A stretch of DNA of 64,000 nucleotides, from the NCBI GenBank assembly GCA_043774975.1, contig JAYVSX010000149.1, positions 376-64,375 of the forward strand, given 5' to 3'. This DNA is from Rubrivivax sp. (GTDB taxonomy: Bacteria; Pseudomonadota; Gammaproteobacteria; Burkholderiales; Burkholderiaceae_C). Below, in pieces: positions 1-64,000 of the stretch (its first letter is position 1; each line of letters starts with the position of its first letter). The position numbers and the translations under genes are program-made. The notes below the pieces were generated by a model. The model saw only the letters and a program-made list of their open reading frames with translations. It did no database searches and was not told the DNA's origin.

Positions 1-1
1 G

Positions 2-2968
2 CCCTATGAGTCCATCCGCTTGAATGAGTACTACGTCAGCCATTACGTCGACCTGTCACCGCTGCAGCACCCACAGCTCGGCTGCGTGGTGGCCGCGCGG
101 CAGAACCTGGCGGTGGCAGGCCGCCACCCTTGGCTGGTGATGGGATCCCTGCGCCACGCGGTGAGCTTTGCCACCGACGCCTTGCAGGTCCAGGGCCTGG
201 GCGTGCGCGCCGGCGGCTTGCCGCTGGGAGTGCGTGAGGGCCTGCCGGGCCGCCGTTTGCAGCATGAGCACGCGCTCATCGCCCTGCAGGACCAGGCGGT
301 GACGCTGCAGTCCGGCGAGTCCGCGGCCCTGGGCTTCTTCGGCCATGTGATGGCCGACCACGCAGCAGCCACGTCGGATGCCGACCTGGCCCATGCCGAC
401 GCCGCACTGGCCCTGCCCGAAGCGCAAGCGCCCGCTGCCTGGCCTGTGCAGCCATCAGAAGTGAAAGTGCCAGACACGCTGTTCAGCAGCGCGCCTTGGC
501 TGCAGACCACCGAACTGTCCACGGCTTTGCTGGACGCACTTTTCGGCAGGGCCCGGCGCCATGAGGAACGCGAAGGCGGGGCGCTGCTGTCTTTTTTCTA
601 CGGTGCCGAAGCGCACGTGGTGCTGCGCGCCAAAGAACTGCGCACCGTGCGCCCGCATGGCCATCTGCTGCGCAGCGGCGCGCACTTGGTGCCCGACGAA
701 ACCGGGCTCACGTCCACAGTGTGGATGGGCGGCGTCTTCCATTCGATGCTGACGCAGGGCCACGTGGCCATCAACCGTTGCCTGTCCACCGTGCGCAGTT
801 GGTTGGGGCACTACCGTGCCCATGGGCAACGCCTGTTCGTCGACCTGGGCGCGGGCTGGCAGCAGCTGGGCCTGCCTTCGGCATTCGAGATGCAGCCCGA
901 CGCCTGCCGTTGGATCTACCAACACGCCGGTGGCCTGATCGAAGTCACCAGCCGTGCCCTCAGCGCGCCGCACGCGATGAGCCTGCAGCTGCGGGTGCTG
1001 CAGGGCGAAGCGCTGCGTGTGCTGGCAACCCACCATGTGGCCTTGGGCGATGACGACGGCAGTGCTGCGCAAGCCCTGCCCTGCAGGCCCGAAGGCGGCG
1101 GCGTCTTTGTCGGCGTGCCTGCCGCGTGCGAACTGGCCAGCCGATTCCCGCAGGGTGGTTTCCTGATCGCACCCGATCCGGGCACGGTGTTTGAACGCAC
1201 TGGCGGCGACGAACTGCTGACGCCCACAGGTGCCACGCTGGGCCAGCCCATGGTCTGCGTGCAAAGCGCTGCCACGCGGCAGTTCGACTTGCGCCTGAGC
1301 GTGCGCCTGGTGCAGGACACGCCGGCTCCGCAGGCCCTGGCGCTCCTGCCGCAATGGACACTGCCGCCATGGACCCCGCCCCACGGTCCAGCGCCGACGG
1401 GGCTACAGCGCTTGAATGACATCCTGCCCTGGTACCTGCACAACGCGCTGGTCCATTACCTGGCGCCACGCGGCCTGGAGCAGTTCTCAGGCGGTGGCTG
1501 GGGCACGCGTGACGTCTGCCAAGGCCCGCTGGAAATGCTGCTGGCCCTGGACCGCCCGGCGCCCGTGCGCGACCTGCTGCTGCGCGTGTTTGCAGCGCAA
1601 GACGCGGGCGGCGACTGGCCGCAGTGGTTCATGTTCTTTGAGCGCGAACGCCACACGCGCGCCGGCGATTCGCATGGCGACATCGTCTTCTGGCCGCTGC
1701 TGGGCTTGGCGCGCTACCTGTTGGCCAGTGGCGACGCGGCGCTGCTGGACGAGCCCGTGCGCTTCCATGCCGCCCCTGGCGCGGTGGCCGACGTGGGCCC
1801 TGTTTGGCAGCACGTGGAACGTGCGCTTCAGGTCATTGCGGCGCGGCGCATTGCCGGCACGCACCTGGCGGCCTACGGCCATGGCGACTGGAACGATTCG
1901 CTTCAACCCGCAGACCCCAAGCTGCGCGACCAGCTGTGCAGCGCCTGGACGGTGACGCTGCACCACCAGATGCTCAGCACCCTGGCACGCGCACTGCGCA
2001 GCCTGGGCCAGCACGCCCGTGCGCAGCCGCTGCAAAACGAGGCTGCCGCCGTGGCTGCCGACTTCCAGCGCCTGCTGGTGGCCGATGGCGTGGTCACCGG
2101 CTACGCACGCTTCGAGCACCCGGACAGCACCCCCGCGCAGTTTCTTCTGCACCCACGTGACGCCATCACCGGTGTGCACTACAGCCTGCTGCCCATGATG
2201 CACGCCATCCTTGAAAACCTGCTGAGCCCGGAGCAGGCGCAACAGCAGCGCCACCTGATCCAGACCCACCTGATGGGCCCCGACGGCGCTCGCTTGTTCG
2301 ACCGCCCCATGCCCTACCGGGGCGGCCCCCAGAGTCTGTTCCAACGCGCGGAAAGCAGCGCCTTCTTCGGCCGCGAGATTGGCGTCATGTACATGCATGC
2401 GCACCTGCGCTGGGCCGAGACGCTGGCCCATTTGGGTGACGCGCCGGCCTTGTTTGAAGCGCTGGCCAGAGCCCACCCGATCGCCCTGCGGGACGTGGTG
2501 CCCAGCGCCAGCCTGCGCCAATCCAATTGCTACTTCTCCAGCTCTGACGCCGCATTTGCAGACCGCTATGAGGCCAGCGGTGACTACGGCCGCGTGCAGC
2601 GGGGCGAGGTGGCGCTGGACGCCGGCTGGCGCGTCTATTCCAGCGGCCCGGGCATTGCGTTGGGGCTCATCGTGGGCCAGTTCCTGGGCGTGCGGCGCGG
2701 CCACGACCGGCTGGTGCTGGACCCGGTGCTGGCGCCCGCGCTGAACGGCCTGGTGGCGCGTCTGCCGTTGGGCAGCGTGGATCTGGAGATCGAATACCGC
2801 CTGGGCCCGCTCGGCTGCGGCCCGCAGGCCTTGACGCTGGAAGGCCTGCCCTTGCCTTTCAAACGTGGCACCAACCCCTACCGCCTGGGCGCCGCCGAGG
2901 TGTCCCTGGCTGACTTGCAGCCGCGCCTGGCTGCAGGCGCCCGCCGCCTGGTGGTGCACACCGGCTGA
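2..2968 (+). CDS. GH94-family glycoside phosphorylase, most like 1,2-beta-oligoglucan phosphorylase (5' partial, starts before the window)
   Basis: Frame is open from position 2. Motifs GLEQFSGGGWGTRDVCQGP, SHGDIVFWPL, GDWNDSLQP (GH94 catalytic Asp region), GREIGVMYMHAH and GWRVYSSGPG. Confidence 0.8.
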   Translation, partial: PYESIRLNEYYVSHYVDLSPLQHPQLGCVVAARQNLAVAGRHPWLVMGSLRHAVSFATDALQVQGLGVRAGGLPLGVREGLPGRRLQHEHALIALQDQAVTLQSGESAALGFFGHVMADHAAATSDADLAHADAALALPEAQAPAAWPVQPSEVKVPDTLFSSAPWLQTTELSTALLDALFGRARRHEEREGGALLSFFYGAEAHVVLRAKELRTVRPHGHLLRSGAHLVPDETGLTSTVWMGGVFHSMLTQGHVAINRCLSTVRSWLGHYRAHGQRLFVDLGAGWQQLGLPSAFEMQPDACRWIYQHAGGLIEVTSRALSAPHAMSLQLRVLQGEALRVLATHHVALGDDDGSAAQALPCRPEGGGVFVGVPAACELASRFPQGGFLIAPDPGTVFERTGGDELLTPTGATLGQPMVCVQSAATRQFDLRLSVRLVQDTPAPQALALLPQWTLPPWTPPHGPAPTGLQRLNDILPWYLHNALVHYLAPRGLEQFSGGGWGTRDVCQGPLEMLLALDRPAPVRDLLLRVFAAQDAGGDWPQWFMFFERERHTRAGDSHGDIVFWPLLGLARYLLASGDAALLDEPVRFHAAPGAVADVGPVWQHVERALQVIAARRIAGTHLAAYGHGDWNDSLQPADPKLRDQLCSAWTVTLHHQMLSTLARALRSLGQHARAQPLQNEAAAVAADFQRLLVADGVVTGYARFEHPDSTPAQFLLHPRDAITGVHYSLLPMMHAILENLLSPEQAQQQRHLIQTHLMGPDGARLFDRPMPYRGGPQSLFQRAESSAFFGREIGVMYMHAHLRWAETLAHLGDAPALFEALARAHPIALRDVVPSASLRQSNCYFSSSDAAFADRYEASGDYGRVQRGEVALDAGWRVYSSGPGIALGLIVGQFLGVRRGHDRLVLDPVLAPALNGLVARLPLGSVDLEIEYRLGPLGCGPQALTLEGLPLPFKRGTNPYRLGAAEVSLADLQPRLAAGARRLVVHTG

Positions 2969-3028
2969 TCACTGGCGCGTGCTCGGGCAACAATCCTGCC
3001 TTGGCGACATCGCCATGCAGGAGCCCGC

Positions 3029-3889
3029 GTGACCGAACACAACGAAACCCTGGAAGCCGCCCTGGCCCGCAATGTGCGCGACGCACTGGCCGAAGACATT
3101 GGCGTGTGCGACTGGACGGCCCAACTGGTGCCCGCCGGGCGCCGCGCACGGGCCCGCGTCACGGCCAAGGAGCCCGCCGTGCTGTGCGGCCGCGCCTGGT
3201 TCACGGCCTGCATGGTGGCGCTGGACACCACAGCCCAGGTGTCCTGGCACGTCGACGAAGGCGAACGGGTGGCGGCTGACACCGTGGTCTGCGACATTGA
3301 AGCCGACGCCCGCGCCTTGCTGAGCGCAGAACGCCCGGCACTGAACTTCCTGCAGATGCTGTCTGGCGTGGCCACGGTGACGCGCCAGTACGTGGAGGCG
3401 ATTGCCAGCGCTTCGCCCAACCCCAAGGGCTGTGCCGTTCTGGACACCCGCAAGACTCTGCCCGGCTTGCGTCAAGCCCAGAAGTACGCGGTTCGCGTGG
3501 GCGGCGGTCAAAACCAGCGCCTGGCACTGTGGGACGGCATCTTGATCAAGGAAAACCACATCGCGGCTGCTGGCGGGATTGGCCCCGCGCTGATGGCGGC
3601 CAGTGCCTTGAACGCCCGGGTTTCCGTGCAAATTGAAGTTGAGAGCCTGGCTGAGTTGCAAGAGGCGTTGGCGGCAGGCGCGGTCAGCGTCTTGCTGGAT
3701 GACTTTTCATGGGCCGACATGCGCGCCGCCGTGCAACTGAACCAAGGCCGAGCGCTGCTCGAAGTCTCCGGCGGCGTGGACCTGGAGGTCATCCGCAACA
3801 TTGCGGCCACAGGGGTAGACCGCATCTCGGTAGGCAAGTTGACCAAGGACGTCCGAGCGGTCGACCTTTCGCTGCGGGTGTTGGCTTGA
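3029..3889 (+). CDS. nadC: Quinolinate phosphoribosyltransferase (nicotinate-nucleotide diphosphorylase)
   Basis: Motifs AERPALNFLQ, DTRKTLPGLR, LIKENH and VDRISVG; AGGAG SD before the GTG start. Confidence 0.95.
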   Translation: MTEHNETLEAALARNVRDALAEDIGVCDWTAQLVPAGRRARARVTAKEPAVLCGRAWFTACMVALDTTAQVSWHVDEGERVAADTVVCDIEADARALLSAERPALNFLQMLSGVATVTRQYVEAIASASPNPKGCAVLDTRKTLPGLRQAQKYAVRVGGGQNQRLALWDGILIKENHIAAAGGIGPALMAASALNARVSVQIEVESLAELQEALAAGAVSVLLDDFSWADMRAAVQLNQGRALLEVSGGVDLEVIRNIAATGVDRISVGKLTKDVRAVDLSLRVLA

Positions 3890-3929
3890 CAGTTTGACCT
3901 GACCTTTCACGAGGCTGCGTGGGACCTGG

Positions 3930-4794
3930 TCAAGCGCTGTACTGCGCCGCCGCCGCACCCAAGCTTACAGCCACCGGCCCTGCTGCTCTGGATGCCACTC
4001 CTCTCGACTGGCCCACTGCGCCGCTTGCGGGTTGAAGACCAGAACAGCCCATTGACGCTGACCGCCGGCGTAGATGCCATAGCCCGCGTCCATCTCGGCT
4101 TCCACACGTTTCATCGCCAGGTCTCGTGTCCTGAGTTTCAGGACTTCAGCTACCTCCATCGCGTCCAGCGCAAAACGGCGCATGGCGTCCGCCCGATGGC
4201 ACCACTTATCCAGGTACCAGGTGTTTCGGTAGTGCACCAGACGTTGAGGTGACACACGTCGCGCTCGCTGACTTCACCGCAGCCCCGCTTCAGGTAACGC
4301 AGGTGCAGACGGCGACGTTGCAACAGCGCGGCACTGACCCGTTCAAAAAAGCGGCTGGGAACCGGGCGGCGCAGAGCCGCTATAACCTTGATGCGCTTGA
4401 GCAGCTTGTCGGTCGAATCACCGCCCTCCCCGCTTCCCAGCAACTGATGGATTCGGTCCAACAGGGGCTGCAGGTGCCGACTGAGCAGACCGTCGCTGTC
4501 CAATCCAGCCAACAGCTGTTGGGCCGTCAGCAAAGAATAGAGTTCAGACTCGCTGAACCAAAGGACCGGCAACTCTTGCCGACCGCCCGCGGCCGTGTCG
4601 GCGCCAAACCGATAGCCATTGACCTCGCGGTCGTACTCGATGGGTGCGCCCATGCGGCTGCGCAGAAACTCCAGGTCGCGCTTCCAGGTGGCGGCCGAAA
4701 CTTCCAACTCTTCGAGCAAGCTTTTGAAGCTGACGTGGCCCCGAGATCGGATCAGTGCTTCGATGCGATAAAGGCGCGCACTGTTGTTGGCCAT
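3930..4794 (-). pseudogene. HTH-WYL (YafY/PafB-like) transcriptional regulator, frameshifted and internally deleted
   Basis: N-terminal wHTH (LEVSAATWKRDL). An extra TG near 4252-4257 shifts the frame before SPQRLVHYRNTWYLD. Premature TAA at 3965-3967. The apparent original C-terminus LGAAAAQYSA* remains at 3962-3930. Confidence 0.85.
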
Positions 4795-4822
4795 GGCGAA
4801 GGGCTCTGCGCGGAACAGGGTG

Positions 4823-6532
4823 TCAGGACAAGCCGACGATCTGGCCTTGCTCGTTGAGATCGATGCGTTCGGCCGACGGCACCTTGGGCAGGCCAGGCAT
4901 GGTCATGACGTCGCCGCAGACCATCACCACAAACTCCGCACCGGCCGCCAATCGAACTTCACGCACTTCAACGCTGTGACCGCTGGGCGCACAGCGCAGT
5001 TTGGGATCGGTAGAAAAGCTGTACTGGGTCTTGGCGATGCAAACAGGGAAGTGCCCATAGCCGCTCTCTTGCAGCCGCTGGATCTGGGCACGAACCGCGG
5101 CACTGGCATGCACGCCGGCAGCGCCGTAAGTCAGGGTGGCCACCTTGCGCAACTTGTCCCACAGCGGGTCTGCGTCTTCGTAGGCAAAGCGCAAGGTGCT
5201 GGGGGTGTCGCACAGGCGTACCACGTCATGTGCCAGGTCGGCGGCGCCTGGCCCTCCCAGCGCCCAATGACGAGCGGTGTGCACCGCCACGCCCAAGCTG
5301 CCCACCCGCTGCCTGAGCAGCGCGTGCTCGGCTTCGGTGTCGCTGTCGAAATGGTTGATGGAGACCACACAAGGAAGCCCAAAGACTCCCTGCAGATTCT
5401 TCAAATGTCGTTCCAGGTTGCCCAACCCCTTGTCCAGCGCGGTCAAATCTTCCTTGGCCAGATCGCCCAGGTCGACACCACCGTGGTACTTCAGTGCACG
5501 CACCGTTGCCACCACCACTGCGGCCGCCGGGCGCAGGCCGGACTTGCGGCACTTGATGTCGATGAATTTTTCAGCGCCCAGATCCGCGCCGAAGCCAGCT
5601 TCGGTAACCACGTAGTCGGCCAAACGAAGCGCCGTCTGCGTGGCGATGACCGAATTGCAACCGTGGGCAATGTTGGCAAACGGGCCACCGTGCAACAGCG
5701 CCGGGTTGTTTTCAAGGGTCTGCACGAGGTTGGGTGCCAAGGCGTCTTTGAGCAGCACGGCCATGGCCCCGTGTACTTTCAGGTCGCGGGCACGCACGGG
5801 CTGGCGAGCGCGGGTCTCGGCCACGATGATGTTGCCCAGGCGTTCCTTCAGGTCGGTCAAGGAACCGGCTAGGCACAGAATGGCCATGACCTCTGACGCC
5901 ACCACGATGTCAAAACCGTCCTGTCGCGGGAAGCCGTTGCCGGGCCCACCCAAACCCACGGTGATGTTGCGCAGCGCGCGGTCGTTCATGTCCATCACCC
6001 GCTTCCAGCTGATGCGCCGCACGTCGATGTCCAGCGCGTTGCCGTGGTGGATGTGGTTGTCCAACGTGGCCGACAGCAAGTTGTTGGCCAGGGCGATGGC
6101 ATGAAAGTCGCCCGTGAAATGCAGGTTGATGTCGTCCATCGGCACCACCTGCGCATAGCCGCCGCCGGTGGCGCCACCCTTCATCCCGAACACGGGGCCC
6201 AGCGAGGGTTCACGCAGCGCGATGACGGCCTTCTTGCCGATGTAGTTGAGCGCGTCGCCCAAACCTACCGTGGTGGTGGTTTTGCCCTCGCCTGCGGGCG
6301 TAGGGCTGATCGCGGTAACCAGAACCAGCTTGCCCATCGGGCGGTTGGCCAGTGACTCGACATACGGCAAGGCCAGCTTGGCCTTGAAGTGTCCGTAGGG
6401 AATGACGTGTTCGTCGGCAATGCCCAAACGGTCCTTGGCCACCGCCGCAATGCGGCGCAGCGTGGCCAGGCGAGCGATTTCAATGTCACTGAGTGCCAAG
6501 GCGGCCTCCGTCCCGTTAGAAGGAGTCGGCAT
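4823..6532 (-). CDS. fhs: Formate--tetrahydrofolate ligase
   Basis: Motifs [41 protein letters not shown] and TMPGLP; start codon approximate. Confidence 0.96.
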
Positions 6533-6620
6533 TCTGATGGCTTTGCCCCGCGCCATGAAAAACACCCTTGCGGGAGCTTGGGCGTCTGCGCGTCTGAGGT
6601 TCGGACGTTTGGGGGTTCGC

Positions 6621-6713
6621 TGGCGGAGTCGAAGGGATTCGAACCCTTGATGCAGGTTTTGCCCACATACTCCCTTAGCAGGGGAGCACCTTCGGCCACT
6701 CGGTCACGACTCC
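6621..6713 (-). tRNA. tRNA-Ser(GCT)
   Basis: Minus strand reads GGAGTCG...GACCGAGTGGCCGAAGGT-CTCCCCT GCT AAGGGAG, then a long variable arm, then GGGTTCGAATCCC-TTCGACTCCGCCA. TAGAAT -10 box upstream. Confidence 0.97.
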
Positions 6714-6771
6714 GGCGAAGAGCCGCATTCTAGCCGCAAGACGCGGCCCTTTTCGAAGGCAGTTTGCAGAC

Positions 6772-8046
6772 TCAGACCGGGACGGTTGCCTGGTCAAGGT
6801 CGAAGGCCTTGTGCAGCGCGCGCACGGCCAGCTCCATGTACTTTTCGTCAATCACCACGCTGGTCTTGATTTCGCTGGTCGTGATCATCTGGATGTTGAT
6901 GCCTTCGTCGCTGAGTGTGCGGAACATCTTGCTGGCCACGCCCACGTGGCTGCGCATGCCGATGCCGACGATGCTGACCTTGCAGATCTTGGGGTCGCCC
7001 AACACGTCCGCAGCGCCCGTGGCGGGCAAAACCTGGGTCTTCAAGACCTCGAGCGTGCGCGCGTAGTCGTTGCGGTGCACGGTGAAGCTGAAGTCGGTGC
7101 GGCCGCTGTGGGACACGTTCTGGATGATGACGTCGATGTCGATGTTGGCATCGGCCACCGGGCCGATGATCTGAAAGGCGATGCCGGGTTTGTCGGGCAC
7201 ACCGATGACGCTGATCTTGGCCTCGTCACGGTTGAACGCAATACCGGCCACAACGGCTTGTTCCATTTTTTCGTCTTCCTCAAAGGTGATCAGGGTGCCG
7301 GATGCGGCTTCCACGGCAATGTCGATGTCCCAAGGTGTGAAGCTGCTCAAGACCCGCAATGGCACACGGTATTTGCCCGCAAATTCCACCGAACGAATCT
7401 GCAGCACCTTGCTGCCCAGGCTGGACATCTCCAGCATCTCTTCAAAGCTGATGGTGCTCAGACGCCGCGCCTCCGGCACGATGCGCGGGTCGGTGGTGTA
7501 GACACCGTCCACGTCGGTGTAGATCAAGCATTCATCGGCCTTCATGGCCGCGGCCACCGCCACGGCCGACGTGTCGCTGCCACCGCGGCCCAGCGTGGTG
7601 ACGTTGCCGTCCGGGTCGATGCCCTGGAAGCCGGTGATGATGACCACCTTGCCAGCCGCCAGATCAGCCCGAACCCGGGTTTCGTCGATCTCGGAAATAC
7701 GGGCCTTGGTGAAAGCGGAGTCGGTCTTGATCGGCACCTGCCAACCACCATAACTAACCGCAGCAAGACCCTGGGCTTGCAAAGCCAGCGCCAGCAGACC
7801 CACCGAAACCTGCTCGCCGGTGGCCGCAATCGCATCCAGTTCGCGCAGCGCTTCAGGCGACGACGCTTCGGGGTGCAGCTCTTTGGCCAGGCCCAGCAAG
7901 CGGTTGGTTTCGCCGCTCATGGCCGAAGGCACAACGACCATCTGATGGCCCGCGCGGGCCCATTTGGCCACCCGCTGCGCCACGCTGCGAATGCGCTCGG
8001 CCGACCCCATCGAGGTGCCGCCGTACTTGTGAACGATCAATGCCAT
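6772..8046 (-). CDS. lysC: Aspartate kinase
   Basis: Motifs [20 protein letters not shown] and [12 protein letters not shown]; two C-terminal ACT domains. Confidence 0.97.
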
Positions 8047-8154
8047 GGGCTCAAGCCAAGAGTTCAGTGGGAATCTGCTCGGGCAGACGTTTTGCTGCCC
8101 TGCACAAACCGTAAATTCTAGCCGTGGCCCTGACGCTGGCCTGTCGCTGGACGG

Positions 8155-9447
8155 TCACCCATCCGGTGTGGGGATCCAGGTCAGTTCCAGCTGTTCAGTG
8201 CCAGCGGGAGCCTGGAACGCAGCGTCCAGACCCAAACCGGGCACAAACATCAGTTCACCTTCAGCGGAAAACAGCAACGGCCCTTGCCTCAGCCAGGCCG
8301 GCGTGTGCGCAGCTTGGAAGTGCTTCTTGAGCGCGCGTGACGGGCCGCCTGTGCGCAGGCGAAGCCGTTCGCCGCCTTCGCGGGCCTTGAGCAACAGGTT
8401 CATCAGACACCCTGGACTCACGCCCCCGCTGAGAGCCGGTTGAACCTGGAAACACCCGCCCCAATCGGCAAGCGCATGCACACCGGACTGGCTCAGGTCC
8501 ACTGTGCGGGCGTTGCCGCTGTTGCGCGGCCGCAGACCGGTTGCGGCCAGCAGTGCCAGCCGCCCGCGGTGCAGGCGCAGCACACCACCGGGAGCCGGCC
8601 AGCTGCCGTGGGGCGCCTGTGGCAACTCGGCGATCACGCGGTCCAGCAGGGTTTGCGGCGGGGGTGCACCACATTGTTCGCTGAGCCAGGCCCGCAGGGC
8701 ATTGCGACGGCGCGCCGGTGGCAGCTGCCACCAGGCTTCGCAGCGCAGTTCGCCAGCCGTGACCAGCACGCTCAGGTCGGCCTGCGCGGCTTCTTTCGAC
8801 AGGGCCAGTGCTTCTTGGGCACGCCCGGCTGAGGCTGCGAGGTTGACTTCGGCGTTTGCAAAACCCGCCATCAACGTGGGCCAAACGGCATGGCGCAGGC
8901 GATTTCGTGCGAACTTCAAATCCAGGTTGCTGGGGTCCTCTACATGTTTCAGGCGGTGGCGCCGCACATAGGCGTCGATGCGCCGGGCATCCATGTTCAG
9001 CCAGGGCCGAACCCAGTTCAGGCCCGCCCGAAGCGCACTCTGCGGCATGCCCGCCAGGCCAGCCTCGCCAGCACCGCGCAGCGCCTGCAGCAACCAGGTT
9101 TCGGCTTGGTCCAGGCGATGGTGCGCCAGCAGCACCAGATTGCAGCCGTGAGCCAAGGCCATCTCTGTCAGGGCTTGGTAGCGGCCGGCCCGGGCCCAGG
9201 CTTCGATGCTGTCACCGCGGGCCGGGGCGCCGGCCAGTCGGCGGCAGTCGAACTGCGCGCCCCAACGGCGGCTTTGCTGCCGTACCTGCTGCAACCAGGC
9301 ATCTGCCTGTGGCTGCAAGCCATGGTGTACGTGCAGGGCCCAGACCTCGACACCCAGGGCGCGGGCTTGGCGCAAAGTGCAATGCAGCAGTGCCGTTGAA
9401 TCGCGGCCGCCACTCACAGCCACGGCCACCCGCGGCTGCTGCGGCAT
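8155..9447 (-). CDS. tilS: tRNA(Ile)-lysidine synthetase
   Basis: PP-loop AVSGGRDS, AHHRLDQAET and EDPSN...RNRLRH. The real start is ATG 9447, just after the accA stop. Confidence 0.94.
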   Translation of the reverse strand: MPQQPRVAVAVSGGRDSTALLHCTLRQARALGVEVWALHVHHGLQPQADAWLQQVRQQSRRWGAQFDCRRLAGAPARGDSIEAWARAGRYQALTEMALAHGCNLVLLAHHRLDQAETWLLQALRGAGEAGLAGMPQSALRAGLNWVRPWLNMDARRIDAYVRRHRLKHVEDPSNLDLKFARNRLRHAVWPTLMAGFANAEVNLAASAGRAQEALALSKEAAQADLSVLVTAGELRCEAWWQLPPARRRNALRAWLSEQCGAPPPQTLLDRVIAELPQAPHGSWPAPGGVLRLHRGRLALLAATGLRPRNSGNARTVDLSQSGVHALADWGGCFQVQPALSGGVSPGCLMNLLLKAREGGERLRLRTGGPSRALKKHFQAAHTPAWLRQGPLLFSAEGELMFVPGLGLDAAFQAPAGTEQLELTWIPTPDG

Positions 9448-9449
9448 GC

Positions 9450-10421
9450 TCAGCGTTCCTTGGTGTCGGTGAAGCGGCCGTAGGACCGCAGGCGCTCGTA
9501 GCGGCGCTGCAAGAGGTCCTTGGGCTTGAGGTCGGCGTTCTGGCGCAAGGCTTCGGCCAGGCCGCGCTTGAGCTGAGCGGCCATCCACGGCACATCGCGG
9601 TGGGCGCCACCCACCGGTTCGCTGACGATTTTGTCGACCACGCCCAAGGCCTTGAGCCGATGGGCCGTGATGCCCAGCGCTTCGGCGGCTTCGGAGGCCC
9701 GCTCGGCTGTCTTCCAAAGTATGGAGGCGCAGCCCTCTGGTGAAATGACCGAGTACACGCTGTACTGGAGCATCAGCACCTGGTCGCCCACGCTGATGGC
9801 CAAGGCGCCGCCGGAGCCGCCTTCGCCGATGATGGTGCTGACGATGGGCACTTCCAGCTGCGCCATCTCGAAGATGTTGCGGCCGATGGCCTCGGACTGT
9901 CCCCGCTCTTCGGCGCCAATGCCAGGGTAGGCGCCTGGCGTGTCGACAAACGTGAACACGGGCAGGCCAAACTTCTCGGCCAGTTTCATCAGCCGCAGCG
10001 CCTTGCGGTAGCCCTCGGGCCGGCTCATGCCAAAGTTGCGCAGCGTGCGCTCCTTGGTGTCGCGGCCCTTCTGATGACCCAGCACCATGCAGGCTTGGCC
10101 ATTGAAGCGCGCCAGGCCGCCCACGATGGACAGGTCGTCCGCGTAGTGGCGGTCGCCATGCAGTTCCTGGAACTCGGTGAAGATCTCGTTGACGTAGTCC
10201 AGCGTGTAGGGCCGCTGCGGATGCCGGGCAATCTGGGTCACCTGCCAAGGCGTCAGGTTGGCATAGATGTCGCGCGTGAGTTGCTGGCTTTTTTGGCTCA
10301 GGCGGTCGATCTCGTCGCTGATGTCGACGGCCGATTCGTTTTGCACATAGCGCAGTTCATCGATCTTGGATTCGAGTTCCGCGATCGGGTTTTCAAACTC
10401 AAGGAAATGACGTTTGGACAC
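9450..10421 (-). CDS. accA: Acetyl-CoA carboxylase carboxyltransferase alpha subunit
   Basis: Motifs [29 protein letters not shown] and [10 protein letters not shown]. Confidence 0.97.
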
Positions 10422-10422
10422 T

Positions 10423-11097
10423 TCAATACTCCACCGGCAGCGGGTCGAGGCTGCGCCAAATATACCAAGTGGCCACCGAGCGAAACGGTGCCCACGCTTC
10501 GCCCACTTCCCTGGCTTCGGCTCGCGAGACAGGCTCGCCGCTGAAGTAGTTGACGCTGATGCCCTTGATCAAACCCAAGTCGTCCAAGGGCATCACATTG
10601 GGGCGCATCAGGTGAAAGATGAGAAACATCTCGGCCGTCCAGCGGCCAATGCCGCGGATCGAGATCAACTCGGCAATGATCGCTTCGTCGTCTTGCTGCA
10701 ACCACTGTTTATTCTGAGCGCTGCCATCGCTGAAGTGCCTTGCCAGGTCCAGCAAGTACTCGGTCTTGCGCGCAGACAAACCGGCTTCCCGCATCAAGGG
10801 TACGGCCAAGGCTTGCACGGCGGCCGGCATGACGCGCGCGCTGTGGCCCCCCGTGGCGGTTGAAAAGCGGTCCCACACCGATTGCGCTGCCTTGACGGAA
10901 ATCTGCTGACCGACGATGGAACGCGCCAAGGTGGTGAACGCGTCACCTCGGCTGCGCAGGCGGGCTTCGCCAAAACGCGGGATGAGCTTCTTCAACACCC
11001 GATCGCGTTTGCTCAGGTGGCGACAGGCGTCGTCCCAGTAGTCGGGCGTCACCTCGGTTGACGCAACCACCGTTGAAGGCACAGGGGCTTTGGGCAT
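10423..11097 (-). CDS. DNA-3-methyladenine glycosylase II family (HhH-GPD)
   Basis: Motifs [12 protein letters not shown], Hh[18 protein letters not shown] and [13 protein letters not shown]. Confidence 0.9.
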
Positions 11098-11102
11098 GGT
11101 GC

Positions 11103-12479
11103 TCAGGCCCGCACCCATGTCGTGCCTTGCGGGCCGTCCTTGAGCTCGATGCCGAGCGCCGCCATTTCGTCGCGAATGCGATCGGCCAACTGGAAGTCAC
11201 GCGCTTTTTTGGCCGCCACTCGGGCTTCTATCCGGGCTTGGACAAAGGCTTCGTCAACCCCGCTGCGGCTTTGCAGATACTCACGCGGCACCGCTTGCAG
11301 CAACCCCAATGTGGCTGACAAGGCTTTGAGCAAGGCCGCGTCCTGCACCTGCCCGCGGAAGATGTTGCTGACCAGTTCGAACAGCACCGCCAAGGCGCCC
11401 GGCGTGTTGAAGTCGTCATCCATAGCGGCCTTGAAGGTGGCGGCGCGGGGTTCACTCCAATCGATGCTGGCCAGCGTCTTGACGGGACCGGCGGCGTCCA
11501 GTGCGGTGTACAGGCGCTTGAGCGCGCTGCGGGCTTCGTCAAGCAAGGTGTCGCTGAAGTTGAAGGGGCTGCGGTAATGGGTGCGCAGCATGAACAGCCG
11601 CACCGACTCGCCGTCAAACTTTTTCAGCACATCGGCGATGGTGAAGAAGTTGCCCAAGGACTTCGACATCTTGGTGTCGTCGATGTTCAAGAAGCCGTTG
11701 TGCATCCAGGTGCGTACGAACTCTGCGCCGCAAGCACCCTCGCTCTGCGCGATCTCGTTTTCGTGGTGGGGAAACTGCAGGTCCATGCCCCCACCGTGGA
11801 TGTCCATGGGCAAGCCCAGAACCGCTTCGCTCATGGCCGAGCACTCGATGTGCCAGCCGGGCCGCCCCAGGCCGTAGGGGCTGGGCCACTTTGCATCTTC
11901 GGGTTCGTCTGCCTTGGCCGATTTCCAAAGAACGAAGTCGAGCGGATCTTCTTTGCCACCTGGCACGGCCACCCGCTCGCCGGCGCGCAATTCGTCCAGG
12001 CTCTTGCCGGACAACTTGCCGTAGCCGGCGAATCGGCGCACCGCAAAATTCATGTCGCCTTGTTCGGCCTGGTAGGCCAGACCCTTGTCTTGCAGCTTCG
12101 CGATGATGCCCAGCATTTGCGGCACGTATTCAGTAGCGCGCGGCTCGTGGGTGGGTACGGCAGCGCCCAGCGCTGCAAAGTCGGCGTGCATCTGGGAGAT
12201 GACCTCGTTGGTCAATTGCCGGATCGTGATGCCACGTTCAACCGCCCGACGGATGATCTTGTCCTCGATGTCGGTGATGTTGCGGACGTAAGTCACCCGG
12301 TAGCCGCTGGCCAGCAACCAACGATACACAGTGTCAAACGCCAGGATCATGCGTGCCTGACCCAGGTGGCATTGGTCGTAGACCGTGATGCCGCAGACGT
12401 ACATGCGCACATGCCCTGGCTCAATGGGCTGAAAAATTTCTTGGCGGCGCGAAAGTGTGTTGTGAATTCGAAGCGTCAT
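11103..12479 (-). CDS. cysS: Cysteine--tRNA ligase
   Basis: Motifs [14 protein letters not shown]-like [24 protein letters not shown] and KMSKS. Confidence 0.96.
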
Positions 12480-12676
12480 GGCACAGTGGCAGTGGTGGCG
12501 CGCCGCGCCAGCCATCGGCGCCATGATGGTGGCGCCCTGCCGGGCGCTGTGGCGTCGATAGAATCAGCTTTCAGTATAGCGGTGGGCCCGCATGCAACTT
12601 CGCATGCGACTTCGGATGGAACTCCGCCTGCACCCTCGCTCGCTGGCCTCAGCGCTCTTGACATGCGGCCCTTCAC

Positions 12677-13207
12677 ATGCCTTCTCTTCCCGCTCGATTT
12701 TCATTGGCCTGCCGCAGCTTGCTGCTGGCGCTGCTGCTGGGCACCGGCCTGGCGCGCGGCGATGTCGTCAATGACGTCCACACCTTGATGGCCAAAGGCG
12801 AGCTGCTGACCGCCCTTCGCACATCCGCCGCGGCGATGGCCAGCAATGCGCAAGACCCGCAAGCTCGTTTTTTGCACGCGGTGGTGTTGATGGAACTGCG
12901 GCGAGACGCCGATGCCTTGCAGGCCTTCACCCAGATGAGCCAGGAGTACCCCGAACTGCCAGAGCCGTTCAACAACCTGGCGCTGCTGCATGTGCGCGCG
13001 GGGCGGCTGGAGTTGGCCCGGCAATCCTTGGAAACGGCCTTGCGCAACGACCCGGGTCACCGCGCTGCCAGGGCTAACCTGGGTGAGGTCTACCTGATGC
13101 TGGCGGTGCAGGCTTGGCAGCAAGCCGGCAACACCGGACCGCTGGACCCGCGGCTGCTTCGCAAGCTGGACGCGACGCGCGCCTTGCTGGCCACTGTTAA
13201 CCCTTGA
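12677..13207 (+). CDS. Exported tetratricopeptide-repeat protein
   Basis: Signal peptide; TPRs ([21 protein letters not shown]); usual position between cysS and the cyclophilins. Confidence 0.85.
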
Positions 13208-13269
13208 GCCCGCTAGACTTGGGTTCGTTGCCGACTGGGTCGGCCTACTTTGAGGAACTTCGTTTGAAG

Positions 13270-13836
13270 ATGAACACCAGGTTTTTGCTTGCCCCCGCCC
13301 TGCTGCTGTCGTTGACGTTGAGCCTGGGCACGGCGTGGGCTCAAAAGGTGCGTTTGTCCACCAGCGCTGGCGACATCGTGGTTGAACTGGACGCCGAAAA
13401 GGCACCCAAGTCAGTTGCCAACTTCGTGGCTTACGTCAAGGCTGGCCACTACAACGGCACCGTGTTTCACCGGGTCATCGAAAATTTCATGATTCAAGGC
13501 GGTGGCTACAAGGCCGACCTCAGCGAAAAACCCACCCGCCCGCCAATTGCCCTGGAAAGCCGCAACGGCCTGAACAACATTCGTGGCACCTTGGCCATGG
13601 CCCGCACGGGCATCCCCGATTCCGCCACGTCCCAGTTCTTCATCAACGTTGTCGACAACCCGTCCCTCGACCAGGCCAACTCGCGCGACGGCAATGGTTA
13701 CGCGGTGTTTGGCAAAGTCGTCGAGGGCCTGGATGTGGTGGACAAGATCCGCACCATGCCGACTGCTTCGTCGGGCCCCCATCAAAACCTGCCGGTCACG
13801 CCAGTGACCCTGCGCAAAGCTACTTTGGAGAAGTGA
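13270..13836 (+). CDS. ppiA: Periplasmic cyclophilin-type peptidyl-prolyl isomerase
   Basis: Signal peptide; motifs [22 protein letters not shown] and GYAVFGKV. Confidence 0.92.
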
Positions 13837-13837
13837 C

Positions 13838-14341
13838 ATGAGCAAATTCGTGCAAATGGAAACCAGCGCTGGAACCCTGCGCATTGAGCTGGACGAGACC
13901 AAGGCGCCCCTGTGTGCAGCCAACTTTCTGGCCTATGTAAACAGTGGCCACTACGACGGCACCATCTTTCATCGCGTCATCAAGGGTTTCATGCTGCAAG
14001 GCGGCGGTTTTGACGCCACGATGAAGCAAAAGCCCACGCTGCCACCGATCCAGAACGAAGCCAACAACGGGTTGAAAAACAAGCACTACACCTTGTCGAT
14101 GGCGCGCACCAACGACCCGCACTCGGCCACCTCGCAGTTTTTTGTCAATGTCACCGACAACGCCTTCCTTGACTTCAAGGCCGAGAACGCTTCAGGGTGG
14201 GGCTACGCTGTCTTTGGCCAAGTCGTGGCTGGCATGGATGTGATTGACAGCATCGAAAAGGTCCGCACCGGCCGCAAGGGCATGCATGACGACGTGCCCT
14301 TGGAAGATGTGCTGATCGTGAAGGCCACCGAAGTCAGCTGA
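13838..14341 (+). CDS. ppiB: Cytoplasmic cyclophilin-type peptidyl-prolyl isomerase
   Basis: Motifs FHRVIKGFMLQGGG, MARTNDPHSATSQFF and WGYAVFG. Confidence 0.94.
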   Translation: MSKFVQMETSAGTLRIELDETKAPLCAANFLAYVNSGHYDGTIFHRVIKGFMLQGGGFDATMKQKPTLPPIQNEANNGLKNKHYTLSMARTNDPHSATSQFFVNVTDNAFLDFKAENASGWGYAVFGQVVAGMDVIDSIEKVRTGRKGMHDDVPLEDVLIVKATEVS

Positions 14342-14356
14342 AGCTGCCTGGCGCCC

Positions 14357-15160
14357 ATGGCCACTGCCGGCGCCGCTGATCGCTTGCCATCTGCGGACTT
14401 GCTGCGGGTACCTGCACATTGGCAGGCCATCGACTTCGTGTCTGACCTGCACCTGTGCGAAGCGCTTCCCAAAACCTTCGACGCGTTTGCCCAGCACCTG
14501 CTGAACAGCCCGGCAGCGGCCGTCTGCATCCTGGGCGACCTGTTTGAGGCCTGGGTTGGGGACGACATGGGTCAACGCGGTTTTGAGCGCGAATGTGTGG
14601 CGTTGCTGGCCCAAGTTTCACAGCGCAAGCAGCTGGCTTTCATGGTCGGCAACCGAGACTTCCTGGTCGGAAGCACGTTCTTGGCGCAGACCGGATGTTG
14701 GCTCCTGGCCGATCCCACGGTGCTGGAAGCCTGGGGCCAGCGCGCCGTTTTGAGCCACGGGGATGCCTGGTGCTTGAGTGACCTTCCGTATCAGGCCTTT
14801 CGCAGCCAGGTTCGATCACCTGCCTGGCAATCCGAGTTCTTGGCTCGAACATTGGCTGAGCGCTTGCAGATCGCTGCCGCCATCCGCGGTGCCAGCCAGG
14901 GCCGCCGCGAGTTTGACGGCGCGGCCGACGCCGATGTCGACCCGGCAACCGCCTTGGCATGCTTGCGCCAGGCACACGCCACCACGCTGATCCACGGCCA
15001 CACCCACCGGCCTGGCGACAACCTGCTGGCGCCAGGCTTACACCGCCGGGTGCTGAGTGACTGGGATCTGGACCTGGGCCAGCGCGCCGAGGTGTTGCGC
15101 TGGTCGCCGGCCGGATTTCAGCGCCTGGCCCCGGGCTCGAGCAGATCAAGCCCATGCTGA
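14357..15160 (+). CDS. lpxH: UDP-2,3-diacylglucosamine diphosphatase
   Basis: Metallophosphoesterase motifs SDLHL, GDLFEAWVGDD, GNRDF, HGD and HGHTHRP; follows ppiB. Confidence 0.93.
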   Translation: MATAGAADRLPSADLLRVPAHWQAIDFVSDLHLCEALPKTFDAFAQHLLNSPAAAVCILGDLFEAWVGDDMGQRGFERECVALLAQVSQRKQLAFMVGNRDFLVGSTFLAQTGCWLLADPTVLEAWGQRAVLSHGDAWCLSDLPYQAFRSQVRSPAWQSEFLARTLAERLQIAAAIRGASQGRREFDGAADADVDPATALACLRQAHATTLIHGHTHRPGDNLLAPGLHRRVLSDWDLDLGQRAEVLRWSPAGFQRLAPGSSRSSPC

Positions 15161-15954
15161 GCGGTTGGTGGCGAGCTCTTGGTGCCCGACGCGAGCAAGC
15201 CGCGTTGAAGCGGCGGGCCATTCCGGACGACCTGTGGAAGCGCACTTTGGTGCGCTACCCGTTTTTGCAAAGACGCAGTGCCGAAGCCGCGCAGGAATTG
15301 CGCCGGCTGACCAGCTTGTTCCTCGACCGTAAAGAGTTCAGCACCACGGGCGGCTTGCGCTTGACCGACGCCATGGCCGTCGCCATCGCGGCCCAGGCGT
15401 GCTTGCCGGTGTTGCGGCTGGGCCTGACCCCGTATCAGCATTTTGTCGGCATCGTCGTACATCCCGACGCCGTGCTGGCGCCACGATCGCTGCAGGACCC
15501 CGACGGGGTGGTCCACGAATACACCGACATGTTGGCCGGCGAGGCCATGGATGGCGGCCCCGTGATGTTGTCTTGGCCCGACGTTCGCCGTTCTGGACAC
15601 AGTGCGCAGCAAGGCTACAACGTCGTCATCCATGAATTTGCGCACGTGCTGGACATGGCCTCCGGACAAGCCGACGGCATGCCTCAGCTGCCTGCTGAAT
15701 TGCCCGCCCAGGCTTGGCGTGCCACGCTGCAGGCGGCGTTCACGCAGTTGGAACACGACCTGACAAGCCATCGCACCACGCTGCTCGACCCCTACGCTGC
15801 CACCGGTCCGGAAGAATTTTTTGCCGTGGCCAGCGAGACCTTCTTCGTCAATGCCACCGAGATGAAAAAAGAGCACCCCGCGCTGTACGGGATGCTCTCT
15901 CGTTATTACCTGCAGGATCCGGCGACCGACCTGCCCAGGTTGCGGCGCGGCTGA
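15154..15954 (+). CDS. Zinc-dependent peptidase M90 (MtfA-like)
   Basis: HEXXH in NVVIHEFAHVLD; DPYAATGPEEFFAVASETFF. Confidence 0.9.
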   Translation: MLSGWWRALGARREQAALKRRAIPDDLWKRTLVRYPFLQRRSAEAAQELRRLTSLFLDRKEFSTTGGLRLTDAMAVAIAAQACLPVLRLGLTPYQHFVGIVVHPDAVLAPRSLQDPDGVVHEYTDMLAGEAMDGGPVMLSWPDVRRSGHSAQQGYNVVIHEFAHVLDMASGQADGMPQLPAELPAQAWRATLQAAFTQLEHDLTSHRTTLLDPYAATGPEEFFAVASETFFVNATEMKKEHPALYGMLSRYYLQDPATDLPRLRRG

Positions 15955-15982
15955 ACCGGCTGACCCTGTGACAGGGTGCAGG

Positions 15983-18286
15983 TCAGACTGCAGTGGCCTC
16001 AGCGCGGGGCTTGTCGCTCTTCTTGGGCGGCTGGATGTCCAATACAACCTCGTCCTTGGCGTCGATGTCCACCGACAGTCGCCCGCCATCGACCAAGCGG
16101 CCAAACAGCAACTCATCGGCCAACGCACGGCGAATGGTGTCCTGGATCAGGCGCTGCATGGGCCGGGCGCCCATCAGTGGGTCAAAACCTTTCTTGGCCA
16201 GGTACTTGCGCAGGGCGTCGCTGAAAGTCACTTCCACCTTCTTTTCCGCCAGCTGGCCTTCCAGCGTGAGCAGGAACTTGTCCACCACGCGCAGGATGAT
16301 TTCTTCGTCCAGGGATCGGAAGTTGACAATGGCATCCAGCCGGTTGCGGAACTCAGGGGTGAACATGCGCTTGATGTCGCCCATTTCGTCGCCCTGCTCG
16401 CGCTTGTTGGTGAAACCGATGGTGGCCTTGTTCATGGTCTCAGCCCCCGCGTTGGTGGTCATGATGATGATCACGTTGCGGAAGTCGGCCTTGCGGCCGT
16501 TGTTGTCGGTCAAGGTGCCGTGGTCCATGACCTGCAACAGCACGTTGAAGACGTCGGGATGTGCCTTTTCAATTTCGTCCATCAGCAGCACCGAATGCGG
16601 CTTCTTGGTCACGGCCTCGGTCAGCAAGCCGCCTTGGTCGAAGCCCACGTAGCCAGGCGGCGCGCCGATCAGCCGGCTGACCGCGTGGCGCTCCATGTAT
16701 TCCGACATGTCAAAGCGGATCAGGTCAATACCCAGAACGTAGGCCAGTTGTTTGGCCACTTCGGTCTTGCCCACCCCCGTCGGGCCGCTGAACAAGAAGC
16801 TGCCAATCGGCTTGTCGCCCTTGCCCAAGCCCGACCGGGCCATCTTGATGGCGGCAGCCAGGGCGTCGATGGCGGGATCTTGCCCAAAGACGACGCTTTT
16901 GAGGTCGCGGTCCAGCAGTTTGAGTTTGCTGCGGTCGTCGCTGGAGACACTGGCCGGCGGGATGCGCGCGATCTTGGCCACGATCTCCTCAACCTCGTTG
17001 CGCGTGATGGTCTTCTTGCGCTTGTTGGCCGGCAAGATGCGCTGCGCCGCACCGGCCTCGTCGATCACGTCGATCGCCTTGTCGGGCAGCTGCCGGTCGT
17101 TGATGAACTTGGCTGACAACTCGGCCGCCGCCTGCAGGGCACCCACCGCGTACTTCACGCTGTGGTGCTCTTCGAAACGCGACTTCAAGCCTTTCAGGAT
17201 TTCAACCGTTTGTTCGATCGTGGGCTCCACCACGTCGACCTTCTGGAACCGGCGCGACAACGCAGCGTCTTTTTCGAAGATGCCCCGGTATTCGGTGAAG
17301 GTGGTGGCGCCAATGCACTTCATGGTGCCGTTGCTCAACGCTGGCTTGAGCAGGTTGCTGGCGTCCAAAGTGCCCCCGCTGGCCGCACCGGCACCAATCA
17401 GGGTGTGGATTTCGTCGATGAAGAGGATCGCGTTGGGGTGGTCCTTGAGCTGCTTCAGAACACCTTTCAGACGTTGTTCGAAGTCGCCACGGTACTTGGT
17501 GCCGGCCAACAAGGACCCCATGTCCAAGGAATAGACCGTGGCCTCACCCAGCACTTCGGGTACGTCGTTCTGCGTGATGCGCCAGGCCAAGCCCTCGGCG
17601 ATGGCGGTCTTGCCCACACCGGCTTCTCCCACCAGCAAGGGGTTGTTCTTGCGCCGGCGGCACAGGATCTGGATCACCCGCTCAACCTCATGCTCGCGCC
17701 CGATCAGTGGGTCGATCTTGCCGTCGCGCGCTTGCTGGTTCAGGTTTTGGGTGAATTGCTCCAGCGGTGAACCCTTGGCATCCCCACCCTCTTCCTTTTC
17801 GCCCTCGTTGCTGGGGTTTTCATTGCTCTTGGTGGGCTCGGGCGGGTCGGACTTCTTGATGCCATGGGCAATGAAGTTCACGACATCAAGTCGTGTGACG
17901 CCCTGCTGATGCAGGTAGTAGACGGCATGCGAGTCTTTCTCGCCAAAAATGGCCACCAAAACATTGGCCCCGGTCACTTCCTTCTTGCCACTGCCCGTGC
18001 TCTGCACATGCATGATGGCGCGCTGGATCACACGTTGAAAGCCCAAAGTCGGTTGTGTATCGACTTCGTCGTTACCACCGACCGTGGGCGTGTTTTCCTT
18101 GATGAAGGTCGACAGGCTCTTGCGCAGGTCTTCGATGTTGGCGGCGCAGGCGCGCAACACTTCGGCGGCCGACGGGTTGTCCAACAGGGCCATGAGCAGG
18201 TGCTCGACCGTGATGAACTCGTGGCGCTGCTGGCGCGCCTCGACAAACGCCATGTGCAGGCTGACTTCAAGCTCTTGCGCGATCAT
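15983..18286 (-). CDS. clpA: ATP-dependent Clp protease ATP-binding subunit ClpA
   Basis: Clp N-domain and two Walker A motifs ([16 protein letters not shown]); overlaps the clpS stop. Confidence 0.97.
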
Positions 18287-18642
18287 GCGGCCTCCATAAT
18301 GCATTGGAGCGGGTGCCCTTCACGGCGCGCCGCCGTGAGCACCAGCTCAACTCTTGTTGCGGCAACGTCTTTGGGGTAGACGCCGCACACGCCCCGCCCT
18401 TCGTGGTGTATCTGAAGCATGATGTGGGTGGCCGTGTCCATGTCTCGCTGGAAAAAGCGCTGAAGCACCATCACGACAAACTCCATCGGGGTGTAATCGT
18501 CATTCAGCATCACAACTTGATAGAGCACCGGCGGCTTGGTTCGCGCCGCCTTGCGTTCCGCCACGGCCGTGCCGCCTGGTTCACGCAGAGGTGGAACGCC
18601 AGGGGGTGCAGGTGGTGGCGACGGAGGGGTTTCGTCGGGCAT
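18283..18642 (-). CDS. clpS: ClpS N-degron adaptor
   Basis: Motifs [22 protein letters not shown] and HPLQC. Confidence 0.96.
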
Positions 18643-18877
18643 GGTTCATTCTATCGAGTTGCACCGGGCGAACAGGGCGACTTCACTGTGCCATGGACAC
18701 AGCATGGCCATTGGCATGATATTGATCCCAAACGCGCCAGTTCAAGCCGAGAGCAATGCGAAATACGAAGCCCTGTAGATGCGATTGACCCGCCTGAAAG
18801 GGGTTGGTCGGCTGCCTTGACAGTCGCGCCACCAGAGTTCGACAATTTCGAGCTTGATCAGAACGCACGGAGTAACC

Positions 18878-19117
18878 ATGGCGACTGGGACTGTGAAGTG
18901 GTTCAGTGATGCCAAGGGCTTTGGCTTCATTGAGTCCGATGAAGGCGGTGCCGACGTCTTTGCGCACTTTTCTGCCATCGCAATGGATGGTTTTCGAACA
19001 CTCAAGCAGGGCAGCCGTGTGTCCTTCGAGGTGACAGCCGGCCCCAAAGGTGCTTTGGCGCAAAACATCCAGCCAGCCACCGTTGTGGCCGAAGACGCTT
19101 CGCCGCCTGCCGGTTGA
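18878..19117 (+). CDS. cspD: Cold-shock domain protein (CspD-like)
   Basis: Motifs [15 protein letters not shown] and VFAHFSAI; divergent from clpS; GGAG SD. Confidence 0.88.
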
Positions 19118-19142
19118 AGCTTGCTGCGCAGCCGCGCCGGTC

Positions 19143-20930
19143 TCAGACAGCAGCGTTCTCATGCTCCTGTAACTGACGCCACATGACTTTCCCCGAGCCG
19201 CTCTTGGGCAAAGCGTCGATGAACTCCACCAGCTTGGGTACCTTGTAGGCCGCCATGTGTTGGCGCGCCCAGTTGATGATGTCTTGTTCGGTCGCCGTAG
19301 CGCGGGCCTCAGCCCTGAGCACCACCACCGCCTTGACTGTTTCACCGCGATACGCGTCCCGCGAACCAATGATGCAGGCTTCCTGAACCAAGGGGCACTT
19401 GAAGAGCAGCAGCTCGACTTCGCTGGGCCAGACCTTGAAGCCACTGGCGTTGATCATGCGTTTGAGTCGGTCGGTGAGGAAGAAATAGCCTTCTTCATCT
19501 CGACGCCCCAAGTCTCCAGTCCTGAAAAAGGGTTTGCCTTCAATCTCGACAAAAGACTGCGCTGTGGCCTGCGGATGCCCCCAGTAGCCCTTGAAGACCA
19601 TCGGGCCGTGGGTCACGATTTCGCCGGCCTCGTTGTCTGGCAACTCTGCCAACGTGATGGGGTCAATGATCCTGCAGTCGGTGCCAAATATGGGGATGCC
19701 CAGGCACTGCAACTTGGCTCGTTCAGGTGGGTTGGCGTGGCTGGGGGCTGCGGTTTCAGTCAACCCGTAACCCTCAGCAAAAGTCAGGCCGAACTCGGTC
19801 TGCAGCCGCTCGGCCACTGCCTGTGGCATGGCCGCCCCACCGCCAGACAGGTAACGCAGACTGGACAGGTCAAAGCTCTTGTAGTTGGGGCTTCCAAAGA
19901 GGTCGATGACCATGGTGGGAATACAAGTCCAGTGGGTCACGCGGTAGCGTGCGATCTGCCGTCCGGCCAGCTCTCGGTCCCATCGCGGCATCAACACGAT
20001 GGTGCTGCCCAGGTACACCGAGCTCAGCACGCTGTACATCATGCCGGTGATGTGGAACATGGGCACCACGCCCAGGCTCACCGTCTCGGCGCTGGCATGG
20101 CCCCACAGCGCGCTGCCCACGATGTTGGGCGACAGCGTGCGGTGGGTGTGGATACAACCTTTGGGCAGTCCTGTCGTGCCGGAGGTGTATGGCAGCAACG
20201 CCATGTCGTCGGCCTTGGCCGTGCTGGGGCCGGGCTCGTGGTCGCAGGCCAAGGCGTCTGCCCAGCGCACACACCCTGGCGGTAGCACCGGGTCTGCCAA
20301 CAGCCAATTCAGCACCGCTTCAGTTGGCCGTTCCTGCTCGGCCAACTCTCTGGGCATCGCCTCGGCCAAGCGGGTGGCCACCACCCTGCGAAGTTTCAGC
20401 AACGGATCGACTTGGACGTTTGCTTCGGCTACGGTGGAGGCCAGGTCCGCGGTTGTCAGCGCCACCTTGGCCTGGGCATCGGTGATGTAGTGAACGAACT
20501 CGTCGGCCCGATTCATCGGGTTGACGGGAACCACCACCGCGTCGGCTCGCTGGATGGCATAAAAAGCCACCACGAACTGCGGACAGTTTTGCATGAAGAG
20601 CAACACTCGGTCGCCTTTTGCCACCCCCTCGTGCTGCAGCCAACCCGCCAGCTTCAGCGCCTGGCTGTGCAACTGCGCGAAAGTCAGGACTTGACCAAAG
20701 AAAATGTAGGCCGGCTTGTCGGGGAAGCGCTGGGCACTGACCTCCAGGTTGAACCAAAGTGTGGTCTGCGGAAGGCTCAGTTCTCGGGGCAGTCGAGATG
20801 GCCAGTACCGGCGCCTGGGTGTGGCGGCAGCAGCGGAAGTTGCAACAGGGAACGAATCGAGGGCACTGGACAAGTGGGTCTCCGAGTCAACAAGGCCACA
20901 GGTGTACCCGTTTGCCCTCGCGGCCGGCAT
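19143..20930 (-). CDS. Long-chain fatty acid--CoA ligase (AMP-binding)
   Basis: Motifs YTSGTTGLPKG, EGYGLTE, FRTGDLG and LPKSGSGK; start uncertain. Confidence 0.9.
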   Translation of the reverse strand: MPAARANGYTCGLVDSETHLSSALDSFPVATSAAAATPRRRYWPSRLPRELSLPQTTLWFNLEVSAQRFPDKPAYIFFGQVLTFAQLHSQALKLAGWLQHEGVAKGDRVLLFMQNCPQFVVAFYAIQRADAVVVPVNPMNRADEFVHYITDAQAKVALTTADLASTVAEANVQVDPLLKLRRVVATRLAEAMPRELAEQERPTEAVLNWLLADPVLPPGCVRWADALACDHEPGPSTAKADDMALLPYTSGTTGLPKGCIHTHRTLSPNIVGSALWGHASAETVSLGVVPMFHITGMMYSVLSSVYLGSTIVLMPRWDRELAGRQIARYRVTHWTCIPTMVIDLFGSPNYKSFDLSSLRYLSGGGAAMPQAVAERLQTEFGLTFAEGYGLTETAAPSHANPPERAKLQCLGIPIFGTDCRIIDPITLAELPDNEAGEIVTHGPMVFKGYWGHPQATAQSFVEIEGKPFFRTGDLGRRDEEGYFFLTDRLKRMINASGFKVWPSEVELLLFKCPLVQEACIIGSRDAYRGETVKAVVVLRAEARATATEQDIINWARQHMAAYKVPKLVEFIDALPKSGSGKVMWRQLQEHENAAV

Positions 20931-20980
20931 CCAGCCTTACCCGCAGTCTCTGGGCACTTGGACCAGACATACAAACCGAT

Positions 20981-22774
20981 TCACTGCTTCCAGCGCTGGC
21001 AGGCAGGGTGGCTGGAGAACTCGGCCGAGCTGCACTCTCTTTCCATGCAGACCAGGTAACGCACTCCGTCACGAGACCCACACGAGGGCCCCGGCCCAGC
21101 CGGCACGACGGCGGCAGGCGCCGGCGCAGCGCTGGGCCGTGGCGCCGGCGAATCGGTCCGCGGACGCGAACTCTCGACGGGCTTGGTGGTGACCGGGCGC
21201 CCACCGGCTCGGCCAAGTTTGTCCGCGCCTGACTCAGCCGGTATGCTTTTCAGCGGGCCCCCAGGCGCTGCGCCAATCGCGCCAGACATAACGGGCGTCG
21301 AGGTTGATGCAGTCACGGGCGGCTCTGGCGAGAGCGCACCCGATGCGGTCGGCGCTGGTGGCGTGGCCATGAAGGCCGAGGCTGCAGGCACCGAAGCCTG
21401 CGCAGCAACTGGTGTTGCCGCCAGCTCAGCAGCCGGGGCGACCGCTGATGGTTTGAAAGGGGGTTCCTCGGCCCTGGGCCAGAAGAGGAAAGCCGCAGCG
21501 CCCGCAACCGCCAACGCACCAGAAAGTACCCAGGCAAGCTTGCTTTTTGGGGGGAGCAACGTGGAGGGGTGCCGAACCTGCCCGTCCATGATTTCACCGT
21601 CGATGGCAATCGGGGCCAAGGCTTGTCCTGCACCAACCTGAGTCGAACTGGACGTAGCACCCGATGGCGTGAGCAGTTTTGACGGCTGTGGCTCCAACCA
21701 GACGTGCTCGGTGACGCTTCCCCCTGGTGTTACTCGCGCCTTGGGAACAATCTGAGTCGAGCCGTCGTCGATATCCAGGTCGATGCGACCGCTGCCGACA
21801 GGAGGAGGAAGCACGTTGGTGCGCTCCCAATGCACCACTTGGCCGTCCGGTGAACGCCGAGCCGGTGCCTTGGCTTCTCCATCCAGGACACGGCGAAGCT
21901 CGGCCACGCTCTGAGGGCGGTCAAGCGGGCGCGGGCAAAGCATCCAGTCGATGGTCTGCAAAAAGACTTCCGTACAACCCGGTACCTGTTCGGGTGTGAG
22001 GTGCGAAGCTTCGTCGTGGACGGTGCGAGCTGTGGCTGGAGACGGCGGACGACCCAGCAGCATGTAGTGCAGCGTAGCGCCCAACGCGTAAATGTCGGTC
22101 CACGGCCCCTGCCTGACCGAACCTGCCTCGCCGTACTGCTCAATCGGTGCGTAAGCGGGCTTTAGGATGGCGGTGAGCGCCTGGCTCTTGTCGCTGAGCA
22201 CCCGGCGTGCCGCGCCAAAGTCGAGCAACACCGGTCGGCCATCGGGCTCAATCTGGATGTTGTCGGGCGCAATGTCGCGGTGGTAGACATCTTCACTGTG
22301 CAGTTTCTCGATGGCGCCCAAAAGCGGCATCAGGATGTTGCGCATCCAGGTCTCATCGGGTGAGCCCGTCATCGCAGACCGAATTTCCTTGAGCGTGCGT
22401 CCGCGCAGCACCGGCATGGCCATGTACGCGGTGCCGTTGGCTTCCCAAAAGCGGTGCACCTTCAGCAGCGACGGGTGGTCAAACCGGGCCAACAACTTGG
22501 CTTCATTGACAAACGAGCGCAGACCCAAGGCAAAACTCTCGGCGTCCGAATGTGAGCGCAGCGACACGTGCATGGTCTCGGTGCGACCCGCCAGCGAAGC
22601 CGGCATGTACTCCTTGACGGCCACTTCACGTTCAAGGGCATGATCAAAAGCCAGATACACGATGCCAAAACCGCCGACCCCCAGCAGGCTGAGCAGCTCA
22701 AACTCACCCAACCTCGTGCCGGGCGGCAAAGCGCTGGGCGTATCGGTGTGGAACGAAGAGGAGTCTGAAGCCAT
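20981..22774 (-). CDS. Membrane-anchored Hanks-type Ser/Thr protein kinase with Pro-rich stalk and C-terminal 4-Cys domain
   Basis: Motifs GVGGFG, VAVKEY, HRDIAPDNI, DFG and YAPIE; TM helix LAWVLSGALAVAGAAAFLFW. Confidence 0.9.
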   Translation of the reverse strand: MASDSSSFHTDTPSALPPGTRLGEFELLSLLGVGGFGIVYLAFDHALEREVAVKEYMPASLAGRTETMHVSLRSHSDAESFALGLRSFVNEAKLLARFDHPSLLKVHRFWEANGTAYMAMPVLRGRTLKEIRSAMTGSPDETWMRNILMPLLGAIEKLHSEDVYHRDIAPDNIQIEPDGRPVLLDFGAARRVLSDKSQALTAILKPAYAPIEQYGEAGSVRQGPWTDIYALGATLHYMLLGRPPSPATARTVHDEASHLTPEQVPGCTEVFLQTIDWMLCPRPLDRPQSVAELRRVLDGEAKAPARRSPDGQVVHWERTNVLPPPVGSGRIDLDIDDGSTQIVPKARVTPGGSVTEHVWLEPQPSKLLTPSGATSSSTQVGAGQALAPIAIDGEIMDGQVRHPSTLLPPKSKLAWVLSGALAVAGAAAFLFWPRAEEPPFKPSAVAPAAELAATPVAAQASVPAASAFMATPPAPTASGALSPEPPVTASTSTPVMSGAIGAAPGGPLKSIPAESGADKLGRAGGRPVTTKPVESSRPRTDSPAPRPSAAPAPAAVVPAGPGPSCGSRDGVRYLVCMERECSSAEFSSHPACQRWKQ

Positions 22775-22877
22775 GCCTAAAGTAGCTTACCAGGGAAGGT
22801 AATCGGGGAAATCCACCTTCCAGTGCTTGCGGACAGCGCTTTTCGTGAGTTATCAGCCCTTCACCTGTGCAGCCCTT

Positions 22878-23040
22878 GCCGTGCGCTCACTCTTCATCGG
22901 GCGATCCAACCCGCTGGGCGAAGTGGAGTCGGGCACCACGGCGGCCTGGCTGGGGCCCGTGGGTTCGGTGGTCCTCGGGGGGGGTGGGCGTGTTGCTGGT
23001 GGCAGCTGCTTGGCCGCGCCTGTTCCCGGCGCTGGCCCCG
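22878..23040 (+). pseudogene. C-terminal relic of an MFS transporter
   Basis: SLFIGRSNPLGEVESGTTAAWLGPVGSVVLGG, then a frameshift at G8 (22977-22984), then VGVLLVAAAWPRLFPAL. Resembles the last two TM helices of an MFS permease. Confidence 0.6.
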
Positions 23041-23145
23041 CAATACGCCCTGCTCCCAGGCGGCACAGGTCGATCTCATCTGGCGGAATGAGTCGAGGCA
23101 CGGGCCTGGAACGCAGCGCAGGCTGAAGGGGGAAAAGCAAGGACA

Positions 23146-24228
23146 TCACCCTCGCTTGGCGACAGCGCGCAGCCGCGCGTTGCGCCCGCGGGCTTTCCAC
23201 TGCTGCACCTGCACCTTGCGCTCCAGCGCCGTGAAGGTGTCGCGCCGGGCTTCCCGCAGCAGCTTGTTGTAGTTTTTCAGCCGCTCAGGGGACACGTTGT
23301 CGCGCACCGCGCAACCGGGTTCATCTTCATGGATGCAGTCGCGAAAGCGGCATTGCTGGGCCAGCTGGGCGATGTCGCCGAAGGCTGCTCCAATCTCTGT
23401 GGCGTCGCCGTCCAGGCGAAGCGTGCGCAAGCCCGGGGTGTCGATGATGCAGGCGCCGTTGGGTAACCCATGCAGGCTGCGCGCGGTGGTGGTGTGGCGA
23501 CCTCGTCCATCATCGATGCGGTTGGCACCGGTGATGGCCACCACCCGCCCCGTCAGCGTATTGGTGAGCGTGCTCTTGCCTGTGCCGCTGGAGCCCAGCA
23601 GCACCAATGTCTGGCCCGGTTGCAACCAAGGGCTCAAGACCGCGCAGCTGATGGGATCAAGGGCATTCACCGCCACCGCTGTTGCCGCGGGCGGCAGCAG
23701 AGCCTGCACCTGTTGCAAGCGTGCACCGGTATCGACGCAAAGGTCGGCCTTGGTCAGAACCACCACGGGCAAGACACGGGCCATTTGCACCAAGGCCACA
23801 AAACGCTCCAGTCGTCGCAGGCTGAAGTCGTGATCCAGGCCCATCACCAGCAATGCCGTATCGACGTTGCTCACAATGACCACTCGGGTCACCTTGTCAC
23901 GCCCGTCATGGAGGCGTCGCGCCAGTTGGTTGACGGGCGGGACCCGCTCGTGCACCCACCACTCCTGGTGCGCGTTTTGCTGGACCAGCACCCAGTCGCC
24001 CACGGCAATCGACTCGCCATCGGCCATCATCATGGCCCGCATGGCGGGTAACAAGCGACCTGCGTGTTCGGCGCAGCCGTCGTGCAAAGTCAAGCCTTCG
24101 CGTTGAACCTCGGTCACGCGCATCAGCTCAGGCTCACTGCAAGCGGGGTGCAGGGCCACCAATTCTTGAATAACCGCCGGCGTCAGGCCAATGTTGCGCA
24201 GGCATTCGAAAGCATGTGAGTCGATCAT
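23146..24228 (-). CDS. rsgA: Ribosome small subunit-dependent GTPase A
   Basis: Circularly permuted GTPase: TKADL (G4), GSSGTGKS (G1) and DTPG (G3); Zn finger CRFRDCIHEDEPGC. Confidence 0.94.
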   Translation of the reverse strand: MIDSHAFECLRNIGLTPAVIQELVALHPACSEPELMRVTEVQREGLTLHDGCAEHAGRLLPAMRAMMMADGESIAVGDWVLVQQNAHQEWWVHERVPPVNQLARRLHDGRDKVTRVVIVSNVDTALLVMGLDHDFSLRRLERFVALVQMARVLPVVVLTKADLCVDTGARLQQVQALLPPAATAVAVNALDPISCAVLSPWLQPGQTLVLLGSSGTGKSTLTNTLTGRVVAITGANRIDDGRGRHTTTARSLHGLPNGACIIDTPGLRTLRLDGDATEIGAAFGDIAQLAQQCRFRDCIHEDEPGCAVRDNVSPERLKNYNKLLREARRDTFTALERKVQVQQWKARGRNARLRAVAKRG

Positions 24229-24295
24229 GGATGTTCCGGACAAGACAAACCATCGCGGCGCCAAGGCAACCGCATTGACCAAAGCGCAAAGCTTC

Positions 24296-24470
24296 GGTCG
24301 CGTCAGGAGATGGGGGTCTGTCGGCCGCGACCAGGGGTCACGGCAACACGGAAAACATCAAAGCAGCTGGGCTGCGATCGGGGCCCAAGGCCCAGAAAAC
24401 CGTGTGCGCGTGGTTAAAGCGCGCGAGCCGACAAGAGGGCAATATGAGTGGTTTTCATGGCGGTCCTCCT
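24296..24470 (-). promoter_or_regulatory. Putative translated attenuator-like leader of rsgA
   Basis: AGGAGG (24470-24465) before ATG 24458 (MKTTHIALLSARAL*); overlapping mini-ORFs; alternative pairings of GGTCGCGG. Confidence 0.6.
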
Positions 24471-24581
24471 GCAGTTCGGTTGATGGAAGGCTCGCAATGT
24501 GCTCCTGAGCTGCTCGGTCGTCAAGCTCTCTCTCGGTATACGTCGCGGCGGGTCCACAACCCAGCCGATATGCTGCCGACC

Positions 24582-25205
24582 ATGATCGAGTTGAATCTGA
24601 TTCATGTCGACGAAGCTTTGCTTGTGGTGAACAAGCCCGCGGGCTTGCTCTGCGTGCCTGGCAAGGGCGACGGCCGGTGGCACAACCTGACAACCGAGCT
24701 GCGCCATCAATTCCCTGAGGCGCTGGTGGTTCATCGGCTCGATCAAGCCACCTCGGGGCTAATGCTGTTCGCCCGCACGGCTGAAGCGCAACGCGGTCTG
24801 AGCATGGCGTTTGAATGTCGGCAGGTGGACAAACAGTATGTCAGTGTGGTCTGTGGCCTGATGACTGAGGAAGAAGGCGTGATCGACGCGCCACTGGCGC
24901 CAGACTGGCCACGACGACCACGCCAAAAGGTGGACTTGGAAACAGGCAAACCATCCGTCACACGCTGGCGCGTTTTGCACCGCGAGAGCAGCACCACCCG
25001 GCTGCAGCTTCTGCCCCTGACGGGGCGATCGCACCAGCTGCGGGTTCATCTGCTGTCCATCGGTCATCCCATCGTGGGCGACGAGTTGTATGGTGAGGTG
25101 TCCGCGTCAGCGCCGGGTCGCATGCTCTTGCACGCCTCCCGTCTGGGCTTGCGCCACCCCGTGACGCAAGCTGAAATGGCCTTCCACAGTGCCGCACCGT
25201 TTTGA
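24582..25205 (+). CDS. rluA: RluA-family pseudouridine synthase
   Basis: Motifs VNKPAGL, VHRLDQATSGL, TGRSHQLRVH and GHPIVGD. Confidence 0.9.
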   Translation: MIELNLIHVDEALLVVNKPAGLLCVPGKGDGRWHNLTTELRHQFPEALVVHRLDQATSGLMLFARTAEAQRGLSMAFECRQVDKQYVSVVCGLMTEEEGVIDAPLAPDWPRRPRQKVDLETGKPSVTRWRVLHRESSTTRLQLLPLTGRSHQLRVHLLSIGHPIVGDELYGEVSASAPGRMLLHASRLGLRHPVTQAEMAFHSAAPF

Positions 25206-25291
25206 CCCCATCGGGCCACTACAGTCCACTGTCGGCATCGCGTTCACCACGGCCTGCGAGCGGCACGCCATGTTTTTGAAAGGGTTGTGAC

Positions 25292-26032
25292 ATGCACCTG
25301 ACGGTACTCACAGGCGCTTCGCGCGGCCTTGGCAGAGCTCTCCTGGATCTGTTGTTGCAGCGAGGACATCTTGTACTGGCGCTTTCCCGCGGGAACATCG
25401 ACCTGGGCGGGGATCATTTGGGTCAGCTCTTCCACTGGAGCGTCGACCTCGCGGATGCTGCTCCGGTGGCCATGCGCCTGACCCACTGGCTGGCTGAAGT
25501 GGACACCCGAAACCTCGCGTCCGCGACGCTGATCAACAACGCTGGCGTGGTGTCGCGATTGGCGCCACTGTCAGATGTCAGTTCGTCCGATCTGGTCAAC
25601 GCCTTGCGCGTCGGCTTGGAGGCGCCCACCCTGCTCACGGCTGCCTTTTTGAAGGCCTCGGAAGAGTGGCCGGTGCCACGCAAGGTGGTTTTGGTGTCTT
25701 CGGGCCTGGGTCGAAGGGCGATGGCGGCCAGTGCGTCTTACTGCGCTGCCAAGGCCGGGCTCGATCACCTGGCCAGGTCGGTGGCGCTGGAGGAAGCGGC
25801 CAAGTCTGCCGGCGCTCGCATCGTCTCGCTGGCCCCAGGTGTGATTGACACCGACATGCAAGTCCAACTGCGGGCCGCTGATCCAGCCCTCTTTCCGGAA
25901 CGACATCGCTTCACCCAACTGAAGTCAGCGGGCCAGTTGGACAGCCCCGTCCTCGCGGCAACAAAACTCTTGACCTACATGGACCGGGCCGACTTTGGCA
26001 GCCAAGCTGTTGGGGATGTCCGTGACGCGTGA
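25292..26032 (+). CDS. Short-chain dehydrogenase/reductase (sepiapterin/benzil reductase-like)
   Basis: Motifs TGASRGLG, LINNAG, YCAAK and PGVIDTDMQ. Confidence 0.85.
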   Translation: MHLTVLTGASRGLGRALLDLLLQRGHLVLALSRGNIDLGGDHLGQLFHWSVDLADAAPVAMRLTHWLAEVDTRNLASATLINNAGVVSRLAPLSDVSSSDLVNALRVGLEAPTLLTAAFLKASEEWPVPRKVVLVSSGLGRRAMAASASYCAAKAGLDHLARSVALEEAAKSAGARIVSLAPGVIDTDMQVQLRAADPALFPERHRFTQLKSAGQLDSPVLAATKLLTYMDRADFGSQAVGDVRDA

Positions 26033-26056
26033 GCAAGATCGCGCCGTTGTTTGCCG

Positions 26057-27553
26057 TCAAGTGGTCATCCAGGCTGCCAGATCGGCCTTGAGCTGAATCA
26101 GGTCGGCTTGGCGTGTGTACATCATGTGTCCAGCGTCGTAATAGCGGTGCTGCACACGGTTGAGCACGTCTGCTGGTGCGTCAAGTTGAGCCAGGCTCCA
26201 GTCGCTGGCGCTGTACGGCGTGCCCAGGTCGTAGCGCCCGCTGGCCGCCAGGACCTTCAGTTGGGTGTTGCGCCGCAGGGCCAGCGCCAGGTCGGGACTG
26301 GTCGAACAAAAACCCATGCGGCTGCTGTCCCCACGGTTCCAGTTCCAGCTCGTGTGCACATCTCGTGACAGCACCTGGTAGCGTTGCTCGAAGTTCAGGC
26401 CGAGCTGCTCGCTGAAGTAGGCCATGGCGGCCATGGCGTAGGGGGCCGCAATGGCTTCGATGCCGGGATCAAACTCCCACTCACGGGTGCGGCTGGCTGC
26501 CATGGGGCCGGTCGAACGAGCTTCCAGCCGCCCCACGATGCGACCCTGGCTTCGCATGGCTTCAAAGAAGAAGGTTTGATCGCTGATGCGCAGGTTCTTC
26601 TCTTCGACCAATGGGCGCGGCAAGCCCGTTAGTTCGCTCAGGCGCTTGGCTACACGTGTGCGTTCGCCGTTGCTCAGCCGCGAGCCGGCTTGCAAGGCCG
26701 CGGCGTACTCCTCTTGCACGTAGGACTCGGCGGCTTCCCGCGCTGCCTGCGGCGACGTTGACGGCGCACCTTTCAACAAACCGTGGTACTGGGCCACGTT
26801 GGCAAATGCCGGGAGAAACAGAGAAAAGGGCAGATCGTTGGCTGGCGCAAAGACAATGCTCTGCAGGTCCATGGCGCACGACACCAAGATGACTCCAGAC
26901 AGCACCACACCCAACTCTTGCAATTTGTTGGAAAGGCCCGCGCCCCGCGTCGTGCCATAGCTCTCTCCGGCGAGGTAGATCGGAGATCCCCAACGCCGAT
27001 GGCGGGTGAGCCACATGCGCAGGGTCTCGGCCAGGGCTTCGATGTCGCCATCAACGGAGAGCACCTTCTTGCGTGCCGCTTCGTTGGCAGTTGACGACCA
27101 GCCAGTGTGCGGTGGGTCGATGAAGACCAGGTCGAAGTGCTCGAACCAGCTGTGGGGGTTGTCCTCGACGCAATAGGGCGCGCGCGGCATGCTGCCGTCA
27201 TCGGGCACCACCACGCGTTTGGGACCCAACGCACCCAGGTGCAACCAGATCGAAGCCGAGCCAGGGCCGCCGTTGAAGGCAAAGCACACCGGGCGACCGG
27301 CGGCTGGCGAGGCCTTCAGCAGATAAGCGGTGGTCATGATGGCGGCGTCAGGTTCCCCCTGCCCGCCTGGCGCAACAGCCATGAAGGCTGCTTCGACGTC
27401 GTATTCCAACCTGCGCCCCGCCAGCTGCACGCTGCCGCTGCTCTTGGCAGCCGGTGTGCTCAGCAGCTTGTCAAATCGTTCTTTCTGGAGCTTGACCGCG
27501 TCGGCGTCGGCCGTGCTGGTGGGGGTGGGGGTGGAAGCGCTGGGCTCAGTCAT
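26057..27553 (-). CDS. Serine carboxypeptidase, peptidase S10 family
   Basis: Motifs FNGGPGSASIW, GESYG (nucleophile), YDLGTP and GHMMY. Confidence 0.9.
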   Translation of the reverse strand: MTEPSASTPTPTSTADADAVKLQKERFDKLLSTPAAKSSGSVQLAGRRLEYDVEAAFMAVAPGGQGEPDAAIMTTAYLLKASPAAGRPVCFAFNGGPGSASIWLHLGALGPKRVVVPDDGSMPRAPYCVEDNPHSWFEHFDLVFIDPPHTGWSSTANEAARKKVLSVDGDIEALAETLRMWLTRHRRWGSPIYLAGESYGTTRGAGLSNKLQELGVVLSGVILVSCAMDLQSIVFAPANDLPFSLFLPAFANVAQYHGLLKGAPSTSPQAAREAAESYVQEEYAAALQAGSRLSNGERTRVAKRLSELTGLPRPLVEEKNLRISDQTFFFEAMRSQGRIVGRLEARSTGPMAASRTREWEFDPGIEAIAAPYAMAAMAYFSEQLGLNFEQRYQVLSRDVHTSWNWNRGDSSRMGFCSTSPDLALALRRNTQLKVLAASGRYDLGTPYSASDWSLAQLDAPADVLNRVQHRYYDAGHMMYTRQADLIQLKADLAAWMTT

Positions 27554-27601
27554 GGTTTTCTCGCCAAGATCAAAGTGTTCGACGTTAGCGCACACGCCAC
27601 C

Positions 27602-28585
27602 TCAGGGACTTGCGAGAAACCCCGCATAGCGCTTCAGGTCCACGTTGCCGCCGCTGACGATCACGCCCACCCGTTTGCCTCGCACAGGAATCACCCCTTC
27701 CATCACCGCCGCGGCCCCCAGACAACCCGTGGGCTCGACCACTGTCTTCATGCGCTCAGCGAAGAAGCGCATGCTGGACACCAGTTGTTCATCGGTGACC
27801 GTCACCACAGCCTTGACCAGCTGTTGGATGACCGGAAAGGTCAGCATGCCACTGTGCTGGGTCTGCGCACCGTCGGCAATGGTCTTGGGCGTGTCGATGT
27901 GAACGATGCGCCCCTGAGCCAGGCTCATCTGGGTGTCGTTGCCGGCCTCCGGTTCAACGCCCCACACCTCGATGCCCGGGCTCAAGTGATGCGCAGCCAC
28001 GGCGCAACCCGAGATCAGACCGCCACCACCCACACAAACCACCAGCAAATCCAGCGGCCCGGTTTGCTTCAGCAACTCGGCTGCCGCAGTCCCCTGCCCC
28101 GCCATGACGTGCGGATGGTCATACGGTGGAATCAGGGTCATGCCACGCTCGGAGGCAAGCTGCTTGCCAATGGCTTCCCGGTCTTGCGTATAGCGGTCGT
28201 ACAGCACCACTTCGCTGCCCGCCTGACCGCTTTGGTATTGGCGCGTGGCGGCCAGTTTGGCGGCCGGCGAGTCGAGTGGCATGACGATCACAGACGGCAT
28301 GCTCAACAGTCGGGCCGACAGCGCAATGGCCTGGGCATGGTTGCCGGAAGAAAAGGCGATGACGCCGCCACGCCGCTGTTGTGGCGTGAACTGGGCCAAT
28401 GCGTTGAACGCGCCGCGAAACTTGAAAGCGCCCATGCGCTGGTGGTTCTCGCACTTGAAAAAGACTTCGGCCCCGGTTCGCTGGTTTGCGGTGGAGGAGG
28501 TCAATACGGGCGTGAGGTGCGCATGCCCCTGGATGCGCTTTGCCGCGGCTTCGATGTCGGAATAGGTGATGGCCAAGGTGCCCAC
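27602..28585 (-). CDS. PLP-dependent threo-3-hydroxy-L-aspartate ammonia-lyase / Ser-Thr dehydratase family
   Basis: Motifs KCENHQRMGAFKFRGA, SSGNHAQ, VGGGGLISG and SGGNVD. Confidence 0.88.
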   Translation of the reverse strand: MGTLAITYSDIEAAAKRIQGHAHLTPVLTSSTANQRTGAEVFFKCENHQRMGAFKFRGAFNALAQFTPQQRRGGVIAFSSGNHAQAIALSARLLSMPSVIVMPLDSPAAKLAATRQYQSGQAGSEVVLYDRYTQDREAIGKQLASERGMTLIPPYDHPHVMAGQGTAAAELLKQTGPLDLLVVCVGGGGLISGCAVAAHHLSPGIEVWGVEPEAGNDTQMSLAQGRIVHIDTPKTIADGAQTQHSGMLTFPVIQQLVKAVVTVTDEQLVSSMRFFAERMKTVVEPTGCLGAAAVMEGVIPVRGKRVGVIVSGGNVDLKRYAGFLASP

Positions 28586-28588
28586 TGG

Positions 28589-29332
28589 TCAGTCTCCTGG
28601 TGGGCCTTGAAAGCCTCGGCTGCGGAAAGTCAACACCAGGGTGTCGCGCCAACTGGGCTGGCTCGCATCCAAAGGCTGAATGGGGGTGGACTCGTGGATG
28701 ACCCGTTCATCGTCAAGCAGCAGCACGCTCCACGGTTCGTCCAGTGTGAAGCGAACGCCCTGCGGCCCGCGTGCGTCGAAGACCCGCGTCTCGCCGCCTT
28801 TGACATTGCTCCGCCCTACAAAAATCACCGCGACCAGATCAACGCCGTCGCGATGGGCGCCTTCGGGCGTGGGTCTGCCGATGCCATCGACGGCCTCGAT
28901 CCGAAAGGGATGCGCTTCGACGAACCAGCGTTGCGGCCCACGCAGCCCGCTGGCCAGGCTGGCCAGCGCCACCAGCAGTCGGCCCCAGTCCGGATCTGCG
29001 GCAAGCGCCTGGGGCAGCGCTTCGAAACGTCGCTGGATGCCACCGTGCAATGCGTTGTATTCCAAGGGCTGCCAGTGGGGACGGTGCGCAGCAGCCTGGC
29101 AGTGTTGACCCTCAATCTCAAAACAACCGTGCCGACGCCGCCGATAGCGACCACCGTCGCGCAGATGCTGGTCAATCGGCAGGTCGAACCAGAAGGCCTC
29201 CCAGGCTCTGAATTGGCCTGGACTGATCTGCGTCAGAACCGTCAGCGACTGTCGATCCATCACGGCCCAGCCTTGGACCGCCAATTGCGACGCCAACTGG
29301 TCCTGGGGGGTCAAAGGCGGGGAAGGATTCAT
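28589..29332 (-). CDS. Fe(II)/2-oxoglutarate dioxygenase (2OG-Fe_Oxy_2/BsmA-like)
   Basis: Motifs YRRRRH, PTPEGAHRDG (HxD), IHESTPI and RDTLVLTF. Confidence 0.85.
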   Translation of the reverse strand: MNPSPPLTPQDQLASQLAVQGWAVMDRQSLTVLTQISPGQFRAWEAFWFDLPIDQHLRDGGRYRRRRHGCFEIEGQHCQAAAHRPHWQPLEYNALHGGIQRRFEALPQALAADPDWGRLLVALASLASGLRGPQRWFVEAHPFRIEAVDGIGRPTPEGAHRDGVDLVAVIFVGRSNVKGGETRVFDARGPQGVRFTLDEPWSVLLLDDERVIHESTPIQPLDASQPSWRDTLVLTFRSRGFQGPPGD

Positions 29333-29432
29333 CCTGCGATGTGAAACGGAATGGGTCGAATGCAGCAATTCTGGGGGAAGCTCTCCAATCCGGTGTCAGC
29401 TTGCTCGAGCTTTCAGCCGTTAACCTGACATC

Positions 29433-29669
29433 GTGATGAATCCTCTGCCCTACTCAACCACTGCTGCTGACGGCGCCGACTTGCTGCCGTTGGTGCAAAT
29501 CATCGAGCTGAAGTGGTTGCTGGCGGGAGAGGGCATTTACATCCACGTGGGTCGGGTCCAGCATGACCCCAGCTATGCCCGCCTTGCGCTGCTTCAGGCT
29601 GCCTCATCCAGCAACCCCATCGTGCGCGCCATGGCCGCGCGGTTGCAAGGCAGCCTTTCTTCTGACTGA
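29433..29669 (+). CDS. Small hypothetical protein
   Basis: Fills an intergenic gap; protein-like composition (ELKWLLAGEG); TAACCT 6 nt before the GTG start. Confidence 0.6.
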   Translation: MMNPLPYSTTAADGADLLPLVQIIELKWLLAGEGIYIHVGRVQHDPSYARLALLQAASSSNPIVRAMAARLQGSLSSD

Positions 29670-29756
29670 CTTCAGTCAGGGTCGGCTGGCAGGGGCCACG
29701 CTGCCGGCGTAGCATCTGCCACCACCCGCACCAAGAGGCGGGCATAAGGGCCGCAG

Positions 29757-30971
29757 ATGAGTGTCGTCCGTGTTCCACACTCCATCCGAGCGATGATGGC
29801 GCTGGGCGTCGTGGCGTTGACGATGTTGACAACAGGCTGTGCCCTTGCGCCACCTGCCCAGGTCAATCTGGCAGTACTGCACGACGAATTCTTCGAGCCT
29901 GTGGCGCCGGTGGACATCCGCGCCGTGTTCGAACTGAGCCCTGCGATGAAGGCGTACGCCGACACCGAATTAGCTGCCCTGGCGCGACTGAAAGATCCGC
30001 GACGTGCACTGCTTGACGCGCTGTATCAAAAGGGCCGGCTGCGGCTGGACTATGACAGCAGCTTCACGCGGACTGCTTCCCAGGCCTTTGAAGCCAGGTC
30101 GGGCAATTGCCTGTCTCTGGTCATCATGACCGCCAGCTTTGCCAAGTACCTTGGCATTGAAGTGAGCTTCCAGGCCGTGCTTGCACAAGACATCTACAGC
30201 CGCAGCGGCCCTCTTTTTGTGGCCAGCGGACACGTGAATCTGGTGCTTGGAGCTCCCGTACGACGAGCCTATGACCGCTATGAGACTGAAACTCTGGTGG
30301 TCGACTTCTTGGCCCAGTCAGAGCTGCGCGGCCAGCGCACGCGGCCGCTGGAGGAGCGAACCGTACTGGCCATGTTTCTCAACAACCGGTCGGCTGAGCT
30401 GCTGGCCCAAGGGCAGCTGTCGGGCGCCTATGCCCATGCCCGGTCTGCCCTCCTGCTGGAGCCCACACACAGAAACGCTGTCAACACCTTGGGCGTGATT
30501 TACAACAGCGCCGGGCATTTCGCGGCTGCTGCAGCGTCGTTTCGAGAAGTCCTGGCCGAGGAGCCGAATCACCTCGGTGCCTTGACCAACTTGCTGGGCT
30601 GGCACCGGCGCCAAGGTCACAGTCACGAAGCGGCAGCTCTGGCAGATCGGCTCGAGCAGTTGCAGCCCGAACCGCCGTTCAAGCTGTTTGCGCAAGGTCT
30701 TGAAGCCATGCAGGGCGGCGATTTCGCCCGTGCCCGTGACTTGCTCGCCCGCGAGCTGCGCTTGCAGCCGTTTCAGGATGAAGTTCATTTTTGGCTGGCT
30801 CAGGCCTACCTCAAACTGGGGCAGGCCAGTGCGGCAGAGCGCCACCTGCAACAAGCGCGCGACCACAGCAACACCCGAAGCACGCACGATCGATACAGCG
30901 CAAAACTTGAGCACTTGCGCGCGCACATGCAGACGGAAGTCCCACCGCAAACGCCCACCCGGCTGCGCTAA
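29757..30971 (+). CDS. Lipoprotein with transglutaminase-like core and TPRs
   Basis: Lipobox-like LTTGC; candidate triad GNCLSL / GHVNL / VVDF; C-terminal TPRs. Confidence 0.75.
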   Translation: MSVVRVPHSIRAMMALGVVALTMLTTGCALAPPAQVNLAVLHDEFFEPVAPVDIRAVFELSPAMKAYADTELAALARLKDPRRALLDALYQKGRLRLDYDSSFTRTASQAFEARSGNCLSLVIMTASFAKYLGIEVSFQAVLAQDIYSRSGPLFVASGHVNLVLGAPVRRAYDRYETETLVVDFLAQSELRGQRTRPLEERTVLAMFLNNRSAELLAQGQLSGAYAHARSALLLEPTHRNAVNTLGVIYNSAGHFAAAAASFREVLAEEPNHLGALTNLLGWHRRQGHSHEAAALADRLEQLQPEPPFKLFAQGLEAMQGGDFARARDLLARELRLQPFQDEVHFWLAQAYLKLGQASAAERHLQQARDHSNTRSTHDRYSAKLEHLRAHMQTEVPPQTPTRLR

Positions 30972-31098
30972 AGCGACTTGGCTGTCCTGGCGGCAAGAGG
31001 CGGGCGGCGCGAGCCGGGCGAGAATGACGGTCCAGTCGACCTGAACCTACCCCTTCCCCGCTTGAACCGGCGGCTCTCTTTCAGTACCAGCATGCCCG

Positions 31099-31788
31099 AT
31101 GAAGAACGACACCAAACCCAACCCCTTGCTCGAAATTGCCATCACGATTGTTGCGCCCGCCGTGATCCTGATGCAGTTCAGCGCGGCCTCCAGTTTGGGG
31201 CCCATGCGTGCTTTGTTGTTGGGTCTGGCATTTCCACTGGGCTGGGGGTTGTGGGACGGCTGGCGTCGCCACAAGCTGAACTGGTTTGCGGTGCTGGGCG
31301 TGGTGAGCACGCTGTTGACGGGCGGCATTGGGCTTTTTGAGCTGGACGCCAAATGGCTGGCCGTGAAAGAAGCTGCGGTGCCCAGTTTCATCGGACTGGT
31401 CATCTTGGGCTCGATCTGGACGCGCTCACCTTTGATTCGGCTGCTGGTGTTCAACGCCAGCCTCTTTGACGTGGCCCGGGTGAGTCAAGCGCTACAGCAA
31501 GAGGGCACAACCCAGGCGTTTGAGCGCCGTTTGCGCCAAGGCACGGCGTTGCTGGCGGGCACCTTCTTTTTTTCGGCAGTGGCCAACTTCATCCTGACCC
31601 GCATGGTGGTCAGCAGCCCTGCGGGCACCGAGGCATTCAACCAGGAGTTGGGCCGCTTGACATTGCTCAGCTATCCGATCATCGCGATCCCTTCAATGCT
31701 CATGATGATGGGGCTGCTGTATTGGCTGGCTCGTGAGGCCAAGCGGCTGACGGGGTTGGACATCGGCGAGATGCTTCACGGCGCATGA
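31099..31788 (+). CDS. Inner-membrane protein (VC0807-like)
   Basis: Five to six TM helices; motifs WLAVKEAAVP, TFFFSAVANF and AFNQELG. Confidence 0.75.
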   Translation: MKNDTKPNPLLEIAITIVAPAVILMQFSAASSLGPMRALLLGLAFPLGWGLWDGWRRHKLNWFAVLGVVSTLLTGGIGLFELDAKWLAVKEAAVPSFIGLVILGSIWTRSPLIRLLVFNASLFDVARVSQALQQEGTTQAFERRLRQGTALLAGTFFFSAVANFILTRMVVSSPAGTEAFNQELGRLTLLSYPIIAIPSMLMMMGLLYWLAREAKRLTGLDIGEMLHGA

Positions 31789-31816
31789 AGCACGGCTGGC
31801 AAACCAGGATCGCGTC

Positions 31817-32398
31817 GTGAGATCTCGCCCTGATCTGGAGACAACCATTGCTGCCGCAGAGCACCCAGCGTGCATCCCGGCGACAAGCGCCCTGATTTCT
31901 CGCAGGATCTGGCTGGGCATTGCCGGGTTGGGCGTAGCCAGCTGGGCAGTTCCAGTGTTGGCCTTGGACGCCCCACAGGGCCCTGTGGTGTTGACAGTGA
32001 CAGGGCGCGTGCGCAGCCCCAATGAAGGCGCAGCCGCCGAGTTCGACATGGCCACGTTGGCAGCCATGCCACAACAAAGCTTCAGCACGCGCACGCCCTG
32101 GTATTCGCAGCCCCGGCGATTCACGGGCCCCCTGCTTCGGGACGTGCTCAAGGCGGCAGGCGCCAGCGGCACTGCGCTGCGGTTGATTGCCCTCAACGAC
32201 TACCGTGTGGACATGCCCTTTGACGATACGCAGCGCCATGACGTGTTGCTGGCCCGGCTGCTGGACGGTCAACCCATGACCGTGCGGGACAAAGGACCGT
32301 TGTTCGTGATTTACCCGTTTGACTCGCGCCCGGAACTGCGCAGCGCGCTCTACTACAGCCGCTCAGCATGGCAACTGCGGACCATCGAAGTGGTGTAA
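31817..32398 (+). CDS. Small exported SUOX/molybdopterin-oxidoreductase-fold protein (PruR-like)
   Basis: Export signal (SRRIWLG..., possibly Tat); motifs [30 protein letters not shown] and SAWQL; start uncertain. Confidence 0.8.
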
Positions 32399-34659
32399 CA
32401 CCCACCCCCAAGCGCCGGCCAGCCTTCAGCTGGTTGGGGCTGGTCGGCTTTGGCCTGGCCATAGCTTTGCTCAGCGTGGCACTGGTACAGGCCCGCCAGT
32501 TCGCGTTGCTCAAGCAAGCATTCAGAGCCGGCGACGACTTCGCCTTGCTCAACATCTACCAAGTCGAAATCGAGTACCTTCGTCTGCGCGAACTTTGGCG
32601 CATGGCCAGTGCCGCTCAGCTGGAAACGGCGCCACCGGACCTGCGCTTGCGTTACGACATCTGGGTTAGTCGGGTGCAATTGCTGGAAGCAGGTGGCGCC
32701 AAGCGCTTGATCAGCGACAACTCAGATCACCAAGGCACCATGGTCGAGATCCACCGCTTCATTGCCGCGGCCGATCAGGCCTTAGGGGAGCGGCCCGTGA
32801 CGAACGCCACTGCGGCTTTCCTGTCGGATCGCCTGCCCGGTCTGGATGCCTTGGGCGCTCCCGTGCACAGTCTGTCATTGGGCGCCGCGCACCGCTTGGC
32901 CGAAATGGTTGAGGGCCGCAATCAGGCGGTGCATCAGCAAAACTTGCTGGGCCTCGGCCTGACCGTCTTCCTGTCGGTCCTGACGCTGGCCTTCGCCTGC
33001 ATTGCGTTGAATCAGGTGGGCAAATTGCGTCGCCGGCGGGTGGTCTTGGAGGAATTGGCCAGCAACCTGCAGCAGGCTCGAGGCGAGGCGGAGAGTGCCA
33101 GTCAGGCCAAGAGTACCTTTCTAGCCAACATGAGCCACGAGATCCGCACGCCTTTCCATGGCTTGATGGGCATGTTGTCGCTGCTGCGAGAGACTGGCTT
33201 GACGCCACATCAGATCGACTACCTGCGCACGGCCACCGAGTCGGCGGACCATCTGTTGATGATCCTCAACGACATTCTGGACATGTCGCAGCTGGAGAGC
33301 GGGCGGCTTTCGCTGACGCCCGGGCCCGTCATCATCAGGGCTTTGTTGCGGGAGGTCGAAGCCTTGATGCGCCCCCAGGCCAGCGCCAAGTCGCTGGCCC
33401 TTCACATGGACGTCGACCCTTCGGTCCCGGAGCGCGTGATGGCCGACGCCACGCGCCTGAAACAGATACTTTTCAACCTCTTGTCCAACGCCATCAAGTA
33501 TTCGGACAAAGGCGCTGTGCTTTTGCATGTGACCTCGCGCCCCAACGCCACGCCGCACCTGCAACTGGAGTTTGCGGTCATCGACACGGGTCTGGGGCTG
33601 GACGAGCCCAGCTTGCAGCGGCTCTTCAGCCGATTTGAGCAAGTTGACGCGTCGCGCTCGCGTCGGCACGGCGGCACCGGTTTGGGTCTGGAAATTTCAC
33701 GCAATCTGGCGCGCATGATGGATGGAGACATCCAGGTCACCAGCAAGCCCAACGAAGGCAGCAGCTTCACTTTGTCCATGCCGCTCAAACCGGTGTTGGA
33801 CGTACCGCTGGTGATGGCACCCGCGACGCAGGACATGCCGGCGTCGGGAAGGCCCTTGCGCGTGCTGGTGGCCGAAGACCACCCCGTCAACCGCCAGTAC
33901 ATCGCGTCTTTGCTCGACACCCTGGGGCACTTTGCTCACTTTGCTGTCCATGGAAAGGACGCGTTGCAAGCCGCCAGCAGCATGACGTTCGACCTGATCT
34001 TGATGGACGTGCACATGCCGCTGATGGATGGCATTGACGCAACGCGCGCCATCCGCGCTCTGCACGATGCTGCGCGTTCCACAGTGCCCATCGTGGCCAT
34101 GACCGCCGACGCATTCAACGAAACACGCGAACGCTGCATGGTGGCGGGTATGAACGACTTTCTGGCCAAACCCATCAGCCCCCAGAAACTGGGTGCCGTG
34201 CTGAGACAACTTTTTGGCAGCGGCTCTGGCCTGGCTGTCCCAGCGCCATCCGCGACTGGGCATGAAGCACCTGCGTCACGGCCGAACATCAGCCATGCCA
34301 CTGCCACACTGCTGGACGAAGCGGCCGTCGCATCGAACCTGAGCACCATGAGCCGCGACGAGTTGGGTCGCATGATGCTCACGGTTTTGGACCAGGGCCC
34401 CACCACCGTCCAGCGCATGCGTGCAGCCGTCCGTGATGGCCAACCCTTGGAATTGCGCGTCAACGCCCACGCCGCCAAGGGTGCCGCACTCAACCTGGGT
34501 TTCACAGCGCTGGCTCGGACAGCGCAGGCCCTGCAAGAAGGCGCTGCTCATTTGCCGGCCCATGAAGTCGCCCTTCTGGTGCAACGATTTGAAGACTTGC
34601 TGTTTGAAACCCGTCAAGCGGTGGTGCGGGCTGGCTTGCTGCCCTTGGCCGCGCCCTGA
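32368..34659 (+). CDS. Hybrid sensor histidine kinase (2TM-HisKA-HATPase-REC-HPt)
   Basis: Motifs [19 protein letters not shown] and GTGLGL; REC AEDH...LMDVHMP...KP; HPt AHAAKGAA. Confidence 0.93.
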
Positions 34660-34665
34660 TCTGGT

Positions 34666-35727
34666 TCAGACGATGATGGGCTCTGGTTCGAGCCGGATGC
34701 CAAATCGCCCATAGACACTTTCCTGGATGGCACGCGCCAGTGTCACCACCTCGGCACCCATGGCGCCGCCCCGGTTGACCAGGACCAGGGCCTGCTTGTC
34801 GTACACACCGGCTCCGCCGATGGTCTTGCCCTTCCAGCCGCAGGCATCGATCAGCCAGCCCGCTGCCAGCTTCACGTTGCCATCGGGCATCGGGTAGTGA
34901 ACGATTTCAGGGTCTCGTCCGATGATGTCCTTGCACTGCTCGGGGGTGACCACCGGGTTCTTGAAGAAGCTGCCGGCGTTGCCAATGACGGCCGGATCTG
35001 GCAGCTTGGCGCGTCGAATGGCGCAGACCCAATCAAAAACCGTTGCGGCAGCGGGCTGGTGGTTGCCCGTTTCGGCCATCTTGCGCTCCAGGTCCAGGTA
35101 GCCCAGCACCGGTTGCCAAGGGCGGGGCAGCCACAGCCGAACCCGCGTGATGACCGACTTGCCGGCCAGTCCGCCAAAGCCGGATTGCTTGAACACGCTG
35201 TCACGGTAGCCAAAGCGGCAATCGGCACCCGTCAAGGTCACCAGACGCCCGGTCACCAAGTCCAGTGCGTCCAAAGAATGGAAGCGGTCCTTCAACTCGA
35301 CGCCATAGGCGCCAATGTTTTGCACCGGCGCTGCGCCCGTGGAGCCCGGGATCAGGGCCAGATTTTCCAGGCCAGGCCAGCCTTGCGCTTGGGTCCAGGC
35401 GACAGCACCGTGCCAGGATTCACCTGCCCCCACCTCGACCAGCCAGCCGTTCGCCGAAGCCTCCACCAGTCGCAGCCCGGGAATTTCGATCTTCAACACC
35501 ACGGCATCCACGTCGTGCGTGAACACCACATTGCTGCCGCCACCCAGCACAAACTTGGGCGCGCGGCCCCACTCTGGATGGTCCACCACGCGCCGAAGAT
35601 CAGCTTCCGAACGAATGCGAATCAGCGTCTGGGCCAGCGCAGGCAAGCCAAACGTGTTGTGCGCACGCAGACTGGCGCGGTGTTCAACGAGCAAAGGGGC
35701 GGAAGGTGGCGCTGGCGGGTGGGGCAT
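34666..35727 (-). CDS. murB: UDP-N-acetylmuramate dehydrogenase
   Basis: Motifs [31 protein letters not shown] and LEPEP; real start ATG 35727. Confidence 0.95.
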
Positions 35728-35769
35728 GCGAGAATTTTCACGCATCCCAGAGACCATCCTGTTGCTTCC

Positions 35770-36273
35770 ATGCCGAGCTTTGACACCGTGATCGAACCCG
35801 ACCTGGTTGAGCTGCGCAATGCAGTCGACCAGGCCAACAAGGAAATTGGCACACGCTTCGACTTCAAGGGCTCCAGTTCCCAGGTTGAACTGGCCGACCG
35901 CAGCAGCAAGGACCGTGAACTGACGCTGTTTGGTGACAGCGACTTTCAGCTCGACCAGGTGCGCGATGTGCTGTTGGCCCGGCTGGCCAAGCGCGGCGTG
36001 GATGTGCGGTTCCTGGACTTCAGCGCTAAGCCCGTCAAACTGGGTGGTGACAAGCTCAAGCTGGCGGTGCCGGTGAAGTCTGGCATCAACGCCGAGTCGG
36101 CCAAGAAGCTGCAAACAGCGCTGAAAGCCAGCAAGCTCAAGGTCCAGGGCGCGATCCAAGGCGACGCCGTGCGGGTGACGGGCGCCAAAAAAGACGAGTT
36201 GCAGACCGCGATGGCCCTGCTGCGCAAAGAGCTGCCTGATTTGCCGTTGTCGTTCAACAATTTCCGCGCCTGA
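35770..36273 (+). CDS. yajQ: YajQ family nucleotide/c-di-GMP-binding protein
   Basis: Motifs [21 protein letters not shown] and FNNFR. Confidence 0.93.
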
Positions 36274-36295
36274 ACTTTGCGCCTGACCTTTGCAA

Positions 36296-36949
36296 ATGAA
36301 TAGCCTCGCTGCCGGCGTTGCAACTGCGCTTGGGGCCCTGGCCAGCCTGGGCTGCACGGTGGCCCATGCGCAGCCCGTTGCCTTGGCCGGACGCATGGGC
36401 GACCGCGCGCTGTTGGTGGTGGACGGCCGGGCGCAGACCGTCGGCATCGGCAACACCGCAGGCGGCGTTCGGCTGCTGCGCTGGGTGGGCGAAGAGGCCG
36501 AGGTTGAAGTGGCCGGACAAAAAACCCAACTCCGTGTCGGCGGCACACCGGCCCAGGTGGGTGCAGGCGCGCGGGCGGTGGCCGGCCGCGAGATCGTCAT
36601 GACCGCTGGCTCGGGTGGCCACTTCACGCCCAGCGGTTCCATCAACGGCAAGGCTGTCAGTTTCATGGTCGACACCGGGGCCACGCTGGTCGCCATGGGA
36701 CAAGACGACGCCCAGCGCTTGGGTGTGGACCTGAAGACGGCTCGAGCGGGCATGAGTCAAACTGCCAATGGCCCGGTTCGGGTGTTGATGGTGACGCTGG
36801 ACAGGGTGCGAGTTGGCGAGGTTGAACTGACCCAGGTGGCCGCCGTGGTGCTGCCACAACCAATGCCTTTTGTGCTGCTGGGCAACAGCTTCCTGACGCG
36901 CTTTCAAATGCGCCGTGACAACGACGTGATGCGGCTCGAATTGCGCTGA
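36296..36949 (+). CDS. Retropepsin-like clan AA aspartic protease (TIGR02281-like)
   Basis: Signal peptide; motifs FMVDTGAT and LLGNSFL. Confidence 0.88.
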   Translation: MNSLAAGVATALGALASLGCTVAHAQPVALAGRMGDRALLVVDGRAQTVGIGNTAGGVRLLRWVGEEAEVEVAGQKTQLRVGGTPAQVGAGARAVAGREIVMTAGSGGHFTPSGSINGKAVSFMVDTGATLVAMGQDDAQRLGVDLKTARAGMSQTANGPVRVLMVTLDRVRVGEVELTQVAAVVLPQPMPFVLLGNSFLTRFQMRRDNDVMRLELR

Positions 36950-37044
36950 GCTTTTGACTTGTCTCGACAGCGACCCATCAAAACCGAACGACCGTGCTAA
37001 AACTCAGGCTCAGGGCCTGAAGCGCCCCGTTTGGAAAGCATCAC

Positions 37045-38238
37045 ATGGACCTGAACTTCACGCCGGAAGAAACCCGCTTCCGCACCGAGATCCGCCAGTG
37101 GGTGGCACAAAACCTGCCCGCCGACATCGCCGACAAGGTGCGCCATGCCTTGCGCCTGAGCCGCGACGACCTGCAGCGCTGGGCCAAGATCCTGGGTAAC
37201 AAGGGCTGGCTGGGCTGGGGCTGGCCGGCGCAATTTGGCGGGCCGGGCTGGAACGCCATTCAGAAGCACCTGTTCGAAGAAGAATGTGCCTTGGCCTGTG
37301 CGCCGCGCGTCATCCCCTTCGGCCCGGTGATGGTGGCGCCGGTCATCATGGCCTTTGGCAACGCCGAACAGCAAAAGCGCTTCTTGCCGGGCATTGCCAG
37401 CGGCGACGTTTGGTGGAGCCAGGGCTACAGCGAACCCGGCGCGGGCAGCGACCTGGCTTCGTTGAAGTGCAAGGCCGAGCGGGTCTCCACGAGCACGGGC
37501 GACAAGTACATCGTCAACGGCCAGAAGACCTGGACCACGCTGGGCCAGTTTGGCGAGTGGATTTTTTGCCTGGTGCGCACCAGCAGCGAAGGCAAGCCGC
37601 AAACCGGCATCAGCTTCTTGCTGATCGACATGAAGACGCCCGGCATCACGGTGCGGCCGATCATCCTGATGGACGGCGAACACGAGGTCAACGAGGTCTG
37701 GTTCGACAACGTCGAGGTGCCGGCTGAAAACCTGATTGGCGAAGAAAACAAGGGCTGGACCTACGCCAAGCACCTGCTGGCCCACGAACGCACCAACATC
37801 GCCGACGTCAACCGTGCCAAACGCGAGCTCGAACGCCTGAAGCGCATTGCCAAGGCCGAAGGCGTTTACGACGACCAACGCTTCCGCGACCAGATCGCGC
37901 TGCTCGAAGTGGACATCGTGGCACTGGAAATGATGGTGCTGCGTGTGCTGAGCGCCGAGAAGAGCGGCAAACAAAGCCTGGACGTGGCCGGTCTGCTAAA
38001 GATTCGCGGCAGCGAAATCCAGCAGCGTTACACCGAGTTGATGATGCTGGCAGCGGGCCCCTTGGCGCGCCCCTACATCTTTGAAGCGATGGAAGCGGGC
38101 TGGCAAGGCGACCTGGCCTTCCCCACCCCTTTGCTGCCTTTGGCGGGCACCTATTTCAACTTCCGCAAGACGACCATCTACGGTGGCTCCAACGAAGTGC
38201 AACGCAACATCGTGGCCCAAACCGTGCTGGGGAGCTGA
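37045..38238 (+). CDS. Acyl-CoA dehydrogenase (PimC-like large subunit)
   Basis: Motifs QGYSEPGAGSDLAS, NGQKTWTT and IYGGSNEVQRNI. Confidence 0.9.
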   Translation: MDLNFTPEETRFRTEIRQWVAQNLPADIADKVRHALRLSRDDLQRWAKILGNKGWLGWGWPAQFGGPGWNAIQKHLFEEECALACAPRVIPFGPVMVAPVIMAFGNAEQQKRFLPGIASGDVWWSQGYSEPGAGSDLASLKCKAERVSTSTGDKYIVNGQKTWTTLGQFGEWIFCLVRTSSEGKPQTGISFLLIDMKTPGITVRPIILMDGEHEVNEVWFDNVEVPAENLIGEENKGWTYAKHLLAHERTNIADVNRAKRELERLKRIAKAEGVYDDQRFRDQIALLEVDIVALEMMVLRVLSAEKSGKQSLDVAGLLKIRGSEIQQRYTELMMLAAGPLARPYIFEAMEAGWQGDLAFPTPLLPLAGTYFNFRKTTIYGGSNEVQRNIVAQTVLGS

Positions 38239-38240
38239 CC

Positions 38241-39368
38241 ATGGACTTCGAGTTTTCCGACGATCAGTCTTCGCTGCGTGACGCCGTGCGGCGCTGGGTC
38301 GACAAAGGGTTTGGCTTCGAGCGACGGCATGCCTTGACCAAAGCCGGCGGCGCCAGTCGCGCGGTTTATGCCGAGCTGTGTGAACTGGGCCTGGCAGGGC
38401 TGGTGATACCCGAGGCACACGGCGGCCTGGGTCTGGGCCCGGTGGACGCGATGGTGGTCTGCGAAGAACTGGGGCGTGGTCTGGTTCATGCGCCCTATGC
38501 CTTTGCGGCGCTGATGTCCCCGGCGCTGCTGGCTGGCGGTGATGCCGCCGTGCAGGCCCAGGTCCTGCCCGCCATCGCCAGCGGTGAACGGCTGGTGGTG
38601 CCCGCGCTGCAGGAGCGCGCGGCGCGCTATCACCTGTCGCAGGTGACCACCCGGGCCGAGGCCCAGGGCAACGACTGGCTGCTGACCGGCACCAAGTGCG
38701 CCGTGCCAGCGGCTGACGAAGCCGACGACTTCATCGTGCCCGCCCGAGTCTCGGGTGCCGACCGCGAAACCGACGGCATTGCGCTTTTTCTGGTGCCGGC
38801 AGCGTCAACCCAGCGCACGGCCTACGCCACCCAAGACGGCGGTCGCGCGGGCGACGTCAGGATGACAGACACCCGGGCCACGCTCATCACACTGGACGGG
38901 CATTCGACCTTGGAGACCGCCGTGGACGTGGGTCTGGCCGCGCACTGCGCCGAAGCCGTTGGTCTGATGGACCGTCTGGTCGACATCACCGTCGAATACA
39001 TGAACACGCGCAAACAGTTTGGCGCCACCCTGGCCACCTTTCAGGCGCTGCGCCACCGCATGGCCGACGTCAAGATGCAGCTGGAGTTGGGCCGTTCGAT
39101 GAGTTACTTCGCCAGCTTGAAGCTGGGCGAGTTGCCGGCCCAGCGCCGGCGCGCGGTGGCGCAGGCTCGGGTCCAGTTGGGGCAGAGCATGCGCTTCGTC
39201 GGTCAGCAGTGCATCCAACTGCACGGTGGCATTGCCTGCACCGACGAATACGTGGCCAGCCACTACTTCAAGCGACTGACCATGCTCGAGGTGACCCTGG
39301 GTGACACCCTGCACCACCTGGGCGAAGTTTCCAACCGCATGCAGGACACGGCTGGCGTTTTTGCTTAA
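38241..39368 (+). CDS. Acyl-CoA dehydrogenase (PimD-like small subunit)
   Basis: Motifs RKQFG...FQALRHR and QLHGGI; tandem with the preceding acyl-CoA dehydrogenase. Confidence 0.88.
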   Translation: MDFEFSDDQSSLRDAVRRWVDKGFGFERRHALTKAGGASRAVYAELCELGLAGLVIPEAHGGLGLGPVDAMVVCEELGRGLVHAPYAFAALMSPALLAGGDAAVQAQVLPAIASGERLVVPALQERAARYHLSQVTTRAEAQGNDWLLTGTKCAVPAADEADDFIVPARVSGADRETDGIALFLVPAASTQRTAYATQDGGRAGDVRMTDTRATLITLDGHSTLETAVDVGLAAHCAEAVGLMDRLVDITVEYMNTRKQFGATLATFQALRHRMADVKMQLELGRSMSYFASLKLGELPAQRRRAVAQARVQLGQSMRFVGQQCIQLHGGIACTDEYVASHYFKRLTMLEVTLGDTLHHLGEVSNRMQDTAGVFA

Positions 39369-39449
39369 GCCACGGGCCCAAGCCGCTGGGCGGCGGGCCT
39401 GGGGGGCCTGGCAGGCCTGGCCGGCCTGGCCGCTTCACAATCTGCGGGC

Positions 39450-40448
39450 ATGAAGGCCAGCAACCTGTACCCCGGCTCCATCACCGACGTGGGTGGTTTG
39501 GCCGTAGGCCACGCCGCCCAAGCCGGTCGCCCAACGGGCTGCACCGTTGTGCTCTGCCCGCAAGGCGTGGTGGCTGGGGTTGCCGTCCGGGGTGGCGCGC
39601 CAGGCACCCGCGAGACCGACTTGCTGCGGCCCGAAAACACCGTGCAAGTGGTGCACGCGGTGCTGCTCACGGGTGGCAGCGCGTTTGGGCTGGACGCTGC
39701 GGGTGGTGTCATGCGCTGGTTGGACGAACGCGGCCACGGCTTGGCGGTGGGGCCGGCTCGGGTGCCCATCGTGCCAGCGGCGGTGCTGTTCGACCTGTGG
39801 CTTGGAGACGCCCGCATCCGCCCCGACGCCGCGCTGGGCCATGCCGCGTGCGAAGCCGCCACCGCTTCAGAAGCCCGTCAGGGCAACGTTGGTGCGGGCC
39901 TGGGTGCCGCGGTGGGCAAGATGTTCGGCATTGGCCGGGCCATGCGGGGTGGCCTGGGCACGGCGTCGGTTCGCTTGGGCGGCTTCACCGTCGGCGCGTT
40001 GGTGGCGGTCAACGCCATCGGCGACGTGCTGGATGAACAAGGACAAGTCATCGCTGGCGCACGCAGCGAATCGGGCCAGCAGCTGCTGGGCACCACAACC
40101 GCCCTGTTGGCTGGCGCTGGGCCCAGCCATGCGATGGCGGGCATGGCCACCACCATTGGTGTGGTGGCCACCGACGCGCAACTCAGCAAGGCGCAAGCCA
40201 CCCAATTGGCTGGATTGGCACACCACGGCTTGTCCAGGGCCATCAGCCCGCTCACGGTCAACGATGGCGACAGCCTTTTTGCGCTGGCCACCGGCACCCA
40301 GGGCCGCAGCGCAGACCTCAGTGCCCTGGGCGCCATGGCCGCGCAAGCCGTGGCCTGCGCCATCCGCAATGCGGTGTGGTCAGCGCGGGCCCTGTCTGAG
40401 CCCGGCCTGCCCTACCTGCCAGCCGCGCAAGACTGGCCGGAGCACTAG
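39450..40448 (+). CDS. Peptidase P1/S58 (DmpA-like)
   Basis: Motifs ITDVGG.VGH, RGGAPGTRETDLL, GGSAFGL, TTIGVVATDA and DGD. Confidence 0.88.
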   Translation: MKASNLYPGSITDVGGLAVGHAAQAGRPTGCTVVLCPQGVVAGVAVRGGAPGTRETDLLRPENTVQVVHAVLLTGGSAFGLDAAGGVMRWLDERGHGLAVGPARVPIVPAAVLFDLWLGDARIRPDAALGHAACEAATASEARQGNVGAGLGAAVGKMFGIGRAMRGGLGTASVRLGGFTVGALVAVNAIGDVLDEQGQVIAGARSESGQQLLGTTTALLAGAGPSHAMAGMATTIGVVATDAQLSKAQATQLAGLAHHGLSRAISPLTVNDGDSLFALATGTQGRSADLSALGAMAAQAVACAIRNAVWSARALSEPGLPYLPAAQDWPEH

Positions 40449-42424
40449 TTGTTGCGGTACAGGTCGCCCAGCACCACGCCTTCGCGGCGCGGGTCGGCAC
40501 CACCTTCCAGGTAGTAGTAGCCCTGAGGGTTGCTGCGCCGCACGATGGTGCCAATGCCGCTGCTTTGGGCCCCAGTGCCCACCGTGTGGCCCAGTGCGCG
40601 CAGCCCCGTGATCAAGGTGTCGTTGTTGCCGCCGTTGCTGATGTCCACGTTGGGGTGCTCGCTGCCCACGTTGGTGGTGGCGGTGTTGGCGGCGCCAAAG
40701 GCCACCATCGACGTGGCTTGCTGGGCGTCCAGTCCCCAATCGACAAAGCCGACCAGGGTCTTGGTCACGTACTGGATGATGGTGGCGCCACCCGGCGAGC
40801 CGGTGGCCAAACGGAATTCACCGCGCTGGCCGTCAGAGCCGGTGCGAAAGACCAAGGTGGGCGCCATCGAACTGCGCGGCCGCTTCAAGGGCGCAAGCCG
40901 GTTGGCGATGGGCGCCCCCGTGCCGTCGGTAGGCGCAGCCGAGAAGTCGGTCAACTGGTTGTTCAGCAGGAAACCGCCCCGGGTCATGTGGAAGGCGCCA
41001 AAGCCCGACTCGATGGTGGTGGTCATCGACACCACGTTGCCGTAGCGGTCAACCACCGTGATCTGGGTGGTGCCGTTTTCTGGCGCCGGCCCGTGGATGC
41101 CCAGGGCCGACGTGGTGGGCAGCGCACCGGGCAGCGCAGTGCCCATGCTGCGGGTGAAGTCGATCAGGCTGGCGCGGCCGCGCAGGTAGGTGGTGTCCAG
41201 CATGGCCGCGGTGCTGCCGCCGGGCAGCGGCACAAAGTCGGTGTCGGCCACAAATTTGTCGCGGTCGGCATAAGCCAAACGCTGGGCCTCGGCCACCAGG
41301 TGCACGCCAAACGCGGTGGGCTTGCCGCCGTTGATGTCCAACGCGGTGGGCTTGTGCAGCGACAGGTCAAAGTTTTGCAGGATGCCCAAAGCCTGCGCCA
41401 CCGCCAAGCCGCCACTGCTGGGCGGCGGCATGCCACACACCCAGACCGTTCGGTAAGGCGCGCAAATGGCTTGCCGCTTGACCGAACGGTAAGCAACCAG
41501 GTCCGCCAGCGTGGTTTGGCCGGCTGTGATGCCGCCCGTGGTGTCGGTGATTTCGTCGACGATGTCTTGGGCGATGGCGCCACCGTAAAAGGCTGCGATG
41601 CCACCATTGGCAATGGCCTGGAAGGTGGCCGCCAAGGCCGGGCTGGTCAGCAGCGTGCCGCTGGCCTTGGCGCTGCCGTCGGCGTTGAGGAAGTAGGCCC
41701 GGGCCTCGGGGTCACGCGCCAGCGAAGCGGCTGAACCGGTCACAGACGCCGCCATGCGCGGGCTGATCCTGAAGCCCTCGGTGGCGATCTTGATGGCCGG
41801 GTCGAACAGTTCCTTCCAGGCCAGCTGGCCACCTTCGCGGTGGGCCGTGTCCAGCATGTGCAAGACACCTGGCGTGCCAATGCTGCGGCCGCTGCTGCGG
41901 GCAGTGGGCAGCGGCGTGGTCTGCTGCGTGGCGCTGATCCAGCGCAGGTAGTTTTCAGTGGCTGCGGCGGGGGCGGTTTCGCGGCCGTCGTAGGCGGTGA
42001 CGGTGCCCGTCTTGCGGTCGTAGCTGAGCATGAAGGCGCCGCCGCCGATGCCGCTGGACTGCGGCTCCACGATGTTGAGCACCATCTGCGTGGCAATGGC
42101 TGCGTCGATGGCGGTGCCGCCCTTCTTCAACACCTCGCAACCGGCCTTGGTGGCCAGCGGGTTGGCCGCCACCACCATGTAGCTGCGCGAGAAGGCGGTT
42201 TGTTTGCTGGCAAAGCCGGTCGGGATCTCGGGTGCGCCATTGATGCCCGGTGTACCGGGGTCGTAGACGGTACCGGCCGCGCTGTACTGCAGGCAAGCGT
42301 TTTCGCCCACGCTGTCGACCGCATCATCACCACCGCAGGCGGCTGCCAAAAGGCCGACCAAGCCCAACTGCAGCCAGCGGGTTTTCGTCAGCGTTTTCGT
42401 AAGCGTTTGCAAGGTCAAGGTCAT
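40445..42424 (-). CDS. ggt: Gamma-glutamyltransferase family lipoprotein
   Basis: Lipobox LAAC; motifs SSGIGGG, DGRETAP, catalytic TTQITVVD, RPRSSMAP and GADPRREG. Confidence 0.92.
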   Translation of the reverse strand: MTLTLQTLTKTLTKTRWLQLGLVGLLAAACGGDDAVDSVGENACLQYSAAGTVYDPGTPGINGAPEIPTGFASKQTAFSRSYMVVAANPLATKAGCEVLKKGGTAIDAAIATQMVLNIVEPQSSGIGGGAFMLSYDRKTGTVTAYDGRETAPAAATENYLRWISATQQTTPLPTARSSGRSIGTPGVLHMLDTAHREGGQLAWKELFDPAIKIATEGFRISPRMAASVTGSAASLARDPEARAYFLNADGSAKASGTLLTSPALAATFQAIANGGIAAFYGGAIAQDIVDEITDTTGGITAGQTTLADLVAYRSVKRQAICAPYRTVWVCGMPPPSSGGLAVAQALGILQNFDLSLHKPTALDINGGKPTAFGVHLVAEAQRLAYADRDKFVADTDFVPLPGGSTAAMLDTTYLRGRASLIDFTRSMGTALPGALPTTSALGIHGPAPENGTTQITVVDRYGNVVSMTTTIESGFGAFHMTRGGFLLNNQLTDFSAAPTDGTGAPIANRLAPLKRPRSSMAPTLVFRTGSDGQRGEFRLATGSPGGATIIQYVTKTLVGFVDWGLDAQQATSMVAFGAANTATTNVGSEHPNVDISNGGNNDTLITGLRALGHTVGTGAQSSGIGTIVRRSNPQGYYYLEGGADPRREGVVLGDLYRNN

Positions 42425-42566
42425 CTCCCAAAGCGGTATCAATCGACGCATGTTGTCGCCCGATCTGCGGCATGAAAACTCGGGTCAACCCGCAGCCGAC
42501 CCGCACGCAAGGCGCAAGTCGTGCGCAGGCGGCGCGAACCCCAGGTGCAATGCGACACTTGCCGTC

Positions 42567-43295
42567 ATGCGCATCGCAGACCTGCTTTTCACCCAAGGCT
42601 TTGGCAGCCGCCGTGAGTGCTTGGGCTTGTTGGCTGCCGGTCATGTTCAGCTGCAGGGCCGCACCGTCCTGAACCCTGCAGAAGAAGTGGTGGAGGCGGG
42701 CCTGGAATTTGTGGTCAATGGGCAACCATGGCTGTACCAAGCCCAGGCGGTGTTGATGCTGCACAAGCCCGCCGGCTTTGAATGCTCACGCGCACCACGC
42801 CACCACCCCAGTGTGTTGAGCCTGTTGCCGGCACCGCTGCGCTTGCGTGGCGTGCAGCCGGTGGGGCGGCTGGACCAGGACACCACAGGCTTGCTGCTGC
42901 TCACCGACGACGGCAGCCTGATCCACCGCCTGACGCACCCCAAGCGCCACGTAGCCAAGGTTTACGTCGCCCAGACGCGGCATGCGGTGGACGCGGTGCA
43001 AATCAAGGCCTTGCTGGACGGCGTGGTCTTGCACGACGCTCCCACCACAGTGCGCGCCCTGGCCTGCCAGGCGCTGGCGCCCACGCAGCTTCAGCTGTCC
43101 ATCAACGAAGGGCGCTACCACCAGGTCAAGCGCATGGTCGCAGCGGCGGGCAATCGGGTCGAGCAATTGCACCGGGTGAGCTTTGGTCCGCTGACCCTGA
43201 CCGAAAGCCTGGCCGAGGGACATTGGCGTTGGTTGAGCGCCGCTGAGCAGCAAGCCCTCAGCGCCGGGACCGTTTTGCAAGCCGCGCCCGGTTAA
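42567..43295 (+). CDS. rsuA: 16S rRNA pseudouridine(516) synthase
   Basis: S4 domain; motifs HKPAG, VGRLDQDTTGLLL and EGRYHQVKRM. Confidence 0.9.
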   Translation: MRIADLLFTQGFGSRRECLGLLAAGHVQLQGRTVLNPAEEVVEAGLEFVVNGQPWLYQAQAVLMLHKPAGFECSRAPRHHPSVLSLLPAPLRLRGVQPVGRLDQDTTGLLLLTDDGSLIHRLTHPKRHVAKVYVAQTRHAVDAVQIKALLDGVVLHDAPTTVRALACQALAPTQLQLSINEGRYHQVKRMVAAAGNRVEQLHRVSFGPLTLTESLAEGHWRWLSAAEQQALSAGTVLQAAPG

Positions 43296-44370
43296 GGGCC
43301 CGCAGCCGCAGCGCGACAGCGTCTGCATGCGACCACCAGCGGTCTCGCAGCCCTTGCCAAAGGCCGATCGCCGCTGCGGGTCGGCCTGCGCTGCGCTCAA
43401 GCGCTTGAGACACCGCCGTTTCCCAGGCCTGCAGCGTGGTGGCCAGGCTGTGATGACCCAGCACCTGAGCTTGTGCTGCCTGCGCGATTCGAGCGCGCCA
43501 GCCGCCATCCACCACCGCGCTGCAAAGAGCGCCGCGCCAGGCTTCAGGCGCATTGGGAACCAGGCCACCGGTGACGCCATCGCGGATCACTTCCGCATAC
43601 GGGCTGACCGCCGAGCACAGGGTCGGCACGCCCGCGGCGGCATAGTCGAACCACTTCACCGCGCTCTTGCAGGCGGCGAAGCGGGAGGCCTCCAGCGGGA
43701 TCACGGCCAGCACATTGGGCAGGCTGCGGGCAAACGCCACGAAGGCCTCGCGTGGCATCAAGGGGTGGGCCTCGATCGGCAGACCGGCCTGCACAAAACT
43801 CTGCGCGGGTGGACCGACCACCACGATGTTGACGCCTTCAACCGCCTGCAGCGCCGGGTAGATGAAGTGGGTGGCGAGTTGATCCGAAGAAGCAAAAAGC
43901 AGGGTCACGGGAAGGCCAGGTTGCGGCGTCGGAAGCTTCAGATCAGCCGCTTTCCAGGCGAAATTGGGCACCTCAACCGCGGCCTGCAGCCCCAACTCCA
44001 GCCCCAGCCGAGCCGTCGACACGCTGACCACATCGGCGCTTTGCATGCATTGCAGCAGCATCGGCACCCGCTGCCGAACCGCGGCCTGGTTGCTGATGTG
44101 GGGCGCCACGTCGGTGAGCAGGTCGTCGATGTCGTAGATGACCGCGCCGCCCTGCCGTTGCATCAGCTGTTGCAAGCGCAATGCCCTGGCAGAAGAGGCG
44201 CGCTGCACCACCAGCACCTGGGCTCGGCGCAGGTCGTCCCAGGCGCAGTCGTGAAACGACTTGCAGGTCAGTGTCCAGCCGTGGCGCTGACACAGCGCCG
44301 TCAGTGGCGTGACCAGCCGTATCTGCGCGATCAGGGCGTCGATGTCGCCGGCCAAGGCCAGCAGGTTCAT
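43258..44370 (-). CDS. Glycosyltransferase (GT-B)
   Basis: Motifs YDIDD, KSAVKWFDYAAAGVP and DGVTGGLV. Confidence 0.8.
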   Translation of the reverse strand: MNLLALAGDIDALIAQIRLVTPLTALCQRHGWTLTCKSFHDCAWDDLRRAQVLVVQRASSARALRLQQLMQRQGGAVIYDIDDLLTDVAPHISNQAAVRQRVPMLLQCMQSADVVSVSTARLGLELGLQAAVEVPNFAWKAADLKLPTPQPGLPVTLLFASSDQLATHFIYPALQAVEGVNIVVVGPPAQSFVQAGLPIEAHPLMPREAFVAFARSLPNVLAVIPLEASRFAACKSAVKWFDYAAAGVPTLCSAVSPYAEVIRDGVTGGLVPNAPEAWRGALCSAVVDGGWRARIAQAAQAQVLGHHSLATTLQAWETAVSQALERSAGRPAAAIGLWQGLRDRWWSHADAVALRLRALNRARLAKRSRR

Positions 44371-44990
44371 GCGTCTGCGCGACCGCCTTTGGCCGGGTTG
44401 GACGCCGAGAGTTTCACCGCTTCAAACTCCCAGATCAAGTGGCCGCAGGCGCCGCGCCAGGTGCGATGCGCCAGCCGCAGTTTTTCCCACCAACCTGCAG
44501 GCGGCGGTATGAAGGCCACCTGCGGGTTGGGTCGGGTCAGCTGCACCCGACGGGCCAGGAAGTCGCCGGTGAACCCGTACATGGCCGCCATCCTTTGCGG
44601 TCGGGCGAAGTAGGTGTGCGTGTCCACCGTCATGATGTTGACGTGGGTCGGGTCCTGAAACGCTGCCTTGCTGGGGTAGACCGGCGTGATGGCATAGAGC
44701 ATGCCGCCGGGCTTGAGCACCCGCCAGACCTCGTTCATCAGCTCGATGAAGGGAAAGCGGGTGTTCTGGCCGTCGGCGGTGGGCATCACGCGCGGCACGT
44801 GCTCCAGGAAGTCGTAGGCCGAAACGGACTCAAAGCTGTTGTCGGCAAACGGAATGGACTGCATCACCAGGTTGGCCTTGCGGATCGGGCCGCCGTCGGC
44901 ACTGCCCGACAGGTCCACGCCAAAGAGTTCATCGCGCTGGTAGGGGTTGCGCGGCACAGGGCCGCAGCCCAGGTCCAGGTGTCGGGTCAT
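44367..44990 (-). CDS. Class I SAM-dependent methyltransferase
   Basis: Motifs LDLGCG, DFLEH, RVLKPGG and DPTH. Confidence 0.87.
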   Translation of the reverse strand: MTRHLDLGCGPVPRNPYQRDELFGVDLSGSADGGPIRKANLVMQSIPFADNSFESVSAYDFLEHVPRVMPTADGQNTRFPFIELMNEVWRVLKPGGMLYAITPVYPSKAAFQDPTHVNIMTVDTHTYFARPQRMAAMYGFTGDFLARRVQLTRPNPQVAFIPPPAGWWEKLRLAHRTWRGACGHLIWEFEAVKLSASNPAKGGRADA

Positions 44991-45005
44991 GGGCTGATCA
45001 GGTCT

Positions 45006-45824
45006 TCAGGTCAACAGCCCCATGATGGAGGCTGCCGCGCCCAGCAGGCGCGTGTTGGGGTCGGTGCGACCGGCGACTTTGCGGCGGTCCAGCAGTTGAC
45101 GGGCCGCCCTGGGCATGCCCCGCATCAGCAGGGCCCGGGCCAGACGGCGGGCATCACGGCTGGCGTAAAAATCCAGCGGCAGGCGCTCCAGCAATTCGCA
45201 CATCTGCACTTCCGTCAGCACCGACGGCAAGTTGTAGGGGCCATGGAAGCCAAAGGTGATGCCAGAGGGCGACTCGTTTTCATAAGCGAAGCGGCGTGCC
45301 AGCTGGGGCGGCGCAAAGCTGACCCCATGCACCCGCTCCAGAAAGCCGCGTTGCTCGCGGCACATCACCTGGTCTTCGGGGTGCAGCTGGGTGATGCGCG
45401 GGTCCAGGCCCGCAGCCATGAAGCGCCGTGAACGCAAGGAAAACCCGCCGTTGCCGACGTTGCGATCTTCGGGTTCATCGGGCCAGACGGCGCCAATGTA
45501 GTCGTGCACCAGAAACTCATCGGTCCAGGCTTGGGGGTGGGTCACAAAGCCGTCCCACTGCGTGATCAGCACGTGCGAGGTGCGGATGTAGCCGGGCAGT
45601 TGGCGCAGCACAAATTCAGAGTAGTCAGCGCCCGAACGAATGGAATCGATCTGCACGATGTCGATGCCGGGCAAGACCACGGCAGGCAACCAACCGTTGG
45701 TAAAGAGGTAGACCCGCGCGAAGTCGACCTGCGCCATGGAACGCAGCAGCGACTGTGCGGCCAGGGCCGGTGCCCTTGTGTCAACGGCACAAAGGGTGAC
45801 CTGGGCGAGCGGAAGCCGACTCAT
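45006..45824 (-). CDS. DUF5672-like protein (putative GT-A glycosyltransferase)
   Basis: Motifs QWDG, DYIGAVW, VGNGGFSLRS, PED and TFGFHG. Confidence 0.78.
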   Translation of the reverse strand: MSRLPLAQVTLCAVDTRAPALAAQSLLRSMAQVDFARVYLFTNGWLPAVVLPGIDIVQIDSIRSGADYSEFVLRQLPGYIRTSHVLITQWDGFVTHPQAWTDEFLVHDYIGAVWPDEPEDRNVGNGGFSLRSRRFMAAGLDPRITQLHPEDQVMCREQRGFLERVHGVSFAPPQLARRFAYENESPSGITFGFHGPYNLPSVLTEVQMCELLERLPLDFYASRDARRLARALLMRGMPRAARQLLDRRKVAGRTDPNTRLLGAAASIMGLLT

Positions 45825-45893
45825 GCAGGCCATTGTGCCAGCGGCACCCAGCGCTCGGGGGCCACACAAACCCCCTCGGTACACTGCGCGCCG

Positions 45894-46967
45894 ATGGAAC
45901 AACGCCACATCGGCATCAGCCTGGGAAACATCGGCGCCTTGCACGATGGCCTGGGCGAGTTCGCACTGCAGATCGGCCAACGCATCGCGGCGCAGGCCCC
46001 GCTTTGGCGCGAACGCCACGGGGTGAGCTTCGACTTTCACCTGCGCGACAAACTGGGCGCGCTGTTTGGCCCGGACGTGGGCTACCTGCCCGTCAACCGC
46101 TGGCAGCGTGTGCGTCATCTGCAGCCGCGCCGCTACGCGCTGTGGCACAGCCTGCACCAGCTGAACAAGAACCTGCCGCCGCTGGGCACCGGGCAACGGC
46201 TGGTGACGGTGCACGACTTGAACTACCTTTACGGGCGCAATGCGTTTTCGAAGTGGCGCCATCAGCGTCGCACCCAGGCTTTGATGGACCGCACCGACCA
46301 CCTGGTGGCCATCAGCCGCCACACCGCCAGCGACGTGCAACAGCACCTGCATTGGCCGCACGAGATCAGCGTCATCTACAACGGCGCGCGCAGCTTTGTC
46401 GCGAGCCCTCGGCAAGCGTTGCCGGGTTGGTCGGATGGAGCCAACCCACCCTTTCTGTTCCACCTGAGCCGCATGTCGCCGTCGAAGAACCCGCAGACCA
46501 TCATTGACCTGGCGCGGGTTTGGCCAGAGATGAGCTTTGTGCTGTGCGGCCCGCCCACTGATGACGCCAAGAAGCTCAAGGCCAGCGTGCAGTTGCCCAA
46601 TCTGCAATTCCACCTGGGCATCAGTGACGCGCAAAAAGCCTGGGCCTACGCCCACTGCAGCGGCTTTTTGTTTCCGTCCTTGACCGAGGGCTTTGGCCTG
46701 CCGCCGATTGAGGCCATGCACTTCGGCAAACCGGTGTTCCTGGCCCGGCGCACCTGCTTGCCCGAAATCGGCGGCGACGCGGCCGACTACTTCGACAGCT
46801 TTGAAGCCCAGGCCATGAAGCAAGTGGTGCAGCGGGGACTGCAACGCCACCAGCAGCCGGGCCGCGCGCTGGTCATCACCCAGCATGCCGCCCAGTTTGA
46901 CTGGGACCGCGCGGCCCAGGCCTACCTGGACCTGTACCGCCGTTTGCTGCAGTTGCCGCCCGGATAA
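45894..46967 (+). CDS. Glycosyltransferase family 4 (GT-B)
   Basis: Motifs TVHDL, FPSLTEGFGLPPIEAM and LPEIGG. Confidence 0.88.
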   Translation: MEQRHIGISLGNIGALHDGLGEFALQIGQRIAAQAPLWRERHGVSFDFHLRDKLGALFGPDVGYLPVNRWQRVRHLQPRRYALWHSLHQLNKNLPPLGTGQRLVTVHDLNYLYGRNAFSKWRHQRRTQALMDRTDHLVAISRHTASDVQQHLHWPHEISVIYNGARSFVASPRQALPGWSDGANPPFLFHLSRMSPSKNPQTIIDLARVWPEMSFVLCGPPTDDAKKLKASVQLPNLQFHLGISDAQKAWAYAHCSGFLFPSLTEGFGLPPIEAMHFGKPVFLARRTCLPEIGGDAADYFDSFEAQAMKQVVQRGLQRHQQPGRALVITQHAAQFDWDRAAQAYLDLYRRLLQLPPG

Positions 46968-46976
46968 TCGGCCGCC

Positions 46977-47930
46977 ATGCAGATTCACCGTGGGTTTGAC
47001 CTGGGCGTGCCGGCCTGTGCATTGACCATCGGCAATTTTGACGGCGTGCACCGTGGCCACCAGGCCATGCTGGCGCTGCTGACCAACGAAGCCCGCCACC
47101 GCGGCCTGCCGTCCTGCGTGATGACCTTTGAGCCCCACCCGCGCGACCACTTTGCGCGCCAGGCGGGCCGGCCAGAAGCCGCGCCGGCCCGGGTTGCCAC
47201 CTTGCGGGACAAGCTGGCCGAGCTGGAGCGCTGCGGCATCGACCACGTGGTGGTGGTGCGCTTTGACGACCGCTTTGCCAGCATGAGCGCACAGGCCTTC
47301 ATCCAAGACGTGCTGGTGGTTGGGCTGAAGGCCCGCTACGTGCTGGTGGGCGATGACTTCAGCTTTGGCGCCAAACGGGCTGGCAACTACGCCATGCTAG
47401 ACAGCGCCGGCGCCGAACTGGGCTTTGATGTGGCCCGCATGATGAGCTACGAAGTGCATGGCTTGCGGGTCTCCAGCACCGCCGTGCGTGACGCCTTGGC
47501 TGCGGGCGACATGGCCCAGGCCGAACGGTTGCTGGGGCGGCCCTATGCGGTCAGCGGCCACGTGGTGCATGGCCGCAAACTGGGCCGTGAACTGGGCTTT
47601 CGAACCTTGAACCTGCGCTTTGGGCACCCGCGCCCTGCCGTCAGCGGCATCTTTGTCGTCCAGGTCCATGGCCTTCCCGGCGGGCCCTTGCCCGGCGTGG
47701 CCAGTCTGGGTGTGCGGCCCACGGTAGAAGACGCCGGCCGCGTGCTGTTGGAGACCCACTGCCTGCAGTGGCCACAGGCGCTGAGTCAAGACGGTGCTTA
47801 CGGGCGCTGCGTGCAGGTGGAACTGCTGCACAAGCTGCACGATGAACTGAAGTACGACGCTCTGGACGCCTTGAAGCGTGGCATTGCCCGCGATACCGAC
47901 GACGCGCGCGGCTGGTGGGCCCGTCGCTGA
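46977..47930 (+). CDS. ribF: Bifunctional riboflavin kinase/FAD synthetase
   Basis: Motifs GNFDGVHRGH, TFEPHP, SSTAVR and GRELGFRTLN. Confidence 0.96.
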   Translation: MQIHRGFDLGVPACALTIGNFDGVHRGHQAMLALLTNEARHRGLPSCVMTFEPHPRDHFARQAGRPEAAPARVATLRDKLAELERCGIDHVVVVRFDDRFASMSAQAFIQDVLVVGLKARYVLVGDDFSFGAKRAGNYAMLDSAGAELGFDVARMMSYEVHGLRVSSTAVRDALAAGDMAQAERLLGRPYAVSGHVVHGRKLGRELGFRTLNLRFGHPRPAVSGIFVVQVHGLPGGPLPGVASLGVRPTVEDAGRVLLETHCLQWPQALSQDGAYGRCVQVELLHKLHDELKYDALDALKRGIARDTDDARGWWARR

Positions 47931-48047
47931 GCCAAGTCAGCCTGGCTTGGCTGCGGCGGCAACCGTCTGCAGTGGCAGATCTTGGCCAGATCCCGGCCGA
48001 ATCCCGGCCAGATCGCGGCCAGCCCTGGCGTCGCTAGAATTGGGTCC

Positions 48048-48155
48048 ATGCACCGGTCTTTGCAGCCTTCCAACGTGTCTCTGGCGCCTGCGCGTTGGCA
48101 CGCCTCGACGCGTCGGCAAGCAAGTTGCGACCGAATTAGGGCGGCGGCCGCCTGA
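48048..48155 (+). promoter_or_regulatory. Putative leader-peptide uORF of ileS (MHRSLQPSNVSLAPARWHASTRRQASCDRIRAAAA*)
   Basis: TAGAAT at 48035-48040 lies 7 nt before ATG 48048; the only Ile codon is near the end. Confidence 0.5.
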
Positions 48156-48304
48156 AGGTCGCCTGAAGGTTGCTCCACGCGCGGTGCTTGGCCGCGCACC
48201 TCGTCGGTGCCACTGAACTGCCACGGTTGCGCCACCCCTCTTTGCCAGCACGGCCCTGCCCCGGCCGGCTGACTTTTCCAACGGCCCCAAACCGCCATGC
48301 CGCC

Positions 48305-51151
48305 ATGAGCACCACGCCCGACTACCGCAGCACCCTGAACCTGCCCGACACCCCCTTCCCCATGCGCGGCGACCTGCCCAAGCGTGAGCCGGGCTGGATC
48401 AAGGCCTGGAACGACACCCAAGACAACGGTGGCCTGTACAAACGCCTGCGTGACGCCCGCATCGGTGCGCCGCTGTTTGTGCTGCATGACGGGCCGCCCT
48501 ACGCCAACGGCACGCTGCACATCGGCCATGGCTTCGGCAAGGTGCTGAAGGACATGGTGGTCAAGTCCAAGCAATTGGCCGGCTTTGACGCGCACTACGT
48601 GCCGGGCTGGGACTGCCACGGCCTGCCCATCGAAAACCAGATCGAGAAGACGCATGGCCGCGGTTTGCCAAGAGACAAGGTGCAGGCACTCAGCCGCAGC
48701 TACGCCGCCGAGCAGATCGAGCAGCAAATGGCCGACTTCCAACGCCTGGGGGTGCTGGGCGACTGGGCCCACCCCTACCGCACCATGGACCCGACCAACG
48801 AAGCCGGCGAAATACGCGTGCTCAAGCGCCTGATGGAGCGCGGCTACGTCTATCGCGGCAGCAAACCCGTCTACTGGTGCTTTGACTGCGGCAGCTCGCT
48901 GGCCGAATTCGAAATCGAATACGCCGACAAAAAGAGCCCGATGGTTGACGTCGCCTTCCTCAGCGCCGAACCCGAGAAGCTGTCGGCTGCGTTCGGTCTG
49001 GCCCAGCTCGACAGGCCAGCCTTCGCCGTCATCTGGACCACCACGCCCTGGACACTGCCGGCCAACCAGGCGCTGAACCTGAACCCGGCGCTGCTCTACG
49101 CGCTGGTGGACACCCCGCGTGGCCTGCTGGTGCTGGCCCAGGCGCTGGTAGAAAAGTGCCTGAGCCGCTACGGCCTGACGGGTACGGTGCTGGCCACGAC
49201 GCTGGGCGAAAAGCTCGGCGGACTGAACTTCCACCACCCGCTGGCGCATGTGGACCCGGGTTACAACCGCCTGTCGCCGGTTTACCTGGCCGACTACGCC
49301 ACGGCCGACGACGGCACCGGCCTGGTTCACAGCTCGCCGGCCTATGGCCTGGAAGACTTCCAGTCCTGCCTGGCCCATGGCGTGAAGGTCGACGACATCC
49401 TGAACCCCGTGCAGGGCTCGGGCGTGTACGAAGCCGGGCTGCCGCTCTTTGGCAGTCTGCATATCTGGAAAGCCAACCCGGTGATCGTGCAGGCGCTGCG
49501 AGACGCCGACCGCCTGTTGGCCACATCCGAGTTCCAGCACAGCTACCCGCACTGCTGGCGCCACAAGACGCCGGTGATCTACCGCGCTGCCGCGCAGTGG
49601 TTCGTGCGCATGGACGAAGGCGCGGGCGTCTGCACCGTGGACAAGGCCCCCGACACGCTGCGCCAGACCGCGCTGGCCGCCATCGAGGCCACGAAGTTCT
49701 ACCCCGAAAACGGCCGCGTCCGCCTGCGCGACATGATCGCCGGCCGTCCCGACTGGTGCATCAGCCGCCAGCGCAGCTGGGGCGTGCCACTGCCCTTCTT
49801 CCTGCACAAGGTCACGGGCGAACTGCACCCCGACACCTTGACGCTGATGGACCGCGCTGCGGCGCTGGTGCAAGCAGGTGGCATCGAAGCCTGGAGCCAG
49901 CTCGACCCCAGCACATGGCTGGGTGAACAAGCGGCCGACTACGCCAAGAGCCAGGACATCCTGGACGTGTGGTTCGACAGCGGCAGCACCTTCAACCACG
50001 TGCTGCGCGGCTCGCACCCGGGCGGCAGCCACGCCAGCGGGCCCGAGGCCGATCTGTATCTTGAAGGCCACGATCAGCATCGTGGCTGGTTCCACAGCGC
50101 TTTGCTCATTGGCTGCGCGATGGAAGGTCGTGCGCCTTACCGCGGCCTGCTCACCCACGGCTTCACTGTCGACGGCCAGGGCCGCAAGATGAGCAAGAGC
50201 CTGGGCAACTTCATCGAGATGCGCAAGATCACCGGCAGCCTGGGCGCCGAGATCATCCGCTTGTGGGCCGCCGCCACCGACTACTCAGGCGACCTGTCCA
50301 TCGACGACACCATCCTGGCCCGCGTGGTGGACGGCTACCGACGCATCCGCAACACCCTGCGCTTTTTGCTGGCCAACACCAGCGACTTCGACGCCCAGAC
50401 CCAAAGCGTGCCGCTGGCGCAGATGCTGGAAATCGACCGCTGGGCCATCAGCCGCACGGCCGAGCTGCAGGCCGAAGTGCTCAAGCACTACGCGCTGTAC
50501 GAATTCCACCCGGTGGTGTCCAAGCTGCAGGTGTTTTGCTCGGAAGACCTGGGCGCGTTTTACCTGGACGTGCTGAAAGACCGCCTCTACACCAGCGCGC
50601 CAGGCTCGTTTGCGCGGCGCAGCGCACAAACCGCGCTGTGGCAGATCACCCATGCCATGCTGCGCTGGATGGCACCGTTTCTCAGCTTCACCGCCGAAGA
50701 AGCCTGGCAGGTTTTTGACGGCGGTCATTCCGGCGACAGCATCTTCACGCAGACCTTCAGCACCTTTGACGCGCCCGACGCGGCACTGCTGGCCAAGTGG
50801 GCCCGCGTGCGTGAACTGCGCGACGCGGTCAACAAAGAGATCGAAGCGCTGCGCACCGCGGGCGGCGTGGGCTCGTCGCTGCAGGCCAATGTGGTCTTGA
50901 CGGTGACAGCGCCCGACCACGCTTTGCTGTCCACCCTGGGCGAAGACTTGAAATTCGTCTTCATCACCTCGGTGGCCACGCTGGCCGAAGGCCCTGCGCT
51001 GCAGGTGGCCGTCAGCACCAGCAGCGCCAGCAAGTGCGAGCGCTGCTGGCACTGGCGCGACGACGTGGGCAGCGACGCCGCCCACCCCACACTGTGTGGT
51101 CGCTGCACCAGCAACCTGTACGGCGCGGGTGAAACCCGGCAGGTGGCTTGA
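48305..51151 (+). CDS. ileS: Isoleucine--tRNA ligase (type 1)
   Basis: Motifs [20 protein letters not shown] and KMSKS; C-terminal Zn finger CERCW...CGRC. Confidence 0.97.
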
Positions 51152-51153
51152 CC

Positions 51154-51675
51154 ATGGCGTCGCGAAATTCAAGCGCAAGGCCCAGCCTGTGGTTTTGGCT
51201 GGGCCTGGCCGCGGCGGTCATCCTGGCCGACCAGGTGACGAAGACCCTGATCATGGGCGAATTCAAGTACGGTGACTCGCGCCCGGTCACCGAATGGTTC
51301 AACCTGGTTCGCGCGCACAACAAGGGCGCCGCCTTTTCCTTCCTGGCCGACGCCGGTGGCTGGCAACGCTGGTTTTTTGTCGGCCTGGGCGCGGTGGCGT
51401 CTGTTTTCATCGTCTGGATGCTGCGCAGCCACCCCACGCAAAAGCTGTTTTGCTTTGCCGTCAGCATGATCATGGGTGGTGCCATCGGCAACGTCATCGA
51501 CCGCCTGCTGCATGGTTACGTCGTCGACTTCCTGCAGTTCAGGTTAACGCTGCTGGAGCCGCTGTTCCCGGGCGGCTACTTCCCCAGTTTCAACGTCGCC
51601 GACAGTGCCATCACGTTGGGCGCGATGTGCCTGATCCTGGACGAGATCCTGCGCGTGCGCCGTGGCAAGGCTTGA
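51154..51675 (+). CDS. lspA: Lipoprotein signal peptidase II
   Basis: Motifs DQVTK, NKGAAFS, GNVIDR, VVDF and FNVADSAI. Confidence 0.96.
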
Positions 51676-51842
51676 TCCGCATCAAGCCTGCCGGCTGGTG
51701 CTGGAAATGTTGTGGGGGCGCGCCACGTTGGTGGTCTTTGCGGTCAGTTTTGACGGCATGCCTGACTTCAAGGGCTCACTGATGGCGCTGCTGTCGCCCG
51801 ACAAACTGCCTTTCATGGCGGCCTGGGACCGAAGCCAGCGCC

Positions 51843-52430
51843 CTATTTGCGGTCGCCCATCGCGTGGGCAATGGTGCTGAGGTCGACGTACTCCAGCTCG
51901 CTGCCCGCCGGCACGCCGCGAGCCAATCGCGTGACCTTCAGCCCGCGCGCCTTCAGTGCCGAGGCCAGCGCATGGGCTGTCACTTCGCCCTCGGCCGTGA
52001 AGCCGGTGGCCAGGATAACTTCTTCGACCACACCATCGCTGGCGCGGTGCAGCAGGTCGTCGGCACCGATCTCGGCCGGCCCCACACCCTGCAAGGGGCT
52101 GATGCGCCCCATCAGCACAAAGTACAGCCCCTTGTAGCTGCCACTGCGCTCCAGCGCCGCCTGGTCGGCCGGTGTTTCCACCACGCACAGCTGGCGCGCG
52201 TCACGCGCCGGGTTCAGGCAGGTGCTGCAGACGTCGGCTTCGGTGTAGGTGTGGCAACGCTGGCAATGGCGCATGGCCTGCATGGCGTGGGTCAGCGAAG
52301 CGGCCAGGCGCCGCGCGCCGTCGCGGTCGTGTTGCAGCAGGTGAAAGGCCATGCGCTGCGCCGACTTCACGCCCACGCCCGGCAGCCGACGCAGTGCTTC
52401 GATCAAACCATCCAGCGCATGTTCAGACAC
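51843..52430 (-). CDS. recR: Recombination mediator RecR
   Basis: Hh[13 protein letters not shown]4 Zn finger and Toprim domain. Confidence 0.96.
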
Positions 52431-52440
52431 CGGTTGAGGC

Positions 52441-52767
52441 TCAGAAAGGAAGTTTCATCCCGGGTGGCAAGGGCATGCCGGCGGTCAGCTTGCCCATCTT
52501 GGCACTGCTGACTTCTTCGGCGCGACGCACGGCGTCGTTGAAGGCGGCGGCCACCAGGTCTTCCAGCATGTCTTTGTCTTCGGCCAGCAGACTGGGGTCG
52601 ATGAGCACCCGCTTGACGCCGTGCTTGCAGGTCATGGTGACCTTCACCAAACCGGCGCCCGACTGGCCCTCCACTTCCATCAGCGCCAGTTCATCCTGGG
52701 CCTTTTTCATGTTGTCTTGCATGGCCTGGGCTTGTTTCATCAAGCCGGCGAGTTGGCCTTTCATCAT
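52441..52767 (-). CDS. ybaB: YbaB/EbfC nucleoid-associated protein
   Basis: Motifs [16 protein letters not shown] and [11 protein letters not shown]. Confidence 0.95.
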
Positions 52768-52831
52768 GGTCGTGTTCCTTGCGCTTCAGAAAGAGGTGGA
52801 CGGGGATTCAAACAAAACTTCAGACACAGCT

Positions 52832-54616
52832 TCAAACCGGTTTGATCGAGCCAGGCACGATGCGGGCTGTCTTGAACTGCTGCAACAGCTCGCGCACCAT
52901 CGGGTCTTGCGCGATGGTGGTTTCGGCATCGGCCTGCAGGCGTGCACGCTCCGCCGCAGCACGCAGCGCGGGGCTGTCGTCGGGCGTGCCGCTTTCGATC
53001 TCCAGCACCACGGCGTGGCCCTGCGACAGGCTCAAAGCGGCCGCCAGTTTGTCGGCCAGTGCAGGGTTGCGCAGCGGCTCGCGCGCCACCACCAGGCTCC
53101 AGCGCTGTGGAACGGCGGTGTCGTCAACGTGGCGCAGCCCGGCCTGGGATGCCAACTCGCGCACCAGAGCCGCCACGCTGCCTTGTTCACACAGCTGCTT
53201 GACGGCACGGTCCCAACGTTCGCCCAACGCGCCACCGGTGGCGGTGGCCGCAGTGGCGGTGGCGGCGGCGACAGGCGGCCTGAGCAAAGGCACCGCGTCA
53301 ACCTCAAAAGGCGGTGGCTGCGGCGCCGAGACATGCAGTGCACCGACAGCCGCTGCTCTGGCGCCAGCAGCCGAACCTGACGCGGCGTTCACCACCGGGC
53401 CGCTGGACGGCAGCGGTACGGGGTTCGGCAACGCCGGCGCCTTGGCCACGCTGATGGCAGGCGGGGCCGGTGCGCGCAAAGGCGCAGACCGGGCCTCACG
53501 CGCAGGGGCCGGGGCTCCTTGAGCTGGAAAGGCCAGGAAGCGCAGCAGGACCATGGTCAGCGCGCCGTACTCGTCGCTCATCAGGCTGAGCTCTTCACGG
53601 CCGTGCAGCACCATGCTGTAGAGCAACTGCATTTCATCGGCGGCCAGGGTGTTGGCCAGCTCACGCGCCACTTGTGTGTCGGGGTCGTCGGCGTCCAGCG
53701 CACCGGGCACCGCTTGCTCGACCGCCATCTGCTGCAGCAGCAGTGACATCTCTTCCAGCGTCGCAGCCGCGGACAGGCCCAGGCTGCGCAAGCCCGCCAC
53801 GGCAGCCAACAGGGCCACACCGTCGCGGCGCGCCAGGGCTTCGACCAGCGTGCGGGCGTGGCTGCGGTCGACACTGCCCAGCATGGCCCGCACCACGCCT
53901 TCACTGAGCTGACCGCCGCCATAGGCGATGGCCTGGTCGGTCAAAGACAGACCGTCGCGCATGGAGCCCCGCGCAGCCCGTCCCAGCAGGCGCAGCGAGC
54001 CTTCGTCGCTGGGCACGTTTTCAGCCTGCAGCACACGCTGCAGGTGCTCGCGCACGGTGGTCGGCGCCATCGGCCGCAGGTTGAACTGCAGGCAGCGGCT
54101 CAGAACCGTGGGCAGGACCTTTTCAGGGTCGGTGGTGGCCAGCACGAACTTCAGGTACTCCGGCGGCTCTTCCAGCGTCTTGAGCAGGGCATTGAAGGCG
54201 TCCTTGGACAGCTGATGGGCTTCGTCGATCATGAAGACCTTGAATCGGCCAACCCCCGGCTTGTAGGCGGCGCGCTCGATCAGGTCTTTGATCTCGTCCT
54301 TGCCGCCGTTGCTGGCGGCGTCCATTTCGATGTAGTCCAGGTAACGGTCGGCATCGATCTCGGTGCAGGCCTGGCAGACGCCGCAGGGCTCGGCGGTGAT
54401 GCCACCTTGGCCATCGGGGCCGGTGCAGTTCAGGCTCTTGGCCAGGATGCGGCTGACCGTCGTCTTGCCGATGCCGCGGGTGCCCGTGAACAGGTAGGCG
54501 TGGTGCAAACGCCCTTGTGTCAGGGCATTGCTCAGGGCCTGGACAACGTGCTCTTGCCCGACCATTTGCGCAAACGTGCGAGGGCGATACTTGCGGGCCA
54601 GGACAACGTAGGACAT
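52832..54616 (-). CDS. dnaX: DNA polymerase III subunit gamma/tau
   Basis: Motifs LARKYRP, GTRGIGKT, DEAH, LLKTLEEPP and SRC. Confidence 0.96.
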   Translation of the reverse strand: MSYVVLARKYRPRTFAQMVGQEHVVQALSNALTQGRLHHAYLFTGTRGIGKTTVSRILAKSLNCTGPDGQGGITAEPCGVCQACTEIDADRYLDYIEMDAASNGGKDEIKDLIERAAYKPGVGRFKVFMIDEAHQLSKDAFNALLKTLEEPPEYLKFVLATTDPEKVLPTVLSRCLQFNLRPMAPTTVREHLQRVLQAENVPSDEGSLRLLGRAARGSMRDGLSLTDQAIAYGGGQLSEGVVRAMLGSVDRSHARTLVEALARRDGVALLAAVAGLRSLGLSAAATLEEMSLLLQQMAVEQAVPGALDADDPDTQVARELANTLAADEMQLLYSMVLHGREELSLMSDEYGALTMVLLRFLAFPAQGAPAPAREARSAPLRAPAPPAISVAKAPALPNPVPLPSSGPVVNAASGSAAGARAAAVGALHVSAPQPPPFEVDAVPLLRPPVAAATATAATATGGALGERWDRAVKQLCEQGSVAALVRELASQAGLRHVDDTAVPQRWSLVVAREPLRNPALADKLAAALSLSQGHAVVLEIESGTPDDSPALRAAAERARLQADAETTIAQDPMVRELLQQFKTARIVPGSIKPV

Positions 54617-54696
54617 CAGTTGCACCACGGGGCCGTGGTCAGGCCGCCGAGGCTCCCTTGCGGAGCAGCGAACCTGGTGGGCTGGGGGGTCGACAT
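54616..54696 (-). promoter_or_regulatory. Putative uORF translationally coupled to dnaX (MSTPQPTRFAAPQGSLGGLTTAPWCN*)
   Basis: TAGAAT (54709-54704) lies 7 nt before ATG 54696; its stop overlaps the dnaX start as TGATG. Confidence 0.5.
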
Positions 54697-54733
54697 GCCC
54701 TCGATTCTACGGGTGCAGGGATAATCCCCAACC

Positions 54734-55849
54734 ATGAGCAACCCCGCCCCAACCCCGCTGAGCTACGAGCAAGCCGGTGTCCAATACGACTTGATCGACC
54801 CCTTGAAAGTGGCCGCCCAACGCGCCGCAGCGGCCACCGCCCGTCACCTGTCAAGCCATGGCTTTTCGGAAGTGCTGGCCTCGCGCGGTGAATCGGCCTA
54901 CGTGGTGGATGTGGGCCCGTTCTACATGGCCAGCATCGTCGAGTGCCTGGGCACCAAGACGCTGGTGGCCGATGAAATGCAGCGGCTGACCGGCCACAGC
55001 CCATTTGCCGGCATCGCGCAAGACACCATCGCGATGGCCGTCAACGACCTCATCACCGTGGGCGCCACACCCTTGGTGGTGCAGGCCTACTGGGCCGCAG
55101 GTGGCAGCGATTGGTTCAGTGACGCGCAACGATCAGGCGCTTTGGTGGCGGGCTGGAAGGCCGCTTGCGACACCTGCAAAGTGGCCTGGGGTGGTGGCGA
55201 AACCCCCGCGCTGGCCGGCATTGTGGAAGCCGGACGCATCGACCTGGCCGCCTCTTGCACTGGCCTGGTCAACCCCAAAACACGGTTGACGCTGGGCGAT
55301 CAGTTGGGGCCCGGTGACGCCATTGTGCTGTTGGCCAGCAGTGGCATTCACGCCAACGGCCTGAGCCTGGCGCGCAAGCTCAGCGAACGCCTGGCCCAGG
55401 GCTACCTGACCGAAATCGAACCGGGCCTGCGCTACGGCGACGCGCTGCTGGCACCGACCACGTTGTATTCGCCCGTGACGGAAGCACTGTGGGCGGCCGG
55501 CGTGCGGGTGCATTACGCCGCCAACATCACTGGGCACGGCTGGCGCAAGCTGCTGCGCCACCCCAAGCCCCTGAGCTACCGCATCCATACCGTGCCGCCG
55601 GTGCCGCCGGTGTTGCGGTTCATCCAGGCCCAGGCTGGCCACGACGCGGCCGAGGCCTACGGCACGCTGAACATGGGGGCTGGCTTTGCGTTGTTTGTTC
55701 ACCGCGAAGATGCCGAACAAGCGGTGGCGGTGGCGCGTGCCTGCGGCGTGCCAGCCTGGGTGGCGGGCCAGGTGGAGGCGGGCGCGAAAAGCCTGCACAT
55801 CGAGCCCCTGGGCGTGACCTTCAGCGGTGAAGATCTGCAATTGCGTTGA
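54734..55849 (+). CDS. AIR synthase-related protein (divergent PurM-like)
   Basis: Motifs YEQAGV, LGTK, AMAVNDL, GGETP, SSGIHANG, NITGHG and TLNMGAG. Confidence 0.85.
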   Translation: MSNPAPTPLSYEQAGVQYDLIDPLKVAAQRAAAATARHLSSHGFSEVLASRGESAYVVDVGPFYMASIVECLGTKTLVADEMQRLTGHSPFAGIAQDTIAMAVNDLITVGATPLVVQAYWAAGGSDWFSDAQRSGALVAGWKAACDTCKVAWGGGETPALAGIVEAGRIDLAASCTGLVNPKTRLTLGDQLGPGDAIVLLASSGIHANGLSLARKLSERLAQGYLTEIEPGLRYGDALLAPTTLYSPVTEALWAAGVRVHYAANITGHGWRKLLRHPKPLSYRIHTVPPVPPVLRFIQAQAGHDAAEAYGTLNMGAGFALFVHREDAEQAVAVARACGVPAWVAGQVEAGAKSLHIEPLGVTFSGEDLQLR

Positions 55850-55924
55850 CACATCAAGGCGCGCAGGCAGGCGCACAACGAGGGCCACACCAAGGCGCAA
55901 CGCACCTCACCTACAATCAGACCC

Positions 55925-56019
55925 GACGGGCCTCCCCGCATGGAAGCGCGCCCAACCGGGTCAGGTGGGGAACCAAGCAGCCCTAAGCGTTGCAACCAGT
56001 GCCGGGGGTAAGGCTCGTC
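55925..56019 (+). ncRNA. ffs: Small SRP RNA (4.5S)
   Basis: Domain IV-like GGTCAGGTGG-GGAA-CCAAGCAGCC; terminal pairing GACGGGCCT/AGGCTCGTC; TACAAT at 55912-55917; close to dnaX. Confidence 0.9.
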
Positions 56020-56042
56020 ACCCTGACTCAGGCAGCGTCGCC

Positions 56043-56074
56043 CTTGCGAGACCCTCGCAAGACTCTCGCAAGAC
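56043..56074. terminator. Hairpin between ffs and the convergent kinase gene, with a duplicated arm
   Basis: CTTGCGAG-acc-CTCGCAAG, followed by a second CTCGCAAGAC copy; no U-tract. Confidence 0.35.
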
Positions 56075-56107
56075 GTCAGCCGATGCTGCCCGAGTCGACC
56101 ATCAGCC

Positions 56108-58573
56108 TCAGGCGTTGCCCTTTGAAAGAGCCGTCACCGCCTGGTCACGCAAGCTGCGCAGCAGCGCGAGTTCAGCTTCGCTCACCGTCAATGTCCCCGC
56201 TTCGGCTTTGTCAGCGTAGATCAAGCCTATGGCCTGGCCCTTGACCATCATGGGCAGCAGCAGAAAGGTCGCCCCGTTGACCTTTTGTCGGTACCAGGCA
56301 GGCAAACGCTTGGCGACGGCCTTGACGTCGGCAATCAACAGGTCGGCACCTTTGGCACAAATCGCCGCGAAGAGATCCTGACCGGCGCTGCTGTCAGGGG
56401 CGATTCGAAAGGCACTGGCCACGTCGGGCGGCCCCTTGCCCAGTGCCAAGCGACCGATCAGCAGACCAGTTTTTGGGTCGCGCAGACAAAACACCACGCT
56501 GCGAAGCGACAGTGACTGCTGCAAGGTCTGCAAAACCAGGTGCAGGATTTCGTTCAAACGCAAAGAACCCTGGGCCATAGCCTGCCGCACAGCTTCCAGG
56601 CCTTGACTGAGGTTGATCTGGGTTTCGGTGGCATGAGGGTCGCTGACGATGGTTCGATCGTCACCGCCGACTGCAGGTGTACGCGGGCGCCGTGCAGCAC
56701 CCGCTTCAGAGTCACCTGCCGCAACGCCTGCGACACCCGATGGGCCGCCCGCCACGGCGCTGTGGGGCGCTGGCGCTGTGGCTTGAAGCAAGCGGTGGGC
56801 TGGCGCGCCTTGCGCAACCTGCAAACCCATGGCCTGGGCCAGGCTGGCGACCCGCGTCCGGGCCTTGATCGCACCGCTCAGCATGTCGCGCGGCTGCAGT
56901 CCCAGCGCGTTGGCGTAGGTCTGTGCCACCGCCTCGAGTGCGGCGGTTTGCTGGTCTCCATCCGCACCGAGCATGGCGTCGGTCAGGGCGTTGGCCGATC
57001 TTGCCAACCACCGGATGCGATCCATACTCGCTTCGGCCTGGCGAGAAATGGGCCGCGACGGCACCTCGCCGTCGGGCACGCGCAGCGCCCGTTGCAGGGT
57101 GTCTGGCAAACCCCAGGCGCGCGCCACACCAGCACCCAGCTCGTCCAAGCCCAAGCCCAGAACCTGGTGGGCCGCTGCTTCTCGCGCCGCGTGGGTGGCT
57201 GGTTTGCCAACCAGGCGCTGGCGAATCTGCAACGCTTCTTCCTGAAAGTAGTACTCGGTGAGCAAACGCCCGAGGTTCTGAAACATGGCAGCCAAAAAGG
57301 CCTCTTCGCTTTCGCGGGCCACGGGGGTGAGTTCACCGGCCATGGTGCCAGCCATCAGCGCGCGCAGAAACTCTTCCTTGAGCAGGCCAGCGTGGCCCTT
57401 GTCACCCATGTGCTCCAGTAGGATCACCGACAACGCCATGTTGCGGATGCCGGCAAAGCCCACCAAAGCCACCGCGCGAGACACCGTGCTGACGCCGGCC
57501 CCGGACACCGAGGTGAAATGCGCGGTGTTGACCATGCGCAGCAGCTTGTTGGTCAGCGCCACGTCCTTCAAGACTGCTTCGGACAGGCTGGCCAGGCTTT
57601 CGGTCTCGGACAGCGCCATGCGCTGAATGCGCACCACGGAGCTGGACAGCGCGGGGAAGTCGGTCTTGCTGCGCATGCGCCGCAGCAAAAAGTCCAAGGT
57701 CGAGTGAGCGCCTTCGTTGGTGGCCTTGGGCACTTCAGGTGTCAGCCAAGCTGTCAATGCAGCATGCAAGGCCTTGGCGCTGTCATAGCGCTGTTCGGTT
57801 TGACGGGCCAAAGCACGCTGCACAATGCCTCGCAAGGTGTCGTCCACCTTGACCTGCGCAGGCAACTGCAGGTCTTCGTTCTGTATCCGGGCGATGGCGC
57901 GGTAGGGGTCGGATTCCTTGAGTAACGGAGCACCGGCCAACAGTTCACCGAGTACGACGCCGGCCGAGAACACATCCATCGCCGGCTGAGCTGCTTCGCC
58001 TCGCGCCGCCTCGGGTGACATGTAGCCCGGTGTGCCCACCACCAGCCCTGTGTCCCATTGCGCCCCATTGGCTTTAGGGGAGCTTGGCTTGGCCATGCGG
58101 GCGGCAATGCCAAAGTCCATGACCCGTGGACGACCGTCCCCGCCGAGCAGGATGTTGGACGGCTTGAGGTCGCGGTGCACGATGCCTTCTTCGTGCGCCG
58201 CAACCAGCGCGTCCAGAACGCCCAGCAACAAGGTCACGGCCTCACGCGCAGGCATCGAAGGGCGCTTGCGCCGCAGCTCCTGCAGCGTGGGGCCTTCTAC
58301 ATACTCAAAGACCAGGTAGGGCTGGCCTTCGTGTTCATCGGCCTCGAACACGGGAACCACGTTGGGATGCTTCAGGCGGCTGACCGCACGCGCTTCATTC
58401 AGCCATTCCTGGCGGGTGGAGGCGTCGGCTTCGCCGCTCAAGAGCTTCAGAGCAACCTCTCGGTCCAGCCGGGGGTCGTGGGCCAACCAGACGGTGGCCT
58501 GTGCGCCCCGGCCCAGTTCCCGCAGCAACTCAAACCGGGCCAATTGACGCCGGCCGGGCAGCACGGCGCTCAA
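56108..58573 (-). CDS. Ser/Thr kinase-HDOD-GAF-like signalling protein
   Basis: Kinase motifs GRGAQA, VALK, HRDLKPSN, DFG and GTPGYMSPE; HDOD (DVALTNKLLRMVN, QNLGRLL); GAF-like C-terminus LLLPM...GLIYAD. Confidence 0.88.
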   Translation of the reverse strand: MSAVLPGRRQLARFELLRELGRGAQATVWLAHDPRLDREVALKLLSGEADASTRQEWLNEARAVSRLKHPNVVPVFEADEHEGQPYLVFEYVEGPTLQELRRKRPSMPAREAVTLLLGVLDALVAAHEEGIVHRDLKPSNILLGGDGRPRVMDFGIAARMAKPSSPKANGAQWDTGLVVGTPGYMSPEAARGEAAQPAMDVFSAGVVLGELLAGAPLLKESDPYRAIARIQNEDLQLPAQVKVDDTLRGIVQRALARQTEQRYDSAKALHAALTAWLTPEVPKATNEGAHSTLDFLLRRMRSKTDFPALSSSVVRIQRMALSETESLASLSEAVLKDVALTNKLLRMVNTAHFTSVSGAGVSTVSRAVALVGFAGIRNMALSVILLEHMGDKGHAGLLKEEFLRALMAGTMAGELTPVARESEEAFLAAMFQNLGRLLTEYYFQEEALQIRQRLVGKPATHAAREAAAHQVLGLGLDELGAGVARAWGLPDTLQRALRVPDGEVPSRPISRQAEASMDRIRWLARSANALTDAMLGADGDQQTAALEAVAQTYANALGLQPRDMLSGAIKARTRVASLAQAMGLQVAQGAPAHRLLQATAPAPHSAVAGGPSGVAGVAAGDSEAGAARRPRTPAVGGDDRTIVSDPHATETQINLSQGLEAVRQAMAQGSLRLNEILHLVLQTLQQSLSLRSVVFCLRDPKTGLLIGRLALGKGPPDVASAFRIAPDSSAGQDLFAAICAKGADLLIADVKAVAKRLPAWYRQKVNGATFLLLPMMVKGQAIGLIYADKAEAGTLTVSEAELALLRSLRDQAVTALSKGNA

Positions 58574-60444
58574 GACAGCGAGCCTCGGCCGCTGGAAGCC
58601 CTGGCCACCGCGGCCTGGCGCAATCCCCTGGCGGATGGGGCCTTGTCTTCGCTGGAAAGCGTGTCCAGCAGGTCCAGCGGCGCAGGCATGGTCTGCGCGA
58701 TCGGGGACTCAGGCGGTTTCGTACCGCCGTGCAGTGCTTCTTGCAGGTCGCGCAGGCTGATGTCCAGTGCCCGGCCGTAGCGCTGCACCACCCTTTGCAG
58801 CGCGGCCAACACCTTGGGCCCGGGCAAGGTGGTCGCGTCCACGGCTTCGTTGGCGCAACTGGCCACCAAGCGCAGCATGTCGTCGTCGCCCTCCACGCTG
58901 CGAACGGCCACACTGGTGGGCAGGCGCCGGATCATGACCAGGACGGTTTCATCCAGCCCCCAATAGCGGGCCACCGCAGCGCCCATCGACTCAATGTCGG
59001 CACCCAAAACCGCGTATGCAGCGGCGTCCTCCTGCATGCCGGGATCGTCGGGCTCGCCCTCGCGCGGGGATGGCGCAGGCTGCATCAGACGTCGAATCTG
59101 TTGAGCTTCTTCTGCAAAGTGATAGTTCACCACCAGCCGCCCCAGGTTCTGCATCAAGGTGATGAGGTTGACAACCTCGCTGTCATAGCCCGCTGGACGA
59201 AGCGCCAAGGCAATTCGACCCGCCCGGCGGCAGCGTTCAAACAGTTGGTGAAGCTCCTGCGCACCGTTCGCGGACAAGGGGCCTGGCCACTCGCGCAGCG
59301 CCAAAGCAGCCCGGCGCACACCGTCCAGGCCCACCATCGCAATGGCGCGCCGCACGGTTAGCACCGGGCCGCCGCCAGCCACCTGCGCGCCGCGCACCTG
59401 GGCCGAATTGACCAGGCGCAACAACTCAAAGGACAGCGCCAAGTCTTCCAGCACGACCTCTGCCAGCTCGTTGGTGCGTTCACGCTCCATCATGGCCAGG
59501 CGCGCAGCACGCGCTGCAGCACCGGGTGAAGACGGCAGGACGCCAGCCACCCGCAGCTTGTCCGTCAACAATGCCAAGGGGCCTGCGCCGGTTGCGCTGT
59601 CGGTCTGCAACCAGCCTTCCAGCGCCCGCAGCAGCGTCCGTGCACTGCGATAGCGCTGCCGCTCTTGGCGGTCGGTGGCGCGGTTGACGATGGCCCGCAA
59701 TGGCTCGGGGACGGGATGGGCGGTGGCCCACGGCAAGCGCAGGATGTCGCGTCCCGCCGGTGGCAGGCGCAACAACACGCGGCCGACATCGGGTTCTTCC
59801 AGCGCGGGGCTGCCAGCCAGTAAACCGTGCAAGACGACCCCAGAGGCCAGCACATCGCGTTCGGCGGCCTCGCGTTGCAGCCGCAGGCTGATGGTCTCGC
59901 TGTCGGCGCCGCCCTTGCTGAGCCCCTTCTGGTGAGCGACTTCAGCGGCCACGGCCAGGCCGGCGACTCGCACCTGGCCGCTGTCAGACACCAGCATCAG
60001 GTAGGGCTGCAGATCGTGGTGGATGACGCCTGCTTCATGGGCAAAGGCCAATCCGCGCAGGGTTTCGGTAGCCCAAGTGGCGGCTTCCGCCCCTGGCATG
60101 CCCTTGCTCGAAGCGCGCTCGGCCATGGTGGCGCAATCGCGCGGGTCGTAAGCCACAAAGGGCCATCCGTCTTGCACGCCGACTTCAACGGCAGCGGCCA
60201 GTTGCGGGTGCTCCAGGCGCGTGGCCTGCTTCACCGCCTGTTGCCAGAACGCCAGCCCATGGCTGTCTTGCGGCTGCACCCGAGGCAGCACCAGCATCAG
60301 TTCTTGGCCACTTCGGGGATCGGCCACCCGCCATGCCATCGTGAGTTCGCTCTTGCCCAGAAGCCGCAAGAGCTGAAGGCGGCCGAACCAGCGCACAGCA
60401 GGCGCATGGGACAGAGCGGTCGACTCAGAGGGAGATGTGACCAT
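58570..60444 (-). CDS. Pseudokinase-HDOD protein
   Basis: Kinase-like fold with degenerate motifs (LGKSEL, ELMLV, HHDLQPYL, AGL); HDOD (DLALSFELLRLVNSA, QNLGRL). Confidence 0.82.
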   Translation of the reverse strand: MVTSPSESTALSHAPAVRWFGRLQLLRLLGKSELTMAWRVADPRSGQELMLVLPRVQPQDSHGLAFWQQAVKQATRLEHPQLAAAVEVGVQDGWPFVAYDPRDCATMAERASSKGMPGAEAATWATETLRGLAFAHEAGVIHHDLQPYLMLVSDSGQVRVAGLAVAAEVAHQKGLSKGGADSETISLRLQREAAERDVLASGVVLHGLLAGSPALEEPDVGRVLLRLPPAGRDILRLPWATAHPVPEPLRAIVNRATDRQERQRYRSARTLLRALEGWLQTDSATGAGPLALLTDKLRVAGVLPSSPGAAARAARLAMMERERTNELAEVVLEDLALSFELLRLVNSAQVRGAQVAGGGPVLTVRRAIAMVGLDGVRRAALALREWPGPLSANGAQELHQLFERCRRAGRIALALRPAGYDSEVVNLITLMQNLGRLVVNYHFAEEAQQIRRLMQPAPSPREGEPDDPGMQEDAAAYAVLGADIESMGAAVARYWGLDETVLVMIRRLPTSVAVRSVEGDDDMLRLVASCANEAVDATTLPGPKVLAALQRVVQRYGRALDISLRDLQEALHGGTKPPESPIAQTMPAPLDLLDTLSSEDKAPSARGLRQAAVARASSGRGSLS

Positions 60445-60572
60445 ATCGCCTGAATTGGACCGCTTCTCATGCCAGCAAGAAGCCGCGAACAAGGGGGCGA
60501 AGCGGCTTCAGTTTGCGCGGCGCTGAATGCAATCGAAGCCTTCAACTGGCTGGCCTTCAATGCGCTGGGGCG

Positions 60573-63500
60573 CTACAGATCGAACAACTCGCCTTTTCCG
60601 GTGATGAACGCGGCGCGCACGCTTGCGCCTGGCTGAAGCAGTCGCACCGCCTGCACGTAGCCGGCCATCTGCTGCCGATAGCCCGGCACCGCCAGAGGAT
60701 CGGTGTTCAGTTTGTAGTCCAGTACCCACCACTGCGGCCCTTGATCGGCCTGCGGCTTCAGTGCCACCAAGCGGTCAATGCGCAAGATCTGCCCCTCGAA
60801 GACGACCGGCACTTCATTGCCAGCCCAGTGCAGCGCGGTGGCGTCAAAAAAAACGTGGGTTGCCGGGCTGGCAAGCACGGCAGCCGCCATCTTGGCCAAG
60901 GTGTTCCCTTGCTGGACTGTCAAACCAAAGGCGGATGCCGCAGCCTGGGCTCCATCGGCCCATGGGTGGCGAACCTGTGGGGCCATCGGCCCAGTGGACC
61001 ATTCCATCAGGCGGTGGAAGGCCTGGCCAAGGCGCACGGCCTGCTCATCAGCCACTGACGGCTTGAAGTCGGTGGAAGAGGTGGGCCGAGGTGGGGCCGC
61101 GGGCAACACCGGCACCCATGTCGTGGGAGGCGCTGCTGGCCGTGCGCTTGGTGGTCCGCTTGATGGGGCGCTTGGTCGCGCGCTTGATGGTGTGGCTGGT
61201 GGTGCGGTTGACGCTGAGTTCGCAGCCTGGGCCGTGCCTGGGTCCGGCGCTTGGGGCGTCCACGCCTGTGCATGCGGTTCTGTGCGTTCCCACCACGGTC
61301 GAACGTTGGCCTCACGGCTGAACGGTTCGGTTCGACTGAAGACCAGCCATTCCCGGGCGCGGGTCATGGCGACGTAAAGCCCATTGATCTCCTCTCTTTG
61401 TTGAGACACTACTTCTGCAGCCCACAGGTCGCGCAGCGACGGGGCCATGTCCTTCTCACTGCGAACAAAGGCCACGCGACGCGGGCCCGGGTGGTCCACC
61501 GGCCAATCGACCAACAAGGCGTTGCGCAGCGGTGGCCGCCGCTCGGGATCGGCATCGGCCACCACCACCGCCCGGGCCTCCAGCCCTTTGGCGCCATGAA
61601 CCGTGAGCAGTTGGACCGCTTCAGACGGGGCCACGCCCGGCGCGCGAAGATGCCCCGAGCGCAACGCCCGGACCAGGCGGTACACCGAAGAAAAGCGCCC
61701 ACCTTCGTGCTGCAAGGCGGCCGCCAACAAAGCCCCAATCGCATGCAGCGACGCGGCGCGGCGTGGCGCGGGCACCGCCGCCGCCACGCGCGCCACCACA
61801 TCGCCCTGATGCACGATGCGGTCCAGCAAATCGTGCGGGGCCAAGCGAAGACCTTGCCATTGGCCTACCAACAATTGAGCCCGCGTCAGTGCAGCCGACG
61901 GGGTTTGTGGGGCTCGCAACAAGGCGGTCAGCCAAGGGCTGCGCTGCTCGGCCGCCTGCTGGGACAACCACAGCAGGTCGCTGTCGTCGGCGGCAAAGAT
62001 GGGGCTGCGCAGCGCACGCGCCAAGCTCAAGTCATGGCCCGGTGAAGCCAGGACGTCCAGCATGGCCGTCAAGTCCTGAGCTACGGGTGTGTCGGCCAGG
62101 GCCATGGCTTCAGCCACCACGTGGGGTACGCCCGCCTGGGCCAGGGCGTCGGCCACCAAACCCAGCATGCGGCGTTTGCGCGACAGAACCATGATCTCGC
62201 CCGGCAGCACTGCATGCTCACGCATCAGCTGCGCCACCGCTGCCGCCACCAGCGCCGCCTCTTGCGCACGCAAGATTTGGTCAGGCTCGGTTCGCGGTTC
62301 GGTCAAGGAGTCACGCCAGACCATCAGCTCGGCGTCCTTGGGGTTTTTGTCCGGTCGTTGCACGCTGGGCAGGCGCAGCACCTGGCCACTTTGCGCAGAA
62401 GCGGTGGTGTGAGGGCGGTAAGGGCCCCAGCCATCCATGCGGGCAGCCTCTTCAAAAACGGCGTTGAGTGCCTGGATCACGGGCGCGGCATTGCGCCGGG
62501 TGTGGTCGCACGCCAGCAGGCTGCCCTGCAGGCCCTCAACCACAAATTCGCACGCCGCTTCAAAGACCCTGGGCTCGGCACCGCGAAAACGGTAGATGCT
62601 TTGTTTGGGGTCGCCAACGATGAACAAGGCCAGGCCTTGCTGGCCGCTGGCGCCGCCGCCGGCCCCGACATAGGACGACAGCCAACCGTGCAGGACCTGC
62701 CACTGCTGAGGGTTGGTGTCCTGGAACTCGTCGATCAGCAGATGGCGCAAGCGCTGGTCCAGCCGTTCCTGCACCCAACCCGCGACGCTGCTGTCGCCCA
62801 GCATGGCTTCGGCCGCGCGTTCCAGGTCGGACATGTCGATCAAGCCACGCTGGCGTTTGAGCGCGGCAAACTCGGCCAGCAGCACGCGACTCAAGCCCAA
62901 CAGGTTGATGTGGTCCTCGTGGGCCGACTGCTGCAGCTGCATGTCACGCAGCGCCTGCAATTGGTCCAGCACCTGCAACTGCAGCACGCCATCACCCAGC
63001 TTCTTGCGCGGCGAGCCTTTTTCGGTGAACAGTGCGGCCCAGACGGCGTTCAGGACCTGTTCTGGCGAGCCTTGGGCTTGAGCTTCTACAAGTGCTGCAG
63101 CTGCCGTTTGCGCGGTCCTTGAACTGCTGCGCCCGAGTTCGCGCGCCAGTGCCGCGATGTCCTGCGACAAGGGCGCCTGCAGGATCAACTGAGCGGGGTT
63201 GTCCAGGCCCGCGCAGGCTTTGAAATGTTGAGCGGCGCTGGGAACCGAACGGTCGGCCGTGCCATGGGTTTCGGCGCGGCTCAACTCGGCGCCGCGGTTC
63301 CAGGCCTGTGCCAGCCAGTCGAGCAGCGTGGTCCGGCGGTGCTTGTGCACCAAGCCGACATAGACAGCGCGCAGTGCCGCGTCTTTCTCAACCCGGCTGT
63401 GAAAGCGACGAAAGAGTGCGGCGGCAAGAACTTGGGTGTCTTCTAGCACCTCATAGCGGGCGGGCAGTCCCAACTTCTCCAGCACCGCCAAGGGTGCATG

Positions 63501-63929
63501 GCTGAGCAGCTGCGCAAACCAGGCGTGAAAGGTGTGAACCTCGACGTTGCGGCCGCCACGCAACAGCCGTTCGTGCAAATCAGCCAGCACGGGTTGGGCC
63601 TGCAGCGCCTGGGTGGCCGACAAACCGCGATCAACCAGCGCCTGCTGGCGCTGCGCGGGTGTGCTGTGGGCGCCTGAGAACTGCACCAGCCACTCTTCCA
63701 AACGCGAGCGCATCTCGCCCGCCGCTTTGCGCGTGAAGGTGATGGCCAAAATCTGCTGCGGTTCGGCGCCGTCCAGCAAGGCTCGCAGCACCCGTGAGAC
63801 CAGCATCCAGGTCTTGCCAGCGCCAGCGCAGGCCTCCACCGCCACGCTGCGAGCGGGGTCGCAGGCCCGGGCGTAAAAGGCTTCAGCCGTGACGCCCTGT
63901 CCGTCCACACGGTAGGCGGGCGCGCTCAA
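60573..63929 (-). CDS. addA: AddA/RecB-like UvrD helicase-nuclease
   Basis: Motifs ACAGAGKT, AITFTRKAA, DEFQDT, VGDPKQSIYRFRGA, TVHGAKGLE and YVAMTRA; nuclease RIDRL...DYK. The TTG start overlaps the upstream stop. Confidence 0.92.
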   Translation of the reverse strand: MSAPAYRVDGQGVTAEAFYARACDPARSVAVEACAGAGKTWMLVSRVLRALLDGAEPQQILAITFTRKAAGEMRSRLEEWLVQFSGAHSTPAQRQQALVDRGLSATQALQAQPVLADLHERLLRGGRNVEVHTFHAWFAQLLSHAPLAVLEKLGLPARYEVLEDTQVLAAALFRRFHSRVEKDAALRAVYVGLVHKHRRTTLLDWLAQAWNRGAELSRAETHGTADRSVPSAAQHFKACAGLDNPAQLILQAPLSQDIAALARELGRSSSRTAQTAAAALVEAQAQGSPEQVLNAVWAALFTEKGSPRKKLGDGVLQLQVLDQLQALRDMQLQQSAHEDHINLLGLSRVLLAEFAALKRQRGLIDMSDLERAAEAMLGDSSVAGWVQERLDQRLRHLLIDEFQDTNPQQWQVLHGWLSSYVGAGGGASGQQGLALFIVGDPKQSIYRFRGAEPRVFEAACEFVVEGLQGSLLACDHTRRNAAPVIQALNAVFEEAARMDGWGPYRPHTTASAQSGQVLRLPSVQRPDKNPKDAELMVWRDSLTEPRTEPDQILRAQEAALVAAAVAQLMREHAVLPGEIMVLSRKRRMLGLVADALAQAGVPHVVAEAMALADTPVAQDLTAMLDVLASPGHDLSLARALRSPIFAADDSDLLWLSQQAAEQRSPWLTALLRAPQTPSAALTRAQLLVGQWQGLRLAPHDLLDRIVHQGDVVARVAAAVPAPRRAASLHAIGALLAAALQHEGGRFSSVYRLVRALRSGHLRAPGVAPSEAVQLLTVHGAKGLEARAVVVADADPERRPPLRNALLVDWPVDHPGPRRVAFVRSEKDMAPSLRDLWAAEVVSQQREEINGLYVAMTRAREWLVFSRTEPFSREANVRPWWERTEPHAQAWTPQAPDPGTAQAANSASTAPPATPSSARPSAPSSGPPSARPAAPPTTWVPVLPAAPPRPTSSTDFKPSVADEQAVRLGQAFHRLMEWSTGPMAPQVRHPWADGAQAAASAFGLTVQQGNTLAKMAAAVLASPATHVFFDATALHWAGNEVPVVFEGQILRIDRLVALKPQADQGPQWWVLDYKLNTDPLAVPGYRQQMAGYVQAVRLLQPGASVRAAFITGKGELFDL
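61140..61200. repeat. Degenerate 12-bp tandem repeat in the AddA helicase-nuclease linker
   Basis: CGCTTG(A/G)T units at 12-nt spacing, encoding PSSARPSAPSSGPPSAR. Confidence 0.6.
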
Positions 63930-64000
63930 AGGGCCTCCCAATGGTCGCGGCGGCAAAGGCCCCGCGCTTCACAGGTTTCACAGATATCGCCTTCGCCCAA
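63926..64000 (-). CDS. addB: C-terminus of AddB-like PD-(D/E)XK nuclease (partial)
   Basis: Reads LGEGDICETCEARGLCRRDHWEAL*; C-x2-C-x5-C Fe-S ligand pattern; directly upstream of addA. Confidence 0.8.
   Translation of the reverse strand: MGEGDICETCEARGLCRRDHWEAL

Follow-up and report, generated by a model that had tools for sequence, protein, structure and literature searches.

A conserved short-uORF leader with mutually exclusive helices, a likely ribosome-stalling attenuator of an accessory RsgA gene in Rubrivivax sp.

The DNA analysed here, referred to as the window, is a stretch of 64,000 nucleotides from Rubrivivax sp. (GCA_043774975.1, contig JAYVSX010000149.1, positions 376 to 64,375). 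The leader under study (24229..24470) lies between a divergent gene of the RluA family (24570-25205, plus strand) and an RsgA gene (24228-23146, minus strand), the latter being the following feature:

23146..24228, minus strand: gene for an accessory RsgA paralog of 360 aa (TIGR00157, 122 bits against a cut-off of 100; PF03193, 137 bits against a cut-off of 30)

The encoded protein matches solved RsgA structures and has the permuted G motifs and the Cys3His zinc finger intact (TKAD, GSSGTGKS, GRHTT, DTPG and CRFRDCIHEDEPGC), motifs that are kept in 77-91 of 91 accessory proteins. Two RsgA genes of the same genome score above the TIGR00157 cut-off, and the housekeeping copy (G000:C16:1845-2597) is 30% identical to the window protein. 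A tree of 62 rows, obtained by a quick maximum-likelihood search with SH-aLRT values only and no bootstrap, places the window protein together with 45 further rows of the accessory type and separates them from 16 housekeeping rows (SH-aLRT 100). The gene regulated here is the accessory RsgA paralog and not the housekeeping rsgA. This accessory copy has a patchy distribution, being present in 22 of 36 genomes of the genus, with one further fragment, and in 13 of 300 genomes of the order (E 1e-60 or better). Its flanking genes differ between loci (70 flanking frames scanned), and the leader therefore travels with rsgA. The likely start of the RluA-family pseudouridine synthase gene (24570-25205) lies at a distance of only about 45 nt from the -35 box predicted for the leader; a neighbor of this family also occurs at three other loci (L002, L013 and L033) and is absent at most loci scanned. 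As a separate observation, 85 plasmid or secondary-replicon records carry RsgA (54 from Rhizobium, 6 from Vibrio and 4 from Leptolyngbya), with 35-44% identity to the window protein among the 40 matches listed.

The 5′ part of the leader comprises a putative transcription start region and a short upstream open reading frame (uORF), as follows:

24496..24524, minus strand: predicted sigma70-type promoter, TTGACG-17 nt-CACATT (from motif conservation)
24465..24472, minus strand: R0, the strong Shine-Dalgarno sequence (SD) of the uORF, GCAGGAGG (the SD is strict in 157 of 163 leaders and reads AGGAGG in 123)
24414..24458, minus strand: uORF of 14 codons, MKTTHIALLSARAL (conserved SD and ATG; presumably translated)

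Orthologous leaders were compared in two sets. The first was reduced from 110 loci to 102 with a strong match and a usable start, and to 94 after duplicates had been removed; the second consisted of 92 loci, from which 8 that were too short and 12 duplicates were taken away to leave 72. An SD-led uORF precedes the accessory gene in 163 of the 166 leaders (92/94 in the first set and 71/72 in the second), which bears out the SD-uORF leader proposed in an earlier, sequence-only reading of this DNA. In both misses of the first set, the available sequence ends 84 and 303 nt upstream. L115 (G063:C221) is the sole accessory rsgA that has sufficient upstream sequence and no SD-uORF; the 3′ half of its leader is apparently kept and the 5′ half replaced. 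By chance, an SD-ATG with a frame of 8-31 codons was encountered in 1% of 3000 random 450-nt windows, and AGGAGG-N5-9-ATG occurs 35 times on both strands of the 4.09-Mb genome. Two leaders, L080 and L099, are from Rubrivivax gelatinosus. No SD-uORF was found at six housekeeping rsgA loci, where the housekeeping copies sit behind an upstream gene. The motif TTGAC-N17/18-CACA(T/G)T is located 32-60 nt upstream of the uORF in 73/92 and 59/71 leaders of the two sets, vs. 0.3% of random 90-nt windows; a consensus promoter scan did not call the TTGACG-17 nt-CACATT motif.

The uORF varies in length from 8 to 31 codons with a mode of 14 (30 of 92 leaders), ends in TGA, TAG or TAA (69, 14 and 9 of 92, respectively), and follows a clade consensus of roughly M-K-T-x-D-L/I-A-L/P-L-S-A. 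Its codon use is narrow: Ser10 is TCG in 102/102 leaders vs. a background of 19%, Leu8 is CTC in 66/71 vs. 14%, and Ala11 is GCC or GCT in 120/127, although GCG makes up 42% of the background. In 6 of 60 first-set leaders that carry the core motif, this motif stands in another reading frame, and in L023, L117 and L122 it begins within the stop codon of 8-codon uORFs. Judged from these alignments, the core of the uORF is constrained as RNA and not as a peptide. Ala, Ser or Thr occupies codons 2-4 in 136 of 163 uORFs, and Asp5, whose codon use is skewed, is found in 99 (the window has His5); Asp5 may reflect a constraint on the peptide. With respect to chloramphenicol-specific sensing, the pattern at codons 2-4 and Asp5 would fit a stall in the interval predicted below (PMC9303264), but the skewed codon use of Asp5 and the His5 of the window speak against it; such sensing is at most a possibility.

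The remaining features of the leader are helices and their arms, as follows:

24422..24434, minus strand: R1, TTGTCGGCTCGCG, nt 25-37 of the uORF, the predicted sensor arm, which would pair with R3 to give the ON fold (from covariation)
24349..24359, minus strand: anti-RBS arm, GATGTTTTCCG, predicted to close over the ribosome-binding site (RBS) of rsgA as helix P1 of the OFF fold (from covariation)
24324..24344, minus strand: hairpin P2 of the OFF fold, GCCGTGAC-loop-GTCGCGGC (from covariation and pairing)
24318..24329, minus strand: R3, CGCGGCCGACAG, the switch segment, used by the ON helix (together with R1) as well as by P2 and P3 of the OFF fold (from overlap in the sequence)
24244..24322, minus strand: helix P3, formed by GACAGACC and GGTTTGTC around a C-rich stretch and a hairpin that varies between leaders (from the minimum-energy fold)
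24228..24238, minus strand: RBS of rsgA, CGGAACATCC-ATG, with a weak SD (in the OFF fold, predicted to be bound by the anti-RBS arm)

For covariation, the segments were anchored by sequence alignment alone, and the cognate pairing of each leader was scored against swapped partners in three samples, namely those 59 of the 92 leaders in which P2 can be recognised, 28 representatives with less than 70% protein identity, and 43 held-out leaders with less than 80% identity to all others; the z values are given below in this order. Kinship inflates these values, and the scale is given by the thinned sets and by eight control pairings, for which |z| did not exceed 2.4 in the same three samples. The R1:R3 helix reaches z values of -9.6, -7.9, and -9.5, hairpin P2 values of -6.5, -5.0, and -6.0, and the pairing of the anti-RBS arm with the rsgA RBS (P1) values of -8.6, -2.9, and -6.8. 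The partners in P1 change together, for example in L083 (GTGTTCGTGAG/CTCACGAACAC), L016 (GTCTGTCG/CGACAGAC) and L006 (CGTTCCGTG/CACGGAACG). Thus, R1:R3, P2, and P1 are conserved and covarying. P3 covaries weakly (-3.6, -0.3, and -1.4), as does P0, a predicted helix in which the uORF SD folds back on codons 7-10 (-0.9, -2.4, and -1.7), and no covariation was seen between the uORF and the rsgA RBS (1.7, 0.7, and -0.1 in the three samples). Pairs were also counted in a sequence-only alignment of 34 leaders picked by hand among the 92. In these, P2 is paired in 97.9% of cells and R1:R3 in 82.6%; the covariation score of R1:R3 was reached by 3 of 500 shuffles, and two-sided changes occur in 4 of its 12 pairs, no more than in the shuffles. 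The OFF fold is paired in 76.1% of cells and shows two-sided changes in 13 of 24 pairs, a number reached by 2 of 500 shuffles. The plain duplex energy of R1 with the spacer was no better than that of shuffles (mean z -0.3, and in a second run mean z -0.95 with 17 of 92 leaders below -2); duplex energy against shuffles or coding sequence is uninformative in such GC-rich RNA. The overlap read directly from the sequence means that R3 cannot sit in R1:R3 and in P2 simultaneously. P2 is recognisable in 59 of the 92 leaders, and other subtypes have no P2.

The sequence-only reading had held that alternative stems probably tie rsgA expression to ribosomes, and the covariation of the competing helices R1:R3 and P2 agrees with it in this respect. 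It had missed the key helix, in which uORF codons 9-13 pair with CGCGGCCGACAG, as well as the anti-RBS arm, the conserved promoter-like motif and the accessory nature of the gene. The elements that it had listed are all present on the minus strand: AGGAGG at 24470-24465, followed after 6 nt by ATG 24458, MKTTHIALLSARAL and CTT TAA C; an overlapping frame that ends AAQLL CTT TGA at 24363-24358 and whose stop forms a TGATG overlap with the start of MFSVLP* at 24358; a GTG 24341 frame of 13 codons including the stop (VTPGRGRQTPIS*); a +1 frame that runs from the first CTT TAA to the stop of MFSVLP at 24338; the pairing segments GGTCGCGG (24332-24325), CCGTGACC (24343-24336) and CGCGACC (24302-24296), with an anti-SD-like CATCTCCT at 24312-24305; and the weak SD of rsgA (anti-SD duplex of -3.5 kcal/mol vs. 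-10.3 kcal/mol for the uORF SD). From these it had been proposed that frameshifting at the CUU-stop and a chain of mini-ORFs report translational fidelity, termination or reinitiation, in likeness to the +1 frameshift site of prfB, where CUU likewise precedes a stop codon. Frameshifting at prfB needs an SD-like sequence just upstream of the shift site. No such sequence is adjacent to the CTT TAA of the window, the shift does not lead into rsgA, and the CUU-stop itself is confined to this one genome: CTT precedes the uORF stop in 1 of 163 leaders (1/92 in the first set, the window itself, and 0/71 in the second), and it is replaced by CGC TAA in L031, whose protein is 90% identical, and by TCC TAA in L032, these being the two closest relatives. 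A +1 shift would reach rsgA in frame in 5 of 92 leaders, CTTTGATG and the anti-SD-like CATCTCCT each occur in 1 of 92, and CGCGACC occurs in 5 of 92; an ATG in frame with the TGA of P2 is present in 21 of 105. Of the proposed stem pair, the hairpin CCGTGACC:GGTCGCGG is P2 itself and stands, whereas its alternative, GGTCGCGG with CGCGACC, does not covary (z -0.8, 105 leaders). Since the CTT-stop, CTTTGATG, CATCTCCT and CGCGACC are not conserved, the frameshift and chained-ORF arrangement is best seen as an accident of this genome, and its regulatory role is extremely improbable. The further suggestion that the leader encodes a single peptide decayed by indels was rejected because 14 codons is the commonest uORF length.

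In folding predictions, the minimum-energy fold of the window leader contains P0, P2, P3 and the anti-RBS helix (z -3.9 vs. 200 shuffles). When ribosome footprints were imposed as folding constraints, the predicted cost of opening the rsgA RBS in the window was 7.7 kcal/mol with no ribosome, 7.2 with a ribosome at codon 1, 6.0 at codon 3, and 10.1 at codon 8; forcing R1:R3 lowered this cost to 3.8 kcal/mol at a price of 6.9. The same calculation was applied to the 76 of 92 leaders that were short enough to fold. With the footprint at codon 3 in place of codon 8, the predicted opening cost was lower in 45 of these and higher in 20; among 39 held-out leaders, the corresponding numbers were 27 and 3. 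Forcing R1:R3 reduced the cost in 36 of 50 leaders and increased it in 7. Thus, the position of a ribosome on the uORF is predicted to alter RBS opening in a consistent direction and to a small extent, the median shifts being 0.8-1.3 kcal/mol. In the window, the OFF fold remains the minimum even with a footprint at the start codon; considering this and the price of 6.9 kcal/mol for R1:R3, the ON fold would need co-transcriptional folding or better energies. R1 begins at nt 25-26 of the uORF, just beyond a ribosome on codons 1-4; the toeprint of a ribosome stalled at a start codon has been reported at +16 (PMC9226507).

A feasible model would be as follows. When no ribosome is present, R1 would fold back on the SD of its own uORF, and when a ribosome passes codons 5-14, R1 would be covered; in either case R3 would form P2, and the anti-RBS arm would close over the start of rsgA. 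A ribosome held at codons 1-4, by tetracycline, spectinomycin or another cause of early arrest, would occupy the SD and leave nt 25-37 free, so that R1 could capture R3, P2 and P3 would break, and the start of rsgA would open. The rsgA mRNA that is left untranslated would be lost, probably to Rho, and the response would appear at the mRNA level. The same helices could have another trigger, in that the RBS might open whenever the uORF is not translated through, by fewer or slower ribosomes, with no ribosome required at the start codon. Opening when the uORF is not translated through is known from the whiB7/wblC leaders. Such a trigger would accord with the strength of R1:R3 relative to P0 (mean -20.8 vs. 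-15.6 kcal/mol), with the weak covariation of P0, and with the footprint at codon 8, which closes the RBS beyond the state without a ribosome in 34 leaders and has the opposite effect in 15 of 76. However, the start-codon footprint opens the RBS beyond the state without a ribosome in 31 vs. 13 of 76 leaders, and in 20 vs. 1 of 39 held-out leaders, and codons 7-8 (GCC C-C) are fixed although they lie outside the R1:R3 helix and are complementary to the uORF SD. A trigger of this kind is therefore considered unlikely, and an early stall on the uORF is preferred.

The nature of the output bears on a further alternative, in which RBS masking is a second layer and premature termination within the leader, by Rho on the C-rich spacer or by P3 with a U-rich tail, is the main output, as at vmlR. 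The 5′ part of the spacer contains more C than G in 161 of 163 leaders (41% C and 29% G) and is possibly a loading site for Rho, a terminator-like hairpin with a U-rich tail is present in 30 of 163, and the published response discussed below was recorded at the mRNA level (PMC7240160). Against this, 133 of 163 leaders, that of the window included, showed no terminator-like tail, and the best-covarying helix of the 3′ part covers the RBS itself, so that termination as the main output appears quite unlikely, if only slightly more so than the untranslated-uORF trigger. The scarcity of terminator tails, together with the C-rich spacer, leads us to infer that RBS masking with Rho polarity is the output.

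Structurally, the leader combines a conserved SD-led uORF, mutually exclusive helices of which one arm overlaps the uORF, and a covarying output helix over the RBS. We therefore regard it as a likely ribosome-stalling attenuator of the accessory rsgA, with a probability of roughly 0.6. In the attenuators of ermC, cat-86 and cmlA, a stalled ribosome covers one arm of a helix and a specific nascent peptide is needed. The present leader shares with them a leader peptide, competing helices and a masked RBS, but its arm would have to remain free of the ribosome, and what is conserved in its core is the nucleotide sequence. By analogy, the layout is likely to be that of vmlR and the output that of toiL. 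As at vmlR of Bacillus subtilis, the uORF lies within the first hairpin, a ribosome stalled at the start is predicted to free a segment for an alternative helix, and the last helix masks the SD of a regulated gene for a ribosome-binding NTPase (PMC9226507); the cplR and vga(A) leaders (cited in PMC12121999) are comparable in the same way. Unlike the present leader, that of vmlR acts mainly through an intrinsic terminator and has a uORF of three codons (PMC9226507), whereas in leaders of the window type the switch arm is part of the uORF itself, which has 8-31 codons; among those compared, a conserved terminator was not seen, the regulated gene encodes an RsgA GTPase, and there is no relation in sequence. 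The toiL-topAI system of Escherichia coli is likewise a proteobacterial uORF switch with RBS masking; it responds to tetracycline and spectinomycin, and Rho acts on its untranslated mRNA (PMC12121999), features in which a likeness is predicted here. However, toiL pairs directly with the topAI RBS, and a stall anywhere therefore induces (PMC12121999); in the window the uORF would act through an intermediate segment, and thus only an early stall is predicted to induce. The leader has no detectable sequence kinship to any Rfam family: no match in the leader region reached the gathering score, and one chance match to a snoRNA scored 16.9 of 60 bits. A tRNA (6624-6713, minus strand) and a small SRP RNA (55925-56022, plus strand) are the sole Rfam matches in the window. 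No further copy of the leader was found below E 0.02 in its own genome, nor any in the plasmid records, and no description of an rsgA leader or of a leader of its paralogs was found in the literature searched, which mostly leaves out subscription papers.

Published expression data link RsgA paralogs to translation inhibitors. In Chromobacterium violaceum ATCC 31532, CLV04_4452, annotated as "ribosome biogenesis GTPase" (COG1162), is listed in Table S1A of PMC7240160 with log2 values of -5.41 for spectinomycin and -5.67 for tetracycline (no drug vs. drug), i.e., it is up-regulated about 43- and 51-fold. It ranks second under each drug across the whole up-regulated part of that table, outside the air-modulated block, and the adjacent gene, for a DUF817 protein, is up-regulated about 12-fold (PMC7240160); neither "rsgA" nor "GTPase" occurs in the available main text of the article. 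In family f33, 12 of 20 genomes of the genus g78 carry an accessory RsgA that is 49-54% identical to the window protein; all five genomes of this genus that were tested have two RsgA genes, and four of the five have vioE. In 4 of the 12 genomes, a DUF817 gene lies 3′ of the accessory copy in the same orientation, and none of five housekeeping copies is flanked by one; it was absent beside rsgA at all 19 loci of the first order-wide draw and was found only in family f33. The g78 proteins and the window protein fall in one branch of 26 rows (SH-aLRT 99). From gene order and tree, CLV04_4452 is likely to be the accessory paralog, and the gene clade is likely to be drug-induced.

All 12 g78 leaders have an SD-led uORF (e.g., MSRDIQFQGHAG), yet the leader profile matches none of them, while it matches 5/5 leaders of the sister genus g38 and 69/71 held-out leaders. 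Moreover, the matching long-range helix is the best partner in only 3 of the 12, and folding predicts a clear opening of the RBS in only 1 of 11. For these reasons, that a leader of the window type causes the induction is something we only infer, and induction such as that of CLV04_4452 may instead arise at the promoter. These 12 leaders (L263-L274) appear to be a second subtype, with uORFs such as MSRDI... and MDRFD..., that is not detectably homologous to the window leader and apparently forms a long-range helix of its own at nt 25-36 of the uORF, in which paired changes are seen by eye. Another RsgA paralog, SCO6149 of S. coelicolor, is 68.4-fold higher in the wild type than in a wblC mutant in tetracycline and has a WblC ChIP peak (PMC7157823), and a tetracycline RNA-seq data set of S. 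meliloti contained no RsgA row among six GTPase rows.

The gene product invites a different view of the signal, namely that the leader senses immature 30S subunits or cold and not drugs, subunits that are loaded and do not proceed turning on a second maturation GTPase. The retention of all RsgA motifs and the match to solved RsgA structures suit this view, and the geometry of the leader would respond to any slow start. On the contrary, the housekeeping rsgA has no such leader, the accessory copy is as patchy as described above, and both published inductions were by antibiotics (PMC7240160 and PMC7157823), which makes this signal improbable, and clearly more so than termination as the main output. 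It is tempting to speculate, as a tentative reading with less than even odds, that the proteins of the accessory RsgA clade are inducible and act on the small subunit as counterparts of HflXr and the ARE-ABCF proteins, being GTPases that would clear or recycle drug-stalled 30S subunits or initiation complexes. Their regulators would differ by phylum, the early-stall uORF switch operating in Proteobacteria and WblC taking this role in Streptomyces. The weight of the finding lies mostly in this link of an accessory RsgA to stress from translation inhibitors. A second RsgA is widespread and appears in databases only under the name of a ribosome-biogenesis GTPase; a function that can be tested is now proposed for it. 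The leader resembles in layout those of inducible genes for ribosome protection, and RsgA paralogs are strongly up-regulated under tetracycline in two published data sets, apparently without follow-up there (PMC7240160 and PMC7157823). Should this RsgA act in the rescue of 30S subunits, it would represent a novel type of intrinsic tolerance factor among environmental bacteria. In addition, the three-way switch, for which opening is predicted only when the stall is early, could be used to report inhibitors of the initiation stage.

Some further observations concern the surroundings and relatives of the gene. In many relatives (L031:3641-5308, L002, L033, L016, L052 and L099), a convergent gene for an MFS_3 transporter lies right 3′ of rsgA; in the window, only about 370 nt (22823-23150) separate rsgA from a Ser/Thr kinase gene (20981-22774), and this interval may be a remnant. 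At L111 (954-1490, minus strand), and likewise at L112 and L113, the accessory rsgA is immediately followed by a gene for a GNAT acetyltransferase, which may be under the control of the same leader. Of 28 more distant loci in the class whose proteins are of the accessory type (37-45% identity), 15 show an SD-ATG and a short uORF of another sequence, and the leader profile matched none of the 27 that were tested. Two more leader subtypes are found in other orders, one with uORFs of the form MIVVKTFRV... (L227, L231, L232, L236 and L239) and one with MDT/IAAAGL... (L235, L240 and L248), and their layout looks the same by eye.
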